Origin: Bdellovibrionales bacterium
Lineage (GTDB): Bacteria; Bdellovibrionota; Bdellovibrionia; Bdellovibrionales; JAKFYE01
Length of the DNA: 64,000 nt
Reading direction: 5' to 3'
Assembly (NCBI GenBank): GCA_021731045.1
Contig: JAKFYE010000022.1
Coordinates: 43,183-107,182, forward strand
Positions 1 to 64,000 of the stretch are shown piece after piece. A model generated the notes under the pieces. That model had not been told where the DNA came from, did not search any database, and was given only the letters and a program-made list of their open reading frames with translations. A program made the position numbers and the translations under genes. Position 1 is the stretch's first letter. Each line of letters starts with the position of its first letter.

Positions 1-1139
1 GAAATAAAAATATAATTAACGATATCCCCCAACTGAATGCGTTCGTTTTTGATGAACGTTTTCTAACTCAAATTACTTCCAACAAATTTCGCGCAAATCG
101 CATTCGGTACATACAAAAAAACCGTCAGATTAAACTTCTTTTACCTGCGGCCGCGGAGACCGACAAAGCCGTTATTCTTGGTAATTGGGGTTCCGAGTAT
201 ATTGGCGTCAAAACAGCTTGGAAGCGAACTTACGGAAGGGGAGTCGTCGTCGCTGTCAGCGATACGGGAATTGCGTCTAGTCATCCTGATTTTAAAGGTC
301 GCATGTGGCTCAACCCAGGCGAAAGCGGTCTCGATTCTAACGGTAAGAAAAAAACATCCAACAAAATTGATGACGATGGCAACGGCTATAAAGATGATGC
401 TTATGGTTGGGATTTTGGTGTTGGTATGAGTTCGACTCGGGATAATCTTTACCACGGAACGCACGTGGCGGGCACAATTGCCGCGTCTTTGAAAAGTCTA
501 ACTCCCGGAATCGCTCCCGAGGCGACTCTTATGTCTTCTGCATTTTTAGATGATACGGGGTCAGGAACAGAAGCTCATGGTGCTCAAACAATAATTTATG
601 CGACAGATAACGGCGCGAAAATTGTAAACTGTAGTTGGGGTGCTTATGGTGATAGTGCTTTAATTCTTGATGCAATTAAGTATGCGGGTAACAAAGGAGT
701 GCTTGTCGTGGGCGCTTCGGGTAACGATGCGATCAATACGGATACTAAACCGCATATTCCTTCAGCATATAATAATTTAGACAATGTGATTTCCGTGGCA
801 GCCATTCAATCTAAAAGTGGAGAGCCCGCGTGGTTTTCTAACTTTGGGTTTTTAACGGTGGATATGGCGGCTCCAGGACATTTGATCAAGAGCACGTTCA
901 ATCCGTACTATGGGGCTTCACGTTTGTACGACACACTTTCAGGTACCTCGATGGCCGCACCGCATGTGTCGGGTGTTGCGGCGCTCATAATAAGTTTGAA
1001 ACCGCGCCTGTCTCCGAAACAAGTCAAAGACATTATTTTAAGCTCGGTTCAAAAAACAGCCGATTGGACAGGCATAACTGTGTCGGGCGGAATGTTACGT
1101 GCCGACACAGCGGTCGAACAAGCCGCCGCACTTCCTTAG
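1..1139 (+). CDS. Subtilisin-like serine peptidase (S8 family), 5'-partial at the window edge
   Basis: Frame 3 is open from nt 3 to the stop at 1137-1139. Catalytic triad motifs are VAVSDTG (Asp codon 261-263), HGTHVAG (His 462-464) and SGTSMAAPHVSG (Ser 948-950). The ORF-track start (M at 303) lies downstream of the catalytic Asp, so the real start is upstream or off-window. Confidence 0.9.
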   Translation, partial: NKNIINDIPQLNAFVFDERFLTQITSNKFRANRIRYIQKNRQIKLLLPAAAETDKAVILGNWGSEYIGVKTAWKRTYGRGVVVAVSDTGIASSHPDFKGRMWLNPGESGLDSNGKKKTSNKIDDDGNGYKDDAYGWDFGVGMSSTRDNLYHGTHVAGTIAASLKSLTPGIAPEATLMSSAFLDDTGSGTEAHGAQTIIYATDNGAKIVNCSWGAYGDSALILDAIKYAGNKGVLVVGASGNDAINTDTKPHIPSAYNNLDNVISVAAIQSKSGEPAWFSNFGFLTVDMAAPGHLIKSTFNPYYGASRLYDTLSGTSMAAPHVSGVAALIISLKPRLSPKQVKDIILSSVQKTADWTGITVSGGMLRADTAVEQAAALP

Positions 1140-1141
1140 AC

Positions 1142-3034
1142 CTAGTCGTTATCGTTGAGTTGGAGAAGTACACGTTCGGCGAGTATACGATTAAAAGTCG
1201 GAAGGGCCGCAATCTCTTCGACGGTGGCTGTGCGGATGTCGTCGACGCTTTCGAAGCGTTTTAAAAGAGCGTGTTTACGTTTTTCGCCAAGACCCACAAC
1301 GTAATCAAGTTCGCTCTCTAAAGATGTCGATTCGCGAAGTTTGCGATGATAAGTAATCGCGAACCTATGGGCTTCATCACGAATACCAACTAAGATATGA
1401 TGGGCCTCAGAGTTATTGCGAAAAACGACGGGATTTTGTCGACCGGGTAAATAAAATCGCTCTTCTGTTTGATGTACCTCTTGATCTGTGAATTCACCTT
1501 TGACTCTTGATTTTGCAAGACCGACGACCGGAATGTCGGGAAAACCGAGTTCTTTTAAAACTTCAACGGCGATTCCGAGCTGTCCCTTGCCGCCATCAAC
1601 AACAATTAAGTTAGGCTCATCATACTCATCATGACCAAGCCTTCGCGTAATCACTTCGCGCATACTAGCAAAGTCATTAGCGCCTTCGACGGTTTTAATT
1701 TTATAACGTCGATAGTGTTCTTTTGCCGGCACACCGTCTTCAAAAACGACCTGACTCGCGACGCTTTCGGTACCTTGAAAGTTTGAAATATCAAAACATT
1801 CAATTCTTCGCGGTAACTGTGGTAATTTTAATTTTTCTTGAATCTCTTTAAGGCCGCGATCTTTAGCGTCTGATTTTGACACATGATCTTTAAAATGTTC
1901 TCGAGCATTGTCTTCGGCCATAGAAATTAATTTGGATCCAAAAGTATCAGTCGGAAAGCGCACGATAACCACGCGATCGGCTCTCTCTTTTAAGACGGCT
2001 TCTAAAAGTTTTCTCAGATCGTTACCGAGTTCCATCGGCACTAACACTTCATCAGGAATAATATTGTCTTCATAATATTGGTTTAAAAATGAGACAAGAT
2101 TGTCGCGTTCGTCGAGCCGCTCCATTTCGGTTGCCAAATCTGAAGTGTCTTTGCTGAGAATTTGGAACTGGGGTAGGAAGTGCGCCCGTGAACCGATGAC
2201 GCGTCCTGATCGAATATGCAGCGTTTCGACCGTTGCGCCACGTTCATCACCATGAAAGCTAATGGCGTCTTGGTCTTTTTCTAAGTTTTCGTTGATCACA
2301 TTTTGTTTTTCTAAAATGTGATCTATGGCCCGAATGCTATTTCGAAGTGTCGCCGCAGTTTCAAATTGCTCATCGCTTGCGGCTTTTTTCATTCGTTTTT
2401 CAAGATCTTTAGAAAGAGTTTTTGTTTTTCCTTTTAAGAACCGTATAACCGATTGCACACTCTTAGCGTAATCTTCGCGTGTAATCAATTTTACACAAGG
2501 AGCGCTACAACGTCCGATTTGATGGGTCATGCATGGTCGCTTTCGCGATTTCATAAAGGCGTCCGTACAATCTCGAATCAAAAAAGCACGATTTAGAAAG
2601 CGAATTGTTTCACGCACTGTCAGGCCGCTTGAAAACGGACCGTAATACAAGCTGCCATCTTTTTTGACTTTACGAGCTAAATACAATCTCGGAAAGTCAT
2701 CGGCCAAGCTCAATTTTATATAAGGATATGATTTGTCATCTTTGAGTCGAATATTATATTTAGGTCTATGTTTTTTTATAAGCGAAGCTTCGAGTAAAAA
2801 AGCTTCGACCTCGGTTTTCGTAATCAAGTACTCGACCGTTTCAATATTGGTAACTAAAAATCGAGTTTTAGGACTTATATCTTTAGAGTCTTGAAAGTAG
2901 CTGCGCACACGATGGCGAAGTTGTTTTGCCTTACCAACATAAATAATCTTGCCGACCTTATTTTTCATAAGGTACACGCCTGGCTCTAGCGGAAACCCTT
3001 TGATTAAATTTTTAAGTTCGTCCAAGCTGCGCAT
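1142..3034 (-). CDS. uvrC: Excinuclease ABC subunit C (UvrC)
   Basis: 630 aa with an N-terminal GIY-YIG motif (GVYLMKNKVGKIIYVGKAKQLRHRVRSYF). Length and C-terminal HhH-like tail are typical of UvrC. Confidence 0.95.
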   Translation of the reverse strand: MRSLDELKNLIKGFPLEPGVYLMKNKVGKIIYVGKAKQLRHRVRSYFQDSKDISPKTRFLVTNIETVEYLITKTEVEAFLLEASLIKKHRPKYNIRLKDDKSYPYIKLSLADDFPRLYLARKVKKDGSLYYGPFSSGLTVRETIRFLNRAFLIRDCTDAFMKSRKRPCMTHQIGRCSAPCVKLITREDYAKSVQSVIRFLKGKTKTLSKDLEKRMKKAASDEQFETAATLRNSIRAIDHILEKQNVINENLEKDQDAISFHGDERGATVETLHIRSGRVIGSRAHFLPQFQILSKDTSDLATEMERLDERDNLVSFLNQYYEDNIIPDEVLVPMELGNDLRKLLEAVLKERADRVVIVRFPTDTFGSKLISMAEDNAREHFKDHVSKSDAKDRGLKEIQEKLKLPQLPRRIECFDISNFQGTESVASQVVFEDGVPAKEHYRRYKIKTVEGANDFASMREVITRRLGHDEYDEPNLIVVDGGKGQLGIAVEVLKELGFPDIPVVGLAKSRVKGEFTDQEVHQTEERFYLPGRQNPVVFRNNSEAHHILVGIRDEAHRFAITYHRKLRESTSLESELDYVVGLGEKRKHALLKRFESVDDIRTATVEEIAALPTFNRILAERVLLQLNDND

Positions 3035-3084
3035 GAGCGTAAGAATAGCGTATCTTGGTTACAGTTGCCACCCTTGTCGTAATT

Positions 3085-3128
3085 CCAATTCCATTAAATA
3101 ATTCCCTAACTTTGCTGAATGGAATTGG
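3085..3128. repeat. Perfect 11-bp inverted repeat (ccaattccatt / aatggaattgg) with a 22-nt spacer, in the uvrC divergent intergenic region
   Basis: Read directly: left arm 3085-3095, right arm 3118-3128. It could be an operator or an RNA stem-loop; function unknown. Confidence 0.6.
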
Positions 3129-3288
3129 TATATGATTTGGTTTTGTGCATTTTAAGCGGCGCAATTATAAAAACTATCGTCTTAGTCCCGACACCGCCTA
3201 AATTAAAAGGTTTAAATCATCGCTGGAGTGCGCTAGGATGCGCTCCAAGCCTCACGTTACCTAAAAGAAACCTATGAAGGAGAAATCT

Positions 3289-4011
3289 ATGAATCGCGCT
3301 TATATATACGTATGTCTGTTGTTAATGAGCTTAATTTCAGCATCTTCTTTTGCAGACGAAGTCTTTTATCAAACAGGCGACACTTTAACAGGCGAAATAC
3401 AGAATATTTCTGATAAAAAGTTACTTTATAACTATACGCGTGTTGTTGAGCATCAAGGGACAGATAAAAATCTTGTGACTCGCGCCTATGTGTATCCTGA
3501 CGGCAAGCCCGCTGTTACGGAGACCATGCTTTATACCGGCGGCCGTGTCACAAAAATGATGTGGCAACAATTTCAGGTTAACGAAGAAGGCCAATTCGAA
3601 ATAAAAAACGGAAAAGTGTACTTTACGTACAAAAAAGATGGCGTGGTCGAGCAAAGCAATCAGCCATTAGATGACGATTTTGTATCGCAAGATGAACTAC
3701 TCGAGTTTATTTACAAAAATTGGGCGACTTTGATGTCAGGCAAAAACGTGAAGTTTCATTTGCCGGTCATTTATCGACAAGAAACCATCGGATTTAAACT
3801 TTCTAAATTAGAAGAAACTAGTGAAGGCATTAAAATTTCTATGAAACCTTCAAGTTTTTTTGTCGCCGCGGCTTTTGGCAAACCCATTGTATTTACATTA
3901 AAAAAAGATGGCGACCATCGCGTACTCTCGGTTGAAGGGCGTGTGTCACCGAAGATTCAAGAGAATAAAGTTTGGAAAGATTTGAACGCACTTTTGTTAA
4001 TTAACTATTAA
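3289..4011 (+). CDS. Hypothetical secreted protein
   Basis: The second in-frame ATG (3289) has AGGAG about 6 nt upstream. It gives a classic signal peptide (MNRAYIYVCLLLMSLISASSFA/DE). No family recognised. Confidence 0.6.
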   Translation: MNRAYIYVCLLLMSLISASSFADEVFYQTGDTLTGEIQNISDKKLLYNYTRVVEHQGTDKNLVTRAYVYPDGKPAVTETMLYTGGRVTKMMWQQFQVNEEGQFEIKNGKVYFTYKKDGVVEQSNQPLDDDFVSQDELLEFIYKNWATLMSGKNVKFHLPVIYRQETIGFKLSKLEETSEGIKISMKPSSFFVAAAFGKPIVFTLKKDGDHRVLSVEGRVSPKIQENKVWKDLNALLLINY

Positions 4012-4029
4012 AAGTTATGAGAACATTAT

Positions 4030-4053
4030 CAGAACGTTTTTTTAAACGTTCTG
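4030..4053. terminator. Perfect 10-bp stem / 4-nt loop hairpin between convergent genes (possible bidirectional terminator)
   Basis: cagaacgttt (4030-4039), loop tttt, aaacgttctg (4044-4053). It lies between the stop at 4011 (+) and the stop at 4059 (-). There is no long flanking U-tract outside the loop. Confidence 0.5.
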
Positions 4054-4058
4054 AGTTC

Positions 4059-4256
4059 TTACTGAAGAATAAATGAATTTTCTTTTGTTTTAATTCCGCA
4101 GGCAGGGCAGCAACCTTTTTCTACAACTTGTAATGCAAGAAAATCAGTTTCATGTTTAAAAACTAATTTGCCACCGCAAACGCAGCACGTAGTCAATGCT
4201 TCGATAATGTCTTCATTAGGTCTTGGCACTGTCGGAAAACCTCTTTGTAAATCCAT
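4059..4256 (-). CDS. Small zinc-ribbon-like protein (65 aa), function unknown
   Basis: The ATG at 4256 is preceded by AGGAGG (the ORF-track start at 4277 has no RBS). Cys pattern is CCVCGG...(24 aa)...CCPACG. Confidence 0.5.
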   Translation of the reverse strand: MDLQRGFPTVPRPNEDIIEALTTCCVCGGKLVFKHETDFLALQVVEKGCCPACGIKTKENSFILQ

Positions 4257-4474
4257 CTTTCCTCCTGAAAGCTGCATGACATTTCTTGTCGGGCTTACTT
4301 AACTCTTCGGCTAAAAGTGATTCATCTTGAGACAGACTTTGTAAAATAAGACTTAAGCCAGGATCTCAAATGCAATTTATGTGAGAAAAAGGTCTGCGCT
4401 TTGTGCGTTATAGTTTGCTACGAATACAAAAGACGGCCTAGATTTAAGGCTAGGATTTTTTAAGTGGGGGATCT

Positions 4475-5023
4475 TTGTCGGAATTGCATGTGCTACGAAC
4501 TTACCTTCAAGATGTTTTAGGAATTAAGTCGTTCTTAAGCGCCATGAGTGACTCTGAGAGTCCGCAGCTGTTGGAGAGAGAGGCTGAGACGCGTGAGCAG
4601 CTTAGTACTTATCGTTTTGTAGGGCAATCCTCGGCACGCATCTTGTTTCTCAGGGAAGCAACGGATGTTTCTGTTTTTGAAGGAGACCTTGAAGGTTTGT
4701 ATAAAAAGATTCTACAAAGTTTAAATCGTCCACCACATGAATTAGCCACCCTTGAATGGACGAGTGATCTTGAAGCCGTCCTGACTCACATTGAATCTCT
4801 GCAACCACAGATTCTTTTTGCTTTAGGCCCTGCAGCGATTCGTTTTGTTGACCAATTTATGAGTCCAGCCGCCAATGCAACAGTCGGAGCCAGCACATCA
4901 CATTTTAAAAATGCCATAGTGATCAAGTCAATTGATCCGGCCGACATAAAGCAAAATGAAGATTTAAAGCGCGTACTTTGGAATGATTTAAAAATCGTCA
5001 TGAAGCATTTGGACGTTGTGTGA
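4475..5023 (+). CDS. Hypothetical protein with a degenerate uracil-DNA-glycosylase-like layout
   Basis: 182 aa with a TTG start. The order of segments (ILFLREAT..., QILFALGPAAIRF, SIDPADIKQ...K...W.DL) resembles family-4 UDG-superfamily proteins. A GEAPG-type catalytic motif and the Fe-S cysteines are not present. Confidence 0.35.
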   Translation: MSELHVLRTYLQDVLGIKSFLSAMSDSESPQLLEREAETREQLSTYRFVGQSSARILFLREATDVSVFEGDLEGLYKKILQSLNRPPHELATLEWTSDLEAVLTHIESLQPQILFALGPAAIRFVDQFMSPAANATVGASTSHFKNAIVIKSIDPADIKQNEDLKRVLWNDLKIVMKHLDVV

Positions 5024-5964
5024 TTATTCGACTTTGCGTGGTTCTGGCTTTTGTTATTCAAGCTCAGGCCGCGACGCCCGTGGATCTAACTCTTCCCGAT
5101 TCGGAGCTAACTCCGCTTGTGCGCGTTCGAGTTAAAAATAAAATTTTAAAAGTGCCTTTAGAATCGTATTTAATGGGGGTGTTGCCCTCCGAAATGTCTT
5201 TATCGTGGCCGCTAGAAGCCTTGAAAGCTCAAGCCGTTGCGGCACGATCTTTTGTTTTATCGCAAATGCAACGTCGTCAATCTTCTAATTTCGATGTGGA
5301 GTCCACGCATTTAGACCAGGTTTTTCGAGTGGAACATTTAAACTACGCGGGCCCTTATCGTAAAAAATTATTACAAGTTTTGCAGGAGACAAAGGGCGAA
5401 GTATTACTTGAGCCTCAAAAAAACGTTTCAGCATCCCAGATTCAGAAGACGTATTTTCATTCGGATTGTGGAGGCTCAACTGAAACTTCATTTTATGTTT
5501 GGAGAACACAGGAGCCGCTCTTGCAAGTTCAAGATAGTTCGTGCCCGGTCTCGCAACATTCAAAATGGGAAATAAAATTTTCTTTAAAAACTTTAGAAGA
5601 GAAATTAAACCTACCCGGTATTAAGTCTCTACAGGTGACGACCAAAACACCATCTGGACGAAATGGAACTATTCTCGTGCTTTTAAATAATGGCGACAAG
5701 GAGCTTTTTTTAGCTGATACGTTTCGTAAACGTTTAGGATTTAATAAAGTTAAGAGTACGTACTTCGATTTAGCGTTACAAAACGGAGATTATGTTTTTA
5801 GCGGTAGAGGGCACGGGCATGGGGTTGGGATGTGTCAATGGGGCGCGCGCGTCTTAGCGCAACAGGGACTTGAGTATAAGAAAATTCTTACGCATTACTT
5901 TCCACTTTCGCGTCTTGAGAATATTAAAAATATCGAACGTCCACTTTATGCCGGAAAACTTTAA
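5020..5964 (+). CDS. SpoIID/LytB domain protein (peptidoglycan-remodelling)
   Basis: The GTG start overlaps the upstream stop (GTGA). It has an N-terminal signal peptide and the motifs YFHSDCGGSTE and GRGHGHGVGMCQWGA. Confidence 0.85.
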   Translation: MIIRLCVVLAFVIQAQAATPVDLTLPDSELTPLVRVRVKNKILKVPLESYLMGVLPSEMSLSWPLEALKAQAVAARSFVLSQMQRRQSSNFDVESTHLDQVFRVEHLNYAGPYRKKLLQVLQETKGEVLLEPQKNVSASQIQKTYFHSDCGGSTETSFYVWRTQEPLLQVQDSSCPVSQHSKWEIKFSLKTLEEKLNLPGIKSLQVTTKTPSGRNGTILVLLNNGDKELFLADTFRKRLGFNKVKSTYFDLALQNGDYVFSGRGHGHGVGMCQWGARVLAQQGLEYKKILTHYFPLSRLENIKNIERPLYAGKL

Positions 5965-6033
5965 GCTGACCCTCTTGTCCGCTTTTGCAAAGACTCTTGA
6001 CGAACTCACTTAAGATTGTCACAAATGCCCCAC

Positions 6034-8192
<2,159 letters not shown>

Positions 8193-8210
8193 AGACATAA
8201 TCATTTGAGT

Positions 8211-8236
8211 CATAAGGTTTGCCTTATGGTTTTCTT
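8211..8236 (+). terminator. Putative (partial) intrinsic terminator after tgt
   Basis: cataagg (8211-8217), loop tttg, ccttatg (8222-8228), followed by gttttctt. Confidence 0.45.
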
Positions 8237-8327
8237 AAAGATGTTCAATGACTTAAGTCAGACCTTTGATGTTGATTCTTCTAATAATTAATGATGTTTT
8301 AAACGTTTGAATCTCTAGGAGGATTTT

Positions 8328-8642
8328 ATGTTGTGGTCAGTCGCTTATGCACAAACCGCTGCCGGTGCTAAACAACCGTCAATGCTTGAGTCTTTATTTC
8401 CGATGATTTTAATCTTCGTTGTCTTTTATTTTCTTATTATTCTTCCGCAAAGAAAAGCAAGAAAGAAGCAGCAAGAGTTTCTCACCGCGCTTAAACGTGG
8501 CGATCAGGTCATCACGACGGGTGGTATTTTAGGAAAGGTCGAAGGCCTGACAGAGCAATTTGTCACTTTAGAAATCGCTAACGATGTCAGAATCAAAATC
8601 TTGAAAACCCAAATAGCTGGTCAGCCGAAGGAGCAAGCGTAA
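8328..8642 (+). CDS. yajC: Preprotein translocase subunit YajC
   Basis: 104 aa with RBS AGGAGG upstream. A single TM is followed by QRKARKKQQEFLTALKRGDQVITTGGILGKV. Confidence 0.9.
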   Translation: MLWSVAYAQTAAGAKQPSMLESLFPMILIFVVFYFLIILPQRKARKKQQEFLTALKRGDQVITTGGILGKVEGLTEQFVTLEIANDVRIKILKTQIAGQPKEQA

Positions 8643-10339
8643 TGGTATCTAAAGGGCTGAAATGGAAAATTTCGCTGATTGTTTTTAGCATTCTTCTCGC
8701 CGTTGTTTATCTTTTGCCAAATTTTGTTGATACGAGCGGTAAGTGGTGGGCGCCAAAGCACAAAATTAAATACGGATTAGATATTCAGGGTGGTCTGCAT
8801 CTTGTGATGGGTGTGGATGTTAACGGTGTCATTCATGAAAAACTAGAAAGAGCCGGCGAGACGATTAAACAAGATGTAACAAAAGAAAACATCGCGCTGA
8901 CAGGTTACAAAGTTCAAAAATTAAACGACATCGAGCAGCTCACTTTAAATTTTGCTTCTGCGGCTGATCTTCCAAAAGCCGCAGAGATCGTGAAGAAGAA
9001 CTTTTATTATATGCAAGAGACCGAACGCACCGACACTTCGGTGACCTATAAGCTTTTGGATTCGTACGTCTTTGAAACTAAAAAAGCAACGATTGAACAG
9101 GCAATTGAAACAATTCGGAATCGTATTGATGAGTTCGGGGTTTCAGAGCCGAGCATCACCGCTCAAGGGGATAATCGTATTTTGGTTCAGCTTCCAGGCT
9201 TGCAAGAAGCAACAAAAGCAAAAGACTTGATCAATCGCACGGCACGTTTGGATTTTATGATCGTCAGCGAAAAATTTCCAATCGATGAGATTCAAAAATG
9301 GGTGAGCGATGCAGAGAAGGCCGGCAATTATTCTATTAAGGATATGAAGTATTCCGATTATGCAAAACGCATTAACGAAGATTTGAAAGGTAAACTTCCG
9401 GATCAATCAAAGATTCTCTTTCAGAAATCTGAGAACACCGACAAAATGGAAACCGGAAAAATTCCTTATCTTCTTGAAACCAATGCGGGTCTTGGTGGAG
9501 ATGCCATTAAAGATGCATTTGTCACTACGGGTGAATATAACGAGCCTGAAGTGGCGTTGCATTTTAGCGCCGATGGTGCCCGTCGTTTTGGTGATTTAAC
9601 GGGTGCGAATGTGAATCGTAGTATGGCCATTGTTTTAGATGACGTTGTCTATTCGGCACCTAATATTAAGCAGAAAATTGGAGGCGGTCAGGCGCGGATC
9701 ACGCTTGGAAGTGGTCGCGATTATAATGGAATTTTGAGCGAAGCAAAAATGATCTCGATGGCCCTTCGTGCGGGTGCACTTCCGGCCAAACTTGAACAGC
9801 TAGAAGAGCGAACCGTTGGTCCGTCACTCGGGGCAGACTCCATTCATAAAGGTCAGATTGGTGCTATTGTCGGTGCGCTCCTCGTGTGTGTATTCATGTT
9901 ATTTTGGTATAAGTTGTTTGGACTCATTGCGAATTTTGCAATCATGTTGAATATTTTATTTCTTTACGCGGTTCTTTCCGCACTAGAAGCAACGCTGACC
10001 TTACCTGGTATTGCAGGTATCGCGCTGACCATTGGTATGGCGGTAGATGCGAACGTGATTATTAACGAGCGCATTCGCGATGAACTGAAGCGTGGTGTGA
10101 CAATGTTTGTTGCAATTAAGGAAGGGTATGCGAAAGCGTTCTCGGCCATTTTTGATTCTAACGTTACAACGGCGGCTACGAGCATCATTCTTATGTACTT
10201 TGGAACGGGGCCTGTGCGCGGATTTGCCGTAACACTGCTTATTGGTATTGTAATGACGATGTTCTGCAACGTGTTCATCACCCATGTTATTTTTGATGTT
10301 CTCGCTGGAAAATTTAAAATCAAGAAACTCGCGTTGTAA
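8642..10339 (+). CDS. secD: Protein translocase subunit SecD
   Basis: 565 aa with a TAATG overlap with yajC. It has a large periplasmic domain plus a C-terminal 6-TM SecD/F core (LPGIAGIALTIGMAVDANVIINERIRDE). Confidence 0.93.
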   Translation: MVSKGLKWKISLIVFSILLAVVYLLPNFVDTSGKWWAPKHKIKYGLDIQGGLHLVMGVDVNGVIHEKLERAGETIKQDVTKENIALTGYKVQKLNDIEQLTLNFASAADLPKAAEIVKKNFYYMQETERTDTSVTYKLLDSYVFETKKATIEQAIETIRNRIDEFGVSEPSITAQGDNRILVQLPGLQEATKAKDLINRTARLDFMIVSEKFPIDEIQKWVSDAEKAGNYSIKDMKYSDYAKRINEDLKGKLPDQSKILFQKSENTDKMETGKIPYLLETNAGLGGDAIKDAFVTTGEYNEPEVALHFSADGARRFGDLTGANVNRSMAIVLDDVVYSAPNIKQKIGGGQARITLGSGRDYNGILSEAKMISMALRAGALPAKLEQLEERTVGPSLGADSIHKGQIGAIVGALLVCVFMLFWYKLFGLIANFAIMLNILFLYAVLSALEATLTLPGIAGIALTIGMAVDANVIINERIRDELKRGVTMFVAIKEGYAKAFSAIFDSNVTTAATSIILMYFGTGPVRGFAVTLLIGIVMTMFCNVFITHVIFDVLAGKFKIKKLAL

Positions 10340-10348
10340 GAGGGAATT

Positions 10349-11311
10349 ATGAATACAAATAAAACGACTAAAGGTTTTGATCAGGGAAAATACAATTTTG
10401 TCGGCCAAATCGGAAAGATGTTTTGGTTTTCAAATATAATTACAATTCTTAGCTTAGTTGCGATTTTTGGCAAAGGCTTGAACTACGGAATTGATTTTAA
10501 AGGTGGAACCGAAGTTCAAATTAAGTTTAAAGAAAAATTAGATGACGACGATGCAACTCTAAGAAAATTTTTAACCGAACAAGGATTAGAGCACGCCCAA
10601 CTACAACGTTTTGGTACGGACAACGAATATTTGATTCGTTTTGAGCCTGTGCACGGTAAGGCTGATGCAGATGTCAACGCGCTTCAAAAGGAACGCGTGC
10701 AAAAAATTACAACAGGCCTCGCGACCTCATTCCCGACTCAAGGGCCAGAGATTCGTCGCGTGGACTCTGTCGGTCCACAAGTGGGCGACATGTTGAAGCG
10801 CAATGGAATACTCGCATTGTTTTACAGTCTCGTGATGATTCTCATCTACATTGGTCTTCGCTTCGACTACGAGTTCGCTCCGGGTGCGGTGGTGTGTCTC
10901 TTTCACGATGTGGTGATCGTCGTCGGAGTGTTTGCTATAATGGGCAAAGAGGTTAACGCAGCCATTTTAGCGGCCGTTTTAACTATTATAGGTTATGATA
11001 TTAATGACACGATTATTATTTACGATCGTATACGGGAAAACATGAAGCTCTTTAAAGGCGTACCACTTTCGCAAGTGATCAATCGTTCAATCAACGACAC
11101 TTTACATCGATCTATTCTAACCCACACGACGACAATGCTTTCGTGCTTAGCTTTGATCTTTATTTCGGGTGGAGTGATCGCGGACTTTGCTTTTGCGTTC
11201 GCACTTGGGATTATTTTTGGAACGTATTCTTCGATTTATGTAGCCGCTCCGCTAGTTCTGTATTTAGAGAATTTTAAATTTACTAAAAAACCTAAGGCTG
11301 TAACGGCGTAA
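10349..11311 (+). CDS. secF: Protein translocase subunit SecF
   Basis: 320 aa with motifs GIDFKGGT and YDINDTIIIYDRIREN. It immediately follows secD. Confidence 0.93.
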   Translation: MNTNKTTKGFDQGKYNFVGQIGKMFWFSNIITILSLVAIFGKGLNYGIDFKGGTEVQIKFKEKLDDDDATLRKFLTEQGLEHAQLQRFGTDNEYLIRFEPVHGKADADVNALQKERVQKITTGLATSFPTQGPEIRRVDSVGPQVGDMLKRNGILALFYSLVMILIYIGLRFDYEFAPGAVVCLFHDVVIVVGVFAIMGKEVNAAILAAVLTIIGYDINDTIIIYDRIRENMKLFKGVPLSQVINRSINDTLHRSILTHTTTMLSCLALIFISGGVIADFAFAFALGIIFGTYSSIYVAAPLVLYLENFKFTKKPKAVTA

Positions 11312-12996
11312 TGAACGCGGATACGCAATCTTCATCCTCTTCTGTCACGGAAGCTCCAGAGATGGCGCTTCCGCCATTGTTAAAACGAATTTTAGAATCG
11401 CGCGGTTATTATACAAAAGACGCCATTCAAAAATTGTTTAGACCAACACTTAAAGATCTACGTGATCCTTTTACCCTCGATGGTATGAGCATCGCAATCG
11501 AACGACTCGTCAAAGCTTTTGAAAATAAAGAACGAGTTGCCGTCTACGCCGATTTTGATCTTGATGGAACTTCGGGTTTGGCACTTTTAGTTCAAGCCTT
11601 GGAAGATTTTGGATATCAAAATTTAGAGTACTATCAGCCTTTGCGATTATCAGAAGGCTATGGACTTCACGTAGCGGCCGTAGAAGATTTAAAAAAACGC
11701 GGCGTCAGCGTGATCATTACGGTGGATGTCGGTATTACGGCCAACATTGCGGCGTTAAAAGCTAAAGAACTGGGAATAGATCTGATCATTACAGATCATC
11801 ATTTACCAAAAGGCGAGTTGCCCGAAGCTTACGCCATCGTTAATCCGAATAAAGGCACGTGCGCATCACAATTAGGACATCTCTCAGGTGCCGGCGTCGC
11901 ATTTTATTTAGTCTTAGCACTCAAGAGAGCTTTAGAGCAAAAAGGGTATTTGCCTCTTGGATATAATCCAAAAAAACTTCTCGACTGTTTTGTTATCGGT
12001 ACGATTACGGATCTTGTTCCGCTTAAGGAAGAAAATCGTATTTTGGTTAAACATGGACTTCTCCAACTTGAGAACACTGTACGACCCGGATTAAGAAGTC
12101 TTATACAAAAATTAGGTTTGAACGGTCGCGCACTTTCGAGTGCAGATGTGGCGTTAGGTCTTGCACCAAAATTAAATGCCCTGAGCCGGATGGAAATGGG
12201 TTTGATGCCACGACAAGTTTTAATGGTGGAGTCTGTTGATGAAGCCGAAGCGATGGTCGATCAAATTATTCAAAACAATGAATTACGAAAGTTTTTACAA
12301 AAAGAAGCTTTAGTGAAAGCGACTGAAATGGCGGAGCTGCAAAAAGATTTGCCGTTTATTTTTGTTTGGTCCAAAGATTTTCATAAAGGTATTATTGGTT
12401 TAATTGCCACACAGTTAGCGAAAGATTTTTCTCGACCGGCATTTGTCGGTAGTCTTGATGAAGAAGGTTTTATTCATGGGAGTTCGAGATTACCCGAAAC
12501 TTCGGCGGTACATTTAGTACAAGTGCTCTCGCAAAACGCGGAGTTTCTTGTGCGTTCAGGGGGACACCAAGCCGCCGCTGGTTTTGTGCTTGAAGAAAAA
12601 ATGGCCGAACAATTTAAGTCGGGGTTACACGCGACACTTTCGAGCGCGCTCCGAACACCTTTTACTCAAAATTTTGATGCTGTTGCAAATCTTCGAGATA
12701 TTGATGACGACTTTATGTCTTGGTATGAAAAGCTGGAACCTTTTGGCAAAGACTTTCCGCAAGCCATTTTGCGGTTAGAAAATGTGACAATCTTAGAAAA
12801 ATCAGAGTTGCGAGGAGGGCATTTACGCTTGTCTTTGCAACAAGGACGAAAAAAATCTCAAGCCGTGTATTTTAATCCCAATTCGCGGGCTCGAGATATG
12901 CAAGCCGGCGAGGTCATTGAAATATTTGTTGAACCTCAATGGAATCATTTTCGAGGTGAAAAACGCCTCCAACTGCAAATTAAAAGCATTATTTAA
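11311..12996 (+). CDS. recJ: Single-stranded-DNA-specific exonuclease RecJ
   Basis: 561 aa with a TAATG overlap with secF. DHH-family motifs are VAVYADFDLDGTSG, ITVDVGI and ITDHH. Confidence 0.92.
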   Translation: MNADTQSSSSSVTEAPEMALPPLLKRILESRGYYTKDAIQKLFRPTLKDLRDPFTLDGMSIAIERLVKAFENKERVAVYADFDLDGTSGLALLVQALEDFGYQNLEYYQPLRLSEGYGLHVAAVEDLKKRGVSVIITVDVGITANIAALKAKELGIDLIITDHHLPKGELPEAYAIVNPNKGTCASQLGHLSGAGVAFYLVLALKRALEQKGYLPLGYNPKKLLDCFVIGTITDLVPLKEENRILVKHGLLQLENTVRPGLRSLIQKLGLNGRALSSADVALGLAPKLNALSRMEMGLMPRQVLMVESVDEAEAMVDQIIQNNELRKFLQKEALVKATEMAELQKDLPFIFVWSKDFHKGIIGLIATQLAKDFSRPAFVGSLDEEGFIHGSSRLPETSAVHLVQVLSQNAEFLVRSGGHQAAAGFVLEEKMAEQFKSGLHATLSSALRTPFTQNFDAVANLRDIDDDFMSWYEKLEPFGKDFPQAILRLENVTILEKSELRGGHLRLSLQQGRKKSQAVYFNPNSRARDMQAGEVIEIFVEPQWNHFRGEKRLQLQIKSII

Positions 12997-13118
12997 CCAA
13001 CCAAATATGATGCGCCAGGACGTGTAATGCCTTGCGGTATTTTTGCTTTACGTATGGAGTCTACGAGTGTTAAGTCAATCATCCCTGTTCATGTACCCTT
13101 TGTGGTAAAGGAGGATCG

Positions 13119-13715
13119 ATGAGTTTCAATGTGCGTTCCGAAACTGAGCGTCTTAGCGGCGATCTTAAACAAGAGATTAAAACTATGAAAAAAAATGTAA
13201 AGCAAAAAGCAAAAAAACAAATCGATGACCTTATCGACAATTTAAAAACTAACGAATTTTTAAAACGTCCTTCCATTCAAAATCTTATAGAGAAAGTTGG
13301 CAAACAAAAAGATTTGAATCAAAAGCTAAATAAAAAAATGGAAACGGTTGTGGATAACGTGAGGAATGACGTGGCCTCTCGTGTAGAAGCTCCAATAAAG
13401 CAAGCAAAAAAGGCCGTAAAAAAAGCGGAGTCAGCTGTTAAAAAAGTAAAATCTACATCTCCAAGACAACTCTTAAACATGATTAAAACGTCGGATGTAG
13501 CGAATCGGATTGCCACAACTATTTTATCTGGAGCTGAAAATCTCAATCAAAAATGGTTAGAAACTGTTGGCGTTGCGAAGCCCCCGCTTAAAAATGCGAC
13601 TCTTAAAAAAACAACCGCACCTTTAGCGAAATCATTATCTAAAAAAGTGAAGACAGTTAAAAAAACAGTTACGACAAAATCTAAAGTAGCGAAACGATCA
13701 CCTAAAAAGAAATAA
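13119..13715 (+). CDS. Lysine-rich, low-complexity basic protein (H1/AlgP-like tail), function unknown
   Basis: RBS AAAGGAGG upstream; 198 aa. K/A/V/T-rich repeats include KQAKKAVKKAESAVKKVKS and KKVKTVKKTVTTKSKVAKRSPKKK. Confidence 0.6.
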   Translation: MSFNVRSETERLSGDLKQEIKTMKKNVKQKAKKQIDDLIDNLKTNEFLKRPSIQNLIEKVGKQKDLNQKLNKKMETVVDNVRNDVASRVEAPIKQAKKAVKKAESAVKKVKSTSPRQLLNMIKTSDVANRIATTILSGAENLNQKWLETVGVAKPPLKNATLKKTTAPLAKSLSKKVKTVKKTVTTKSKVAKRSPKKK

Positions 13716-13722
13716 GGTTCGC

Positions 13723-14430
13723 GTGAGCTCAGAAGGTTTGAAGAAAAAATCAATCGTACTTCTTTCTTCGGGACTTGATTCCTCTGTTAATTTTCTCCTC
13801 GCCTTAAGAAAAACTGAAATTGTTTTAGCGTTAACATTTGATTACGGTCAGAGGGCTGCTGTTAGAGAAATTGAGTACTCTCGAGCGCTCTGCGCACGCT
13901 ACGGTGTACACCATAAAGTGATCGAATTACCTTGGCTGCGAGATATTACGAAGACAAGTTTGGTCAACGCGCAGGTTTCAATTCCACTCGAAATGTCTTT
14001 GGATGACCTTACGCAAACAACAAAAACTGCCGAATCAGTTTGGGTTCCAAATCGCAATGGTGTTTTCTTGAACATTGCGGCTAGCTTTGCAGAAACCTTA
14101 AATGCGAGTGTGATTATCCCGGGATTTAATAAAGAAGAAGCCGTTACGTTTGCAGATAACTCGGAAGATTATCTTGATGCCGCCACGGTCGCCTTTAGTT
14201 ACTCCACGCGTTCTCAAGTAGAAGTTGAGTGTTACACGACGCAAATGGTAAAATCTGAAATTGCACAACTAGGACAAGAGTTGGGGTTAGATAAAAGCCT
14301 TGTATGGTCTTGCTATTTTGGTGAGCCGCAGCCATGCGAAAAATGCGAATCGTGTTTGCGCTTTGCACGCGCGATGAACTTTGTAGTGCCGACGACACGA
14401 ATTCAAGAAGTTACATCATATTTTTCATGA
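13723..14430 (+). CDS. queC: 7-cyano-7-deazaguanine synthase (QueC)
   Basis: GTG start, PP-loop LLSSGLDSS and C-terminal Zn motif CEKCESCLRF. Confidence 0.9.
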   Translation: MSSEGLKKKSIVLLSSGLDSSVNFLLALRKTEIVLALTFDYGQRAAVREIEYSRALCARYGVHHKVIELPWLRDITKTSLVNAQVSIPLEMSLDDLTQTTKTAESVWVPNRNGVFLNIAASFAETLNASVIIPGFNKEEAVTFADNSEDYLDAATVAFSYSTRSQVEVECYTTQMVKSEIAQLGQELGLDKSLVWSCYFGEPQPCEKCESCLRFARAMNFVVPTTRIQEVTSYFS

Positions 14431-15002
14431 GTCAGTTAATGAAAACAAAATGGATCGAAAACGAATTTCTATATGACGGTAGTCAACTCCGTTGTCAGTA
14501 CGCATATCTTGCGCACGGGCTTTTAGGTTCTTCGATTGTATCGTGGTCTGGAGCTTGCGATATTTCGCAAGCCAATATGGCTGATGGTGAAGATCTGCTT
14601 CAAGGTGCCGAAATTCGTGGTTCAAAAATGTTACATTTTATCGTTGAGATTTTTGAACAAAAGTTGTTTTCGGGAGTTGTCTTACAAAGACTTCTCGCCA
14701 CCATCGTGCGTGATAAAATCTACGAATTAAATCCGCAACTCGTGGGTAAATTAAGACGAGACGGAGACGATCTTTTTTTCGAGGACCGCAAGCTTTCGAT
14801 TAGCGTTGCGGCTCAAAGTCCACTTTCATGTTTAATTCATTTTGCCGTTAATATTTCAAACGAAGGCACGCCCGTAAAAACGTGTGCCTTGAAAGATTTT
14901 GAAATTGTTCCGGAGCGGCTCGCCCATGCTGTTTTGTTGGCCTTTGAAAACGAAATGGCCTCCGTTCGGGAAGCCACTTGGAAAGTTCTGCCAGTTAATT
15001 AA
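14427..15002 (+). CDS. DUF366-like protein (recalled family assignment, unverified), translationally coupled to queC
   Basis: ATG 14427 overlaps the queC stop (ATGA). The ORF-track extension back to 14334 lies inside queC. Segments such as YDGSQLR...Y and MLHFIVEIFEQ match my memory of the archaeal DUF366/COG2029 family. Confidence 0.45.
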   Translation: MSQLMKTKWIENEFLYDGSQLRCQYAYLAHGLLGSSIVSWSGACDISQANMADGEDLLQGAEIRGSKMLHFIVEIFEQKLFSGVVLQRLLATIVRDKIYELNPQLVGKLRRDGDDLFFEDRKLSISVAAQSPLSCLIHFAVNISNEGTPVKTCALKDFEIVPERLAHAVLLAFENEMASVREATWKVLPVN

Positions 15003-15015
15003 CAGAATTCTATTT

Positions 15016-16260
15016 TTAGATCACGATTTCAGCGGGTGCTGAGTTCGATGGTTGTTTTGGCGCAGCCGTCTGTGGATTTGCAGTTTCAGGATTGACGATC
15101 GCATCGCTATCATCGCTTGCTCCAGCAGCAGGAATAACAGCTGTTGGCGCCTTTGACGTTGTATTCTGAATTGCTGCTGGTTTTACAACTGCATTTACCG
15201 GAACATTTGTTGGCGCGAATTGATTAATAATGTCGTCGGCAGCTTTGTCTTCTTCAGTTTTAGGTTTTCCTTCTTCTGTTCGTTTTGCAAGAACATCAGT
15301 CGCATCGGCACCCAAAGTTAAACCGGCAACAAAAGAAACCGTATTGCTACCTTCAGCAAGACTGTTTAAGTCTGACAATGTGATAATCATAGATTCTTTT
15401 GTGCTATCAACTTTATGCGAAGTGATTTTTGCAGATGTTATTTTTGAGAAACCGTCATTCTTTATGATTTCAAAGGCCGTTTTGTTGCTTTGAAGATCAG
15501 ATGCGTTTTGTGCGGCTTTGATTGTTTCTGAAGAGGCTTTTATAATAAGTTCCTTAGAGCCTGAGACAACCGAGAAAAACGTTGTTTCTTTGCTGTTGAT
15601 TAAATTGAGAACTAAAATACGTTGTGCCTCTTCAATCTTTAGTAAGGATTCTGAAATTTCTTTATCGTCTTCTTTTTGTTGCATCACTTCGGCAACGGCG
15701 CTTGTCACACTTTTAGTTGCGCGGAAAGAAATTACAGGAAGGTTTTCTTTATTAATAGCTGCACTTTCTTTTTTCAAATTAATATCTACGACTGAGCAAT
15801 CGTCATTAATGCAAACAGCAGAAGCTGAAACATCGTAAGATTCAGTAGGAGTTGTTAATGTATTAGAGTTACCATTACTAAGGTCAGACTCTTCACCTTT
15901 AATAACCGGACCAGAGAACTTCATGGACTCAAAAGTCTTTTTATCATTCTTATACGTAACTGATACTTCTAAGGTATTATTTTTGATATCAACGTCGATA
16001 TCGCCAAAATCAGCATTAAATTTATCTGTCTCGGCTTTAAGTTTTGGATTTTTAGCTAAAGCGTCGCTAATTTCTTTAATACGAGCTTGTGTGTCGGCAT
16101 CGACTTGAGCGGTGGCCACTTTTGAAATCGGGCCTAAACCGGCGACATTAACCGGGCCACGAAAGCGACTTTTAGGTGCGCAGGCAGTGGCGATCAAAAA
16201 TGACGAACCGATAATGTATGGGGTCAGTGCGGTTAAACCGATTAGGCTACGAATGTTCAT
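15016..16260 (-). CDS. Hypothetical lipoprotein
   Basis: The ATG at 16260 is preceded by GGAGG (the ORF-track TTG at 16272 is less likely). It has a lipobox-like signal (LIATAC) and an Ala/Pro/Thr-rich C-terminus. Confidence 0.6.
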   Translation of the reverse strand: MNIRSLIGLTALTPYIIGSSFLIATACAPKSRFRGPVNVAGLGPISKVATAQVDADTQARIKEISDALAKNPKLKAETDKFNADFGDIDVDIKNNTLEVSVTYKNDKKTFESMKFSGPVIKGEESDLSNGNSNTLTTPTESYDVSASAVCINDDCSVVDINLKKESAAINKENLPVISFRATKSVTSAVAEVMQQKEDDKEISESLLKIEEAQRILVLNLINSKETTFFSVVSGSKELIIKASSETIKAAQNASDLQSNKTAFEIIKNDGFSKITSAKITSHKVDSTKESMIITLSDLNSLAEGSNTVSFVAGLTLGADATDVLAKRTEEGKPKTEEDKAADDIINQFAPTNVPVNAVVKPAAIQNTTSKAPTAVIPAAGASDDSDAIVNPETANPQTAAPKQPSNSAPAEIVI

Positions 16261-16345
16261 GGAATCCTCCAAAAGTAATTAATCTTCTCAAACTGATACA
16301 ATGAGCAACCCAAAGGCCGCTTTCAGCTCGCATTAGTTCATTTTA

Positions 16346-16453
16346 AGCCCAAAAAGTGGCCCTAAAAGGTCACCGAACGCCTTTTTGAGGCCCTTAAATA
16401 AGCCCTAAAAATAGAGTCTAGGGCCTATATTAGAGGGCTAATTCGGCCTAGGG
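16346..16453. repeat. Cluster of about 7 copies (4 direct, 3 inverted) of an RGCCC(T)WAAA / TAGGGCY motif in a divergent intergenic region
   Basis: Direct copies are agcccaaaaa (16347), ggccctaaaa (16358), ggcccttaaa (16389) and agccctaaaa (16401). Inverted copies are ctagggcc (16418-16425), agagggct (16432-16439) and ggcctaggg (16445-16453). Confidence 0.7.
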
Positions 16454-16498
16454 TTTGCTGATAGTAATATGTCTATTAATTAAAGGTACGGAGACGAT

Positions 16499-17575
16499 AT
16501 GAAAAAAAGCTTAATGAGACTTTCACTTTTGAGAGCTTTGATTATTTACCTTTGCGCGAGTTTTCTTTTAGCCGCGTGTGGAGAACAAAAGAAAAACACT
16601 TCTGTTTTCAGTCGCCCGAAAGTTGAAATTTTAGATAACAATGCCGCGGTCAATAAAGGTATTGTAACTGGCAAAAAAAATGGAGCGAATCAAGATTATC
16701 TATATTTGCTTTCTAAAACGACCCCTAAGGCCATGGGCGAACTTTTAAAACTTAATTTAACAGCTGAGGAACTTCAGAGCGCCGAAAAACTAAAAGACGA
16801 AGTTCAAAAGTTTCAACTTCAAGTAAGAAAAGATGAGAATAGTAAGCTTACTTATGCGATTGCTTTTGAAGCTAAATCCGAAGAGAGCGACAAATTTAAT
16901 AAATCAATCGTCATTAAATTGAATCCTATCAACGCCGAACAGTATACAGGGAAATTTGAATCCGCTGATGATCAACCGACAAAAAGTCTATTATATAGTG
17001 TGGTTTTAAACTTAGGTTCTGATGGTAGCTCCGCCTCGATTCAATTAACACGAGAGTCTGATAAAGCGGTCGGTATTTATTATGCGAATATCCTTAATGT
17101 AAAAACAAAAAGAGTAAATCAAAACGTGTCTTCGGAGCAGGCCATCGCCCTTGATAAAGGACAAAAGTTGCATCCGGTGTCAGCGGTAGTGGAACAGCCA
17201 GATTCAATGTCCATAGTCACCAACACGATTAATGTTACGGGTGGTGAGAGCCGCATTTGGATATATCTAGAAAGAAATTTAACTAACGGAAATTATTTGT
17301 CGTTAGAATTAGAAGGCGATTTAGTTGTATCAGACTCTAAAGAAGGGAGTGCTTTGAAAGCGTCCTTTAATAGGGTTGAGGGCAATGATTCGTCATCGCT
17401 AGTTCGGAGTGCTTCGATTGTATCGCACGCGGAAAATGGAGAGTTGGGGATTCGTTTGTTAATGAATTCTTCAGAAAAACCTGAAGCTGTCATTGAGCAA
17501 AAGCCGACGCCAAAGAATTCGACTTTATCAACGCAGCCTCTTAAGAATTATATCGATTTCAAACTCATTCCGTAA
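16499..17575 (+). CDS. Hypothetical lipoprotein
   Basis: RBS GGAG upstream and a lipobox (LLAACGEQ); 358 aa. No recognised family. Confidence 0.6.
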   Translation: MKKSLMRLSLLRALIIYLCASFLLAACGEQKKNTSVFSRPKVEILDNNAAVNKGIVTGKKNGANQDYLYLLSKTTPKAMGELLKLNLTAEELQSAEKLKDEVQKFQLQVRKDENSKLTYAIAFEAKSEESDKFNKSIVIKLNPINAEQYTGKFESADDQPTKSLLYSVVLNLGSDGSSASIQLTRESDKAVGIYYANILNVKTKRVNQNVSSEQAIALDKGQKLHPVSAVVEQPDSMSIVTNTINVTGGESRIWIYLERNLTNGNYLSLELEGDLVVSDSKEGSALKASFNRVEGNDSSSLVRSASIVSHAENGELGIRLLMNSSEKPEAVIEQKPTPKNSTLSTQPLKNYIDFKLIP

Positions 17576-17672
17576 CTCAGTGGGTTCGGCATAGTGCATT
17601 TGGGAAAAAGGCAGAGGGCCAAGGCGCCTCTATGGATACCTGGCAGTTGCCTCTCATGCCATTATTTTGAAT

Positions 17673-17963
17673 TTAAGCTGAACGCTTTTGGTAAGATTCG
17701 ATTAAATCAGTATTTTTTTGACGGTACTCTTGCAGACTAAGATGTCCGTACGTTTTTTTACGCGCCATTTCGAGAACGTCTTCTGTAAGGTCCATTTCCA
17801 AAACTAGGCGGAGCTTTTGCGGAACAGTGACACCTTGCTTTGCCATTAAAACTAAATATTCAGCAACGACTTCGATCGCAAACTCTTCAAAAGATTGTTC
17901 TGCAGTGATGTTTTTTAAAAGCAATCTTTCAAATGTTAAATACAGTAAGTCGTTTTTATCCAT
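17673..17963 (-). CDS. Hypothetical protein (96 aa)
   Basis: RBS GGGGAG upstream of the ATG. No recognisable motif. Confidence 0.45.
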   Translation of the reverse strand: MDKNDLLYLTFERLLLKNITAEQSFEEFAIEVVAEYLVLMAKQGVTVPQKLRLVLEMDLTEDVLEMARKKTYGHLSLQEYRQKNTDLIESYQKRSA

Positions 17964-18083
17964 GGTGTCTCCCCAAATCGATTCACTTATTTATCGGCGT
18001 TCTTGTCGATTCACTTAGACAAAGTGGAGTCTTGATTTTAAAATCTGTACTTGGCTTAAGTTCGATATCTGATGAAGATATGA

Positions 18084-19316
18084 ATGACGAAGGACCGGGT
18101 AATGAAACCTATGAATCAAGCTGAAGTGGAGCGTTTTATTGAAGAGGCAAAAGCCTATGAGGGCTGCCGTCTTCAGGACGTTAAATCTACCGAACATATT
18201 TTGGCTTTAGGTTTTTATCAGCACTCAAACGTGTACTGGATAGTTATAGACCTTAAGCCAGCGTTACCATTTGTATTTCATGCGTCCGAAATGCCCAAAG
18301 CGATGAAAAGTAAGACAACACCGTTACTTCTTTTTTTACGCGCTCATTTTGTGGGTCATCGTTTAAAAAATATTCAGGCCCATACAGAAGCGGATCGCAC
18401 ATTTATTTTAGATTTTTCTGATCGCACGCTTGAAATCCGTATCTTTCCTCATGGGCAAAATGCTATTGCCACGACTTCAGATAAAACCCTCTCTTGGGAA
18501 AAAATTAAATTGCTTAAAGAAAAAGGTGTCGCTTCTGCTTACGTTTTACGTACGCACGAAGAACTTGTTCAAGAGTGGCAGTCGTCGAATCAAAAAAAAT
18601 CGTCGGCTGCCGTTAATAAAGATAAAATCATTCAAAAAAAGAAATCTGCAGTTGAAGAGCTAAAGACATCTTTGAGTTCAGATGAAGATGTTCTTTTGAA
18701 AGAATTTGGACAATGGCTATTAAGTCATAATGGAGAGCCGCCTGAAAAGTGGAAGGCGTATTACGACAGTCAGCTTTCGCATACTGAAAACGCACAATTG
18801 GTTTTTGAAAAATCTAAAAAACTTGCACACAAAAAAGAGGGTGTTCAGGAGCGCGTGGATCTTTTGCTTCAAGAAATTGAAGCGCTTGAAAGTGGACAGG
18901 CACCAGAGCCCAAGAAAAAAGTGACATCGCAGATTATTGAAAAGTCAGACGCGCGCGCGAAAAGGTTTCCGATTAGCGAAAAATATGAATTACTTATCGG
19001 CAAATCGGGCGCAGATAATCTTAAACTTTTGCGCAAGGCTGGAGGGCATGATTACTGGCTTCATTTAAGAGATTACCCCGGTTCGCACGGAATTCTTCAT
19101 CGCAATAAAGGCCAAGATATTTCGGATGTGGATATGCAGTTGGCGATTCAAAGATTTGTTAAGGAGTCGCATGCCGCGAAACATGAATTAAAAAAAGGCG
19201 ACCCAGTTGATGTCATTATTTGTGAGTGCCGTTTTGTGCGTCCTATAAAAGGCGATAAATTGGGACGAGTGAATTACCAAAACGAACGGCATCTTCGAAT
19301 TCGATTTGAAGCGTAG
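18084..19316 (+). CDS. NFACT-family protein (RqcH/FbpA-like, DUF814/NFACT-R domain)
   Basis: The C-terminal motif LLIGKSGADNLKLLRKAGGHDYWLHLRDYPGSHGIL is typical of NFACT-R/DUF814. A coiled-coil middle and an NFACT-N-like N-terminus are present. The start is uncertain (ATG 18084, 18102 or 18111). Confidence 0.7.
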   Translation: MTKDRVMKPMNQAEVERFIEEAKAYEGCRLQDVKSTEHILALGFYQHSNVYWIVIDLKPALPFVFHASEMPKAMKSKTTPLLLFLRAHFVGHRLKNIQAHTEADRTFILDFSDRTLEIRIFPHGQNAIATTSDKTLSWEKIKLLKEKGVASAYVLRTHEELVQEWQSSNQKKSSAAVNKDKIIQKKKSAVEELKTSLSSDEDVLLKEFGQWLLSHNGEPPEKWKAYYDSQLSHTENAQLVFEKSKKLAHKKEGVQERVDLLLQEIEALESGQAPEPKKKVTSQIIEKSDARAKRFPISEKYELLIGKSGADNLKLLRKAGGHDYWLHLRDYPGSHGILHRNKGQDISDVDMQLAIQRFVKESHAAKHELKKGDPVDVIICECRFVRPIKGDKLGRVNYQNERHLRIRFEA

Positions 19317-19378
19317 CGTCGGCAACGTCATCTATTTGAAAGTACTCTGAGATTAGTCACCGATAGCAGACACGCATA

Positions 19379-19406
19379 TTGACAAGACTTGCCTTAGGTC
19401 TACGAT
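19379..19406 (+). promoter_or_regulatory. Putative sigma70-type promoter of the ABC/GldG-like operon
   Basis: TTGACA (19379-19384), a 16-nt spacer, then TACGAT (19401-19406), 42 nt upstream of ATG 19448. Confidence 0.3.
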
Positions 19407-19447
19407 CTAATTTGTCATCATAAAACAACATTAGATTGGGAGTTAAG

Positions 19448-20380
19448 ATGATTCAAATTCGTGATCTTACGAAGTCTTATGGAACGACCACCGCTATCAA
19501 AGATCTCAACTTCACGGTCAATAAAGGTGAAGTTGTTGGATTTCTTGGACCGAACGGCGCGGGTAAATCGACAACGATGAAAATCATTACCGGTTACATG
19601 GCCCCTACGAGTGGTTCGGTCACAATTGCAGGATTTGATGTATTTGAAAATCCGATTGAGGTGAAAAAAAGAATCGGGTTTTTACCCGAAACCCCTCCTC
19701 TATATACGGATATGTATGTGTGGGATTTTTTAGCTTACGTTGCCAAACTCAAAGGTGTTGAAAAGTCTCATATAAAAAGCCAAGTCGAAATGGCTATTGA
19801 GCGCACACATATCCAAAGTGTGAGCCATCGCTTAATCCAAAATCTTTCAAAAGGTTTTAAGCAACGGGTGGGAATTGCGCAGGCGCTAGTTTCGGAACCT
19901 GAAATCCTCATTCTTGATGAACCAACGGTCGGCTTGGATCCAAAGCAAGTCGCAGAGATTCGGGATTTAATTAAAGAATTAAAAGGAAAGCACACGGTCG
20001 TGTTATCGACTCACATTTTGCCTGAAGTACAGGCCAGCTGTGAACGTATTATCATTATCAATCGTGGGCGCATCGTCGCAGAAGATTCGCTTTTAGGTTT
20101 AAATAGAAAAATGACGGGTAACCACCGCATCTTCGTAAGGGTCAAAAATTTAAATGAAAATCTGTTATCTGCTTTGGGTGGTGTGAAGGGTGTGGTGGAT
20201 GTAAAAAAAGGTGATGCGCCGGGTGCTATTGTTCTTACCACAGAGAATGATGAAACCATTCAAGAGAACATCGCCACAAAAATTGCGACGAGTGGCGCGG
20301 GTTTAATTGAAATGCGTGCGGAAGATTACAGTCTCGAGGATATTTTCTTAAAAGTTACGGCAGAGGGAGAATTACGATGA
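19448..20380 (+). CDS. ABC transporter ATP-binding protein (GldA-like)
   Basis: ATG 19448 with GGGAG upstream (the ORF-track TTG at 19436 is less likely). Walker A is GPNGAGKST, the signature is LSKGFKQR and Walker B is ILILDEP. Confidence 0.9.
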   Translation: MIQIRDLTKSYGTTTAIKDLNFTVNKGEVVGFLGPNGAGKSTTMKIITGYMAPTSGSVTIAGFDVFENPIEVKKRIGFLPETPPLYTDMYVWDFLAYVAKLKGVEKSHIKSQVEMAIERTHIQSVSHRLIQNLSKGFKQRVGIAQALVSEPEILILDEPTVGLDPKQVAEIRDLIKELKGKHTVVLSTHILPEVQASCERIIIINRGRIVAEDSLLGLNRKMTGNHRIFVRVKNLNENLLSALGGVKGVVDVKKGDAPGAIVLTTENDETIQENIATKIATSGAGLIEMRAEDYSLEDIFLKVTAEGELR

Positions 20381-21153
20381 ATAAAGTTCTCACAATTTGG
20401 TCTAAAGAGTTTAAAGGTTATTTTCACGGTCCTTCTTTTTACATCGTCAGCGGTCTTTACACGGCATTTTTAAGTTTTTCATTTTTCATGCTATTAAAAC
20501 ACTTTGCTAAACAGTCGATGTTTTACATGGCGCAAACGCAGGGTCATGGTGAAGGCGTTAATTTGCACGGCGTGGTCTTTGTCGGACTTATATCCAACAT
20601 CAATTTAATTTTACTAATACTTGTGCCTTTCTTAACGGTGCGATTGTTAACCGAAGAAAAAAAGTTGCGTACGTTTGATCTGTTGCTCACGAGTCCGATC
20701 ACGTCAATGCAGATTGTTCTCGGGAAGTATTTGGCCGCTTTGAGTGTCGTTTGGTCCTTCTGTTTAATTTCACTTATTTACCCTGCAAGTCTTTTGTTTT
20801 TTACGAAAATTCAGTGGGGTGTTTTAATTTCTAGCTATATGGGCCTGTTAATGATTGCGGCTATATACGTGGCGATCGGGTTGTTTGCGTCGAGTCTTAC
20901 GTCTTCGGTGATTCTCTCTGGATTTATCGCGCTTATTTTATCACTGGGGTTGTGGTTTATCGCATGGACGAGCGTGGTAGTCGAAGACGCCACTCTCCAA
21001 TCTATTTTTGAACACCTTTCAGTTTCGCAACACTTTGGAGAATTTATGAAAGGCAGTATTGCGATTACAGGATTTGTATTTTCTCTCAGCGTAGTTGCGA
21101 TCTACGTTTTTTTAACCGAGCGTGTAGTTGAATCTATGCGTTGGAGGGCTTAA
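20377..21153 (+). CDS. ABC-2 type permease (GldF-like)
   Basis: ATGA overlap with the ATPase gene. 258 aa with about 6 predicted TM segments. Confidence 0.8.
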   Translation: MNKVLTIWSKEFKGYFHGPSFYIVSGLYTAFLSFSFFMLLKHFAKQSMFYMAQTQGHGEGVNLHGVVFVGLISNINLILLILVPFLTVRLLTEEKKLRTFDLLLTSPITSMQIVLGKYLAALSVVWSFCLISLIYPASLLFFTKIQWGVLISSYMGLLMIAAIYVAIGLFASSLTSSVILSGFIALILSLGLWFIAWTSVVVEDATLQSIFEHLSVSQHFGEFMKGSIAITGFVFSLSVVAIYVFLTERVVESMRWRA

Positions 21154-21155
21154 TC

Positions 21156-22739
21156 ATGTCAAAACTCGGAAAATCCCTTTTAGTATTAACGATTCTGTCT
21201 GCTATTGTCGGTGTTGTGGTGCGCGTTCTAGAGTTAGAATCGGGAAATTATATTGGAATCCCGTTTTTAATCGCGTTTGTCTTTATCATTATGCAGGTTG
21301 TGGTAGATCGCAGGGTCTACAAAGAATTCATGATGATGAAGACCACCAAACATGGTGTCAACATGGGAACGATGGTCCTACTTGTTATGGCGTTACTCGT
21401 CGCGATTAACTATGTCGCGGTTAAGCGAAACAAAAAGTGGGATCTCACGTCTGAAAAGCTGAATTCACTTTCTGATCAAACTGTTAAGCTACTCAATGGT
21501 CTAAGTGAGCCTATTGAAATCCGAGCTTTCTTTAGAGATGATTCTCCGGATGAAGGGCAGCAACTTGGACTCGTTAAACATTATGTGAGTTTAATGAAGG
21601 CAGAATCCGCAAAAATTGATTTTCAAGTTATAGATCCAATGAAGCGTCCTGATTTAGCGAAGCAGTATGAAGTCGTAGCATCGGGCACCATTGTTTTAAA
21701 ATATAAGGGACGCTTGCGTTCGATTCAAGAAACCACTTCGGTTTCGGAAGAAACATTTGCGAATGCGCTTTTGAAAATCACGCGTGAAAAAAATAAACAC
21801 GTTTATTACTTGGTCGGTCATGGCGAATTAAACTTAGATGATGATAAAGATCCTCAAGGTGGAGGATTCTTTAAAAAAGCACTCCAAGACGCAAGTTATG
21901 ATATTTTTGAATTAAATTTAATTACGCAAAAAGCGGTTCCGGAATCGGCAGATGTCGTTCTGGTATTAGGTCCTAAGCAGGCGTTGCTCGAACCAGAACT
22001 TACCGCCTTAGAAATATATGCTCGCAATGGTGGCCATCTTTTGTTGACTAGCGATCCTGGTCAGAAAACAAACATTCAAAAGTTAATGCAAACCCTCGGG
22101 GTTAATTTTACAAACAAGTATATTATTGATCAAGTCGGGCAACAGATTGCAGGATCTGCCGCTTTGGCCGTCGGTATGGAATATTCGCCAACCAGCGAGA
22201 TTACAAAGGATATTAAAGAAAAACGTATCACGTTATTTAATTTGGCGAGCCCACTTGAAAAAGATATGAAGGCGCCCGCAGATTGGAAGTTTGAGGAGTT
22301 TGTAAAATCAAGTCCAGCGAGTTTCGTGACCGACTCGCTTTCAAACCAAATGAAGTTTGACGAGAAGAAAGATAAAAAAGTCGCTTCAACCTTAGGTATG
22401 ACGGTGACTGGTCAACTGACCTCAAAAGTCGCTCAAGGCAAGTCGATCGTCGAAAGCAAAGGCGGGAAAGACTTTTCGCTCGTCGCCTTTGGCGATACCG
22501 ATTTAACGTCGAATCAATTATTTTACGAACAAATCAATCGCGACATTTTGATGAACTCAATTGCGTTTTTGGCTAAAGATACAGATTTGATTTCTTTGCG
22601 ACCAAAAACTCCATTGGGCAACAAGTTAGATATGACGAATACGCAAGCGATGCTCTTAGTGTTAGGTGTTTACTTTCCGATTCCTATTTTGCTGTTAATT
22701 ATTTCGGGTCTAGTTTGGTACAAGCGTCGCGGCGCATAG
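21156..22739 (+). CDS. GldG-like ABC-transport auxiliary protein
   Basis: ATG 21156 with GGAGG 8 nt upstream. N- and C-terminal TM anchors flank a large exoplasmic domain. The N-terminal pattern (KWDLTSEKLNSLSDQTVKLLNGLSEPIEIRAFF) is typical of GldG/ABC_transp_aux. Confidence 0.75.
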   Translation: MSKLGKSLLVLTILSAIVGVVVRVLELESGNYIGIPFLIAFVFIIMQVVVDRRVYKEFMMMKTTKHGVNMGTMVLLVMALLVAINYVAVKRNKKWDLTSEKLNSLSDQTVKLLNGLSEPIEIRAFFRDDSPDEGQQLGLVKHYVSLMKAESAKIDFQVIDPMKRPDLAKQYEVVASGTIVLKYKGRLRSIQETTSVSEETFANALLKITREKNKHVYYLVGHGELNLDDDKDPQGGGFFKKALQDASYDIFELNLITQKAVPESADVVLVLGPKQALLEPELTALEIYARNGGHLLLTSDPGQKTNIQKLMQTLGVNFTNKYIIDQVGQQIAGSAALAVGMEYSPTSEITKDIKEKRITLFNLASPLEKDMKAPADWKFEEFVKSSPASFVTDSLSNQMKFDEKKDKKVASTLGMTVTGQLTSKVAQGKSIVESKGGKDFSLVAFGDTDLTSNQLFYEQINRDILMNSIAFLAKDTDLISLRPKTPLGNKLDMTNTQAMLLVLGVYFPIPILLLIISGLVWYKRRGA

Positions 22740-22751
22740 GGAGGTTAGGGT

Positions 22752-24131
22752 ATGAAATTCTTTCGCTCATCCACGACTATTCTAGCTCTCGTAGTCGCAC
22801 TTGTTATCGGATATGTTTATTTTTTTGAATATAAAAAGACTCAAACCGAAGGTGCAGCAAAGCTTGAAGGACTTAAAATATTTCAAGCTAAGGAAGAAGA
22901 TGTTGTAAGAATCACTTTAAAATGGGCTGGTGGTGAAACTGTTTTAGCAAAAAATGATAAGGGTGAGTGGCTCTTGCAAGTTCCCGTTATCGATAGCGCC
23001 GAGCCCACGGCTGTTAGCACGCTTCTGAAAGGGATAACGGATGAAGCTTCAGAGTTAACCGTCACGGAGGATCCTGTCGCAGACTTAGAAATTTATGGTC
23101 TTAAAGATCCTCTTGGAAGTGTCACAATTGATAAAAAAGATGGCACGTCTCAGGCTGTATCGTTTGGCCAAGTGGATGCCTTAGATGGAAAAAAATATGC
23201 TTTAATTCATCAATCCAAAAAGGTTGTTGTGGTTCCTAGTTTTACGCAAACTCGTTTTGTTAAAACAGTGAAAGATCTTCGACAAAAAAAAATTGCTAAA
23301 ACCTCACGATTTGATGTTGCAAGCATTACGGTAAAGACTAACGGCACAAACGCCGCGGTTACAAAAAATGAGAGTGTTTGGACCTACATTGATAAGAAGT
23401 GGTTAGTGGATTCTACTTTGGTGGAGAATTATATAGCTTTGGTTGAAAATCTATCGGCTATTGAGTTTGTGGATGAGAATAAAAATTCGGAAGCCACTCG
23501 TAAAAAATATCCGTTAAACCAGTCTATCTGGTCGGTCGAATTAAAAACTAAGGATGGTGCGAGCGAAACTTTGACCGTGCACGCGGTTCAAGAAAGGGGC
23601 GCATTGATCACTTCGAGTTTGAAAAATACTGTTTACCGTATTGCTCAGAATTCTTATGAGCCTTTAAAAATATCAGATGAGTATTTTCGAGATAAAAAAC
23701 AACCCTTTCAATTTCGAAGTGAAACCGTAGAGAGTATTGAAATTAAAACGGGTCTTGTTCAGTTGAAATTAAAAAAAGAGAATTTGGGCTGGAAGGCGGA
23801 GCCCCCAATAGCCGACAGAACCGTAGATGAAGGTCAGGTAAAAAAATTATTTGAAGATATTTTGGCGTTGCGAGCCATTAAATATTCAGGAATGTCGTCG
23901 AAATCTCTAGCAAACCCAATGGGCATCATCGTTATGAGAAACAAGGATACCGCTACGGAGTTTGAAATTAAGTGGGGTGCGGATGTGAGTGAGAAAGAGC
24001 GCGTCGCAATGACAAATAAATCTAGTGAGGCATTTACCGTTTCTAAGTCTGATCTTGCGCTACTGCCACTTCAAAAATTATTGCAAAGTCAAAAAAAGGA
24101 TACAACATCTACGACCCAGGAAAAAAAATAA
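22752..24131 (+). CDS. DUF4340-like protein (usual partner of GldG-type ABC systems)
   Basis: RBS GGGAGG upstream and an N-terminal TM anchor; 459 aa. Its position directly after the GldG-like gene matches the usual neighbourhood, but the family call is from memory only. Confidence 0.55.
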   Translation: MKFFRSSTTILALVVALVIGYVYFFEYKKTQTEGAAKLEGLKIFQAKEEDVVRITLKWAGGETVLAKNDKGEWLLQVPVIDSAEPTAVSTLLKGITDEASELTVTEDPVADLEIYGLKDPLGSVTIDKKDGTSQAVSFGQVDALDGKKYALIHQSKKVVVVPSFTQTRFVKTVKDLRQKKIAKTSRFDVASITVKTNGTNAAVTKNESVWTYIDKKWLVDSTLVENYIALVENLSAIEFVDENKNSEATRKKYPLNQSIWSVELKTKDGASETLTVHAVQERGALITSSLKNTVYRIAQNSYEPLKISDEYFRDKKQPFQFRSETVESIEIKTGLVQLKLKKENLGWKAEPPIADRTVDEGQVKKLFEDILALRAIKYSGMSSKSLANPMGIIVMRNKDTATEFEIKWGADVSEKERVAMTNKSSEAFTVSKSDLALLPLQKLLQSQKKDTTSTTQEKK

Positions 24132-24132
24132 A

Positions 24133-25137
24133 ATGAAAATCCGCGTGAAGTCTCCAACCCGAATTGATATCGCTGGTGGTACGAACGATCTTTGGCCGAT
24201 ATACGCAATTTTAGGTGGCGCCAGTACAATTAATTATGCGATCAGCATTTACACTTACGTCGAACTTGAAGAGCAACCAAACGGAAAAATTACGATTGAA
24301 TTGATGGATATTAATTTAAAAAAAGAATACGCAAATCTCGCAGAACTTCTCAACGACCAAGACCCGCAGGTTCAACTCCTACGCGTCTTTGCCGAGTTTT
24401 TTAAGCCTGCCAAAGGATTTACGGTTAAAACAAAATCAGAAAGCCCGGTGGGCGCCGGTTTAGGCGGAAGCTCTTCCTTATGTATAAGTTTGATCCACGC
24501 GTTTAATAAATGGTTAGATCAAAAATTGACCCTCGAAAAAATGATATACTTGGCTCACAATCTCGAGGCCCAAATTCTAAAGCTCCCGACGGGCACTCAG
24601 GATTATTACCCCCCGGCTCTCGGCGGTCTTTGCATTATCGACTACAATCAGGATGGTCCTTCAGTTCAGAAGGTCGCAATTCCTAAAGATTTTTTTGAAA
24701 CGCACTCTTTTCTTGTCTACACGGGCCGGCCCCACCATTCGGGATTAAACAACTGGGAGGTTCTCAGAAACTTTACCGACAAGAATGAAAATACGGTTGC
24801 GTGTCTTAAAGGGATCAAACGAAAAGCTCAAAAAGCAAAGGAATTGTGCCTGACCGGTAATTGGAAAGGATTAAACGAAATTTTCAAAGAATCCTATAAT
24901 TTGCGAACAAAACTAAGCCCTGTTTTTACCAGTCCAGAAATCGAAAGACTGAAGGATGTGGCTTCCAAAGCGGGAGCTCTTGGCGTTAAAATATGTGGAG
25001 CGGGCGGAGGCGGGAGCGTCTTGGTTTGGACGACAGCTGAAGCCAAAGGAAAGGTTTTAACTGCATGTCAAAGCGCCGGGTTCCAAATTCTGAACGCGGT
25101 TCCGGTCGAACAGGGAAGTCTGGTGGAGGTGATTTAA
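24133..25137 (+). CDS. GHMP-family sugar kinase (HddA/fucokinase-like)
   Basis: The real start is MKIRVKSPTRIDIAGGTNDLWP, 2 nt after the upstream stop; the ORF-track extension to 24025 overlaps the previous gene. GHMP motifs are PVGAGLGGSSSL and KICGAGGGGS. Confidence 0.8.
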   Translation: MKIRVKSPTRIDIAGGTNDLWPIYAILGGASTINYAISIYTYVELEEQPNGKITIELMDINLKKEYANLAELLNDQDPQVQLLRVFAEFFKPAKGFTVKTKSESPVGAGLGGSSSLCISLIHAFNKWLDQKLTLEKMIYLAHNLEAQILKLPTGTQDYYPPALGGLCIIDYNQDGPSVQKVAIPKDFFETHSFLVYTGRPHHSGLNNWEVLRNFTDKNENTVACLKGIKRKAQKAKELCLTGNWKGLNEIFKESYNLRTKLSPVFTSPEIERLKDVASKAGALGVKICGAGGGGSVLVWTTAEAKGKVLTACQSAGFQILNAVPVEQGSLVEVI

Positions 25138-25949
25138 AACTCCATCGCTTCGCAGGCGTTTCATTAAGCGGCGGCAAAAACTCTAAAACGGTCGTCGCGG
25201 TTCTTGATTATTATCCCGACCATAACAAACTCGTTCTCTCAAAATTAATCGACTCCATAAAAGCTGAAGGAGAAATTTCGGCGGACGCATCGTTAGTTGC
25301 GACGCTCAAAGAATTAGGAGCACCTCTTCGCTCAATTGCTTTTGATGCACCGTTAACCCTTCCCCAATGTCTCACTTGCCGCAAAGATTGCCCGGGAACG
25401 GACTTATGCAACGAACCTCATATCGCGTGGTTCTGGCAACATTTTCGAACATCTAAAAAAGAAAAACGGACCACACGCCTTTTTACTCCCTACACGCAAA
25501 GACCAGTAGAAGCTTATTTAAGTAATCAACTTGAAGAGCCTTTCCATCCTTCAGATGCGTTAGGCGCAAATATTGCCCCGCTTACCGCACGAATGAATTT
25601 TTTGTTACGTCATCTTAAAGAAATCGATTGCGTTGAAGTTTTCCCAAAACTTTCACTTTGGAGAATTGGGCGAGCGTTAAAAGTGACAAAACGTCATTTG
25701 CGATTTCACAAGCATTCGGTAGAGGGAGATAAAAGTCGGCTCACGCTTTTGAATACGTTGAGTGATAATAAAATTTTATTTTTATATCATGCGGATATTG
25801 TGAAACTTGTAGGTCACGGCAATGCGTTCGACTCTTTGATCTGTGCCCTAACGGCTTTTCTTAAACACCGTAATCTTACGGAACCAAGGCCTGCTGGCTT
25901 TCCAATCAATGAAGCGTGGATCGAGTTTCCAACGTCAAATTGTTTTTAA
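25065..25949 (+). CDS. DUF429-like (RNase H-fold) hypothetical protein
   Basis: The only in-frame canonical start is ATG 25065, giving a 73-nt overlap with the kinase gene. Segments FAGVSLSGG...VAVLD, TPYTQRPVEAYL and FDSLICALTAF resemble DUF429; unverified. Confidence 0.4.
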   Translation: MSKRRVPNSERGSGRTGKSGGGDLKLHRFAGVSLSGGKNSKTVVAVLDYYPDHNKLVLSKLIDSIKAEGEISADASLVATLKELGAPLRSIAFDAPLTLPQCLTCRKDCPGTDLCNEPHIAWFWQHFRTSKKEKRTTRLFTPYTQRPVEAYLSNQLEEPFHPSDALGANIAPLTARMNFLLRHLKEIDCVEVFPKLSLWRIGRALKVTKRHLRFHKHSVEGDKSRLTLLNTLSDNKILFLYHADIVKLVGHGNAFDSLICALTAFLKHRNLTEPRPAGFPINEAWIEFPTSNCF

Positions 25950-25981
25950 AATTTGGTTTGTCTCGGGAAGTGAGACTAAGG

Positions 25982-26950
25982 TTAGAAGGCGAGCAAAAGA
26001 AAACCGACGAAATTCGCGATAGCAACTAGAGCGGCGACAAGGGGCTTGGTTTCTTCGTTGGCAGGGCGTGCTGGTGGAAGTGGCGAATAACGGAGTTCAG
26101 GTGCAAGATTGCGTGAAGTTTGCAAGGCGTAATTAGCGTTAAGAAATTCGGCTTCTTTAGGCAGGCGAACAAGCGAATTTGTAGTTAATAGATTTACGTC
26201 TTTTAATCGTTTCAGCTCAACAAGAAGAATTCCATTTTCATTCTTCACAATTTCGCCTTCCGCGATGACGTTACTTCTGCTTCCAGTTAAGAAAAGAGGA
26301 GCGTTCGTGGTTTTTTCTATGTTGATCCACTGAACACTGTCGCCAACAGCTGCACGGGTGTTGCTTCCCACATCAACTTTGCTAAGGCGAACATCGCCTT
26401 CTTCGTAAACGGGTCGTCCTATAAGTGGATCAAGAATTTGTAAGCCATGATACGGAACCGTCGCGATAAAATCTCGAATCAATTTAACTGCGGAATCCTC
26501 AGTCTGTTTTTCAATTGGTAAAGAGGCATGTAGTGCTAGGCTACCTGTCCATAATACCGAACCATCAACACACGTATAAACTGTCATAGTGAGTTGACGA
26601 TTTTTTAAACTCATTAGAACAAGACCATCGGATTCAAGAAGTTGGCCTAAAAGAATTCCATCACTTGCCGATAATTTTGAGCGTGGCTGCATGACATCTT
26701 TCTGGATCAAAAAACGTTTGCTTGCGACGAGAAAACGTTTTGTATCGGTAAGTGTTTCGCGCACTTTCCACCAGGAATCTTCGGCCGGTTTTTCATAACC
26801 CTTCGAAATGTCCATCGGAAAAACCACAAGTTTTCGCAAATACCCAGCGGGATAGGTGATAGTCGGAGTGGTTTCGTCGGTTTCTTCTTGAGCGAAAGAA
26901 AACAATGGGACTAGAGTGAGTAAAATAAAAATTTTAATTAAACGAGCCAT
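25982..26950 (-). CDS. Hypothetical secreted protein with a C-terminal TM anchor
   Basis: Signal peptide (LLTLVPLFSFA/QE) and a hydrophobic C-terminal tail (LVAALVAIANFVGFLLLAF). No family recognised. Confidence 0.55.
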   Translation of the reverse strand: MARLIKIFILLTLVPLFSFAQEETDETTPTITYPAGYLRKLVVFPMDISKGYEKPAEDSWWKVRETLTDTKRFLVASKRFLIQKDVMQPRSKLSASDGILLGQLLESDGLVLMSLKNRQLTMTVYTCVDGSVLWTGSLALHASLPIEKQTEDSAVKLIRDFIATVPYHGLQILDPLIGRPVYEEGDVRLSKVDVGSNTRAAVGDSVQWINIEKTTNAPLFLTGSRSNVIAEGEIVKNENGILLVELKRLKDVNLLTTNSLVRLPKEAEFLNANYALQTSRNLAPELRYSPLPPARPANEETKPLVAALVAIANFVGFLLLAF

Positions 26951-27033
26951 TATTTTTAGATTAGGCGTTGAGACAAAGATTGTCCAGCTTCTGATGAGGT
27001 GTATGAAAAGCTCTTAACATCAGAGTTTGGGGA

Positions 27034-27849
27034 TTAATGGCTTTTCCACACTTTATCTTTCAATTGTGGGCTCATTAACTCTAGATCTTTAACAAATTTT
27101 TCAAATTCGGCTGCGTTGTGGACACTGAATTTTACCTCCACACCGCTCATTTCGCCTTCACCAACCCATCGGGCTTGCACGTTTGAAGGCCACGAAAGGC
27201 TTTGCACGGCTTGGGAGCGCGCATCGTCAGTCGTATTTTGAGGTTGTCGCATTTTTTCAAGTCCATGTATCCAAGTGTCTTGTGATATCCCCGTTTTTGG
27301 CCAAATATTTTGGCCAGCCAGAAAGGGTTCTATGCTGAGTTCAACTGTGCGAGCGGCTTGCACGCGCGAAGCTTTTCGTACTTTGAATGCGTTAAAGAGA
27401 TCAAACATAAATCCAATAGCAGTCACGGGCGAGCGTTTTAAGATGCTTCTTAGAGGATAGAGTTCCTTAGGCGACATATTTTTTTCTGAAATCCAATTTT
27501 GTAACTCTAAAGGTAAGAGCTGGATTAAACTAAAAATTTCATGAAGTTCGGGATGATTTATAAGCGAATACTTACGCAACACTTCATCTTCGTCGACAAT
27601 CCAGTAGTCATCTTTAAGAGTTTTAAGTTTTTCTAAAAAACGAGCGATCTCAGGAAGAGTCAGAGAAGGGTGACAATCTTTTAAAAGATTAGGAAGCGGC
27701 GCGCTTAAATTGATGACCGTTCCCGAGGTGCGTTCAAAGCCGGTGATTAAATATTTATTCCAAGCAATAGAAGGCAAGCTATCTTTGGATGATTGACAAG
27801 GTTTAAAGTCCAAATCTGCTTTGCACTGCGCAATATCCAAGAGATCCAT
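27034..27849 (-). CDS. Hypothetical cytoplasmic protein (271 aa)
   Basis: RBS GAGGG upstream of the ATG. A segment (LIQLLPLELQNWISEKNMSPKELYPL) is faintly ParB-HTH-like. No confident family. Confidence 0.45.
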   Translation of the reverse strand: MDLLDIAQCKADLDFKPCQSSKDSLPSIAWNKYLITGFERTSGTVINLSAPLPNLLKDCHPSLTLPEIARFLEKLKTLKDDYWIVDEDEVLRKYSLINHPELHEIFSLIQLLPLELQNWISEKNMSPKELYPLRSILKRSPVTAIGFMFDLFNAFKVRKASRVQAARTVELSIEPFLAGQNIWPKTGISQDTWIHGLEKMRQPQNTTDDARSQAVQSLSWPSNVQARWVGEGEMSGVEVKFSVHNAAEFEKFVKDLELMSPQLKDKVWKSH

Positions 27850-27926
27850 AATTTGTGGCCCTCAAAAAATTCGTAGCATACCGTTTGGTGCTTGTCCATG
27901 TTCCGAGACATTTCTATTCTTTCGTT

Positions 27927-28976
27927 ATGGCAGATTGGCAAAATCGGGCCCGCATTTCTGGAGACGTTGTTTTTTTTGAGTACGTAACTTCAAAACTCGA
28001 AAGAAATTCTGATTCGGTTTTTGTTTGGGACATAGATAAAACTTATTTAGACACGCACTTCGAAACCCTGAAAGAGTTGTTTCGAACGGCGTTTGAAAAA
28101 GCATTTCAGAAAAAAAATATTCCTGGAACAAGCGCGCTTGTACGCGCGCTGACGACCTCTCTTGATGATTCGACAACAAAACCATTTCCGATATACTTTA
28201 TTTCGGCTAGTCCTCCGCAAATGGAAAGAAAAATTCGTGCGAAGCTCGATATTGACGGTATTAATCCTTACGGTGCGTTCTTCAAAGATAACTTGAAAAA
28301 TTTAAAACCAAAATATTTTAAAAGATTATCACAACAAGTGGGATATAAACTTCAAGCTTTGTTAGAGTTACGCACGCGTCTTAAAGAAGATGTTAAGCAA
28401 ACTCTTTTTGGAGACGATAGCGAATCTGATGCTTTAGTGTATTCGTTGTATTCAGATATTTGTAATCATCGTTTGGATAGTCGAGAGCTCGAGCGAGTGT
28501 TGGATCAAAGCCATGTCACTCAAACTCAGATGGCTGCGATCTTTGAACTCCAAGAGCGTATTCCTAAAAATGATCCTGTAGAAAAAATTTATATCAATTT
28601 GGCCAATGATACTGACCCTGATTACTACGAAAAATTTGGCCGACGAACGTTTCCGACATTCAATACATTTCAAATGGCGCTTGATCTTTTTCAGGACACT
28701 CGTTTATTAGCCGAACAACTTTTGCGGGTCGTTCAGGATATGATTACAAATTATGGTTTTACGCCCGACGAAATTTCTAAAAGTTTAGATGACCTGATTG
28801 CTCGTAAGCGTGTCACTCTTGAGACGACGGCAAAAGTTGTCGAACTTTTAAAAACGAGTAAATTGCTTCCCGTTTACTATCAACCTTCAGGAAAGCCGCA
28901 AGAGACTATTGAAATGGTGAGAAAAGCGAAGCCATGGATTTTAGAACACATCGATTATCTCAACGACTTTAGATAA
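27927..28976 (+). CDS. HAD-type phosphatase, App1/DUF2183-like (putative phosphatidate phosphatase family)
   Basis: DxDxT motif (VWDIDKTYLDT), an SxSP segment (FISASPPQM) and an acidic motif (LFGDDSESDALVY), in the order seen in App1-like proteins. The start is uncertain (GTG 27855 or ATG 27927). Confidence 0.5.
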   Translation: MADWQNRARISGDVVFFEYVTSKLERNSDSVFVWDIDKTYLDTHFETLKELFRTAFEKAFQKKNIPGTSALVRALTTSLDDSTTKPFPIYFISASPPQMERKIRAKLDIDGINPYGAFFKDNLKNLKPKYFKRLSQQVGYKLQALLELRTRLKEDVKQTLFGDDSESDALVYSLYSDICNHRLDSRELERVLDQSHVTQTQMAAIFELQERIPKNDPVEKIYINLANDTDPDYYEKFGRRTFPTFNTFQMALDLFQDTRLLAEQLLRVVQDMITNYGFTPDEISKSLDDLIARKRVTLETTAKVVELLKTSKLLPVYYQPSGKPQETIEMVRKAKPWILEHIDYLNDFR

Positions 28977-29073
28977 TGCATAGCGCAACAGGTGCGTGTA
29001 TAGATTTATCGGACATGGTGCTAGACAAGCCTACACGTGATCGTTAGATTACCTGCTTTAATGAGGTAGCAAA

Positions 29074-29421
29074 ATGGCGTTTCTTTCGATCCTTCATGTA
29101 GTGTTTGCGTTTATCGTGATCCTTCTTGTTCTAATTCAAGATTCAAAAGGTGGAGGCATGGGCGGTGCTTTTGGTGGTGGGGGGGCAGGTTCGAATTCTC
29201 TTTTGGGCCCAACAGGCGCGACAAGTTTTCTGAATAAACTGACTCGTTATGTTGTTATTGGATTTGCAATTACCTCGATCATACTTACAAACTTAACTTC
29301 TAAAAAAAGCGTGAGCGCACTTGATCTTGTGAAAACACCGGATGCCGGAGGATCTGCCCCTAGCAATCCAAGTGCTCCGCAAAACTCTGCGCCTGTCACT
29401 CCACCCGAATCCACGAAGTAA
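29074..29421 (+). CDS. secG: Preprotein translocase subunit SecG
   Basis: 115 aa with two TM segments and a Gly-rich loop (LIQDSKGGGMGGAFGGGGAGSNSLLG). Confidence 0.85.
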   Translation: MAFLSILHVVFAFIVILLVLIQDSKGGGMGGAFGGGGAGSNSLLGPTGATSFLNKLTRYVVIGFAITSIILTNLTSKKSVSALDLVKTPDAGGSAPSNPSAPQNSAPVTPPESTK

Positions 29422-29476
29422 TAATATTGCTGTTTTATAATATTATGTCCTAAACTTACCCAGAGGTGAATCAACT

Positions 29477-30340
29477 TTGGGTCAGCGGCTTTTGGTCGTT
29501 CTGCTATTATTATTGGGCATTATGCTTATCATCTTTCATGAGGATGTTATTGATTGGTCCGATGATATATTTGGACCGGACGATCCTCGTGAGGTTATCG
29601 CCACGCTCGAAGAATTCAGCGGAACGGTCAATTATAAGTTACAAAAAACCTTGGTGTACAAAAAGCCAAAACAAAATTTAGGTTTAAGAGATCAAGACAC
29701 TGTCGTGACCGACGCAGACGGCACGGCGGTGATTGCGTTTTCTTCGGGGTTTAAACTCGAAGCGGGGCCAAACTCCATTATCGTAATTGAAAAACCAGAA
29801 GTCGGAACGGATGGCTCTATTCGGGTTACGTTTCTTCGAGGGGATTTTAAAGTTTTAAATGAAGGGCGCAAGGGCTCACTTACGTTATCGAAAGACACAA
29901 TTCCAGAGATTGTAAAACGGCCTGAGCCTAAACCCATACGTATCGAGCCTCCTCCGGAACCACCTCCGCCTGTTGTTGCTGAGCTGAAAGAAGAAGTCAT
30001 AGAGGAAATTAAAACGGCTAAGCCTGTGCGACCTCCGCCACCACCTAAAAAACGTGAAACACTACCTGAAGAATACATCGTGCAAATTATCAAAAAACAG
30101 GCGCCATTTTTTAATCGTTGTTATGCGGAACATTTGCGGCTCAATCCCAATGCTCGGGGACGGATCAATCTCGCATTCACGATAGCCCCGACAGGCAATG
30201 TTTCGAATATTCGTTTACTCAGCAGTACCTTAAAAGATCCACGACTTGAGCAATGTACGATGTCGGTGATTGAGCGTGCCAGTTTTCGAAAATATGATGG
30301 CGACCCCATCATCATGAATTATCCGATCAACTTCGAATAG
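29477..30340 (+). CDS. Membrane-anchored FecR-like / proline-rich / AgmX-PglI-type (TonB-C-like) tail protein
   Basis: TTG start and an N-terminal TM. It has a FecR-like segment (DQDTVVTDADGTAVIAFSSGFKLEAGPNSIIVIE) and a Pro-rich linker (EPPPEPPPPV, RPPPPPKK). The C-terminus (CYAEHLRLNPNARGRINLAFTIAPTGNV...C...F) matches the AgmX/PglI C-terminal domain pattern. Confidence 0.6.
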   Translation: MGQRLLVVLLLLLGIMLIIFHEDVIDWSDDIFGPDDPREVIATLEEFSGTVNYKLQKTLVYKKPKQNLGLRDQDTVVTDADGTAVIAFSSGFKLEAGPNSIIVIEKPEVGTDGSIRVTFLRGDFKVLNEGRKGSLTLSKDTIPEIVKRPEPKPIRIEPPPEPPPPVVAELKEEVIEEIKTAKPVRPPPPPKKRETLPEEYIVQIIKKQAPFFNRCYAEHLRLNPNARGRINLAFTIAPTGNVSNIRLLSSTLKDPRLEQCTMSVIERASFRKYDGDPIIMNYPINFE

Positions 30341-30382
30341 ATATTGAGGAGAGAATTAGGCTCCCAATTTTGAAGCCTAAAC

Positions 30383-31246
30383 TTATAAGCAAACCCTAAA
30401 GCTCAATGTCGGATTGTTGCTACACGAAATGTATTCCCATTGCCCTGACGTACAGCCGTTAGGTCTGGGAATATCACATTTAGAGCAGTTGTCTCCTTGA
30501 TACACACACTCAGCGCATCCTGGAGGACACGCGCAAATTTCGTCTGGATTACGAATAGGATTTCCGCATTTCTGTGGGGGTTGGGGCACTCCACATTCAC
30601 CTTGTTCGTGTAGCACGATCGCAGGGCCGGCATCTGTCGTTACGCCATCAACGCATCTTTTGTTTTGTTGAAAGGTTTTTATGATTTCAGCGCCGCTGCA
30701 TTCTTCGGAGGCGGTCCATTCGGCCGACCAGATATCGCCATGAACATGTCTACCACAATTGCAATAACCGGTCTCGCGAGCATTGATGTTTCTTACGGAT
30801 CCGACGTTTGTGGTTACGCCATTCTTGCAGGTTTTATCTTGAACTTGATCATAGAATAAAGTGCGCCCTACGCACGTCGGAGTGCCGGGTAAATTTCGGG
30901 CGACAATTTCGCTCCATGATGAACCGCTACTATGAGTTCCACACGCAAGTGGCGGTGGTGGGGGAGGTGTCGGAGTTGGCGCTGGTGTTGGAGTTGGACT
31001 TGGAGTTGGCGTTGGAGTCGGAGTCGGACTTGGAGTTGGAGTTGGAGACGGCACCGGCGTTGGACTCGGAGTGGGCGCTGGTGTCTTGGGTTCGGCTGGA
31101 TCTTCCGGGTTGGTTGGTGGCGCCGGCGTCGCAGATGTTGAGGACGGAATAGCTACGCTTCCTTTTTCAAATTTTGCGCTGTTACATCCAGTCAAAAAAA
31201 TGAAAGTAAAAACACAACTAAAAAAGAAATATTGTTTCTTGAACAT
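30383..31246 (-). CDS. Cys-rich lipoprotein with a Pro/Thr/Ser repeat linker
   Basis: ATG 31246 gives MFKKQYFFFSCVFTFIFLTGC (lipobox). A 46-aa PT(S) repeat is followed by a roughly 185-aa domain with about 20 Cys and an internally repeated C.(N/D)GVTT motif. Confidence 0.65.
   Translation of the reverse strand: MFKKQYFFFSCVFTFIFLTGCNSAKFEKGSVAIPSSTSATPAPPTNPEDPAEPKTPAPTPSPTPVPSPTPTPSPTPTPTPTPSPTPTPAPTPTPPPPPPLACGTHSSGSSWSEIVARNLPGTPTCVGRTLFYDQVQDKTCKNGVTTNVGSVRNINARETGYCNCGRHVHGDIWSAEWTASEECSGAEIIKTFQQNKRCVDGVTTDAGPAIVLHEQGECGVPQPPQKCGNPIRNPDEICACPPGCAECVYQGDNCSKCDIPRPNGCTSGQWEYISCSNNPTLSFRVCL
30947..31084 (-). repeat. Tandem short-period repeat DNA encoding the (P-T/S/A/V)n linker
   Basis: The plus strand reads ggagttgg/ggagtcgg/ggacttgg units repeated many times. 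It encodes TPAPTPSPTPVPSPTPTPSPTPTPTPTPSPTPTPAPTPTPPPPPP. Confidence 0.85.
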
Positions 31247-31412
31247 CGCGGCCCCCACACTTTTATTTATCGGAAATCACTAAAAAATTTAGACTGGACC
31301 ATTGGCAAATTTAGATCGGCAATGCTTTTAAGAAGCCTCTTTCATTGCTCGCCATATTTTAAAAAAAATGAATGTTTTAAAAAGTGTCTAAAAAATAGAT
31401 AGTCCTGAAGAA

Positions 31413-32165
31413 TTATTTTATAGAAACATTGACGATAGTTGCGAAATCTTTTGGTTCCAGACTCGCACCGCCCACTAAAAAACCATCGATGTTCAGTTGC
31501 GAGCCAATTTCGGCGGCGTTGTTAGGTTTGACGCTTCCGCCATAGAGAATACTCGTTTGAGTGGCCACATTTTCACCTGCAAGTTCATGAAGAACGCTTC
31601 TTAAATATTTATGTGCCTTTTCCGCTTGGTCTGGAGTTGCAACTTTTCCGGTTCCGATTGCCCACACGGGTTCATAAGCAATGATCAAACGACCTTGGAG
31701 ATCCGCTTTAGAAAGTCCCTCGCGGAGTTGCTTTTCGATGACCGCTTCGGTTTGCCCCGCATCTCTTTCGGCTAAACTTTCACCCACGCATAACATAGGA
31801 CTCATTCCAAAATCTTGAACGGCCTTAACTTTTTGTGCCAGGTAACTGTCGGTTTCTCCAAAAAGCGCGCGTCGTTCACTATGACCAACTAAAACTGCGC
31901 GGGCTCCTAAATCTGCAATCGTCTTCGGAGAGTTCTCTCCCGTAAAAGCGCCTTCAGCTTGAAAGTGACAGTTTTGTGCGCCGATATCGAGATTATGATC
32001 TTTGGTCACTTCGAGCATAGTTGGCAAACAAAGCGCGGTCGGAAAAATCATAATTCGTCGATGCAAACTACGAGTGATAAGAGGTAGAAACTCCATAACA
32101 AAACGTTTGGCCTCATGAGGTGTTTTGTACATCTTCCAATTTGCGGCGATGACAAATGTTCTCAT
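31413..32165 (-). CDS. tpiA: Triosephosphate isomerase
   Basis: Motifs NWKM, VGHSERR and AYEPVWAIGTG. ATGA overlap with pgk. Confidence 0.95.
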   Translation of the reverse strand: MRTFVIAANWKMYKTPHEAKRFVMEFLPLITRSLHRRIMIFPTALCLPTMLEVTKDHNLDIGAQNCHFQAEGAFTGENSPKTIADLGARAVLVGHSERRALFGETDSYLAQKVKAVQDFGMSPMLCVGESLAERDAGQTEAVIEKQLREGLSKADLQGRLIIAYEPVWAIGTGKVATPDQAEKAHKYLRSVLHELAGENVATQTSILYGGSVKPNNAAEIGSQLNIDGFLVGGASLEPKDFATIVNVSIK

Positions 32166-33370
32166 GAATACCTCTTAGCTTTTAGAGACTCTAAGCCAGG
32201 CAGTTTTTTGCCTTCGAGAAATTCAAGACTGGCGCCACCACCTGTAGAAATATGGGTCATTTTGTCGGCAAAACCAGATGCGTTAACAGCTGCGGCCGAG
32301 TCACCCCCACCAACAATTGTTTTTGCCTGGGATTCGGCTAACGCGGCGGCAATTCCAAAAGTTCCTTTGCTATAGAGTGGGTTTTCAAAAACACCCATGG
32401 GTCCATTCCAAAAAATAGTTTTCGCTTTTGAAATTTCATTTTTATAAAGTTGTAAAGTTTTAGGCCCAATATCAAGACCCATAAGATCACCCGTAATTGT
32501 TTCGTCGCGAGTTGTTTGGGGCTTAGAATCCTCAAGAGAGGTTCCGACGATATGGTCCACAGGGAGGAGAATTTTTTTGTCGCGTGCTTCAATGCGTTCA
32601 ATAAGATGACGTGCAAAATTCAATTGATCTTTTTCAACTCTCGATTTTCCGACGCTAGTTTTTTTTGCGGCTAAAAATGTATAAGCCATCGCTCCGCCAA
32701 TAATAAAGCCGTCAACTTTGTCCATTAGGTTTTCAATAACCGAAATTTTATCACTCACTTTTGCGCCGCCGAGAATGGCAAGGTAAGGGGCTTCGGCTCC
32801 CGACAAAAGTGTCGAAAGCATTTCGATTTCTTTGTACATTAAAAACCCGGCTCCCTTTTGCGACACCAGGGCGGGCAAAGCTGAAATCGATGCGTGTGCT
32901 CGGTGGCTCGCACCAAAAGCATCGTTAATATAAACTTCGGTGTATTTTGCCCAGATATGCGCAAGCTCTTCTGAGTTTTTCTCTTCTCCTGGATCAAAAC
33001 GTAAGTTCTCAAGCAAGATTAAATTAGTTTGTCTGCGAATTCCGGATAACAGCATTTTGGGCGCATCGCTTGAAGGGTCTTCAATCAATTCGACTTCGAT
33101 TCCTAAAAGTTCGCTGAGTCTTTCGGCGACGGGCTCGAGAGAATTATCACCACGATCCTCAGGTCCTTTAGGTCGACCTAAGTGCGAAGCGACAATAAGC
33201 TTCGCTCCAGATTCTAGACAGTGTTTGATCGTCGGAAGGGCGGCTAGAATTCGTGTCTCATCTTGGATTTTTCCTTTTTTAATTGGAACGTTGAGATCAA
33301 GACGCAAAAAAACGCGCTTACTATTCAACTCCAGATCTTTCACGTGTTTGATGCCCTCGAGCGCTGACAT
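32162..33370 (-). CDS. pgk: Phosphoglycerate kinase
   Basis: Motifs RLDLNVP, ASHLGRPKG and FWNGPMGVFE. TAATG overlap with gap. Confidence 0.95.
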   Translation of the reverse strand: MSALEGIKHVKDLELNSKRVFLRLDLNVPIKKGKIQDETRILAALPTIKHCLESGAKLIVASHLGRPKGPEDRGDNSLEPVAERLSELLGIEVELIEDPSSDAPKMLLSGIRRQTNLILLENLRFDPGEEKNSEELAHIWAKYTEVYINDAFGASHRAHASISALPALVSQKGAGFLMYKEIEMLSTLLSGAEAPYLAILGGAKVSDKISVIENLMDKVDGFIIGGAMAYTFLAAKKTSVGKSRVEKDQLNFARHLIERIEARDKKILLPVDHIVGTSLEDSKPQTTRDETITGDLMGLDIGPKTLQLYKNEISKAKTIFWNGPMGVFENPLYSKGTFGIAAALAESQAKTIVGGGDSAAAVNASGFADKMTHISTGGGASLEFLEGKKLPGLESLKAKRYS

Positions 33371-34374
33371 TAGAGTCCTTTCGCGACCATGTGTTTAGCA
33401 AAGTCGACCATGCGGTGAGAAAAGCCCATCTCGTTGTCATACCAAGACAAAACTTTGAACATTTTAGAATCAATAACCATTGTAGAGTCTAAATCTACAG
33501 TCGAGCTAAAAGGATTGCTCATGTAGTCTGTGCTGACCAGAGGTTCAGCTTCGCACGCCAGTACACCTTTAAAAGCGCCGTTCGCAGCAGAAATCAAAGC
33601 ATCATTGATAGATTCAACGCTGACATCTTTTTTTACTGTAGCTACAAAATCAACTAAACTGACGTTTGGAGTTGGCACACGAATCGACACTCCATCAATT
33701 TTGCCTTTGAGTTCCGGCAAAACCTCACCCACGGCGACGGCCGCGCCCGTTGTGGTTGGAATCATTGAGAGTGCCGCCGCGCGAGCGCGTCGCAAATCTT
33801 TATGTGCCCCATCAAGTAGGCGCTGATCATTGGTGTAACTGTGAATGGTGGTCATAAATCCACGCTCAATTCCAAATTTTTCGTGAAGCACTTTTACTAA
33901 TGGACCTAAACAATTTGTTGTACATGAGGCATTGCTCACAATGGTATGCGCTTTTGCATCGTACTGCGTATGATTAACTCCGTAGACAATAGTAAAATCC
34001 ACACCTTCTGCGGGAGACGAAACTAAAACTTTTTTTGCTCCGGCATGAACATGTTTTAAAAAGTCTTCTTTCTTTTTGAAAGCGCCCGTACACTCAAGAA
34101 CAAGGTCGACACCCCAAGATTTCCAAGGAATTTCTTCGGGCTTTTTTGTGTTGACCACCGGAATTTTTTTGCCATTTACGATCAGATTTTTTTCATCATG
34201 TTCGACGTTGCCTTTAAAGCGGCCGTGAGTGCTATCGTACTTTAATAAGTGCGCCATTTGCTCAATCGATGAGGCATCATTAATTCCTAAAATATCGAGA
34301 TCTTCAAACCCCGCGCGAAACAAAATGCGACCGATGCGACCAAACCCATTAATACCAACTCTTGGCTTTGCCAT
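33370..34374 (-). CDS. gap: Glyceraldehyde-3-phosphate dehydrogenase (type I)
   Basis: Motifs GINGFGRIGR, SNASCTTNCL and WYDNEMGFS. RBS AGGAG upstream. Confidence 0.95.
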   Translation of the reverse strand: MAKPRVGINGFGRIGRILFRAGFEDLDILGINDASSIEQMAHLLKYDSTHGRFKGNVEHDEKNLIVNGKKIPVVNTKKPEEIPWKSWGVDLVLECTGAFKKKEDFLKHVHAGAKKVLVSSPAEGVDFTIVYGVNHTQYDAKAHTIVSNASCTTNCLGPLVKVLHEKFGIERGFMTTIHSYTNDQRLLDGAHKDLRRARAAALSMIPTTTGAAVAVGEVLPELKGKIDGVSIRVPTPNVSLVDFVATVKKDVSVESINDALISAANGAFKGVLACEAEPLVSTDYMSNPFSSTVDLDSTMVIDSKMFKVLSWYDNEMGFSHRMVDFAKHMVAKGL

Positions 34375-34427
34375 GTGGACTCCTATTTAAAATATATGGA
34401 CGACTTTAAGAGCGTGAAGGTCTGCGG

Positions 34428-35210
34428 TCAAGACACGGGCAGCTTGCGGAATAACTTTTGTGCGTTCTGACGTGTTTGTTGGGCAAGCTCTAATATCGAA
34501 ATGCCTTTAAGGTCAGCAACGACCTGCGCAGTGTGGATCACATAGGCTGGAGTGTTCTTCTTTCCACGATGGGGCATGGGAGCTAAAAATGGGGCATCGG
34601 TTTCAACATGCAACCGGTCAAGAGGGAGTGTTCGCACAACATCTCGAAGACTCTCTGCGTTCTTAAACGTGACGACGCCACTAATAGAAATATTAAAGCC
34701 GAGTTCCAACGCGCGATCGGCCATCCATTGCGTACCCGTAAAACAATGAAGGAGGCCCTTAACTTGGCCTTTGAAACTTTTCAGAATTTCGTAAGTGTCG
34801 TGTTCGGCATCTCGCGTGTGAATTTCAACCGGTAATTGAGTATCGGCGGCAATTTGGAGCTGACGTTCAAAAACTTTTTTCTGCACCTCTGGATCTGAGT
34901 TTTTATAATAATAATCCAATCCGATTTCGCCGATGGCGACAACTTCCTTTTCTTGCGAATTTTTGCGGATAAAGTCTTCGGTGGGATCGTCAAAAAGATT
35001 GGCGTCGTGAGGATGAATACCCAAAGTGCAGCAAACTGACGGATAATTTTCTTTGGCAATTTTTAAAACGAGGGGCAGATCTTCGGGCGTCGTGCCGATT
35101 GTAAAAATTGTTTTAACCGCGGCGTCCTTCGCGAGACGCAAACTTTCGGGAACCGAAGTTTCAAGCATATTAAGATGTGCGTGTACGTCTATCCACTCAG
35201 CCGTTATCAT
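34428..35210 (-). CDS. tatD: TatD-family metal-dependent hydrolase/DNase
   Basis: 260 aa with motifs DVHAHL, GEIGLDYY, HTRDA and ETDAPFL. Confidence 0.88.
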   Translation of the reverse strand: MITAEWIDVHAHLNMLETSVPESLRLAKDAAVKTIFTIGTTPEDLPLVLKIAKENYPSVCCTLGIHPHDANLFDDPTEDFIRKNSQEKEVVAIGEIGLDYYYKNSDPEVQKKVFERQLQIAADTQLPVEIHTRDAEHDTYEILKSFKGQVKGLLHCFTGTQWMADRALELGFNISISGVVTFKNAESLRDVVRTLPLDRLHVETDAPFLAPMPHRGKKNTPAYVIHTAQVVADLKGISILELAQQTRQNAQKLFRKLPVS

Positions 35211-36171
35211 GACGTGATCTTGCCATGCTTTTTTGACTTTGCCACCATAGATTTTCTAATACGATTCCGCGGTCGATATTACCATTGAGGTCACGCTCCG
35301 CTTGCAAGGCGCATTGATTGAGTTCAGAAATACACTCGCCCGAAAGATGTGAAAACTCTTTAAAACCATTCATTCGGTCGGCGTGGATGATGGGTTCAAG
35401 ACCAACACTCATAAAACTAATATCTCTTACAAATTGTTGCCAAAGCGAAACCATCTGCAAGGCCGTTTCGCGATCAGATGCGAGCTCTTTAACCTGAGTA
35501 AACGCCCAACTTCTTTTGTCGCTTTCTTGAATGGACATAAAAACTTCAAGCCATGATTTTCTAAATGTTTCGTATTCAGGAGTCAGGAGCGAGGAGAGAC
35601 GATTGAGTTGGCCTTGACTGCTAATCACGGCCCATGCGGGAGCTCCCGTTAAGCTTTGAAGATCTTCAGGTCCAAGAGCTCCAAAGCGCACAGTCTGCGC
35701 GCGCGAGCGAATCGTTGTGAGTAAAGAGTTTTGTGACTGCGCAATCAAAATAAAAAAAACATTTTCGCCCGGCTCTTCTAAAGTTTTGAGTAAACTATTG
35801 GCCGCTTGAACGTTGAGTTTATCGGCATCATCTAGAATCACCACGCGCGCTTTACCCAAGGCGCGCAACGAGAGCCAGTCTTGGAGTTCGCGCGTTTGTT
35901 CAATTTTAATCTGGGCGCCTTGAGGTTGAAGGAGCTTAAGACTTTCGCTCGAGTTCTTCTCGATTCTTAAGCAAGGGCCACAGATACCGCAAGCATTGGG
36001 GGTTTTTTCGCAGACCAAAGCTTGTGCAAGTCCCAGGGCGACTTTCTTTTTTCCGACACCCGATGGGCCAATAAAAAGTAAAACGGGATGCAGACGAAAT
36101 TTTGCATTCATCTCTAGCAAATTTTGAATGACGGTCGCGTGACCTTTAATTTGATCTAAGAGACGAGCCAT
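35197..36171 (-). CDS. holB: DNA polymerase III subunit delta prime
   Basis: P-loop-like GPSGVGKK and Zn module CGICGPCLRI. Position after tmk matches the conserved tmk-holB order. 14-nt overlap with tatD. Confidence 0.85.
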   Translation of the reverse strand: MARLLDQIKGHATVIQNLLEMNAKFRLHPVLLFIGPSGVGKKKVALGLAQALVCEKTPNACGICGPCLRIEKNSSESLKLLQPQGAQIKIEQTRELQDWLSLRALGKARVVILDDADKLNVQAANSLLKTLEEPGENVFFILIAQSQNSLLTTIRSRAQTVRFGALGPEDLQSLTGAPAWAVISSQGQLNRLSSLLTPEYETFRKSWLEVFMSIQESDKRSWAFTQVKELASDRETALQMVSLWQQFVRDISFMSVGLEPIIHADRMNGFKEFSHLSGECISELNQCALQAERDLNGNIDRGIVLENLWWQSQKSMARSRHDNG

Positions 36172-36794
36172 TTTTTTTCTTTCAATTTTTGAAGGAGGGC
36201 GGTGGCTAAAGTCTCAGGTGATTGACTCGAATCTAAAACTATCCAACCGTCTTTATTTTCACTGGCTTGACGTAAATAACTTTGACGTACGCGTTCGTGA
36301 AATTCACTAGCTTCACGCTCAAATCGGTCATCCTCCGAGCTGTTTTTGACATTTCTGCCGTCACGGCGTTTACGGCTTTCTTCGACCGTTAAATCCAACA
36401 GGACGGTAACGTGTGGCCGTAAGCCGTCGGTGGCGTACTCATTTAGCCAATTAATTTTTTGCAAATCTAAACCTCGGCCTCCGTTTTGAAAGGCCACAGA
36501 AGATGCGGTAAAACGATCACACAAAACCCATTTTTTTTCTTTTAAGGCTGGGCGTATAACCGTTTCGACATGTTGGGCTCTTCCGGCTGCGTAAAGTAAA
36601 AATTCTGTTCGTGGAAGGGGAGCTTCGCCTTCGGTGCGCAGAAGTAGCGTACGGATTTCTTCAGCCAAAGGTGTGCCGCCAGGTTCGCGCGTGCGGATAA
36701 AACCAAGACCTTGGGCTTTAAGTTCGACACCTAAAGCATTAATAAGGCTTGTTTTGCCCGAACCGTCTAAACCTTCAAATGCGACAAAAACCAT
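36156..36794 (-). CDS. tmk: Thymidylate kinase
   Basis: Motifs FVAFEGLDGSGKTS and DRF.ASS.AFQ; 212 aa. 16-nt overlap with holB. Confidence 0.93.
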   Translation of the reverse strand: MVFVAFEGLDGSGKTSLINALGVELKAQGLGFIRTREPGGTPLAEEIRTLLLRTEGEAPLPRTEFLLYAAGRAQHVETVIRPALKEKKWVLCDRFTASSVAFQNGGRGLDLQKINWLNEYATDGLRPHVTVLLDLTVEESRKRRDGRNVKNSSEDDRFEREASEFHERVRQSYLRQASENKDGWIVLDSSQSPETLATALLQKLKEKKWLVS

Positions 36795-36932
36795 GCGGCT
36801 GATTAGACTATTGGCCTATCGAACAGTCATCAGGAATTTGCTGATCGGTTCGCGCTATTTAATGCCGTCGCAGTGCATTTAAGCCATATCAGGACTCCAT
36901 ATAATCAAAAATTCCGCCGAATTTATAGCAGC

Positions 36933-37913
36933 ATGTCAGGATCATCAGACCCGTCCACTACGATTAAAAACTATCGAGTCATTGTCGCAGACGATGATGG
37001 CCACCATTCACGTCGATTAGCCGATTTTTTAAAAGAGAAAAATTTTGATGTGAGAGTGGCGGGATCAGGTAAAGAATTAAAAGAATTACTAAGAGATCAT
37101 ACCTGGGTTCCACATTTTATTGTTGTCGATCTTATGTTAGGTGATGGCAATGTCATAGATATTTGCAAGTCTATGAAGGCACACCCATTACCTAATTATG
37201 CCGCTATAAAAACTTTAATTTATTCGAGTCACAATAGTTTGCAGAACGTACAGCAATGCTTAAAAGCTGGCGCTTCGGATTACGTTATTAAGCCGTTTAA
37301 ATTTGAGGACATGCTTGCGCGTTTGATATTCCAAATCCAAAACAAGCGTCAAGTTGCTGAGCCTGAAGCGGTCGAAAAAACAACAAGTCATGACGGTGGT
37401 TTCTATCTCCATTTGGTAGGATTAATTTTAAAAGAAGCTGCGCAATTTAAAAAGTTAGATGAGACATTGTTCAATCTTACAAAAATGCTCGCAATTACAC
37501 TGAAAGCTGTTCGTTGTAATATCGTGGAATGTGGTGAGGATCGTCAAACAGGTTACGTCAAAGCTTCAAGTGATGACCGCGCGGCAAAAGGCATCGAGCT
37601 TGATCTTAACCGTTACCCAGAAATTATTCACGTAATGAATACTGAGTCGGTGGTTGTCATCGAAAATTTAGATTATGATCCGACATTGGCCGAAATTAAA
37701 AAGTTATTTAAAAATATTTCGTTTAATTCGATTATGGTTTGTCCGCTAAAAAAACGCGGACGATTTTATGGCGTGATTTCGGTTCGCATGGATAAGAGTC
37801 ATGGTGGTTTTAAAGACGATGATATTCGTTTTGCACAATTGCTCGCTCACGTGGTTTCGCTCACGATCAGTTCGGATCTTCCACTGCCTATTGAACTTCA
37901 AACTCCCGCTTAA
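36933..37913 (+). CDS. Response regulator receiver domain fused to a GAF-like domain
   Basis: REC features are VIVADDDGH, the phospho-acceptor context FIVVDLMLGDG, and KAGASDYVIKPF. The C-terminal roughly 170 aa have a GAF-like pattern. Start chosen at ATG 36933 (GTG 36873 is possible). Confidence 0.75.
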   Translation: MSGSSDPSTTIKNYRVIVADDDGHHSRRLADFLKEKNFDVRVAGSGKELKELLRDHTWVPHFIVVDLMLGDGNVIDICKSMKAHPLPNYAAIKTLIYSSHNSLQNVQQCLKAGASDYVIKPFKFEDMLARLIFQIQNKRQVAEPEAVEKTTSHDGGFYLHLVGLILKEAAQFKKLDETLFNLTKMLAITLKAVRCNIVECGEDRQTGYVKASSDDRAAKGIELDLNRYPEIIHVMNTESVVVIENLDYDPTLAEIKKLFKNISFNSIMVCPLKKRGRFYGVISVRMDKSHGGFKDDDIRFAQLLAHVVSLTISSDLPLPIELQTPA

Positions 37914-38099
37914 AACTCACGCCTCCTCAGGCGCCTGGAGCACGCGCTCCACGTTCATAAGTATGTTGGCCCTTCCCATCACAGGTATCTTCACCTTGCC
38001 TCTGTGCCCTATACCGTTTTTTGTTGCCTAACGCCGTCGGCTTGATTAGTTTTTTCGTCACAACACTACAATTCAAATTTCAGCATGAAGGAATTTTAA

Positions 38100-39035
38100 A
38101 TGTCGCAACGCAACAGTGCAAAAGTGAAAGAAATTTTAAGTTGGTATGGCTCAGACAATCCCGGAACGCTCGCAAATTTTGCGCGTTTTCTCAACCATGG
38201 TAAGACGGGTGGTTCAGGCAAGATGGTGATATTACCTGTCGATCAAGGATTTGAACACGGACCTGCAAGAAGTTTCGGAAAAAACCCAGCAGGGTACAAT
38301 CCTCATTATCATTTTGAACTTGCGATTGAATCTGGCTGCTCTGCGTATGCTGCCCCTTTGGGATTTATTGAAGCCGGCACGCGCGAATATGCCGGCGAAA
38401 TTCCGTTGATCTTAAAAGTCAATAATTCGGACTCTCTTTACAATGGAGAAGGACCAATTTCGGCTGTCACGAGTTCAATCGACGCGGCACTTCGATTAGG
38501 TTGCGCTGGCATAGGATTTACCATTTATCCCGGTAGCTCTCGACGAAAACAAATGTATGAAGAACTTCAACGTCTAACTGAAGATGCAAAAAAAGCTGGA
38601 TTGGTTGTGGTGGTATGGTCTTATGCACGCGGAGAAACTATTTCGAAACAAGGTGAGGTCGCCGCCGATGTTATCGCCTATGCCGCTCAGATCGCCTGCC
38701 AATTGGGTGCGCATATTGTAAAGGTAAAACCACCATCTTCATTCTTGGAGCAAGACGCTGCTAAAAAAGTTTATGAATCAGAGAAAATCGCGGTGGGTAC
38801 GATGTCCGAAAGAATCAAACATGTCGTGCAAAGTTGTTTTAATGGCCGTCGAGTCGTCATTTTCTCTGGAGGAGATGCTAAAGACACCAACACTCTACTT
38901 AGCGAAATAAAAGAAATTGCAAAAGGTGGCGGGTTTGGCAGCATTATGGGACGTAACGCTTTTCAACGCCCTAAACCTGAAGCCGTGAAGTTGCTCAACG
39001 ATGTAATGGATATTTTTGTACAAGAGGCGAAATAA
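38100..39035 (+). CDS. fbaB: Class I fructose-bisphosphate aldolase (FbaB/DhnA type)
   Basis: ILPVDQGFEHGP closely resembles the E. coli FbaB signature ILPVDQGIEH. The Schiff-base Lys context is HIVKVKPP. RBS AAGGA upstream. Confidence 0.8.
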   Translation: MSQRNSAKVKEILSWYGSDNPGTLANFARFLNHGKTGGSGKMVILPVDQGFEHGPARSFGKNPAGYNPHYHFELAIESGCSAYAAPLGFIEAGTREYAGEIPLILKVNNSDSLYNGEGPISAVTSSIDAALRLGCAGIGFTIYPGSSRRKQMYEELQRLTEDAKKAGLVVVVWSYARGETISKQGEVAADVIAYAAQIACQLGAHIVKVKPPSSFLEQDAAKKVYESEKIAVGTMSERIKHVVQSCFNGRRVVIFSGGDAKDTNTLLSEIKEIAKGGGFGSIMGRNAFQRPKPEAVKLLNDVMDIFVQEAK

Positions 39036-39059
39036 TAGTCCGGTCATTTGAGGTATTAA

Positions 39060-40535
39060 ATGGATGAACGCGAGAACCCCCTGCGTGCTGAAAAACGCAG
39101 AAAATTGCAAACACTAAAAGAAGCCGATATTAATCCGTATCCTCACACTTATGAGCGAAACGCGGTTTTAGGCGATCTTTTTAAAAAATATGAATATATC
39201 CAGAATGGCGAAACAACGGAATCCCTGCCGTTGTTTAAAGTTGCAGGACGACTTATGACGAAGCGGCCTATGGGCAAGGCGGCATTTTTCAACATTCAAG
39301 ACCAGTCTGCAAACATGCAAGTTTACCTGCGAAAAGAAGAGTTAGATGGGCAGGACGAAATTGCATTTGATTTTGTTGATATCGGAGACTTCGTTGGTAT
39401 CGAGGGTTTTGTTTTTCGAACTAAAAAAGGCGAGCTCTCCATTCACGCCAAAAAATTTACGATGTTGTGCAAAACTCTTGAGCCGCTTCCAGAAAAACAT
39501 CACGGTTTGGCTGATGTGGAGCTTAAATATCGATATCGCCACTTAGACTTGGTTATGGATCCCGAATCTCGAAAAGTTTTTGAAACTCGCTCCGTTATTA
39601 TCCGAGAAATTCGTCGTTTTTTAGATGACCGCGGCTTTTTAGAAGTTGAAACTCCCATACTACAGCCTATTTATGGCGGCGCAGCTGCCCATCCGTTTTC
39701 TACGCATCACCGTGCTTTAGATATGAAGCTCTATCTTAAAATTAGTCCGGAGTTATATTTAAAGCGTTTGATCGTAGGAGGATTTGAAAAGGTCTATGAT
39801 TTAAATAAAAATTTTAGAAACGAGGGTATTGATCGTTCCCATAATCCTGAGTTTACAATGATCGAATGGTATGAGGCTTATACAGACTACCATTATCAGA
39901 TGAAGCAATTTGAAGATCTCGTCGCACATGTAGCTAAAACTGTCACAGGCTCCACCAAAGTCATGTATCAAGGTAAAGAAGTTGATTTCACAACTCCTTG
40001 GACGCGTCTTACGATGCACGAAGCGATCAAAAAATATGCCGATCTTGATGTCGAAAATATGTCTGAGAGCGAAATTTTTGCGGCGACTAAAAAGCACGGT
40101 TCTGTTGAAGACGCACCTTCTAGTAAGGGCGAGATGATCGCAGAGTTATTTGAACTCACGTGCGAACATCATTTGTGGCAACCCACATTTATTATGGATC
40201 ATCCAGTTGAGATTTCTCCTCTGACTAAAGCTCATCGGACCAAAAAAGGATTAGTCGAAAGATTTGAGCCGTTTGTGGCCAATATGGAGCTAGGCAATTC
40301 CTATACGGAGTTGAATGACCCCGAAGAGCAATTCAATCGTTTAAAAGAGCAAGAGTCTAAGCGCGCAACTGATGAAGAAGCGCATCCGATGGATGAAGAT
40401 TTTGTTCACGCCATCGATGTGGGTATGCCTCCTACTGGGGGTGTTGGACTCGGCATTGAAAGATTGGTCATGGTGCTTACAGATCGCCCGAGTATTCGCG
40501 ATATTATTTTATTTCCCACGATGAGACACAAATAA
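39060..40535 (+). CDS. lysS: Lysine--tRNA ligase (class II)
   Basis: 491 aa with an OB anticodon-binding region and class II motifs (FRNEGID, ELNDP, GVGLGIERLVM). Confidence 0.95.
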   Translation: MDERENPLRAEKRRKLQTLKEADINPYPHTYERNAVLGDLFKKYEYIQNGETTESLPLFKVAGRLMTKRPMGKAAFFNIQDQSANMQVYLRKEELDGQDEIAFDFVDIGDFVGIEGFVFRTKKGELSIHAKKFTMLCKTLEPLPEKHHGLADVELKYRYRHLDLVMDPESRKVFETRSVIIREIRRFLDDRGFLEVETPILQPIYGGAAAHPFSTHHRALDMKLYLKISPELYLKRLIVGGFEKVYDLNKNFRNEGIDRSHNPEFTMIEWYEAYTDYHYQMKQFEDLVAHVAKTVTGSTKVMYQGKEVDFTTPWTRLTMHEAIKKYADLDVENMSESEIFAATKKHGSVEDAPSSKGEMIAELFELTCEHHLWQPTFIMDHPVEISPLTKAHRTKKGLVERFEPFVANMELGNSYTELNDPEEQFNRLKEQESKRATDEEAHPMDEDFVHAIDVGMPPTGGVGLGIERLVMVLTDRPSIRDIILFPTMRHK

Positions 40536-41440
40536 TGCGATCAAAATTATTCCTCGGAATAATTTTGATCCTCGCAGCGGCAACATGGAAGTCAGGTTTA
40601 TTAAAATACCTCAACGGAACCATTCAAAACTCAGGATCTACTAAAACGCAAAGTTTTGCTGCGTATGAATACCTTCGTCCTCTTCATGCGCCAGTACGGG
40701 CAACCTTTATAGTTGCACACGGCTTAAATCTTTTACCTTCCCGAATGAATGAGCTTTGTGATTTTTTGCAAGGCTCTGAATTTGAAGTTTATCGGCTTGC
40801 GCTTTCGGGTCATCGTGGAAACTTCGACGAACTTAAAACGGTTACGCGAGCGCAATGGCTCGTAGACTTTAAAACAGTTTACGAAATCGCCAAAGCGAAA
40901 GCTCCGGTGCACCCTACGCCGATTTATTTTTTAGGATTTTCGATGGGCGGACTTTTAGGAGTTGATGCCGCTGCGAGTGACTCTCAAATTCACTTTGATA
41001 AAATGATTTTATTTGCGCCCGCGTTTGCAACTCATGTCCCAAGCTGGCTTACAAAATTTGTACAAATGCTTTTTCCGCAGTTCATTATTCCGAGCAGTGC
41101 GCCACGTGACTATCGGGTTTACGATCATGTTCCATTAAAGGCGTACGGTGCGCTTTTTGATTCGATCGCGGCTCTTAAAACTTCAGATCTTCTAAATGTC
41201 GATGTGCCGACCCAGGTATTTATTCACCCCAAAGATCATCTTGTTTCTGAAAAAGGACTCAAGCGCTTAGTCGAAGAGAAACATTTAACTCATTGGTCTT
41301 TTGATACAGTGTCTGTCGAAGACACAGGAAGAGTGCCACAAACGTATCACCTCATTATTGATAAGGTTTCACTCGGTGTATCGGAATGGTCACGCGTAAC
41401 CGAAAAAATTCTCACATTTTTAAGGATGGACGTTCTATGA
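40535..41440 (+). CDS. Alpha/beta hydrolase (lysophospholipase/esterase-like), secreted or membrane-anchored
   Basis: TAATG overlap with lysS, an N-terminal hydrophobic segment and the nucleophile elbow GFSMGG. Confidence 0.7.
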   Translation: MRSKLFLGIILILAAATWKSGLLKYLNGTIQNSGSTKTQSFAAYEYLRPLHAPVRATFIVAHGLNLLPSRMNELCDFLQGSEFEVYRLALSGHRGNFDELKTVTRAQWLVDFKTVYEIAKAKAPVHPTPIYFLGFSMGGLLGVDAAASDSQIHFDKMILFAPAFATHVPSWLTKFVQMLFPQFIIPSSAPRDYRVYDHVPLKAYGALFDSIAALKTSDLLNVDVPTQVFIHPKDHLVSEKGLKRLVEEKHLTHWSFDTVSVEDTGRVPQTYHLIIDKVSLGVSEWSRVTEKILTFLRMDVL

Positions 41441-42390
41441 ATGCGTTCGAAGTTCAAGTTCTTAAAAAATTAGATGAGGTCGGCGTGGAAAACCAAACGC
41501 TCCTGCTCGGGGTTTCGGGAGGAATGGATTCTATCGCGCTGATGGAGGTTTTGTTTCAGCTTAAAGAAAAACGAAATTTAAAACTTATCGTAGCGCACGT
41601 TCATCACGGAAACACGACGGGCACCTATCGCGATGAGGCGCAAAGGGTCGTGGCGTCTATAGCTAAACAAAAAGGACTTACTTTTGTTTTTAAAAAATTT
41701 AAAGAAGAGCCGCTCCACCCCAAAGTCTTAGAAAGCGAAGCGGAGCTTAGAGCCTTTCGAATGGCGGCACTTGAAGAGTTACGATGTCTTCATAAAGCGG
41801 AGTATTTAGTTTTAGCCCAACATGCGAATGACCTTCTGGAAACACGCTTAATACGCTTGGTGCGTGGCGTAGGACCACAGGGAATAGAGAGTATGAAGCT
41901 AAAAACGCGTGATTTGTTAAGACCCTTTTTAGAGCTCACTCGGGCTGAAATTCAGGATTATGCCATTGGTCGTGAACTTAAATGGATAGAGGATCCTTCC
42001 AACCAAAGTAACGAACCGTTAAGAAATTGGATGCGTAACATATGGTTGCCATTGGTCGAGGAAAAACGCCCAGGCGCGATATATACACTAATGAAATCAC
42101 TTAATATTCTTGCGCAAGAACATCAGCTGCCTCTAGCCGACAGCCTAGTAAATAAAATGAAACTCGATGAGGGAGTAGATAGATTTGAGCTCGCGAAATT
42201 ACCGTTTCGAGATCAACGAAGGGTTCTAGCAGAATATATTTTTGCTGCTGGTTTAAAAGATTATTCTGTCACGCACATCGATGAAATTCTTAAGCGTCTT
42301 GACACTCCCCAAAAAGATTTCACATTTCAGCTTCTAAAGCGTGAGTGGCGTGTTGACACCAAGCGCATTAGGGTCGAGCCGTGGACTTGA
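41437..42390 (+). CDS. tilS: tRNA(Ile)-lysidine synthase
   Basis: ATG 41437 overlaps the upstream stop (ATGA). The ORF-track extension to 41386 is inside the hydrolase gene. PP-loop is LLGVSGGMDS. Confidence 0.88.
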   Translation: MNAFEVQVLKKLDEVGVENQTLLLGVSGGMDSIALMEVLFQLKEKRNLKLIVAHVHHGNTTGTYRDEAQRVVASIAKQKGLTFVFKKFKEEPLHPKVLESEAELRAFRMAALEELRCLHKAEYLVLAQHANDLLETRLIRLVRGVGPQGIESMKLKTRDLLRPFLELTRAEIQDYAIGRELKWIEDPSNQSNEPLRNWMRNIWLPLVEEKRPGAIYTLMKSLNILAQEHQLPLADSLVNKMKLDEGVDRFELAKLPFRDQRRVLAEYIFAAGLKDYSVTHIDEILKRLDTPQKDFTFQLLKREWRVDTKRIRVEPWT

Positions 42391-42462
42391 AAACGTCGTA
42401 ATACGTATCGAGCTTTGTCTCTTCGTGGTATTCTTATTAAGTCTTTTTGAAAGGAATCAAAT

Positions 42463-44451
42463 ATGTCGTCGACGCAAAAAACGCTTGCTCTCTGGGCTTT
42501 GCTTGTCATGGTGGTCATCATCGCTTTTGAATATATGAATAATCGCACAGGCAAATATATCACTGATTTTAATTTTTCAAAATTCATGCAAGCTGTAGAT
42601 GAAAATAAAATAGAAACTGAGTCCATCGTCTTTGATCAAAAAACAAATGAAATCACAGGAGAAGTGACCCAGGCCGTAGCAGATGCTGAATACAAAGGCG
42701 CAAAGCAATTTAAATTTGTCGGAAACACCGGCGACGAAACCATGCGCATGTTGAAGGCAAAAGGTGTAACGCCCAATTATGTGAATACCGAAAACAATTC
42801 GATGCTCCAGTCCCTTCTAGCAAACGGTCTACCTCTGTTGCTCGTACTTTTAATGTTTATTTTCTTTATGCGCCAGCTGCAAGCGGGGGGCGGTAAGGCG
42901 ATGAGTTTTGGTAAGAGTCGCGCGAAACTACTCACCGAGAATAAAAATCGTGTTACGTTTAAGGATGTTGCGGGCGTCGACGAAGCCAAAGATGAACTCG
43001 AAGAGATTATTCAATTTTTAAAAGATCCAAAAAAATTCACGCGTTTAGGCGGACGTATTCCTAAGGGCGTCTTACTAGTAGGTCCTCCGGGGACAGGTAA
43101 AACATTATTAGCAAGAGCCGTTGCGGGAGAGGCGGGCGTTCCGTTTTTCACCATTTCGGGATCTGACTTCGTCGAGATGTTCGTGGGCGTGGGCGCGAGT
43201 CGCGTGCGCGATCTTTTTGAACAAGGAAAGAAACATGCACCATGTTTGATTTTTATAGATGAAATTGATGCTGTTGGACGACATCGTGGAGCAGGAATGG
43301 GTGGTGGACACGATGAGCGTGAACAAACACTCAACCAACTCTTAGTCGAAATGGACGGTTTTGAAAGTAATGATGGGGTGATCCTTATCGCCGCGACTAA
43401 CCGACCCGATGTTCTAGATCCGGCGCTCCTGCGCCCAGGTCGTTTTGATCGACGCGTAGTTGTTGGTAAACCCGATGTAAAGGGGCGTTTAAAAATTCTC
43501 GAAGTGCATGCTAAAAAAACTCCGCTCGCAGCTGAAGTGGAACTAGAAAGAATTGCGAAGGGCACTCCGGGATTTTCGGGTGCGGACTTAGAAAACTTAG
43601 TTAACGAAGCCGCGCTCTTAGCCGCTCGCCGTGAAAAACGCATGCTGGATATGGACGACTTTGAAATGGCTAAAGACAAAGTTCTTATGGGCGCAGAACG
43701 CAAATCAATGGTCATCAACGAAGAAGATAAAAAGATCACGGCTTATCATGAGGCAGGTCATACAATCGTAGGTAAAAAAATTCCAGGCACAGATCCTATT
43801 CATAAAGTTTCGATTATTCCTCGGGGAATGGCCTTAGGTGTAACCCAAACTCTGCCGGCAGAAGAACGTTTAAACCTCACTAAGCAAAAAGCCCATAACA
43901 TGATTGCCTTTCTGTTTGGTGGTCGCGCAGCAGAAGAATTAATTTTTAAAGATTACACCACAGGTGCAGGTAACGATATTGAGCGTGCAACAGAAATCGC
44001 GCGTCGTATGGTTTGCGAATGGGGAATGTCAGAAAAATTAGGGCCTCTTGCTTATGAACGACGTGAAGGTCCGGTCTTCTTAGGTATGAGTCAAGGTGAA
44101 CAACGTCACTTTAGTGATTCTACTGCAGAGCTCATCGATGCGGAAGTTCGTAAGTTTGTAAACGATGGCCACGAACTCGCAGTTAAGTTGTTAACCGAAA
44201 ACATGGCGTCACTTCATAACCTCGCGCAAGCGCTTCTTGATAAAGAAACGATTGATGGGTCAGAGGTCGATATTATTCTTAAAGGTGGATCATTGAAAGA
44301 TATCGAAGATGAACGTAGTCATCGTGTTAAAGGTTTAGCTAAAGAGAGCGAAGAAAAAGCAAAAAGTGATAAAGAAAAATCAGACGCGGAGGCTGCGTCG
44401 AAAACAAAAGTAAAAGGTCCATTGGGAGATCCAGATCCCTCAATGGCTTAG
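42463..44451 (+). CDS. ftsH: ATP-dependent zinc metalloprotease FtsH
   Basis: Walker [12 protein letters not shown], Walker B IIFIDEID-type ([11 protein letters not shown]), the SRH, and the Zn site HEAGHT. Confidence 0.97.
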
Positions 44452-44492
44452 GACCCAACCGTCCGAAGTAACTTCAGGAGTGTGCATCTGAC

Positions 44493-45311
44493 GTGAGGTT
44501 GTTTGAACGTTTTATAGAAAACCTAAGTCTGATTTTAAGTCAGCTCAGAATTTGGGACATGCTCGACATGTTTCTTGTTTGGTTGATCGTCTATCGTCTT
44601 CTTTTACTTATTAAACAAACACGTGCAGTACAAATGTTGTCAGGCTTAGGAATTTTAGCACTGACTTTCGTTATGAGTATTTGGCTCGAGCTATTTACTT
44701 TAAATTGGCTATTAGATAAATTCTTTTCTAATTTATTTTTGATTGTCGTTATTTTATTTCAAAACGAAATACGTCGCGCACTTACGCATATTGGACGCAA
44801 CCCTTTTTTCAGTGGTGTTTCGGCGGTTGAAGAAACTCAAGTGATTGAAGAAATCGCAAAGGGTGCGATATTGATGGCGCAAAAAAAGCACGGCGCACTT
44901 ATCGTTATTGAGCGTGAAATCGGTCTCCAAGATTATATCGAAATTGGAACCAAGCTCGATGCGTCTGTAACAGCCGAACTTTTAAGTTCTATTTTTGTTC
45001 CGACGAGTCCCTTGCATGACGGCGCCACAATCATCCGGGGCGGACGTGCGAGCATGGCGGGCTGTTTTCTGCCACTTTCTAAAAACCCTAATTTGGATAA
45101 AAACCTAGGTACACGTCATAGAGCTGCGATCGGTTTAACCGAAGAAACTGATGCGATCGCAATCGTCGTTAGCGAAGAAAACAGACACGTGAGTGTAGCT
45201 GTCGGTGGAAGTCTTACTCCGGATTTGGATCACCCCACATTACGCAAAACTCTTTATACTCTTTTGAGTCTCGAAGAAAACTTTGAGAATATTGAAGAGG
45301 TTAAGCCATGA
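44493..45311 (+). CDS. cdaA: Diadenylate cyclase CdaA (DisA_N/DAC domain, 3 N-terminal TM helices)
   Basis: Motifs HGALIVIE, PLHDGATII and GTRHRAAIGLTEETDAIAIVVSEE. GTG start. Confidence 0.9.
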   Translation: MRLFERFIENLSLILSQLRIWDMLDMFLVWLIVYRLLLLIKQTRAVQMLSGLGILALTFVMSIWLELFTLNWLLDKFFSNLFLIVVILFQNEIRRALTHIGRNPFFSGVSAVEETQVIEEIAKGAILMAQKKHGALIVIEREIGLQDYIEIGTKLDASVTAELLSSIFVPTSPLHDGATIIRGGRASMAGCFLPLSKNPNLDKNLGTRHRAAIGLTEETDAIAIVVSEENRHVSVAVGGSLTPDLDHPTLRKTLYTLLSLEENFENIEEVKP

Positions 45312-45961
45312 AACATGCCTTTCGTGAGTGGATCTACGAAAATGGCAGTTACAAATTAGTCGCACTATTCATTACATTGATCCTTTGGGTTTCGGTTCTC
45401 GGAAGAAAAGAAACAACGGTCGTTAAAGAAGTGCCATTGCAGTTTATGACTGCCGAAGAAAAAATCATCAGTAATGTTTCGTCACGTATTGTGCGTTTTG
45501 AAATGACAGGGTCACGGCGGGCACTTCGTCGATTTTTATCGGATAAAACCGAGCCTGTTTCGGTAGACTTAAAAAGTCGCGGTGCAGGTCGCCTTATTGT
45601 AACGGTACCTGAAGACAGCATAAAACTTCCGTTTGGTGTTAAGGTTTTATCAGTAAATCCCACTACAATTGTTGTCGATATTGAAGAGCTTGCGAAAAAG
45701 AAAGTTCCGGTCATCGTGGCGTGGCGGGAGCCGCGTGAAAACAACCGAGTGATTTTAAAGGCCGTCACCGAACCTGCTGAAATTTGGATCGAAGGTGGTA
45801 AAAACGTGCTCAATAAAATTCGTGAAGTTTTGACGGCAGAAGTCTCCTCAAAAGATGCAGTTGAAGTTAATGGTCGTCATGTTATTAAGACAAAGATTAG
45901 GGCATTGGAATTAGACGGCATTAGGTCTATTCCCGAGCAAGATATAACCATTACGTTTTAA
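45308..45961 (+). CDS. cdaR: YbbR-domain protein (CdaR-like regulator of CdaA), short form
   Basis: ATGA overlap with cdaA, an N-terminal TM, and YbbR-like repeats. Position between cdaA and glmM. At 217 aa it is shorter than the Bacillus protein. Confidence 0.7.
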   Translation: MKHAFREWIYENGSYKLVALFITLILWVSVLGRKETTVVKEVPLQFMTAEEKIISNVSSRIVRFEMTGSRRALRRFLSDKTEPVSVDLKSRGAGRLIVTVPEDSIKLPFGVKVLSVNPTTIVVDIEELAKKKVPVIVAWREPRENNRVILKAVTEPAEIWIEGGKNVLNKIREVLTAEVSSKDAVEVNGRHVIKTKIRALELDGIRSIPEQDITITF

Positions 45962-45968
45962 GGAACCT

Positions 45969-47339
45969 GTGAAGACAAAAGAACTTTTTGGAACAGACGG
46001 AATACGAGGAACGGCAAATCAGTTCCCCATGACGATTGATATCGTGACAAAAGTTGGCCAAGCCATGGGCTATTTATTACTTCATCAACCAAGTCCAAAT
46101 AAACAAGGGCGTCGCAAGGTTGTAATCGGCAAAGACACGCGCCTCTCGGGTTACATGGTTGAGATGGCCCTTGCGAGTGGACTTAATTCAATGGGTGTCG
46201 ATGTTCAACTTTTAGGACCGCTTCCAACTCCAGGAATTGGATATTTAACTCGCAACATGCGCGCAGATGCGGGCATCGTCATTTCGGCAAGTCATAATCC
46301 GTTTCGTGATAATGGAATTAAAATTTTTGGTCCCGATGGCTTCAAAATTTCGGGAGCTCAAGAACGTGAAATCGAAAGACTCGTTTTACAAGAGGACCTC
46401 AATAAACTTTTACCGACAGCAGATCTAGTGGGACGTTCTAAGCGAATCGACGATGCGGCTGGACGCTATATCGTTTATGTTAAAAGCACATTTCCGCTGA
46501 ATCAAACGCTCGATGGGATGCGCGTGGTTCTCGATTGCGGTCATGGGTCAGCTTACAAAGTCGGGCCAGCTATTTTTGAAGAGTTAGGAGCCGAAGTTAA
46601 AGTCATCGGCAATGCTCCGAACGGAACAAACATAAATGATAAATGCGGTGCTATGTATCCTGACAGTTTAAGTAAGGCCGTTTTGGAATACCGAGCGGAT
46701 ATTGGTGTGAGTTTAGATGGCGATGCTGATCGCTGTATCATCGTAGATGAAAAAGGCAAAGTCGTGAATGGAGATCACATTCTCGCGATTTGCGGGATTC
46801 ATTTGAGAAAGCATAATTTGCTTCCGCAAAACACGGTTGTAACCACACAGATGGCCAATTTTGGATTAGATGTTGCGATGGCAAAAAGTGGTATCAAGTT
46901 AGTAAAGACTGCTGTTGGAGATAAATACGTCGTCGAAGAAATGAAAAAAAACGGTTACGTTTTAGGTGGAGAGTCTTCTGGTCACATTATCTTCTTAGAT
47001 CGCACCACGACAGGTGATGGACTAATCGCCGCGTTGAGCGTGATTTCGGTAATGAAGGAAGAAACCAAAACTTTAAGCGAGTTAAATAATGTGATGGTGG
47101 ATGTGCCGCAGGTTTTAAGAAACATTCATGTTTCTAGACGTGCAGATCTTAAAGATGTCAGCGGGTTTTCTCAGATGGTTGATGGAATTGAAAGTAAGCT
47201 AGGAAGCGAAGGGCGTGTGTTTGTGCGCTTTTCCGGAACAGAACCCCTTGTTCGTGTTCTAGTTGAAGGGCCGAACGTTACAGAGATCACTCGCTTTGCC
47301 GATGAAATTTCATCATTACTGCAAAGAGAATTGAGTTAA
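45969..47339 (+). CDS. glmM: Phosphoglucosamine mutase
   Basis: Motifs FGTDGIRG, the active-site loop ISASHNPFRDNGIK, and DGDADR. GTG start with AAGGA upstream. Confidence 0.95.
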   Translation: MKTKELFGTDGIRGTANQFPMTIDIVTKVGQAMGYLLLHQPSPNKQGRRKVVIGKDTRLSGYMVEMALASGLNSMGVDVQLLGPLPTPGIGYLTRNMRADAGIVISASHNPFRDNGIKIFGPDGFKISGAQEREIERLVLQEDLNKLLPTADLVGRSKRIDDAAGRYIVYVKSTFPLNQTLDGMRVVLDCGHGSAYKVGPAIFEELGAEVKVIGNAPNGTNINDKCGAMYPDSLSKAVLEYRADIGVSLDGDADRCIIVDEKGKVVNGDHILAICGIHLRKHNLLPQNTVVTTQMANFGLDVAMAKSGIKLVKTAVGDKYVVEEMKKNGYVLGGESSGHIIFLDRTTTGDGLIAALSVISVMKEETKTLSELNNVMVDVPQVLRNIHVSRRADLKDVSGFSQMVDGIESKLGSEGRVFVRFSGTEPLVRVLVEGPNVTEITRFADEISSLLQRELS

Positions 47340-47344
47340 CTTTT

Positions 47345-48112
47345 GTGAAGAAGAAGTCTCGAAAAAAAAATAAACCTTCGAATATTCGTCTCGGTGTGAA
47401 TCTCGATCACGTTGCGACTTTGCGCCAAGTCCGCGGTGGGAGCACACCGTATCCTGATCTCCTTCTTTTTGTTAAAAAAGCGGTCGCAGGCGGAGCTGAT
47501 CAAATCACCATTCATTTGCGTGAAGATCGCCGACACATCCAAGAACAAGATTTAGCGCGCATTGTAAAATCATGTAAGGTGACTGTGAATTTAGAAATGG
47601 CGGTGTCCGAAGAAATGACCCAGATGGCGCTTAAATATACTCCAGGCTACGTGTGTTTGGTTCCTGAAAAACGCCAAGAGTTGACCACCGAAGGAGGGCT
47701 GAATGTCGCAGCAAAGGAGTTTGAAATCAAATCCTTGGTGGATAAATTAAAAACAAAAAAAATTAGAGTATCGACTTTTATCGAACCCAGCATTTTACAG
47801 GTTGAGGCATCGAAGCGTGCGGGAGCTGTTGCGATCGAGTTTCATACCGGAAAGTGGGTTCATCTTAAGGGCTCGCAAGCACGCGACGAATGGTCAAGAT
47901 TGGTAGAGGCCGCCGAACGCGCCCACACCTTAGGATTGCAGGTGCATGCCGGGCACGGTTTGGATTATGCTTCGACCTCGAAGATTGCAAAACTTCCGCA
48001 TCTCGAAGAAGTGAACATCGGACACTTTTTGGTTTGCGAGGCGCTCGCGGTCGGTATGAAGAAATCAGTACAACACATGAAGAAGATTTTAAAAAAAGGT
48101 CGCAATTCTTGA
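47345..48112 (+). CDS. pdxJ: Pyridoxine 5'-phosphate synthase
   Basis: Motifs LGVNLDHVATLRQVRGG, HLREDRRHI and EFHTG. GTG start. Confidence 0.93.
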   Translation: MKKKSRKKNKPSNIRLGVNLDHVATLRQVRGGSTPYPDLLLFVKKAVAGGADQITIHLREDRRHIQEQDLARIVKSCKVTVNLEMAVSEEMTQMALKYTPGYVCLVPEKRQELTTEGGLNVAAKEFEIKSLVDKLKTKKIRVSTFIEPSILQVEASKRAGAVAIEFHTGKWVHLKGSQARDEWSRLVEAAERAHTLGLQVHAGHGLDYASTSKIAKLPHLEEVNIGHFLVCEALAVGMKKSVQHMKKILKKGRNS

Positions 48113-49536
48113 GACTGTCCACCCGAGAACAATCTCAAAAAATAGATAAGTTGGCGCAATCTGAATACGGGATCAGCGCCGAAAAACTTATGGACACTGC
48201 GGGATTTAAAGCCGCACAAGAGATTCTTGATTTTCCGAACATCCACCATAAAAATATTTTGATTATCTGTGGTGAGGGTAATAATGGCGGCGATGGTTTA
48301 GTTGTCGAATCCTATTTGAAAAAAGAAAAAATAATGGTGCGTGCCGTATTAGCGAAGGATATTGAGTCTTCAATGATTGCAGAGGCCGATATTATTGTAG
48401 ATGCCCTGTTTGGTACTGGTTTAACTCGTCCATTAAATGATGACCATCTCCAGTTGATAGAACAAATAAATCTCAGTTCTTCGTATATTGTCAGTTTAGA
48501 TGTTCCTTCGGGACTCAACTGCAATACCGGGTGGGACTTTGGAACGTGTGTACGCGCAGATCTTACGATTACGTTTGGATTAGCTAAGCCCGGATTTTTT
48601 ATTAATCTTGGCCCGTCGCGAGTTGGACAAATTTGCATTTGCGATATTGGATTTCCTGAAGACCTGGTCAGTCGTACGGCGGCAACGCACTCTGTACTTC
48701 TTAAGCAAGAAGCCGCCTCACTACTCCCGACACGTAAAAATATTTCGAATAAATCCGATTATGGAAGAACCGTCATCGTGGCGGGACAAAAAAACATGTG
48801 GGGCGCAGCGGTCTTATCTTCGCGGTCGGCTTTTCGTGCAGGAAGCGGCTACGTGTATCTTCTCAGCTTTGATGACCCCTCTCACGTCGTTAATCTGACC
48901 CCCGAAACTATGTTTTTTTATTTAAAAGATTCGGTTCAAGAATTTTCAGAATTTCGAAAAGCTACAGCTTGGGTTGTCGGCCCTGGACTTGGCGCTTCCG
49001 AAAAAACGTTTAATCTAATTGAAGAGCTTATTCGACTTGAAGTAAAATCTGTTTTACTCGATGCAGACGCGTTAACTAGTATCGCAAAATTTAAAAAAAA
49101 TAACTTTAAATTGCCAGCGACTTGGATCGTAACTCCCCATACGGCGGAACTGTCACGATTAACAGGCGAATCCGTAGAAGAAATTGAATACGACCGTTTT
49201 GTGGCACTTCAACATTTTCACAAACTTTACGACTGTCAAATTCTGCTTAAGGGATTTCATTCGGTGTATTATAATGGTGAACATTTTTCGATTATCAATT
49301 CTGGTAATTCATCCTTAGCAAAGGCCGGTGCCGGCGATGTGCTTTCAGGAATTATCGGCGGGCTGATGGCCCAAGGATTTGAAACCGATTCTGCTACTCA
49401 ATTGGGAGCTTTCGCTCATGGATTAGCAGCCGATCTTTGGGTACAAGACGATAACTACGTGGCGTCACTCTTGACGTCGGAGTTAATTGAGTGGATTCCC
49501 AAAGCGTTTAAAGAGCTTGATAATGAAAAAACATAA
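48109..49536 (+). CDS. nnr: Bifunctional NAD(P)H-hydrate repair enzyme (epimerase + ADP-dependent dehydratase)
   Basis: The probable TTG start at 48109 overlaps the pdxJ stop (TTGA). The ORF-track extension to 47890 lies inside pdxJ. YjeF-N motif is CGEGNNGGDG and YjeF-C motif is GAGDVLSGIIGG. Confidence 0.88.
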   Translation: MRLSTREQSQKIDKLAQSEYGISAEKLMDTAGFKAAQEILDFPNIHHKNILIICGEGNNGGDGLVVESYLKKEKIMVRAVLAKDIESSMIAEADIIVDALFGTGLTRPLNDDHLQLIEQINLSSSYIVSLDVPSGLNCNTGWDFGTCVRADLTITFGLAKPGFFINLGPSRVGQICICDIGFPEDLVSRTAATHSVLLKQEAASLLPTRKNISNKSDYGRTVIVAGQKNMWGAAVLSSRSAFRAGSGYVYLLSFDDPSHVVNLTPETMFFYLKDSVQEFSEFRKATAWVVGPGLGASEKTFNLIEELIRLEVKSVLLDADALTSIAKFKKNNFKLPATWIVTPHTAELSRLTGESVEEIEYDRFVALQHFHKLYDCQILLKGFHSVYYNGEHFSIINSGNSSLAKAGAGDVLSGIIGGLMAQGFETDSATQLGAFAHGLAADLWVQDDNYVASLLTSELIEWIPKAFKELDNEKT

Positions 49537-49954
49537 AATCTCTGACTTTGAAGCGCTCTCTCAGTTTTGCGCAAAAATATCTCAAGAGCTCGGCCCCCGA
49601 CAAATTATTTTACTAAACGGCCCGATGGCTTCGGGCAAAACAACATTCGTAAAATATTTTATCGAAGCGCTCGGCGGCTCCATCACGAGCAGCCCTACGT
49701 ACGCGATTCATCAAAGTTACTCGCAACTTACTTCTAAGTTGCATCCACAGGCAGACCATTTAGATCTTTACCGACTAAAAAATAATTACGATTTGGAATC
49801 AACAGGTTTTTGGGATCTCTTTGAAGAAGACAAAGGCTTAATCCTTATTGAGTGGGCAGATCGATTAGAGGGCGAGTGGTGGCCCGCCTCATGGTCGGTG
49901 CTCTCCTTGCGATTTTCTGTTCAAGATGAAAATAGATTTGTTGAAGTTTCGTAA
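49523..49954 (+). CDS. tsaE: tRNA threonylcarbamoyladenosine biosynthesis ATPase TsaE
   Basis: ATG 49523 overlaps the nnr end by 14 nt. P-loop is LNGPMASGKTTF; other motifs are SPTY and DLYRL. Confidence 0.85.
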   Translation: MKKHKISDFEALSQFCAKISQELGPRQIILLNGPMASGKTTFVKYFIEALGGSITSSPTYAIHQSYSQLTSKLHPQADHLDLYRLKNNYDLESTGFWDLFEEDKGLILIEWADRLEGEWWPASWSVLSLRFSVQDENRFVEVS

Positions 49955-49958
49955 ATCT

Positions 49959-51275
49959 TTATGCGACTTTGGAAAGTCCCCATTTTACAAGCAATTCGCC
50001 AGCCTGAGTGCCGATCTGTTCAATTTGTGCGAGATTCAACGAATTTCCTTTAACTTTACTGCAGGCGCCTAAAATCATGCCGACTAAATCCTTGCTAATG
50101 CAGACCGGAGCAATCGTAATATGTTCAGGATATTTTCCCTGATTCCATGTACCAAAGAACGAGTCGTTAATCGCATTCGGTACAATACGACCATGATACG
50201 AAGTCTTAGTTTCATTGACGATTCTAAAAATACTCGGTGAAGATAAATCAATGACCGGACTTTTATTGCCATCCCGAATCCAACCTTCAGAATGCTTCCA
50301 AGGCGAAAGACGATTCTTAGAAAATAACAAAACCATAGATTTTTCGAAATGTTTTGCTAACTCTGTTAATAAATACGCGCCGACATCATCAAAATGTCGA
50401 ATTTCTTTTTCTGCCATTGGAGAATTCTGCCCCGAGCTCTGAGCCATTTTATATGCCGAGTTTATTTCTTGCGGTGGCGGCACAGGAGGAGGTGTTCGGT
50501 TAATTCCGGGCGCTGGTGGTCGCGGCATTTCTGAAGTTCCAGGAATCGGCGGCAAATTTACCGGCGCCGTTTTAATGATTTCTGGAGAGGATATAGGTAT
50601 TGCTGGAATTACAATCGAAGTACTAACAGGTTCACGTTCAAGCGAAATGTTATCAAAAGATAACCCGACAGGTGCATCATTCGATTTTGCTTCTAATGAA
50701 AAATTCAATCCTGCAGGAGCATCAACGGCAGGAGGATCTGGTATTTTATCTTTATGAATACCCACCGGCCCACCTATAGAGAGATCTCCAAAGTTAATTT
50801 TCGATGGATCTAAATCCAACTTCAATCCCGCCGGCGCCTGATCCAAAATAGGGACCAAAATAGGGACGGAGCTCGAGATAGGAACCATGTCTTCATCACG
50901 CAATTTCATAATCATTGGCAGGGATGCCAACACCCATTGATGTTGTTGAGGAGCTTTAAATTCTTCAACAGGTTCTAAACACGCAAGGAACAAAATGCCG
51001 TCCCATTCTCCAATCGGACAAACGTGATCCGGCCAAATATCAGAGTAGCGATTTTTAATTTCTGAAGCCTTAACAAATTCGGAAAAATTTTCTTTAAGCG
51101 TTGGTAACTGATAATGCTTGCGCGCCCAATTAAGAAAAGTTTCGCTAGAAACCTTACTCGTTTCCAAAATCCACCGTACCAATGTTTTGTCGGTCGGAAC
51201 CTCTTGGAGCCATTGTTTGAAATTTTCGGGGGTGAACTTAAAGGCTTCGACCCACAATTTGTGATGATCCATCAC
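49959..51275 (-). CDS. Hypothetical protein: GspE-N/MshEN-like N-terminus, proline-rich linker, GAF-like C-terminus
   Basis: 438 aa; start is GTG 51275 or ATG 51272. The N-terminal roughly 130 aa follow the T2SSE_N-like pattern (…LNWARKHYQLPTL…VCPIGEWDGILFLACLEP). The linker includes RPPAPGINRTPPPVPPPQ. The C-terminal roughly 150 aa look GAF-like. All domain calls are low confidence. Confidence 0.4.
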   Translation of the reverse strand: MMDHHKLWVEAFKFTPENFKQWLQEVPTDKTLVRWILETSKVSSETFLNWARKHYQLPTLKENFSEFVKASEIKNRYSDIWPDHVCPIGEWDGILFLACLEPVEEFKAPQQHQWVLASLPMIMKLRDEDMVPISSSVPILVPILDQAPAGLKLDLDPSKINFGDLSIGGPVGIHKDKIPDPPAVDAPAGLNFSLEAKSNDAPVGLSFDNISLEREPVSTSIVIPAIPISSPEIIKTAPVNLPPIPGTSEMPRPPAPGINRTPPPVPPPQEINSAYKMAQSSGQNSPMAEKEIRHFDDVGAYLLTELAKHFEKSMVLLFSKNRLSPWKHSEGWIRDGNKSPVIDLSSPSIFRIVNETKTSYHGRIVPNAINDSFFGTWNQGKYPEHITIAPVCISKDLVGMILGACSKVKGNSLNLAQIEQIGTQAGELLVKWGLSKVA

Positions 51276-51519
51276 CTCTATTTCGGAATTTATGAATAAA
51301 TTAAAGAGTCTGAGAAAACAGAAGTGGTGCGAAATTTACTTGAATTTATGAGTGGTGTCATTTTGCCCAGCCAAGTCCAACCTAGACGTGTTTCAGCACC
51401 TTAACATTGGCCCCCAATTTGGATTATAGACTTTTGTAGGGTTTTTTTAACCCTATTATTGTATGGATGTGTCATGCACAGATAGTTTGCCTAGACCTTA
51501 AGCTGGCAAGGAGTGAGGG

Positions 51520-52440
51520 ATGCAGAACATGACGAAAAAAATTAAATCTAAACTCGCACTCCCTTTCGTCATGTTTTTCTTCGCAATTTCATCACAAGCT
51601 CAAGAGACAAACTCATCAGTTTCATCAACCTCATCTTCTACGGAGCTTTCTTCTCCTGAAGGTTCTACACAAACCAAAATTGAAAACATTAAAGTGGAAG
51701 AAAAACCAAAAAAGTTTGGAATTACCGCGCAGATTGAAGGCTCTTCAAATTTAATTGAAGGTGGAAGCTACGAAAGCAGCCGTGAAACATCATACATGGT
51801 GATTCCGAAGTACAAAATTAGCGACAAAATAGCTCTCGGCGCGATTGCGACTTTCGTTCATAATTTAAAACAAGTTGAGGAATCTGATTTTAATAATACC
51901 GAAGTCAGCGCAACTTATGAACCCATCACTCTTATTTCTGACCAATTGACGATTAAGCCTGTTGTGGCTGCAGTTTTACCTACGCACAAGGCAGATCGTG
52001 ACGAGCTATCTCTTTTGGGCGGCATCGGATTAAAACAAGCTTTAATGTACAATATGACCACGAAACTTAAACTACCTGCGAACATAACTTATGGTGCTTC
52101 AGCTCGTCGCAACCTTCATGAATACAATCGTTCGAATGTTGGTAGCCCAAACTCAGAATATTCTTTTAGCAACTTTCTTTTGCTTGAAGTCGATCTTGGA
52201 AAAAAGTTAAGTTTTGCCACGAAGGGCACGGCTCTTTCCAGTCTCACGTATACAAATACGTGGAGGAGTAAGTTTGAAATTTTTGAAGAACTTAGTTACC
52301 AAGTCACCAATGCGGCGTACCTAACTTTAGGCCATGTAAACACGGACGCGACTTTAAAATCAAATATGTCAGATTCAAATATTGAAGTTTTTAATAATAA
52401 CACATCATCGATTTACCTCGATGCTGGCGTGACATACTAG
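51520..52440 (+). CDS. Predicted outer-membrane beta-barrel protein (306 aa)
   Basis: RBS AAGGAG upstream and a signal peptide (FFAISSQA/QE). It has alternating amphipathic strands and a C-terminal aromatic residue (…LDAGVTY). Confidence 0.6.
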   Translation: MQNMTKKIKSKLALPFVMFFFAISSQAQETNSSVSSTSSSTELSSPEGSTQTKIENIKVEEKPKKFGITAQIEGSSNLIEGGSYESSRETSYMVIPKYKISDKIALGAIATFVHNLKQVEESDFNNTEVSATYEPITLISDQLTIKPVVAAVLPTHKADRDELSLLGGIGLKQALMYNMTTKLKLPANITYGASARRNLHEYNRSNVGSPNSEYSFSNFLLLEVDLGKKLSFATKGTALSSLTYTNTWRSKFEIFEELSYQVTNAAYLTLGHVNTDATLKSNMSDSNIEVFNNNTSSIYLDAGVTY

Positions 52441-52450
52441 GGAGAACAGT

Positions 52451-55400
52451 ATGAAAAGGAAGAACGCACTTAGTTTTTTGCTGCTTACAGGGCTAATATT
52501 CATTGGTTGTACGAAAGAACAACCTTATGAATCCCTGTACAAAGAACATCTTCACGACAAGAGCGTGGTCAATGAAAATGCAGAATTTATTTATTTGCCT
52601 TCTGCTGTTGAAGCCGATCGCCAAGCTCCTGGTGGAAGACCTTTCTGGGTAGGTGAACGTAAACTCGTGCATTTTGCTTGGACCGAAACCGAACTTCAAA
52701 TTATTGAAATCGATCCTGATGGTCGTTGGAAAGATAACCCGACCAACGGAAAGTTGGTTCTCAGCATTCCGGTAAAGCATCTTGGATACCGTTGCGCTAA
52801 AGATAAATATGGTGAGTGTACTAATAAAGAAGAAGAAGTTGGCGATGTTCCATTTTCTCAAAAGCCAAGCTTTAAACCAGACATGGGGGCTGCTGCGATT
52901 AGAGAAGTGGATCTTATGCCTATCGAACTCGAAAACTTATTCACGGGTGGTGCGTGTTATAGCGAAACGGGTAAACCTGAACTTATTGGTTACAATTTGA
53001 ATGAAGATGGTTTGAATCTTCAGTTAGAGCGTACATACCAAGCAAGCCCATTTTGCGTAGCAATTAATGAGTGGGAAGACTTTGCAAATTTAAGTTTTAA
53101 AGCACGTTTTAACTATTCAGTTGTGAAATTAGATAAGCTCAAGACTCAAGGTTATGAGCCAATTTCATACCCAAAAACAGATGAAGGGACTTTTGGTTTC
53201 TTCACAACTGAAAAACGCAAACTTGGTCCAGACAACCAAGATCTCGTGACAGGCGCCGAAGTTTTAATGAACCGTTGGAATCCAAAGCGCGGCGAAATTG
53301 TGTATAATTTAAGCCCTTCGTTCGCTAAACCAGAAAACGCATCTATTTTAAATTCCACTCAAAAAGTTGTTGAAAAATTAAATCGTGGTTTAACTGCGGC
53401 TCACTCTGGACTCCAAATTAAACTTGCTATGCCTGAAGGTAGAATTTCAGGTGACTTACACCATAGCGAAATCGTTTTGATTGAAGATCCTATGAAAGTA
53501 GGCTTGCTTGGTTACGGTCCTTCGATCACGGATCCTAAGACAGGAGAAATCTTATGGGCTCGTGTTGCGATGTACTCAGGAGTTATGAAGCAATTTATCT
53601 GGAGAGAGTACAACGCTCTTGTAAAAGAGAAGAAAGAAACAGTTGCAAAGTCTTTAGGTGGTCCGCTTGTTGATTTGAGTGACGAATTAAAAGCAAAAGC
53701 CCAACCCATCAACGGTGGCGGAGACTCTTCGTCTCCAGCTCTTGATATCGCAGGTCTATTATCTCGCACTCAGGATCATCCTGGATTTAAATTTTCAAAA
53801 CTACATACCGATATTTCTGGGGCGAAGCTCGTTCACGGATTGATCGCAAAAGCTCCTACAGGAAAAACGTTTTTAGTTTCTGAGCTTAGAAAAGAAATGC
53901 GCAAGTTAAACAAAGACGACATGACGGCGAAAATGCTTGAGTATATTCGTCATCCGTCTAGCGGAACTTTAAAAGATAGCGATTCGGCTTCAGTTCGCGA
54001 AAAAATTGCGGCTTTGGATCAAACCTCCGCAATCGCATTGACCGGAGCTTTTCCAGCAGAACTTTTCAACTTTCAGGCGGCTATTTCAGCAGGTCAGATT
54101 GAGGATATCGTAGGAACAGACCCGCGCTACTGGGAAGAGCTTTCAGATGACGAGCGGAATGCAATTATTGAAAAAGTTCTCCCTATCGTATGGGAAGCCA
54201 CTTTGATTCACGAAATTGGACATACGCTTGGTCTTAGACATAACTTTGCGGGTTCAGAAGATGCGACGAACTTCTATTCGCATGATGAACTCGAGAATAT
54301 GGGTGTTGATAAACCTGTGCCATACAGTTCCGTTATGGAATACCCTTACAGCGACATCAGCGCTTTGAACACGCTTGGAAAATACGATATCGCAGCACTT
54401 CGTTACGGTTATGCTCGTGAAGTCGAAACGGCTGACGGAAGTATTAAAAACATTGGAACCCAAACACTCAAAGATACAGAATTAGCTGGAGTAACTTTAA
54501 AAAGTTACAGCTATTGTACGGATGAGCATGCAGATGCAAATCCAAACTGTAACCGATTTGATGAAGGTACGAATTACAGCGAAATTTCAAAACAGTTAGT
54601 CTCTTCTGCAGAACATTTCTATGGAATACGTAACTTCCGTAATGGTCGACGTCTCTTCTCGTTGTACACAGATCGCAACTACATTGCGGGAGTAGATGAT
54701 CGCATGTTTGGATTCCGATTGTTCTTTGAGCGATTCTCATCGATTCAAACGAAATTTAAAATTCCCATGGATATTTGGAAAGGCGTTTCTTGTGCGGCGC
54801 CTTACACGCCAGATGATTGTGCCTTCTTGAAAGGTATTTACGATGGTGTGCAAACAGGACTGACATATATGTTAGATACATTAACAACGCCTGATACGAT
54901 TTGTGCGATTGCCACAACGGCGGCGCCAACTAAAATCATTGCACTCGCAAATCTCACCGACATTTCAGACGATGCGATGGATTGTTTCGATGCGAAGATT
55001 AATCCGGTTTACACAATTATTGGTCAGACGGGTAAGAGTTTTAAATCTCGCAAGGCAACGACGAATGAGAATTCTTATGCCGATCAGATCGACGTTCGTG
55101 GAATTTGGGGCGATAAAATTGTGGCATTGGATTACTTGTTGAACCGTCGTTTGGGTTCAAGCCTATTTGATGACGATATCACCGCGTTCTTAGATAACGA
55201 AGATCTCGGTCCGCAAGTGTTGAGCGTATTAGCTGATATTTTATTAGATAATGTGACTCGCACCCTAGAGGTTGAAGTGCCTGCGACTGGTCAGAAAATT
55301 CCGATTCAATGGAGTTACTCACTAGCTGCAACTCATGTGATTCCAGAGCCTTTGGATTCGTCTTTAGCTAAAGTACTTGGTTTAAAAAATGGTATGACGC

Positions 55401-55837
55401 CATTTATTTATCAAGTCGGTCACGCGATCTCGTCTCAAGTTCCACATCCAGCTATGCCTGTCCAAAGTCAGAAGATAGTGGAGTCGTTCTCGGTGGCCGT
55501 TTGTACTTCAAATTGTCCTGCAAAAGATACTGGCGATATTAAAGTAGAAAAAGTGGGTTCGACAAAATACGTTACGAACGCAGATATGTTGATTGCCGGA
55601 AAGCTAATCGATCAAGTTAGAGAGTTCCGTATGTACTCAGTCTTGACGGAAGCTCAAGTTAACAAGATCTACTTATTATTGAATACACCGGGAGCTGATC
55701 TCTCTACGCTTACGCCTGAAGAAAAGTCCATTTACGATTTGGGTTTAGAAAAGCTTGTGGCTTTTGCTCAAGGCGAAATGAAAGACGAAAATACTCTAGG
55801 CATAACGCTTGAGGCGCTACCTAAAATGAATTTCTAA
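52451..55837 (+). CDS. Large lipoprotein zinc metalloprotease (Met-zincin, HExxHxxGxxH type)
   Basis: RBS GGGAG upstream and a lipobox (LIFIGCTKE). The Zn motif TLIHEIGHTLGLRHNF has HEIGH at nt 54209-54223. A downstream SSVMEY lies at 54326-54343. The roughly 585 aa N-terminal and 480 aa C-terminal to the motif have no recognised family. Confidence 0.75.
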   Translation: MKRKNALSFLLLTGLIFIGCTKEQPYESLYKEHLHDKSVVNENAEFIYLPSAVEADRQAPGGRPFWVGERKLVHFAWTETELQIIEIDPDGRWKDNPTNGKLVLSIPVKHLGYRCAKDKYGECTNKEEEVGDVPFSQKPSFKPDMGAAAIREVDLMPIELENLFTGGACYSETGKPELIGYNLNEDGLNLQLERTYQASPFCVAINEWEDFANLSFKARFNYSVVKLDKLKTQGYEPISYPKTDEGTFGFFTTEKRKLGPDNQDLVTGAEVLMNRWNPKRGEIVYNLSPSFAKPENASILNSTQKVVEKLNRGLTAAHSGLQIKLAMPEGRISGDLHHSEIVLIEDPMKVGLLGYGPSITDPKTGEILWARVAMYSGVMKQFIWREYNALVKEKKETVAKSLGGPLVDLSDELKAKAQPINGGGDSSSPALDIAGLLSRTQDHPGFKFSKLHTDISGAKLVHGLIAKAPTGKTFLVSELRKEMRKLNKDDMTAKMLEYIRHPSSGTLKDSDSASVREKIAALDQTSAIALTGAFPAELFNFQAAISAGQIEDIVGTDPRYWEELSDDERNAIIEKVLPIVWEATLIHEIGHTLGLRHNFAGSEDATNFYSHDELENMGVDKPVPYSSVMEYPYSDISALNTLGKYDIAALRYGYAREVETADGSIKNIGTQTLKDTELAGVTLKSYSYCTDEHADANPNCNRFDEGTNYSEISKQLVSSAEHFYGIRNFRNGRRLFSLYTDRNYIAGVDDRMFGFRLFFERFSSIQTKFKIPMDIWKGVSCAAPYTPDDCAFLKGIYDGVQTGLTYMLDTLTTPDTICAIATTAAPTKIIALANLTDISDDAMDCFDAKINPVYTIIGQTGKSFKSRKATTNENSYADQIDVRGIWGDKIVALDYLLNRRLGSSLFDDDITAFLDNEDLGPQVLSVLADILLDNVTRTLEVEVPATGQKIPIQWSYSLAATHVIPEPLDSSLAKVLGLKNGMTPFIYQVGHAISSQVPHPAMPVQSQKIVESFSVAVCTSNCPAKDTGDIKVEKVGSTKYVTNADMLIAGKLIDQVREFRMYSVLTEAQVNKIYLLLNTPGADLSTLTPEEKSIYDLGLEKLVAFAQGEMKDENTLGITLEALPKMNF

Positions 55838-55861
55838 TTTTAAAGACAGTTAAACTTAAAT

Positions 55862-55893
55862 AAAGGGAGTCACTTGACTCCCTTTATTTTTTT
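55862..55893 (+). terminator. Rho-independent terminator after the metalloprotease gene
   Basis: Perfect 10-bp stem aaagggagtc (55862-55871), loop actt, gactcccttt (55876-55885), followed by attttttt. Confidence 0.85.
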
Positions 55894-55929
55894 GTTGTTA
55901 TACTTTTTACTTCGCGTTTCAATTAATCC

Positions 55930-56691
55930 ATGAAGATTTCATTTTTCTCCTTATTGTTCTCAGGTTTATTGCTTGGCGTATTATCTTCTGAAATGACATT
56001 CGCAGCTCCAAAAAAGGCAGAGCCTAAACAAGAGCGAGCTGAGGAGACCCTTCAAGAAGACGTCAGTAAGACAGAGCCCTCAATCGCCAAAGATTCAACT
56101 GTGGGTAAAGCCACGCTGTTAGGGATAGAGCTTGGTGGCGTACCGACATTTCTTTTTTCGGACAGCAATATCCAGGCCTTTGGTCTGGGGGTTGGAAGTA
56201 ATATGGGAATTTACGGTGTTTTTCGTAACGATAAGACTCTCGCGATTAAAGCAAGGGTTGAGCATGTCTATTTACGTGAAGAAGCCATGAGTAAAGCTCC
56301 GATGGACTTTTATATTCCGGGAACTTATCTCAAAGCTTTGACTCAAGAATATATGATGTTTGCGGGTGGAGTCGAGTTTCGTCAACCAGGGGTAGGAAAT
56401 CAATTTTTTTATGAAGCCACTTTAGGTTATGCAGTGGGTGTGTCGGGGAGTGCCGAGGTGACGCCTAAAACCGGTACGGCTGTGGTGGAAGGGCGAAACG
56501 TACCACTCGTTTCAACGTTTTTCTTAGGCGGCGGCGCAGGTTTGCGAAGAAAATTTACGGAGAAGCTTTCAGGAGTTGCGAGCGGCCGTACGTTTTTTCT
56601 TTTAGGTACACCATATAAAGGTGATTTAAAAAATAAAATGTTTATTCCTATGCCAATTATGTTGTCGGTCGGATTGGAATATTTTTTATAA
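55930..56691 (+). CDS. Predicted small outer-membrane beta-barrel protein (253 aa)
   Basis: Signal peptide (LLLGVLSSEMTFA/AP), Gly/aromatic-rich alternating strands, and a C-terminal …VGLEYFL. Confidence 0.5.
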   Translation: MKISFFSLLFSGLLLGVLSSEMTFAAPKKAEPKQERAEETLQEDVSKTEPSIAKDSTVGKATLLGIELGGVPTFLFSDSNIQAFGLGVGSNMGIYGVFRNDKTLAIKARVEHVYLREEAMSKAPMDFYIPGTYLKALTQEYMMFAGGVEFRQPGVGNQFFYEATLGYAVGVSGSAEVTPKTGTAVVEGRNVPLVSTFFLGGGAGLRRKFTEKLSGVASGRTFFLLGTPYKGDLKNKMFIPMPIMLSVGLEYFL

Positions 56692-56731
56692 ATAAAGTGG
56701 CCTGCCGAAAATCGAATGTCTATATGATTTA

Positions 56732-58267
56732 CTAGTTTTCGAATCCAAGTTTGAAAAAAATCGGAGTGATAATTGTCGTGTCCCATTTATTATTACGTGT
56801 ATCGGGGCTGTTCTGCGGAACGACTTGATAGATGCCGCGATGATAACGAAACTCGTAACCAATAAAGAACTTGTACGTTGGGTTCCAAGTTAACCCGATG
56901 GTACCCTCGTAGACGTCACCTGAAAGTTTACCGCGATCTTCAATATGAGTAATGGGTTTGTAATAAAGCCCTTCGACCGAGAGTTGGTAATTGCGTGCGA
57001 TGGTTCCGTTAAATTGCGTACCCATAACGAGTCCATTTGTGGTGTACAATTCGTAGCTAGCTGCAGGTGCATTGATAATTTCGTAAACATTCATTTGTCG
57101 ATATCCAATAATAAAGTTTTGATTAAATCCTGGAGTACCAAAGCGTAATCTATTGGTAATCGTGGTGGTCATGTACGGAAGGTCAGCATCAGCTTGATGA
57201 TACTTTCCGTAAGTTAAATCTAGTTGTAAGCCGTAGCCTTCAGTAAAGTAGTAGTTACCTATAAAATTATTGGTCCAAGCTGTACTTTTGGACTCGCCAT
57301 TTTCATAACCGGGGGTATATGTAGATTTATAGGTTTGAGTTAAACTTGTTAATCCGATGCCCCAATAGAATGCAAAGTTACCTGCCGAAATGAGATCTTT
57401 CCGCGCGGTAAAATGTCCTGTTTCAGATAGAACACCTTTTGTTTTTTCGCCTTCTTTAGTTCGCACGGCCCAAGTATATTCGCCGGGCTCAGCAAACGGA
57501 AGTTCGTAGGTTTCCGACTCTGAAATGTTTGTCGGCATCGGAACTGTTTTTTTATCTCCGGTTTCATCGTCGACATAAGACATTTCGATATCGGAGAACT
57601 TCGTGATAGGATCTTTTTGCCATTCTAGGGCAATGGGACGATAAGCGGGAACGGCTTGGTCTTGAACAGGCTTTATGAGTTCAGGCTTTTGAATATCCTT
57701 TTTTTCAACGGTGAAGAGTCGTGGCTCCCCATAGGGACTTTCATAAATCTCTTTATAAATTGTTCGAAGCTTCCACATGTATTCGCCTTCTTCAAGCGTG
57801 TTCAAAGAATATTTTGTGTCCTTAGTTCGCCCTTCAAAGACTTTTTTTCCGGTAGTTTTGTAAATAAAAATTTCGTATTCAGGATTGTCGTCAACCGGTT
57901 TCCATTCAAATTCAACTTTGGGAGGAATTTCAAAATAACTATATTCCACATCATTCTTAGGAGCTTTAAGTTCTGGGGGGTAAGGCGTAACAGAAAATTT
58001 CATGGGTTCTGACCAGTGTCCAGGCTGTTTGTCTTTGTCGACAGCTCTGACCTTATAAAAATAAGTTCCAATATCGAGATTCACGGTGATTGTAGGTTCT
58101 TTTGAAGCTTTTTTTACGACGACTTGTTTGAAGTCTGAAGTTTTAGATACGTAGACATGATAGCCTAATGTGTTCTCGAACGGATCCCAACTGAGCTCAA
58201 CTTCACGAGCTTGAGCGTGAGTTGTGAAGAGAATTAAAATTATGAAAATCATTTTCATCATCTTCAT
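56732..58267 (-). CDS. Secreted protein: three Ig/FN3-like repeats fused to a C-terminal predicted beta-barrel
   Basis: The ATG overlaps the upstream stop (ATGA at 58264-58267). Signal peptide is ILILFTTHAQA/RE. The repeats end in G.Y.[YW]K/A.R (GTYFYKVRA, GEYMWKLRT, GEYTWAVRT). The last roughly 215 aa are Gly/Tyr-rich alternating strands. Confidence 0.6.
   Translation of the reverse strand: MKMMKMIFIILILFTTHAQAREVELSWDPFENTLGYHVYVSKTSDFKQVVVKKASKEPTITVNLDIGTYFYKVRAVDKDKQPGHWSEPMKFSVTPYPPELKAPKNDVEYSYFEIPPKVEFEWKPVDDNPEYEIFIYKTTGKKVFEGRTKDTKYSLNTLEEGEYMWKLRTIYKEIYESPYGEPRLFTVEKKDIQKPELIKPVQDQAVPAYRPIALEWQKDPITKFSDIEMSYVDDETGDKKTVPMPTNISESETYELPFAEPGEYTWAVRTKEGEKTKGVLSETGHFTARKDLISAGNFAFYWGIGLTSLTQTYKSTYTPGYENGESKSTAWTNNFIGNYYFTEGYGLQLDLTYGKYHQADADLPYMTTTITNRLRFGTPGFNQNFIIGYRQMNVYEIINAPAASYELYTTNGLVMGTQFNGTIARNYQLSVEGLYYKPITHIEDRGKLSGDVYEGTIGLTWNPTYKFFIGYEFRYHRGIYQVVPQNSPDTRNNKWDTTIITPIFFKLGFEN
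57404..58207 (-). repeat. Three tandem roughly 85-90-aa Ig/FN3-like coding repeats
   Basis: Protein residues 21-94, 98-187 and 196-288 share the pattern P...(V/I)EF.W......Y.I.I.........T.Y.L..L..GEY.W.(V/L)R. Confidence 0.6.
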
Positions 58268-60408
58268 TTTACAACCGGTGCTCTTAGTTTAGGGGCATTG
58301 AGTTCTTTGTTCAATTCAATAATAAGACGACGAGTTTGGCTTGCAGGCCCTTCAACTTTGTCTTTATCCAAACTTGAAACATTCCAATTATAAATTCCGG
58401 GCTCTAACGGCATCGAAACAAAAGATTCTTTGGCTACGATTTGACTAAGCACCGGCACGCGTTCTTTTGTATTCGGGTTCTCTCGCTCAAGTGTAATTCG
58501 GTAGGAAGCGCTCCCAGCAACTTTTTGCCATTTAAACTCAACAGTGTCGGCTTTTGGTGTCGATTTTTTCGTGTTATTCAGAGGTTCGATTAAAAGAGGT
58601 GCAGGAAGGTTCGAATTAATACGGTACTTCATCGAAAACGGAATGCTGACTTCACGGTCTTGTTTGTCTGTTGGCTTGCCTGCGTCCTTAGGATTAACCC
58701 ATTCGACTTTCCAATAATAATTCGCGCCGCGATCTAAACGTAAAGAATAGCGCGTGCTTTCGATTCCTGATTTTTTTAATGCGGTCGAAAAGTCAGGCTT
58801 TTCTGAAATATAAAATGTAAATGGACCTGCGGAGATAGGTCTTTCAACAGCCCAGCTAAACACGATAGGATCCATCGGATCACGTCGATCACGAGTAACG
58901 GTACTTTGATCCGCCGGCGACTTTAAAATAATTACGGGACCTGAAACGGTCGGTTGCACGACAGCTTTGTGCATAACGCTTTTGCCTACAATATCTCCAC
59001 CAGCATTTAAACATGTAACACTCCAATAATACTCTCCCGGTTTGTTCCATTTCCACAAATACTTAGTCTCTTTGAGTGTGACCTGATTCACAATATTGGA
59101 TTGAGCCGCATCCTTTGAAATGACAAGCTGATATTGATGTGCTTTTTCCGATCGTTTCCATTCGAAGGCAAGAGGGTCATTCAACGTCCAGACAAAACCA
59201 TTTTCTGGAAACAAAAGTTGAGGAATTTGCGCCAAAGTTCGATTGAGTTGAAAAGTAAAAGGAGCGGTTCGTCCTGTTTCGGCATTGTTTTCGCCCAAAG
59301 CTCGAACGCGCCAATAGTATTTTCCTGCTTTTAGACCACTTGCCTCAAATGTTTTATTCGGCGTTGTTTGCGTAATAATCATTTGCGTAAAACCAATGTC
59401 CTTGGAAATTTCAAGTATAAAAACTTTAGGCGCGCCCAGAGCATTCCATGTAAATGTGATTTTATCTTGCTCAGGTTCAAAATCCAAATTGGAATTATTA
59501 GCAGGCGAAACATTTACGACGCGTTTGTCTTCATCGAGTCTTAGTTCGCGCACTTCAGAATAAAATATTTTTCCGTCTTTCATTTTTGTGGATACGCGCC
59601 AATATTGTGTGCCTCTGTTAACAGCGCCACGAACCGCTTGGTGCCCATTTTTACGAAAAGTGATAGTCGTAAAATCAGGTTTCGTGCTTATTTCTAATGT
59701 TTCTTCTTTTAACTCATCATCTAGCATCGTCCAAGTGAACGGATACGTAGTTGTTTTATCAGGATCAAGAATGGAAGTTTTATCTTTGGGCGTATTTAGA
59801 ACTAATGCGACAGCGGCTTGTTTCGCTTGGCCTTTCTCATCGACATTCACTACTTTTTTAGTGGTGATATCCACTTTTTTATTTTGTTTGTCGGTGAGTG
59901 TTGCGGTCCCTTTAGTTACGATGATTTGCGTGTTGTTTTGTGTATCAGTGCGGAGTTTGAGTTCAGCACTTTTCGAGTCTAAAATGGTGTCTTTGACTTT
60001 AATCGAAAGATTTTCGCTTCCGCTTTTTGTTTCGATATCTCCAGTTTTAAAATCAACATTGAGTTGGTTAGCTCGTTTTTCCAAAACAATCAGCGAGTTT
60101 TCGGCTAAAACAATGCTACTTTTGTCTTGCAATTGAATTGTCGCGCTAGAGTCAGTGCCCGTGCGAATAGAGTCATTCGAATATAAATTTTCGTTGCTAC
60201 GTAAAGGATTCCAATACAGTGAATTTCCGAGCTTGCGTTTAACGTTGCTAACTTGTTCCTGAAGAACGCCGATCACCTCAGCTTTTTCTTCAGCGACGAG
60301 AGTGGATTCCTCAGGTTGCGTATCACGCCACAGATAATAGCTGGCAGCTGCCATCAGCATAAAAACAGGAAGTAAAACTAGAGTGTTCTTTAACCACTCT
60401 CGGCCCAA
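58264..60408 (-). CDS. Membrane-anchored FecR-domain protein with five tandem Ig/FN3-like repeats
   Basis: TTG start with AGGAG 7 nt upstream and an N-terminal TM (LVLLPVFMLMAAASYYLW). The FecR-like segment is DSIRTGTDSSATIQLQDKSSIVLAENSLIVLE. Five repeats each end in the G.YYW motif (GTQYWRV, GKYYWRV, GEYYWSV, ANYYWKV, GIYNWNV). Confidence 0.65.
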   Translation of the reverse strand: MGREWLKNTLVLLPVFMLMAAASYYLWRDTQPEESTLVAEEKAEVIGVLQEQVSNVKRKLGNSLYWNPLRSNENLYSNDSIRTGTDSSATIQLQDKSSIVLAENSLIVLEKRANQLNVDFKTGDIETKSGSENLSIKVKDTILDSKSAELKLRTDTQNNTQIIVTKGTATLTDKQNKKVDITTKKVVNVDEKGQAKQAAVALVLNTPKDKTSILDPDKTTTYPFTWTMLDDELKEETLEISTKPDFTTITFRKNGHQAVRGAVNRGTQYWRVSTKMKDGKIFYSEVRELRLDEDKRVVNVSPANNSNLDFEPEQDKITFTWNALGAPKVFILEISKDIGFTQMIITQTTPNKTFEASGLKAGKYYWRVRALGENNAETGRTAPFTFQLNRTLAQIPQLLFPENGFVWTLNDPLAFEWKRSEKAHQYQLVISKDAAQSNIVNQVTLKETKYLWKWNKPGEYYWSVTCLNAGGDIVGKSVMHKAVVQPTVSGPVIILKSPADQSTVTRDRRDPMDPIVFSWAVERPISAGPFTFYISEKPDFSTALKKSGIESTRYSLRLDRGANYYWKVEWVNPKDAGKPTDKQDREVSIPFSMKYRINSNLPAPLLIEPLNNTKKSTPKADTVEFKWQKVAGSASYRITLERENPNTKERVPVLSQIVAKESFVSMPLEPGIYNWNVSSLDKDKVEGPASQTRRLIIELNKELNAPKLRAPVVK
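58312..59802 (-). repeat. Five tandem roughly 90-100-aa Ig/FN3-like coding repeats
   Basis: Residues 203-291, 299-388, 398-484, 493-595 and 603-699 share P...(F/I).F.W......Y.L.IS.D..F........T.......L..G.YYW.V. This is the same repeat type as in the downstream gene. Confidence 0.65.
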
Positions 60409-60517
60409 AGTCGAGTCTCCTAAGATGTAAAACTACTTGATGATCACACTAATAATCATCGGACTATGTCCGTAGACCTTAAGTCTATATTAAGGAGTAC
60501 AGCTTATAGACCGACAC

Positions 60518-63022
60518 GTGATTTGCGTGAAACTAAACTATTCTGTGGGTATCGCCACAAAAATGATTTTTATTGTGACCATCATCGTAATTTCTGCGAT
60601 CGGGGTTGTGGTGTATATTGCCTCGGATTTATTTCGTGAAGACTCAGTGACAAAAGTCCAAGAGACTAACAAAGATTCTGCGGCACAATTGGCTGAGCGC
60701 GTGCACGGTATTTTTTTTGATGCGACTGAAAAAATGACTTTGATGGCACAATTTGCTACTCGCAGTGAGACACCTGAAGAAGCTCAGCGGGCGATCGACA
60801 ATACGCTGCGTGGCAGCGATGAAATCATCACATTCATCGCACAGAAATTTAATGAAAAAGGCGATCCAGAGCTTAAATTTTTTAGTTTTAATGAATCGTC
60901 GCTTGCCGAATTTAATTTGGATCGGAAAAAAATAGAAACTCAGCTTCATTTGGACCTTCTTACAAGGCTTCGTGAGAAACCAAATGAACTTATTTTGATA
61001 AATAGTTCTCCCCAATTTGGAGTTCCGCTATTTACGATTTCATTTTTAAGTCAGTCACACGAAACTACAAAAACCGCAGTGACGACACAGAGTGCGCAAA
61101 CGCCAATATCGCCGGTGGTAAAGAACGAAAAAAATTTGGCAGGGCGTTGGTGGTTTCGTGCGGAGATTCGACATGACCGCGTTTTGAAAGTATTTGCTAA
61201 TAAGAAAATTATCACATCCTACCTTGTCGATGCTAAAGGTAAACTGATGGCACACTCGGACGCTGCAATGAACGCCTCGGTCATTCAAGGTGTAAGCGTG
61301 GCAACAAATCCGATGGTACTAAAAATGTTAGAAAACGAAGCCGATAACCATCAAATGTCGTACCGAGACGATAATGATGAAGCCTATCTGGGAGCTTATA
61401 AAAAAGTGGGCGTTGCCGGCACCGGAGTTATTGCCGAAGTTTCAGAGGCCAAAGCTTTGGCCACGATTCAGCGAGTTCAATATCGATCCTTTTTAGTTAT
61501 GATCGTTGTCGTGTGTATCGCCTTCTTTTTTAATTTTGGATTTTCAAAAAGTCTGACTTCAAATCTTAAAAAACTTTTTTTGGCCACAGAACAAATTGTT
61601 ACGGGTAAGTTCGATGTGGATTTAAAAGTTAAAAGTTCAGATGAAATCGGCGCTTTAGCGAAAGCATTTTTAAATATGACAGAAGGGTTAAAAGAGCGTG
61701 ATAAAATTAAAGGTGTATTTGATAAGTTTCACTCCAAAGAAATTGCAAAAAAACTTTTAAGCGGCGAAATTAAATTGGGCGGTGAGAGAAAACAAGCCAC
61801 GGTCTTTTTTAGCGATATTCGTAGTTTTACGAGTATTTCCGAAAAAATGACACCTGATCAAGTCGTGGGTATGCTAAACGAATATTTTACGGCTATGGTC
61901 AAAATTATATTTCAGCGTCATGGCATAGTTGATAAATACATCGGCGACGCTATTTTGGCCGTCTGGGGAATTCCAGAAAATAAGCCAGGAGATGCACTCA
62001 ATGCCGTTCGCGCATGTTTAGAAATGCGTGATTTTATGAAGCTCTTTAATAAGACGCGCAAATCAAAAAATCTCAGTGAAATAAAAATCGGAATGGGATT
62101 ACACAGTGGCGAAGTGTTAGCCGGAAACATTGGTTCAAATGAACGTCTGGAATATACGGTTATTGGCGATACGGTCAATCAAGCCTCACGTATTGAGGCT
62201 GCTACCAAAGCGTTGGCGGCAGATATTTTAATTAGCGATGCAACTTATACCCTTGTTAAAGAGCAAGGAATTGTTGCAGGTCCAGGTGTATCTGTTAAAG
62301 CAAAAGGAAAATCGCAGCCTTTAACAGTTCATCAGGTGATTGGTTATCTAGATGCTGCTGGCCAACTTATGACATCGCTTTCAGAGGAAGAAATTGAGAC
62401 AATAAATTCAAGCAACACCGAACTAATGGATACAGAAGAAACCAAAACAGAGCGTGTCACTCAGCCATTGGTCCAAACGCCATCCGTCAGAAGTTTTGCT
62501 CCACCGCTAGTTCCGAATGAAATTCCACCACCTGTACCTCGTGCACCCTCAATAAATGCTCCACCCCTGTCGATAAATAGAAATATGATCCAGGAAGATG
62601 AAAACGAAGAAGTTTGGTATGTTGTGCACGATCCGGGCAGCAAAGAGTATCAAGGCCCGATGAGCCTTAAACAATTGGCTTTGAAAGTTCACAACAAACA
62701 ATTCGATTACAACATGGCTTATGCGTTTAAGATGGGCGATAGCCAAATGATACCGATCAATCAACTTCCAGCATTGAATCGTCGCGCCCCAGAACCCCCA
62801 CCGATTACAGCGGCAATTCCTGATACTGTTATTCGAAATCAGGCGCAGGCGCACGAGTGGTACGTCGGTGGACCAAACGGCGAAACTATGGGGCCTTATA
62901 CTGAGGAAAACTTGCGAGTTGCTTTAGAAAACGGAAATATCACGCGCACAACGTATGTTTGGAAAGCCGGCATGCCCAATTGGATTCATTTGTTTGAGCT
63001 TTTCTCTCGACGAGCGTCTTAA
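60518..63022 (+). CDS. Transmembrane sensor adenylate cyclase: periplasmic sensor region, HAMP, class III cyclase, Pro-rich linker, two GYF_2 domains
   Basis: Two TM segments flank a roughly 280-aa exoplasmic region. HAMP spans about nt 61544-61702. The cyclase domain spans about 61796-62345, with metal Asp residues (FFSDIRSF, IGDAILAVWG), Lys in DKYIGD, and IGDTVNQASRIE, all consistent with ATP specificity. The linker is PPLVPNEIPPPVPRAPSINAPP. GYF_2-like segments lie at about 62609-62770 (WYVV...GPMSLKQL) and 62852-63004 (WYVGGPNGETMGPYTEENL...WKAGMPNWIHL). The start is uncertain (GTG 60518 or ATG 60563). Confidence 0.8.
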   Translation: MICVKLNYSVGIATKMIFIVTIIVISAIGVVVYIASDLFREDSVTKVQETNKDSAAQLAERVHGIFFDATEKMTLMAQFATRSETPEEAQRAIDNTLRGSDEIITFIAQKFNEKGDPELKFFSFNESSLAEFNLDRKKIETQLHLDLLTRLREKPNELILINSSPQFGVPLFTISFLSQSHETTKTAVTTQSAQTPISPVVKNEKNLAGRWWFRAEIRHDRVLKVFANKKIITSYLVDAKGKLMAHSDAAMNASVIQGVSVATNPMVLKMLENEADNHQMSYRDDNDEAYLGAYKKVGVAGTGVIAEVSEAKALATIQRVQYRSFLVMIVVVCIAFFFNFGFSKSLTSNLKKLFLATEQIVTGKFDVDLKVKSSDEIGALAKAFLNMTEGLKERDKIKGVFDKFHSKEIAKKLLSGEIKLGGERKQATVFFSDIRSFTSISEKMTPDQVVGMLNEYFTAMVKIIFQRHGIVDKYIGDAILAVWGIPENKPGDALNAVRACLEMRDFMKLFNKTRKSKNLSEIKIGMGLHSGEVLAGNIGSNERLEYTVIGDTVNQASRIEAATKALAADILISDATYTLVKEQGIVAGPGVSVKAKGKSQPLTVHQVIGYLDAAGQLMTSLSEEEIETINSSNTELMDTEETKTERVTQPLVQTPSVRSFAPPLVPNEIPPPVPRAPSINAPPLSINRNMIQEDENEEVWYVVHDPGSKEYQGPMSLKQLALKVHNKQFDYNMAYAFKMGDSQMIPINQLPALNRRAPEPPPITAAIPDTVIRNQAQAHEWYVGGPNGETMGPYTEENLRVALENGNITRTTYVWKAGMPNWIHLFELFSRRAS

Positions 63023-63027
63023 TCATT

Positions 63028-64000
63028 CTAAGAATTTAAATGTTTTTTGATCGCGGCGACAAAATTTTGAATGTCACGTTCTGTATGATCAAACGTGACC
63101 ATCCAACGTACCGTATTTGTATTTTCATCCCAAACATAGAAGAAAAAATCTTTTTTTAATGGATGAATAAGTCTTTTTGGAACTTTAGCAAAGACGGCAT
63201 TGCTTTCTACGGGCGCGATTATTTCGACTTCAGGAATATTTTTTAACTCGTTTTCTAAAATTTTTGCCAACCCATGTGTGTGCATTGCGATTTCGCGCCA
63301 TAATTTGTTTTGCAAATAGGATGCAAATTGGGCTGATAAAAACCGGTGTTTACTTGCCAGTTGCATGCCTTGCTTACGATTAAACTTAAAATGAGTTGCT
63401 AAATCAGGATTAAAAAATACCACGGCTTCAACGTTTAATAGTCCATTTTTAGTTCCGCCAAACGACAAGACATCAACGCCGACATCGCAGGTGATCTCTT
63501 TTAATTCGCAGTTTAAAAACGCAGCCGCATTGGCTAAGCGAGCGCCATCCACATGAAAATAAAGACCATGCTTTTTACACAAAGCCGAAATCTCTTTCAT
63601 CTCTTGGGGGGTATACGTCGTTCCAAGTTCGGTGGGTTGGGTGATTGAAACCACTCGTGGCTGAGAATAATGTTGATCACCTCTGCGAATGAGATGTTTT
63701 TCGATGTCGGCCACCCGCAATTTACCTTGATGTGTTGGAGTGATGAAGAGTTTTGAACCCAACCATTTTTCGGGCGCTCCGCATTCATCTAAAACTAAGT
63801 GAGAGGAGTCTCCACAAATAACCCCTTCATGGGAACGAAGAGTCGCCGAAAGCCCCAATACATTTGCAGCGGTACCATTAAAAACAAGAAAGACTTCTGT
63901 TGTTTTTGAAAATGTATTTTTAAAAAGGCAATTCATATCTTCGGTGGTTTCATCGATGCCATATGACTGTGCATGCCCCGCGTTTACGTGCACAAGAGCC
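63028..64000 (-). CDS. ltaE: Low-specificity L-threonine aldolase (PLP-dependent), N-terminus beyond the window edge
   Basis: The frame stays open to nt 64000. Motifs are NGTAANV, HVDGARLANAAA and the PLP-Lys context SFGGTKNG. Confidence 0.8.
   Translation of the reverse strand, partial: ALVHVNAGHAQSYGIDETTEDMNCLFKNTFSKTTEVFLVFNGTAANVLGLSATLRSHEGVICGDSSHLVLDECGAPEKWLGSKLFITPTHQGKLRVADIEKHLIRRGDQHYSQPRVVSITQPTELGTTYTPQEMKEISALCKKHGLYFHVDGARLANAAAFLNCELKEITCDVGVDVLSFGGTKNGLLNVEAVVFFNPDLATHFKFNRKQGMQLASKHRFLSAQFASYLQNKLWREIAMHTHGLAKILENELKNIPEVEIIAPVESNAVFAKVPKRLIHPLKKDFFFYVWDENTNTVRWMVTFDHTERDIQNFVAAIKKHLNS

Follow-up and report, generated by a model that had tools for sequence, protein, structure and literature searches.

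A FecR-FN3 protein and an FN3-barrel protein encoded beside a receptor adenylate cyclase in Bdellovibrionota: candidate halves of a periplasm-spanning tether

Introduction

In the FecA-FecR-FecI systems, such as that for ferric citrate in E. coli and the Fox and Pup systems of Pseudomonas, the periplasmic FecR domain (PF04773) belongs to a single-pass protein of the inner membrane, which is coupled genetically to a beta-barrel of the outer membrane, and the relay runs from the outer to the inner membrane. In chaperone-usher pili, an Ig-like domain lacking an edge strand is completed by the donor strand of another polypeptide, while type V (Bacteroidia) pili use a C-terminal strand to occupy the groove of a removed N-terminal strand. 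Outer-membrane barrels and FecR-domain proteins have also been tied to receptor cyclases. The S. meliloti outer-membrane barrel NsrA is reported to be needed to activate the inner-membrane CHASE2 cyclases CyaK, CyaD1 and CyaD2 (PMC7529298, PMC13001267), and clusters of a FecR-domain envelope protein with a CHASE2 receptor cyclase are found in Campylobacterota (PMC9239204).

Here we describe two coupled genes, A and B, from an uncultured Bdellovibrio-like bacterium. A previous inspection of the DNA, made from the letters alone (the sequence-only reading), knew of no described system of this kind. This holds for the exact architecture, a FecR-FN3 protein and an FN3-barrel protein beside a receptor cyclase, which has not been described in the literature that we searched; FecR-cyclase clusters and barrel-to-cyclase signalling, in contrast, were already published (PMC9239204, PMC7529298).

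Results

Organization of the locus

All coordinates refer to the window, i.e., the whole analysed stretch of 64,000 nucleotides. Gene A (58264..60408, minus strand) encodes 714 aa from a TTG start codon, which AGGAG precedes at a distance of 7 nt. Gene B (56732..58267, minus strand) encodes 511 aa, comprising a signal peptide, three FN3 domains (the first truncated) and a 10-stranded barrel. The two genes overlap by ATGA (58264..58267, minus strand; reading gta aaA TGA aga tg), so that the ATG of B and the stop of A share these four letters. As more in-frame ATGs lie further inside the B start region (MKMMKM), the annotated start is the one furthest upstream. Translational coupling would yield A and B in equal amounts. 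Upstream of A, an intergenic region of 109 bp (60409..60517) is presumed to hold promoters for A and for a divergent gene, and a simple sigma-70 scan of it gave nothing exceeding background. The divergent gene (60518..63022, plus strand) encodes a receptor cyclase of 834 aa, with a TM segment, a periplasmic sensor of ~300 aa, a second TM segment, HAMP (343-392 in Pfam), a class III adenylate cyclase domain (Guanylate_cyc, 425-600) and GYF_2 (781-825). Its catalytic domain matches P. aeruginosa CyaB (3r5g) with an E value of 3e-36, and the metal-binding and the Lys/Thr substrate residues are present. Pfam detected no CHASE2 match in the sensor, whose relatives are weakly dCache-like.

Protein A

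Residues 3-30 of A (60319..60402, minus strand) are predicted to be a transmembrane helix serving as signal anchor, which AlphaFold2 models as a helix with the motif A.SYYLW.D at its periplasmic end. The hydrophobic stretch measures 19 residues and is preceded by ~8 cytoplasmic residues; within the anchor motif L26 is invariant and D29 nearly so. Residues 45-200 (59809..60276, minus strand) form a FecR-like domain that is all-beta in the model. The Pfam FecR model (PF04773) covers residues 79-169 with 30.7 bits (cut-off 24), and this domain is the best conserved globular portion of A (mean column identity 0.68). Residues 201-699 (58312..59808, minus strand) comprise five complete FN3-like repeats. 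The family HMM places them at 202-292, 294-391, 394-487, 491-600 and 601-699 with E values of 2e-7 to 4e-29, each covering HMM positions 2-5 through 96-98, and they carry the motifs GTQYWRV, GKYYWRV, GEYYWSV, ANYYWKV and GIYNWNV. The AlphaFold2 model (pLDDT 84.5) contains the helix, the beta domain and five FN3 beta sandwiches, and Foldseek matches it best to tandem chains of Ig/FN3 domains (E 1e-13 to 1e-19). We found 11 full-length homologues of A, at 35-71% identity.

Beyond the last repeat there is an orphan C-terminal tail, residues 700-714 (the LNKELNAPKLRAPVVK region; 58267..58311, minus strand). It is predicted to be disordered, the final two blocks of 10 residues in the monomer model having pLDDT of 58 and 46. 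Nevertheless, the last 10 residues (APKLRAPVVK) have a mean identity of 0.83, the highest of any segment of A, with APKL and the terminal K being 100% conserved in 11 sequences.

Protein B

B begins with a Sec signal peptide of typical n-h-c layout (residues 1-20, ...THAQA|REV; 58208..58267, minus strand). A20 is nearly invariant and R21 and E22 right after it are invariant, in a region of low pLDDT. The family HMM finds repeats at 18-94, 94-190 and 192-291 (E 5e-16 to 6e-32), with the motifs GTYFYKV, GEYMWKL and GEYTWAV; a G.Y.W.V-like motif is thus present in all eight repeats of A and B. BLASTP also matches the two proteins to each other with an E value of 9e-11, which puts a shared repeat family far beyond chance. 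The first FN3 domain of B (residues 21-94; 57986..58207, minus strand) lacks strands A/A'. By DSSP it has six strands versus eight in repeats 2 and 3, and its HMM match begins at position 19, when other repeats begin at 1-5, so it is ~20 positions short. An invariant PYPPEL linker connects it to the following two repeats, which are complete by HMM and AlphaFold2 (residues 95-291; 57395..57985, minus strand), and repeat 2 is the best conserved part of B (0.72).

Residues 292-511 (56735..57394, minus strand) are predicted to be an outer-membrane beta-barrel. The AlphaFold2 model, built with 21 homologues (mean pLDDT 88.6), shows three FN3 sandwiches followed by ten long antiparallel strands at 298-510, the latter with confidence. 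The region is rich in Thr (11.8%), Gly (10.5%) and Tyr (10%), and hydrophobicity alternates along most strands. The loops opposite the termini count only 7, 4, 7, 4 and 8 aa, and the turns on the termini side 4, 2, 2 and 2 aa. An 8-residue linker joins the FN3 chain to the barrel on the termini-bearing side, which is the periplasmic side. In Foldseek the best barrel match is OpcA (1k24, TM 0.58 on target), then a Legionella porin (9nh1, 0.51), while by sequence the barrel has no Pfam or PDB match and only 22 relatives among 1.84 billion representatives. Excluding the protein of the window, there are 22 homologues of B at 37-74% identity, of which 20 are full length (490-522 aa) and two are fragments (309 and 378 aa).

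The observations behind the sequence-only reading are confirmed, and its interpretation is supported in part. The ATGA overlap of two minus-strand ORFs agrees in coordinates and sequence; a FecR-like domain with five repeats in A, and a signal peptide with three repeats and a C-terminal barrel in B, are recovered by Pfam, the HMM and the models; the repeats do belong to a single family, FN3-like by HMM and Foldseek; and a periplasmic location of both repeat chains is supported. It was wrong, however, in assigning an anti-sigma-type function to A, which has too few cytoplasmic residues and no anti-sigma domain.

Conservation of the gene neighbourhood

The A-B pair is kept across metagenome-assembled genomes of Bdellovibrionota. 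In the window and in nine other Bdellovibrionota loci the homologues adjoin or overlap, and in one more they lie 3 kb apart; the contigs that carry the A and B homologues also pair up by length. The 4-nt ATGA overlap recurs in L049 and another Bdellovibrionota locus, two loci show an overlap of 1 nt or directly abutting genes, and a gap of 40-47 nt separates them in L012 and L013. The pairing expected from the sequence-only reading is therefore conserved, but the conserved unit has three genes rather than two, as it includes the divergent sensor-HAMP-adenylate cyclase. We observed this three-gene synteny in the window, in three Bdellovibrionota contigs (40-48% identity) and in L012, L013, L049, L007, L004 and L008. 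The L007 pair is distant (22% identity) and accompanied by a dCache-HAMP-cyclase, and in L004 (Leptospiraceae) the cyclase, the FecR-FN3 protein and its partner are all transcribed in the same direction.

In each of the 12 loci examined, which come from two phyla, the FecR-FN3 gene has as its neighbour a receptor with the common periplasmic sensor and HAMP, and this holds across differing gene orders, orientations and output domains. The output is an adenylate cyclase in 10 loci and a SpoIIE phosphatase in the other two. The sensor domains are homologous among all partner receptors, and the N-terminal sensor regions of the HAMP-SpoIIE receptors match the cyclase-sensor profile at 45-57 bits. 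The FecR-FN3 proteins are thus partnered with the sensor domain and not with the output domain.

The junction between A and B

The truncation of the first FN3 domain is common to all eight downstream partners examined. In the seven other than B this domain begins at HMM position 18-25, whereas about 45 other repeats begin at 2-8, with two exceptions. The eight include a Leptospiraceae partner with a different membrane anchor; such partners (LIC11435 family) likewise begin at strand B and carry only one FN3 domain of the A/B repeat family. On the other side of the split, the segment LNAPKLRAP of the A tail aligns with HMM positions 2-10, where a repeat starts, although alone it is not significant (E 0.5). 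Mature B scores 47.0 bits with the HMM by itself and 53.1 bits once the tail is appended, a modest gain of 6 bits. Judged by the alignment of the segment, the APKLRAPVVK tail resembles the strand absent from the first FN3 domain of B.

The tail is identical (APKLRAPVVK) in L009, though the B homologue there is only 38% identical to B, and in L049 it is retained beyond a 35-aa Pro/Thr linker after the last FN3 domain. The Leptospiraceae-type FecR-FN3 proteins end in tails of the form P.I..P...V.E. A tail of this kind is missing from some FecR-FN3 proteins, P0040 and P0042 among them, and no B-like gene adjoins that of P0040, so an outer-membrane anchor is not obligatory in the wider FecR-FN3 family. 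A single-polypeptide form, P0037, is also found: one metagenome-assembled sequence with a contiguous ORF encoding FecR, six FN3 domains and a barrel-like C-terminus, colinear with B (hhalign probability 98.8). The search with its barrel detected no relatives, and it did not return P0037 itself. Another apparent fusion, P0066, was rejected as a gene-calling artefact. Taken as sequence patterns, the orphan strand of A and the truncated FN3 domain of B point to a specific A-B junction.

Discussion

The shared FN3 chain and the constant adjacency of the cyclase suggest that A, B and the cyclase probably constitute a periplasm-spanning cAMP input device. We give an even chance to its explicit form, in which A and B are halves of a periplasm-spanning tether that serves as accessory input module of the divergent receptor adenylate cyclase. 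A would remain anchored in the inner membrane, and its tail (APKLRAPVVK-COOH) would insert as the missing A strand of the first FN3 domain of B. Such split-domain or donor-strand complementation would join five and three domains into a rod of eight that runs from the outer membrane to the FecR domain. With an FN3 domain about 3.5 nm in length, this rod may extend ~25-30 nm, sufficient to cross the periplasm. The FecR domain would then contact the periplasmic sensor of the cyclase, and possibly its transmembrane helices, and modulate it. This contact is proposed from the gene neighbourhood and by analogy, as the step would parallel the way FecR links an outer-membrane protein to an inner-membrane output; here the output would be cAMP. 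Because the barrel has hardly any exposed loops, we speculate that the signal is likelier to be the envelope state or a ligand of the periplasmic FN3 rod than an external ligand. The envelope state might mean intermembrane distance or outer-membrane deformation or damage.

Other readings share part of this evidence. A possible AxA site (A20-A22, cleavage after A22) means that A might leave the inner membrane. A would then be soluble in the periplasm with B as its only attachment, like a fishing line hanging from the outer membrane, a reading we consider rather unlikely. We doubt to the same degree its further step, that the suspended FecR domain reaches the cyclase sensor under some envelope conditions, for which the lipoprotein RcsF reaching IgaA offers a parallel. 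The junction, the synteny and the periplasmic FN3 domains fit it equally well, and close relatives of A repeat the AxA-like pattern ([AG]-x-A before S/G-Y-Y-L-W). However, the hydrophobic stretch is long for a signal peptide, the modelled helix 3-30 is continuous, and SYYLW.D after the putative site is conserved like a membrane-interface motif. The distant homologues P0035, P0038 and P0042 moreover keep this motif without the AxA site, having F or L at position -1, which is unfit for signal peptidase I. It is unlikely, too, that A and B are a purely structural tether or spacer like Lpp, OmpA or Tol-Pal, which fixes the membrane distance or stabilises the outer membrane with the cyclase merely co-located. 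A barrel with minimal loops does resemble a plain anchor, and FN3 modules rigidly linked through the invariant PYPPEL do resemble a rod, but a receptor with the same sensor is adjacent throughout both phyla, and the sole characterised role of the FecR domain is signal relay.

The sequence-only reading suggested that A and B could meet through homotypic repeat contacts. Taken as lateral FN3-FN3 contacts, this model leaves the tail and the truncated domain with no special role. Although the two are co-translated and use the same repeat family, nothing indicates such contacts, and we regard them as distinctly unlikely: they leave unexplained the truncation in every examined partner, the top conservation of a disordered 10-residue tail and the same junction in Leptospiraceae partners with a single FN3 domain, features that suggest a specific junction. 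The existence of P0037 would suit a neutral remnant of gene fission, in which an ancestral FecR-FN3-barrel protein was split, A and B are independent or one of them is decaying, and the tail is a leftover. This is very improbable, as neither ORF is disrupted and each is under purifying selection over 35-74% identity, the tail is conserved above any domain, and the signal peptide lies exactly at a split whose position is common to distant lineages. Least credible, to the point of being hardly tenable, is an autotransporter-type adhesin that exports the FN3 domains of B through its own barrel to the surface, possibly for prey contact. N-terminal passenger-like repeats before a C-terminal barrel superficially recall type Va autotransporters, and Foldseek ranks first, for A, the Ig-like chain from the grappling hook of a predatory bacterium (9flp), but the barrel has 10 strands and not 12, the short linker contains no pore-filling helix, the even strand number puts the N-terminal end of strand 1 in the periplasm alongside the C-terminus, and A lacks any path through the outer membrane.

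Comparison with known systems

The tether proposed here, with its FecR protein in the inner membrane and its genetically coupled barrel, resembles the FecA-FecR-FecI systems in the features given in the Introduction. An actual FecIRA system was rejected. A has ~8 cytoplasmic residues instead of an anti-sigma domain of ~85 aa, no ECF sigma factor or TonB-dependent transducer gene adjoins A, and the 10-stranded barrel of B has no plug, TonB box or STN signalling domain and is not of the 22-stranded FecA type. Furthermore, FN3 repeats are interposed in A and B, and the adjoining output is a HAMP adenylate cyclase. The barrel is closest in structure to OpcA (PDB 1k24), which has ten antiparallel strands and a similar size, but at ~9% identity there is no sequence-level relationship, and B differs in its very short external loops and N-terminal periplasmic FN3 chain.

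With NsrA and the Campylobacterota clusters the locus shares the tie of an outer-membrane barrel or FecR-domain protein to a receptor cyclase. Their cyclases have CHASE2 sensors, unlike the partner of A and B, and neither an FN3 chain nor a split junction is reported for those systems. NsrA is described as one protein of ~1200 aa with a large barrel, whose acidic surface loops bind an external protein signal, whereas B is almost loopless. As to the pili, the likeness would lie in the first FN3 domain of B without its edge strand and the terminal extension of A as the proposed filler. The exchange would differ in that it links a pair of unlike envelope proteins a single time and involves neither polymerisation nor a chaperone, an usher or a protease.

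A further comparison is offered by the LIC11435 family of Leptospira (NCBIfam NF047756). B is not a member of it, scoring 17.7 bits against a cut-off of 380, and the LIC11435-type partner continues from its truncated FN3 domain into a TIG-like domain and a DUF5683-like helical membrane region rather than FN3 domains and a barrel. Nevertheless, the locus has the same three-gene layout, the same cyclase sensor domain (E 3e-22) and the same split, with P.I..P...V.E closing the upstream protein and FN3 strand B opening its partner.

Organization and domain content of genes A and B

ORF A (58264..60408, minus strand; 714 aa) starts at a TTG with AGGAG seven bases upstream, and ORF B (56732..58267, minus strand; 511 aa) starts at an ATG within the ATGA that it has in common with the stop codon of A. 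Upstream of A lies a divergent gene of 834 aa (60518..63022), and downstream of B a small convergent gene encoding an OMP-like protein. Because of the ATGA overlap and the orientation of these two neighbors, A and B are predicted to form a two-gene operon. A promoter and terminator scan across this operon gave nothing above shuffled expectation.

In Pfam, the FecR family (PF04773) matched residues 79-169 of A with 30.7 bits against a gathering cut-off of 24, and the same match was recorded for homologues of A. The other above-threshold match of A is the Ig-like model Ig_J (30.5 versus 29). The fn3 model itself stayed below threshold in both proteins, the Ig-like matches of B were all sub-threshold, and no barrel family was matched by B. 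We built a repeat HMM from complete repeats of both the A and the B families; it detects five copies in A and another three in B (E 2e-7 to 6e-32), and A and B also align with each other in BLASTP (E 9e-11). The AlphaFold2 models contain the FN3/Ig-like signature, namely a sandwich of 7–8 strands with W in strand B and Y.W.V in strand F, and Foldseek comparison with tandem FN3 structures gave E 8e-9 for the N-terminal part of B and 5e-13 for A. In the model of B (21 homologues; mean pLDDT 88.6), three FN3 sandwiches are followed by a barrel of ten strands at residues 298-510. The model of A (pLDDT 84.5) begins with a helix at 3-30, from which a short disordered linker leads to a beta domain at 45-200; then come five FN3 domains and a tail modelled with low confidence. 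PDB sequence searches with the profile of B and with the N-terminal 203 residues of A returned no significant match. The sequence-only reading had described a FecR protein with five repeats next to a barrel protein with three repeats of the same family; Pfam, the repeat HMM, AlphaFold2 and Foldseek agree with this domain description, and the repeats of A and B do form one FN3-like family.

Within B, the second FN3 (window 57790-57985, residues 95-160) is the most conserved domain (0.72). Its loop Y/K-T-T-G-K-K..E (T138, T139, G140, K142 and E145) is invariant, and so is the PYPPEL linker between repeats 1 and 2. A further binding site could lie here.

Membrane topology and the barrel of B

B has a standard signal peptide with its site between …AQA and REV, and the residues flanking the site are invariant in the alignment of homologues. 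In the AlphaFold2 model, the last FN3 is joined to barrel strand 1 by eight residues without a helix. The strand connections on the side of the termini are 4, 2, 2 and 2 residues long, and those on the opposite side 7, 4, 7, 4 and 8. The ten barrel strands are modelled with high pLDDT, most of them show hydrophobic alternation, and the best Foldseek matches are OpcA (1k24, TM 0.58) and then a Legionella porin. The protein ends in …FFKLGFEN, with Phe at -3 and Asn last, and relatives end in FEN, LEH, WEY or WEF; the C-terminal beta-signal of outer-membrane barrels has an aromatic residue in last position. In outer-membrane proteins, the side of the barrel termini is usually the periplasmic side. 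Since the even strand number puts both barrel ends on one side and the linker is short and non-helical, the FN3 chain of B is predicted to be periplasmic, and the modelled barrel leaves almost nothing exposed on the cell surface. In the model it looks like an anchor and resembles neither a ligand receptor nor an autotransporter. A type Va autotransporter, which has a 12-strand barrel, a helical linker and a surface passenger, was rejected on the 10 strands and the eight-residue non-helical linker of B.

The N-terminus of A consists of the eight residues MGREWLKN and a 19-residue hydrophobic stretch from residue 9, closed by the conserved motif SYYLW.D. Members of the close family show an AxA-like pattern here, which distant homologues that keep SYYLW.D lack. 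We favour an uncleaved signal anchor for this segment.

A proposed split of one FN3 domain between A and B

The first repeat of B is shorter than the others. In the AlphaFold2 model it has six strands versus eight in repeats 2 and 3, strands A/A' being missing, and mature B opens with strand B (R21-E22-V23). Seven of the eight repeats of A and B cover the repeat HMM from positions 1-5 to 96-98, and B repeat 1 covers only 19-96. The same late start was found in the first FN3 of all eight partner proteins compared, at position 19 in B and at 18-25 in the seven others, Leptospiraceae included; about 45 other repeats of these proteins start at positions 2-8, with two exceptions.

A, in turn, continues past strand G of its fifth repeat with the tail NKELNAPKLRAPVVK, which is predicted to be disordered in the AlphaFold2 monomer model. 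This tail alone aligns to positions 2-10 of the repeat HMM, but with an E-value of 0.5. It carries the AP.L..P signature of repeat starts (compare PPELKAPKND in B and LPAPLLIEP in A). The last 10 residues are the most conserved stretch of A, with a mean identity of 0.83 against 0.55-0.68 for the domains, and APKL and the terminal Lys are invariant. At locus L009 the tail is identical to that of the window (APKLRAPVVK), though the B homologue there is only 38% identical to B. In L049, A has only four FN3 domains and the tail persists after a Pro/Thr linker of 35 residues. Comparable C-terminal tails (P.I..P...V.E) are found in the Leptospiraceae-type proteins. The simplest reading of these sequences is that one FN3 is split between A and B, with the signal peptide of B at the split, and that the tail would dock as the missing edge strand.

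P0037 (L005:7001-10279, MBL7715788.1), which adjoins a HAMP-SpoIIE receptor, is one contiguous ORF that runs from an N-terminal helix through FecR and six FN3 domains to a barrel-like C-terminus. It aligns colinearly with B (hhalign probability 98.8), and the FN3 that matches the split one is complete. We gave P0037 limited weight, as a single sequence from a metagenome. A search with its barrel region gave no relatives and did not return even P0037 itself, so it is uninformative. If real, it would be a single polypeptide anchored in both membranes. The representative protein library also contains P0066 (L049:5965-9407), an apparent A-B fusion of 1108 aa with the junction …APKG-RDVSFSW…. As a Rosetta-stone fusion it was rejected: the DNA of L049 holds two ORFs with a 4-nt overlap, so P0066 is a gene-calling artefact. 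The 80 nt that encode the last residues of A and the signal peptide of B are missing from the library product, as though they had been taken for an intron, and apparent fusions in the library need checking against DNA.

Conservation of the pair and its third gene

Besides the window copy, we found 22 B-type proteins (37-74% identity), 20 of them full length at 490-522 aa, and 11 A-type proteins (35-71% identity), both types coming from Bdellovibrionota metagenome assemblies and matching each other in the lengths of their contigs. In a scan of species-representative genomes, full-length relatives were confined to Bdellovibrionota. A search of 1.84 billion representatives with the barrel alone returned 22 proteins only, so the barrel family of B is very narrow.

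Cross-genome synteny, the comparison suggested for the pair by the sequence-only reading, shows that A and B are kept together in other Bdellovibrionota loci. The three contigs inspected have the order HAMP-cyclase-GYF (divergent), A, B, with A and B overlapping by 4 nt or 1 nt, or abutting. The same three genes occur in L012 and L013 with gaps of 40-47 nt. In L009 (558-7500; Pseudobdellovibrionaceae), A and B are about 3 kb apart with an unrelated gene of 286 aa on the other strand between them. The three genes are a real and conserved envelope module with a new architecture.

For distant FecR-FN3 proteins (22-26% identity), a HAMP receptor adjoins in every locus inspected. L007 has a dCache-HAMP-cyclase and a 542-aa protein with three FN3 domains and a barrel. 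L004 (4879-11255; Leptospiraceae GCA_016711485.1) encodes a sensor-HAMP-cyclase, a FecR protein of 1038 aa that has eight FN3 domains, and a 381-aa partner, and L008 (2-5709), in the layout of the spirochaete version, a cyclase, a FecR-FN3 protein and a 402-aa partner. In L005 and L006, the FecR-FN3 protein adjoins a HAMP-SpoIIE receptor. The protein of L006, P0040 (L006:7001-8902), lacks both the conserved tail and a partner like B, and the gene downstream of it encodes a PAS/Hpt histidine kinase. Since proteins of the P0040 type lack the tail and the partner, the outer-membrane anchor is optional, added to a core in which a FecR-FN3 protein is paired with the sensor.

The partner receptor

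The periplasmic sensor region of the window cyclase (residues 1-345) is homologous in every cyclase partner, Leptospiraceae included (E 3e-22), and a profile of the cyclase sensors matches the N-terminal regions of both SpoIIE receptors with 45-57 bits. From this homology, the FecR-FN3 proteins are constantly paired with the same sensor domain and HAMP, irrespective of the output. Weak dCache_1 matches were seen in the cyclase sensors of relatives, and no CHASE2 match was found in the cyclase even at E up to 1. The catalytic domain matches PF00211 in Pfam (101 bits) and aligns with P. aeruginosa CyaB 3r5g (E 3e-36), with the motifs FSDIR, DKYIGD, YTVIGD and VNQASR. Its catalytic residues are kept, the metal-binding Asp residues and the transition-state Asn/Arg among them, as is the Lys/Thr substrate pair, which we take to be adenylate-specific as in class IIIb cyclases generally. 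The window partner thus reads as an active adenylate cyclase.

After the catalytic domain (residues ~660-834, window 62500-63022) there are a Pro-rich linker and GYF_2-type domains; Pfam places GYF_2 at 781-825, around residue 700 there is a W..Y..G motif like that of GYF_2, and the tail is kept in the Bdellovibrionota partners.

The spirochaete version and the surrounding genes

B matches NF047756 (LIC11435 family) with 17.7 bits against a cut-off of 380, over its first FN3 only, and is not a member of that family. The Leptospiraceae partner matches it over the full length (152.6 bits), and the Leptospiraceae partners belong to the LIC11435 family. In these, the truncated FN3 is accompanied by a TIG-like domain and, in place of a barrel, by a helical membrane region that is DUF5683-like. 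LIC11436, the neighbouring locus tag in L. interrogans and a candidate FecR-FN3 gene, is listed as a fibronectin-binding protein in a review (PMC11350617).

The genes flanking A-B encode the sensor-HAMP-cyclase, a beta-eliminating lyase, two OMP-like proteins without Pfam match and a Met-zincin. The 253-aa OMP-like protein (55930..56691) is convergent with B. Further downstream of B are the Met-zincin (52451..55837; 1128 aa, DUF4953, HEIGH motif, lipoprotein-like N-terminus) and a 306-aa Ser-rich OMP-like protein (51520..52440). A DUF4953 protein also occurs near the B homologue in L001 (8360..11995), and this downstream neighborhood may be partly conserved.

Proposed mechanism

We propose that the inner membrane holds A, whose FecR domain lies close to it, and that the outer membrane holds B. 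The truncated first FN3 of the partner, an outer-membrane protein or in Leptospira one that is otherwise membrane-anchored, would be completed by the orphan strand at the C-terminus of A. Linked by the tail, A and B would make a rod of eight FN3 domains, each about 3.5 nm in length, which would be long enough for the periplasm; the ATGA overlap would lead to equal amounts of the two proteins. The target of the FecR domain would be the periplasmic sensor of the receptor encoded next to it, and cAMP synthesis would be set by envelope geometry, by outer-membrane perturbation or by a ligand of the rod. The A-B-cyclase mechanism is plausible, with the docking of the tail as its putative key step. 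The full proposal goes further: an FN3 encoded in two pieces and reassembled in the periplasm, giving a non-covalent rod of ~25-30 nm that joins the membranes, would serve predatory Bdellovibrionota and spirochaetes as an envelope sensor, mechanical or of distance, that gates a dCache-like/HAMP receptor whose output is cAMP or a PP2C phosphatase. We offer it tentatively, and regard it as rather more doubtful than probable.

To our knowledge, signalling of outer-membrane state or periplasm width to the cytoplasm of Gram-negative bacteria is known for few systems, namely Rcs, Cpx/NlpE, sigma-E and the FecIRA type. The locus suggests another solution, in which an FN3 rod of defined unit number, anchored at both membranes, is plugged into a second-messenger enzyme. 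It also suggests that the FecR domain may be a general envelope-to-receptor adaptor and not an anti-sigma module alone. The module is found in predatory Bdellovibrionota, which undergo extreme envelope events at prey invasion, and a related form in Leptospiraceae, whose FecR-domain proteins and cyclases are, as far as we know, numerous and unexplained.

Comparison with known systems

A literature search found no paper on this architecture. The periplasmic FecR domain is common to A and to FecR of FecIRA. However, FecR has a cytoplasmic anti-sigma domain of ~80-90 residues, whereas A has only MGREWLKN before its helix. The observation of the sequence-only reading is confirmed and its interpretation supported in part; an anti-sigma function of A was rejected, the cytoplasmic domain being absent. 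No ECF sigma gene was found within ~5 kb of A-B in the window or beside the relatives inspected. The FecIRA partner is a TonB-dependent transducer with a 22-stranded barrel, a plug and STN; B has 10 strands and FN3 domains with no match to Plug, TonB_dep_Rec or STN, and as such a transducer it was ruled out, having neither plug nor STN domain. With anti-sigma domain, sigma gene and TonB-dependent transducer all absent despite the FecR domain, the A-B locus is not a FecIRA system.

Two other systems come nearest to it in function. In S. meliloti, the outer-membrane barrel NsrA is needed to activate inner-membrane CHASE2 cyclases (PMC7529298, PMC13001267), and in Campylobacterota a CHASE2 cyclase is clustered with a FecR-domain protein (PMC9239204). 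Both differ from the present module in the sensor domain, and the FN3 chain and the split junction are not reported there. A tblastn search of plasmids with the FecR domain of A, meant to reach pSymB and NsrA of S. meliloti, gave no match. The proposed joint of A and B resembles the donor-strand complementation of pili; if the proposal is true, strand complementation would have a new use beyond the assembly of pili, in an Ig-like domain split over two polypeptides.
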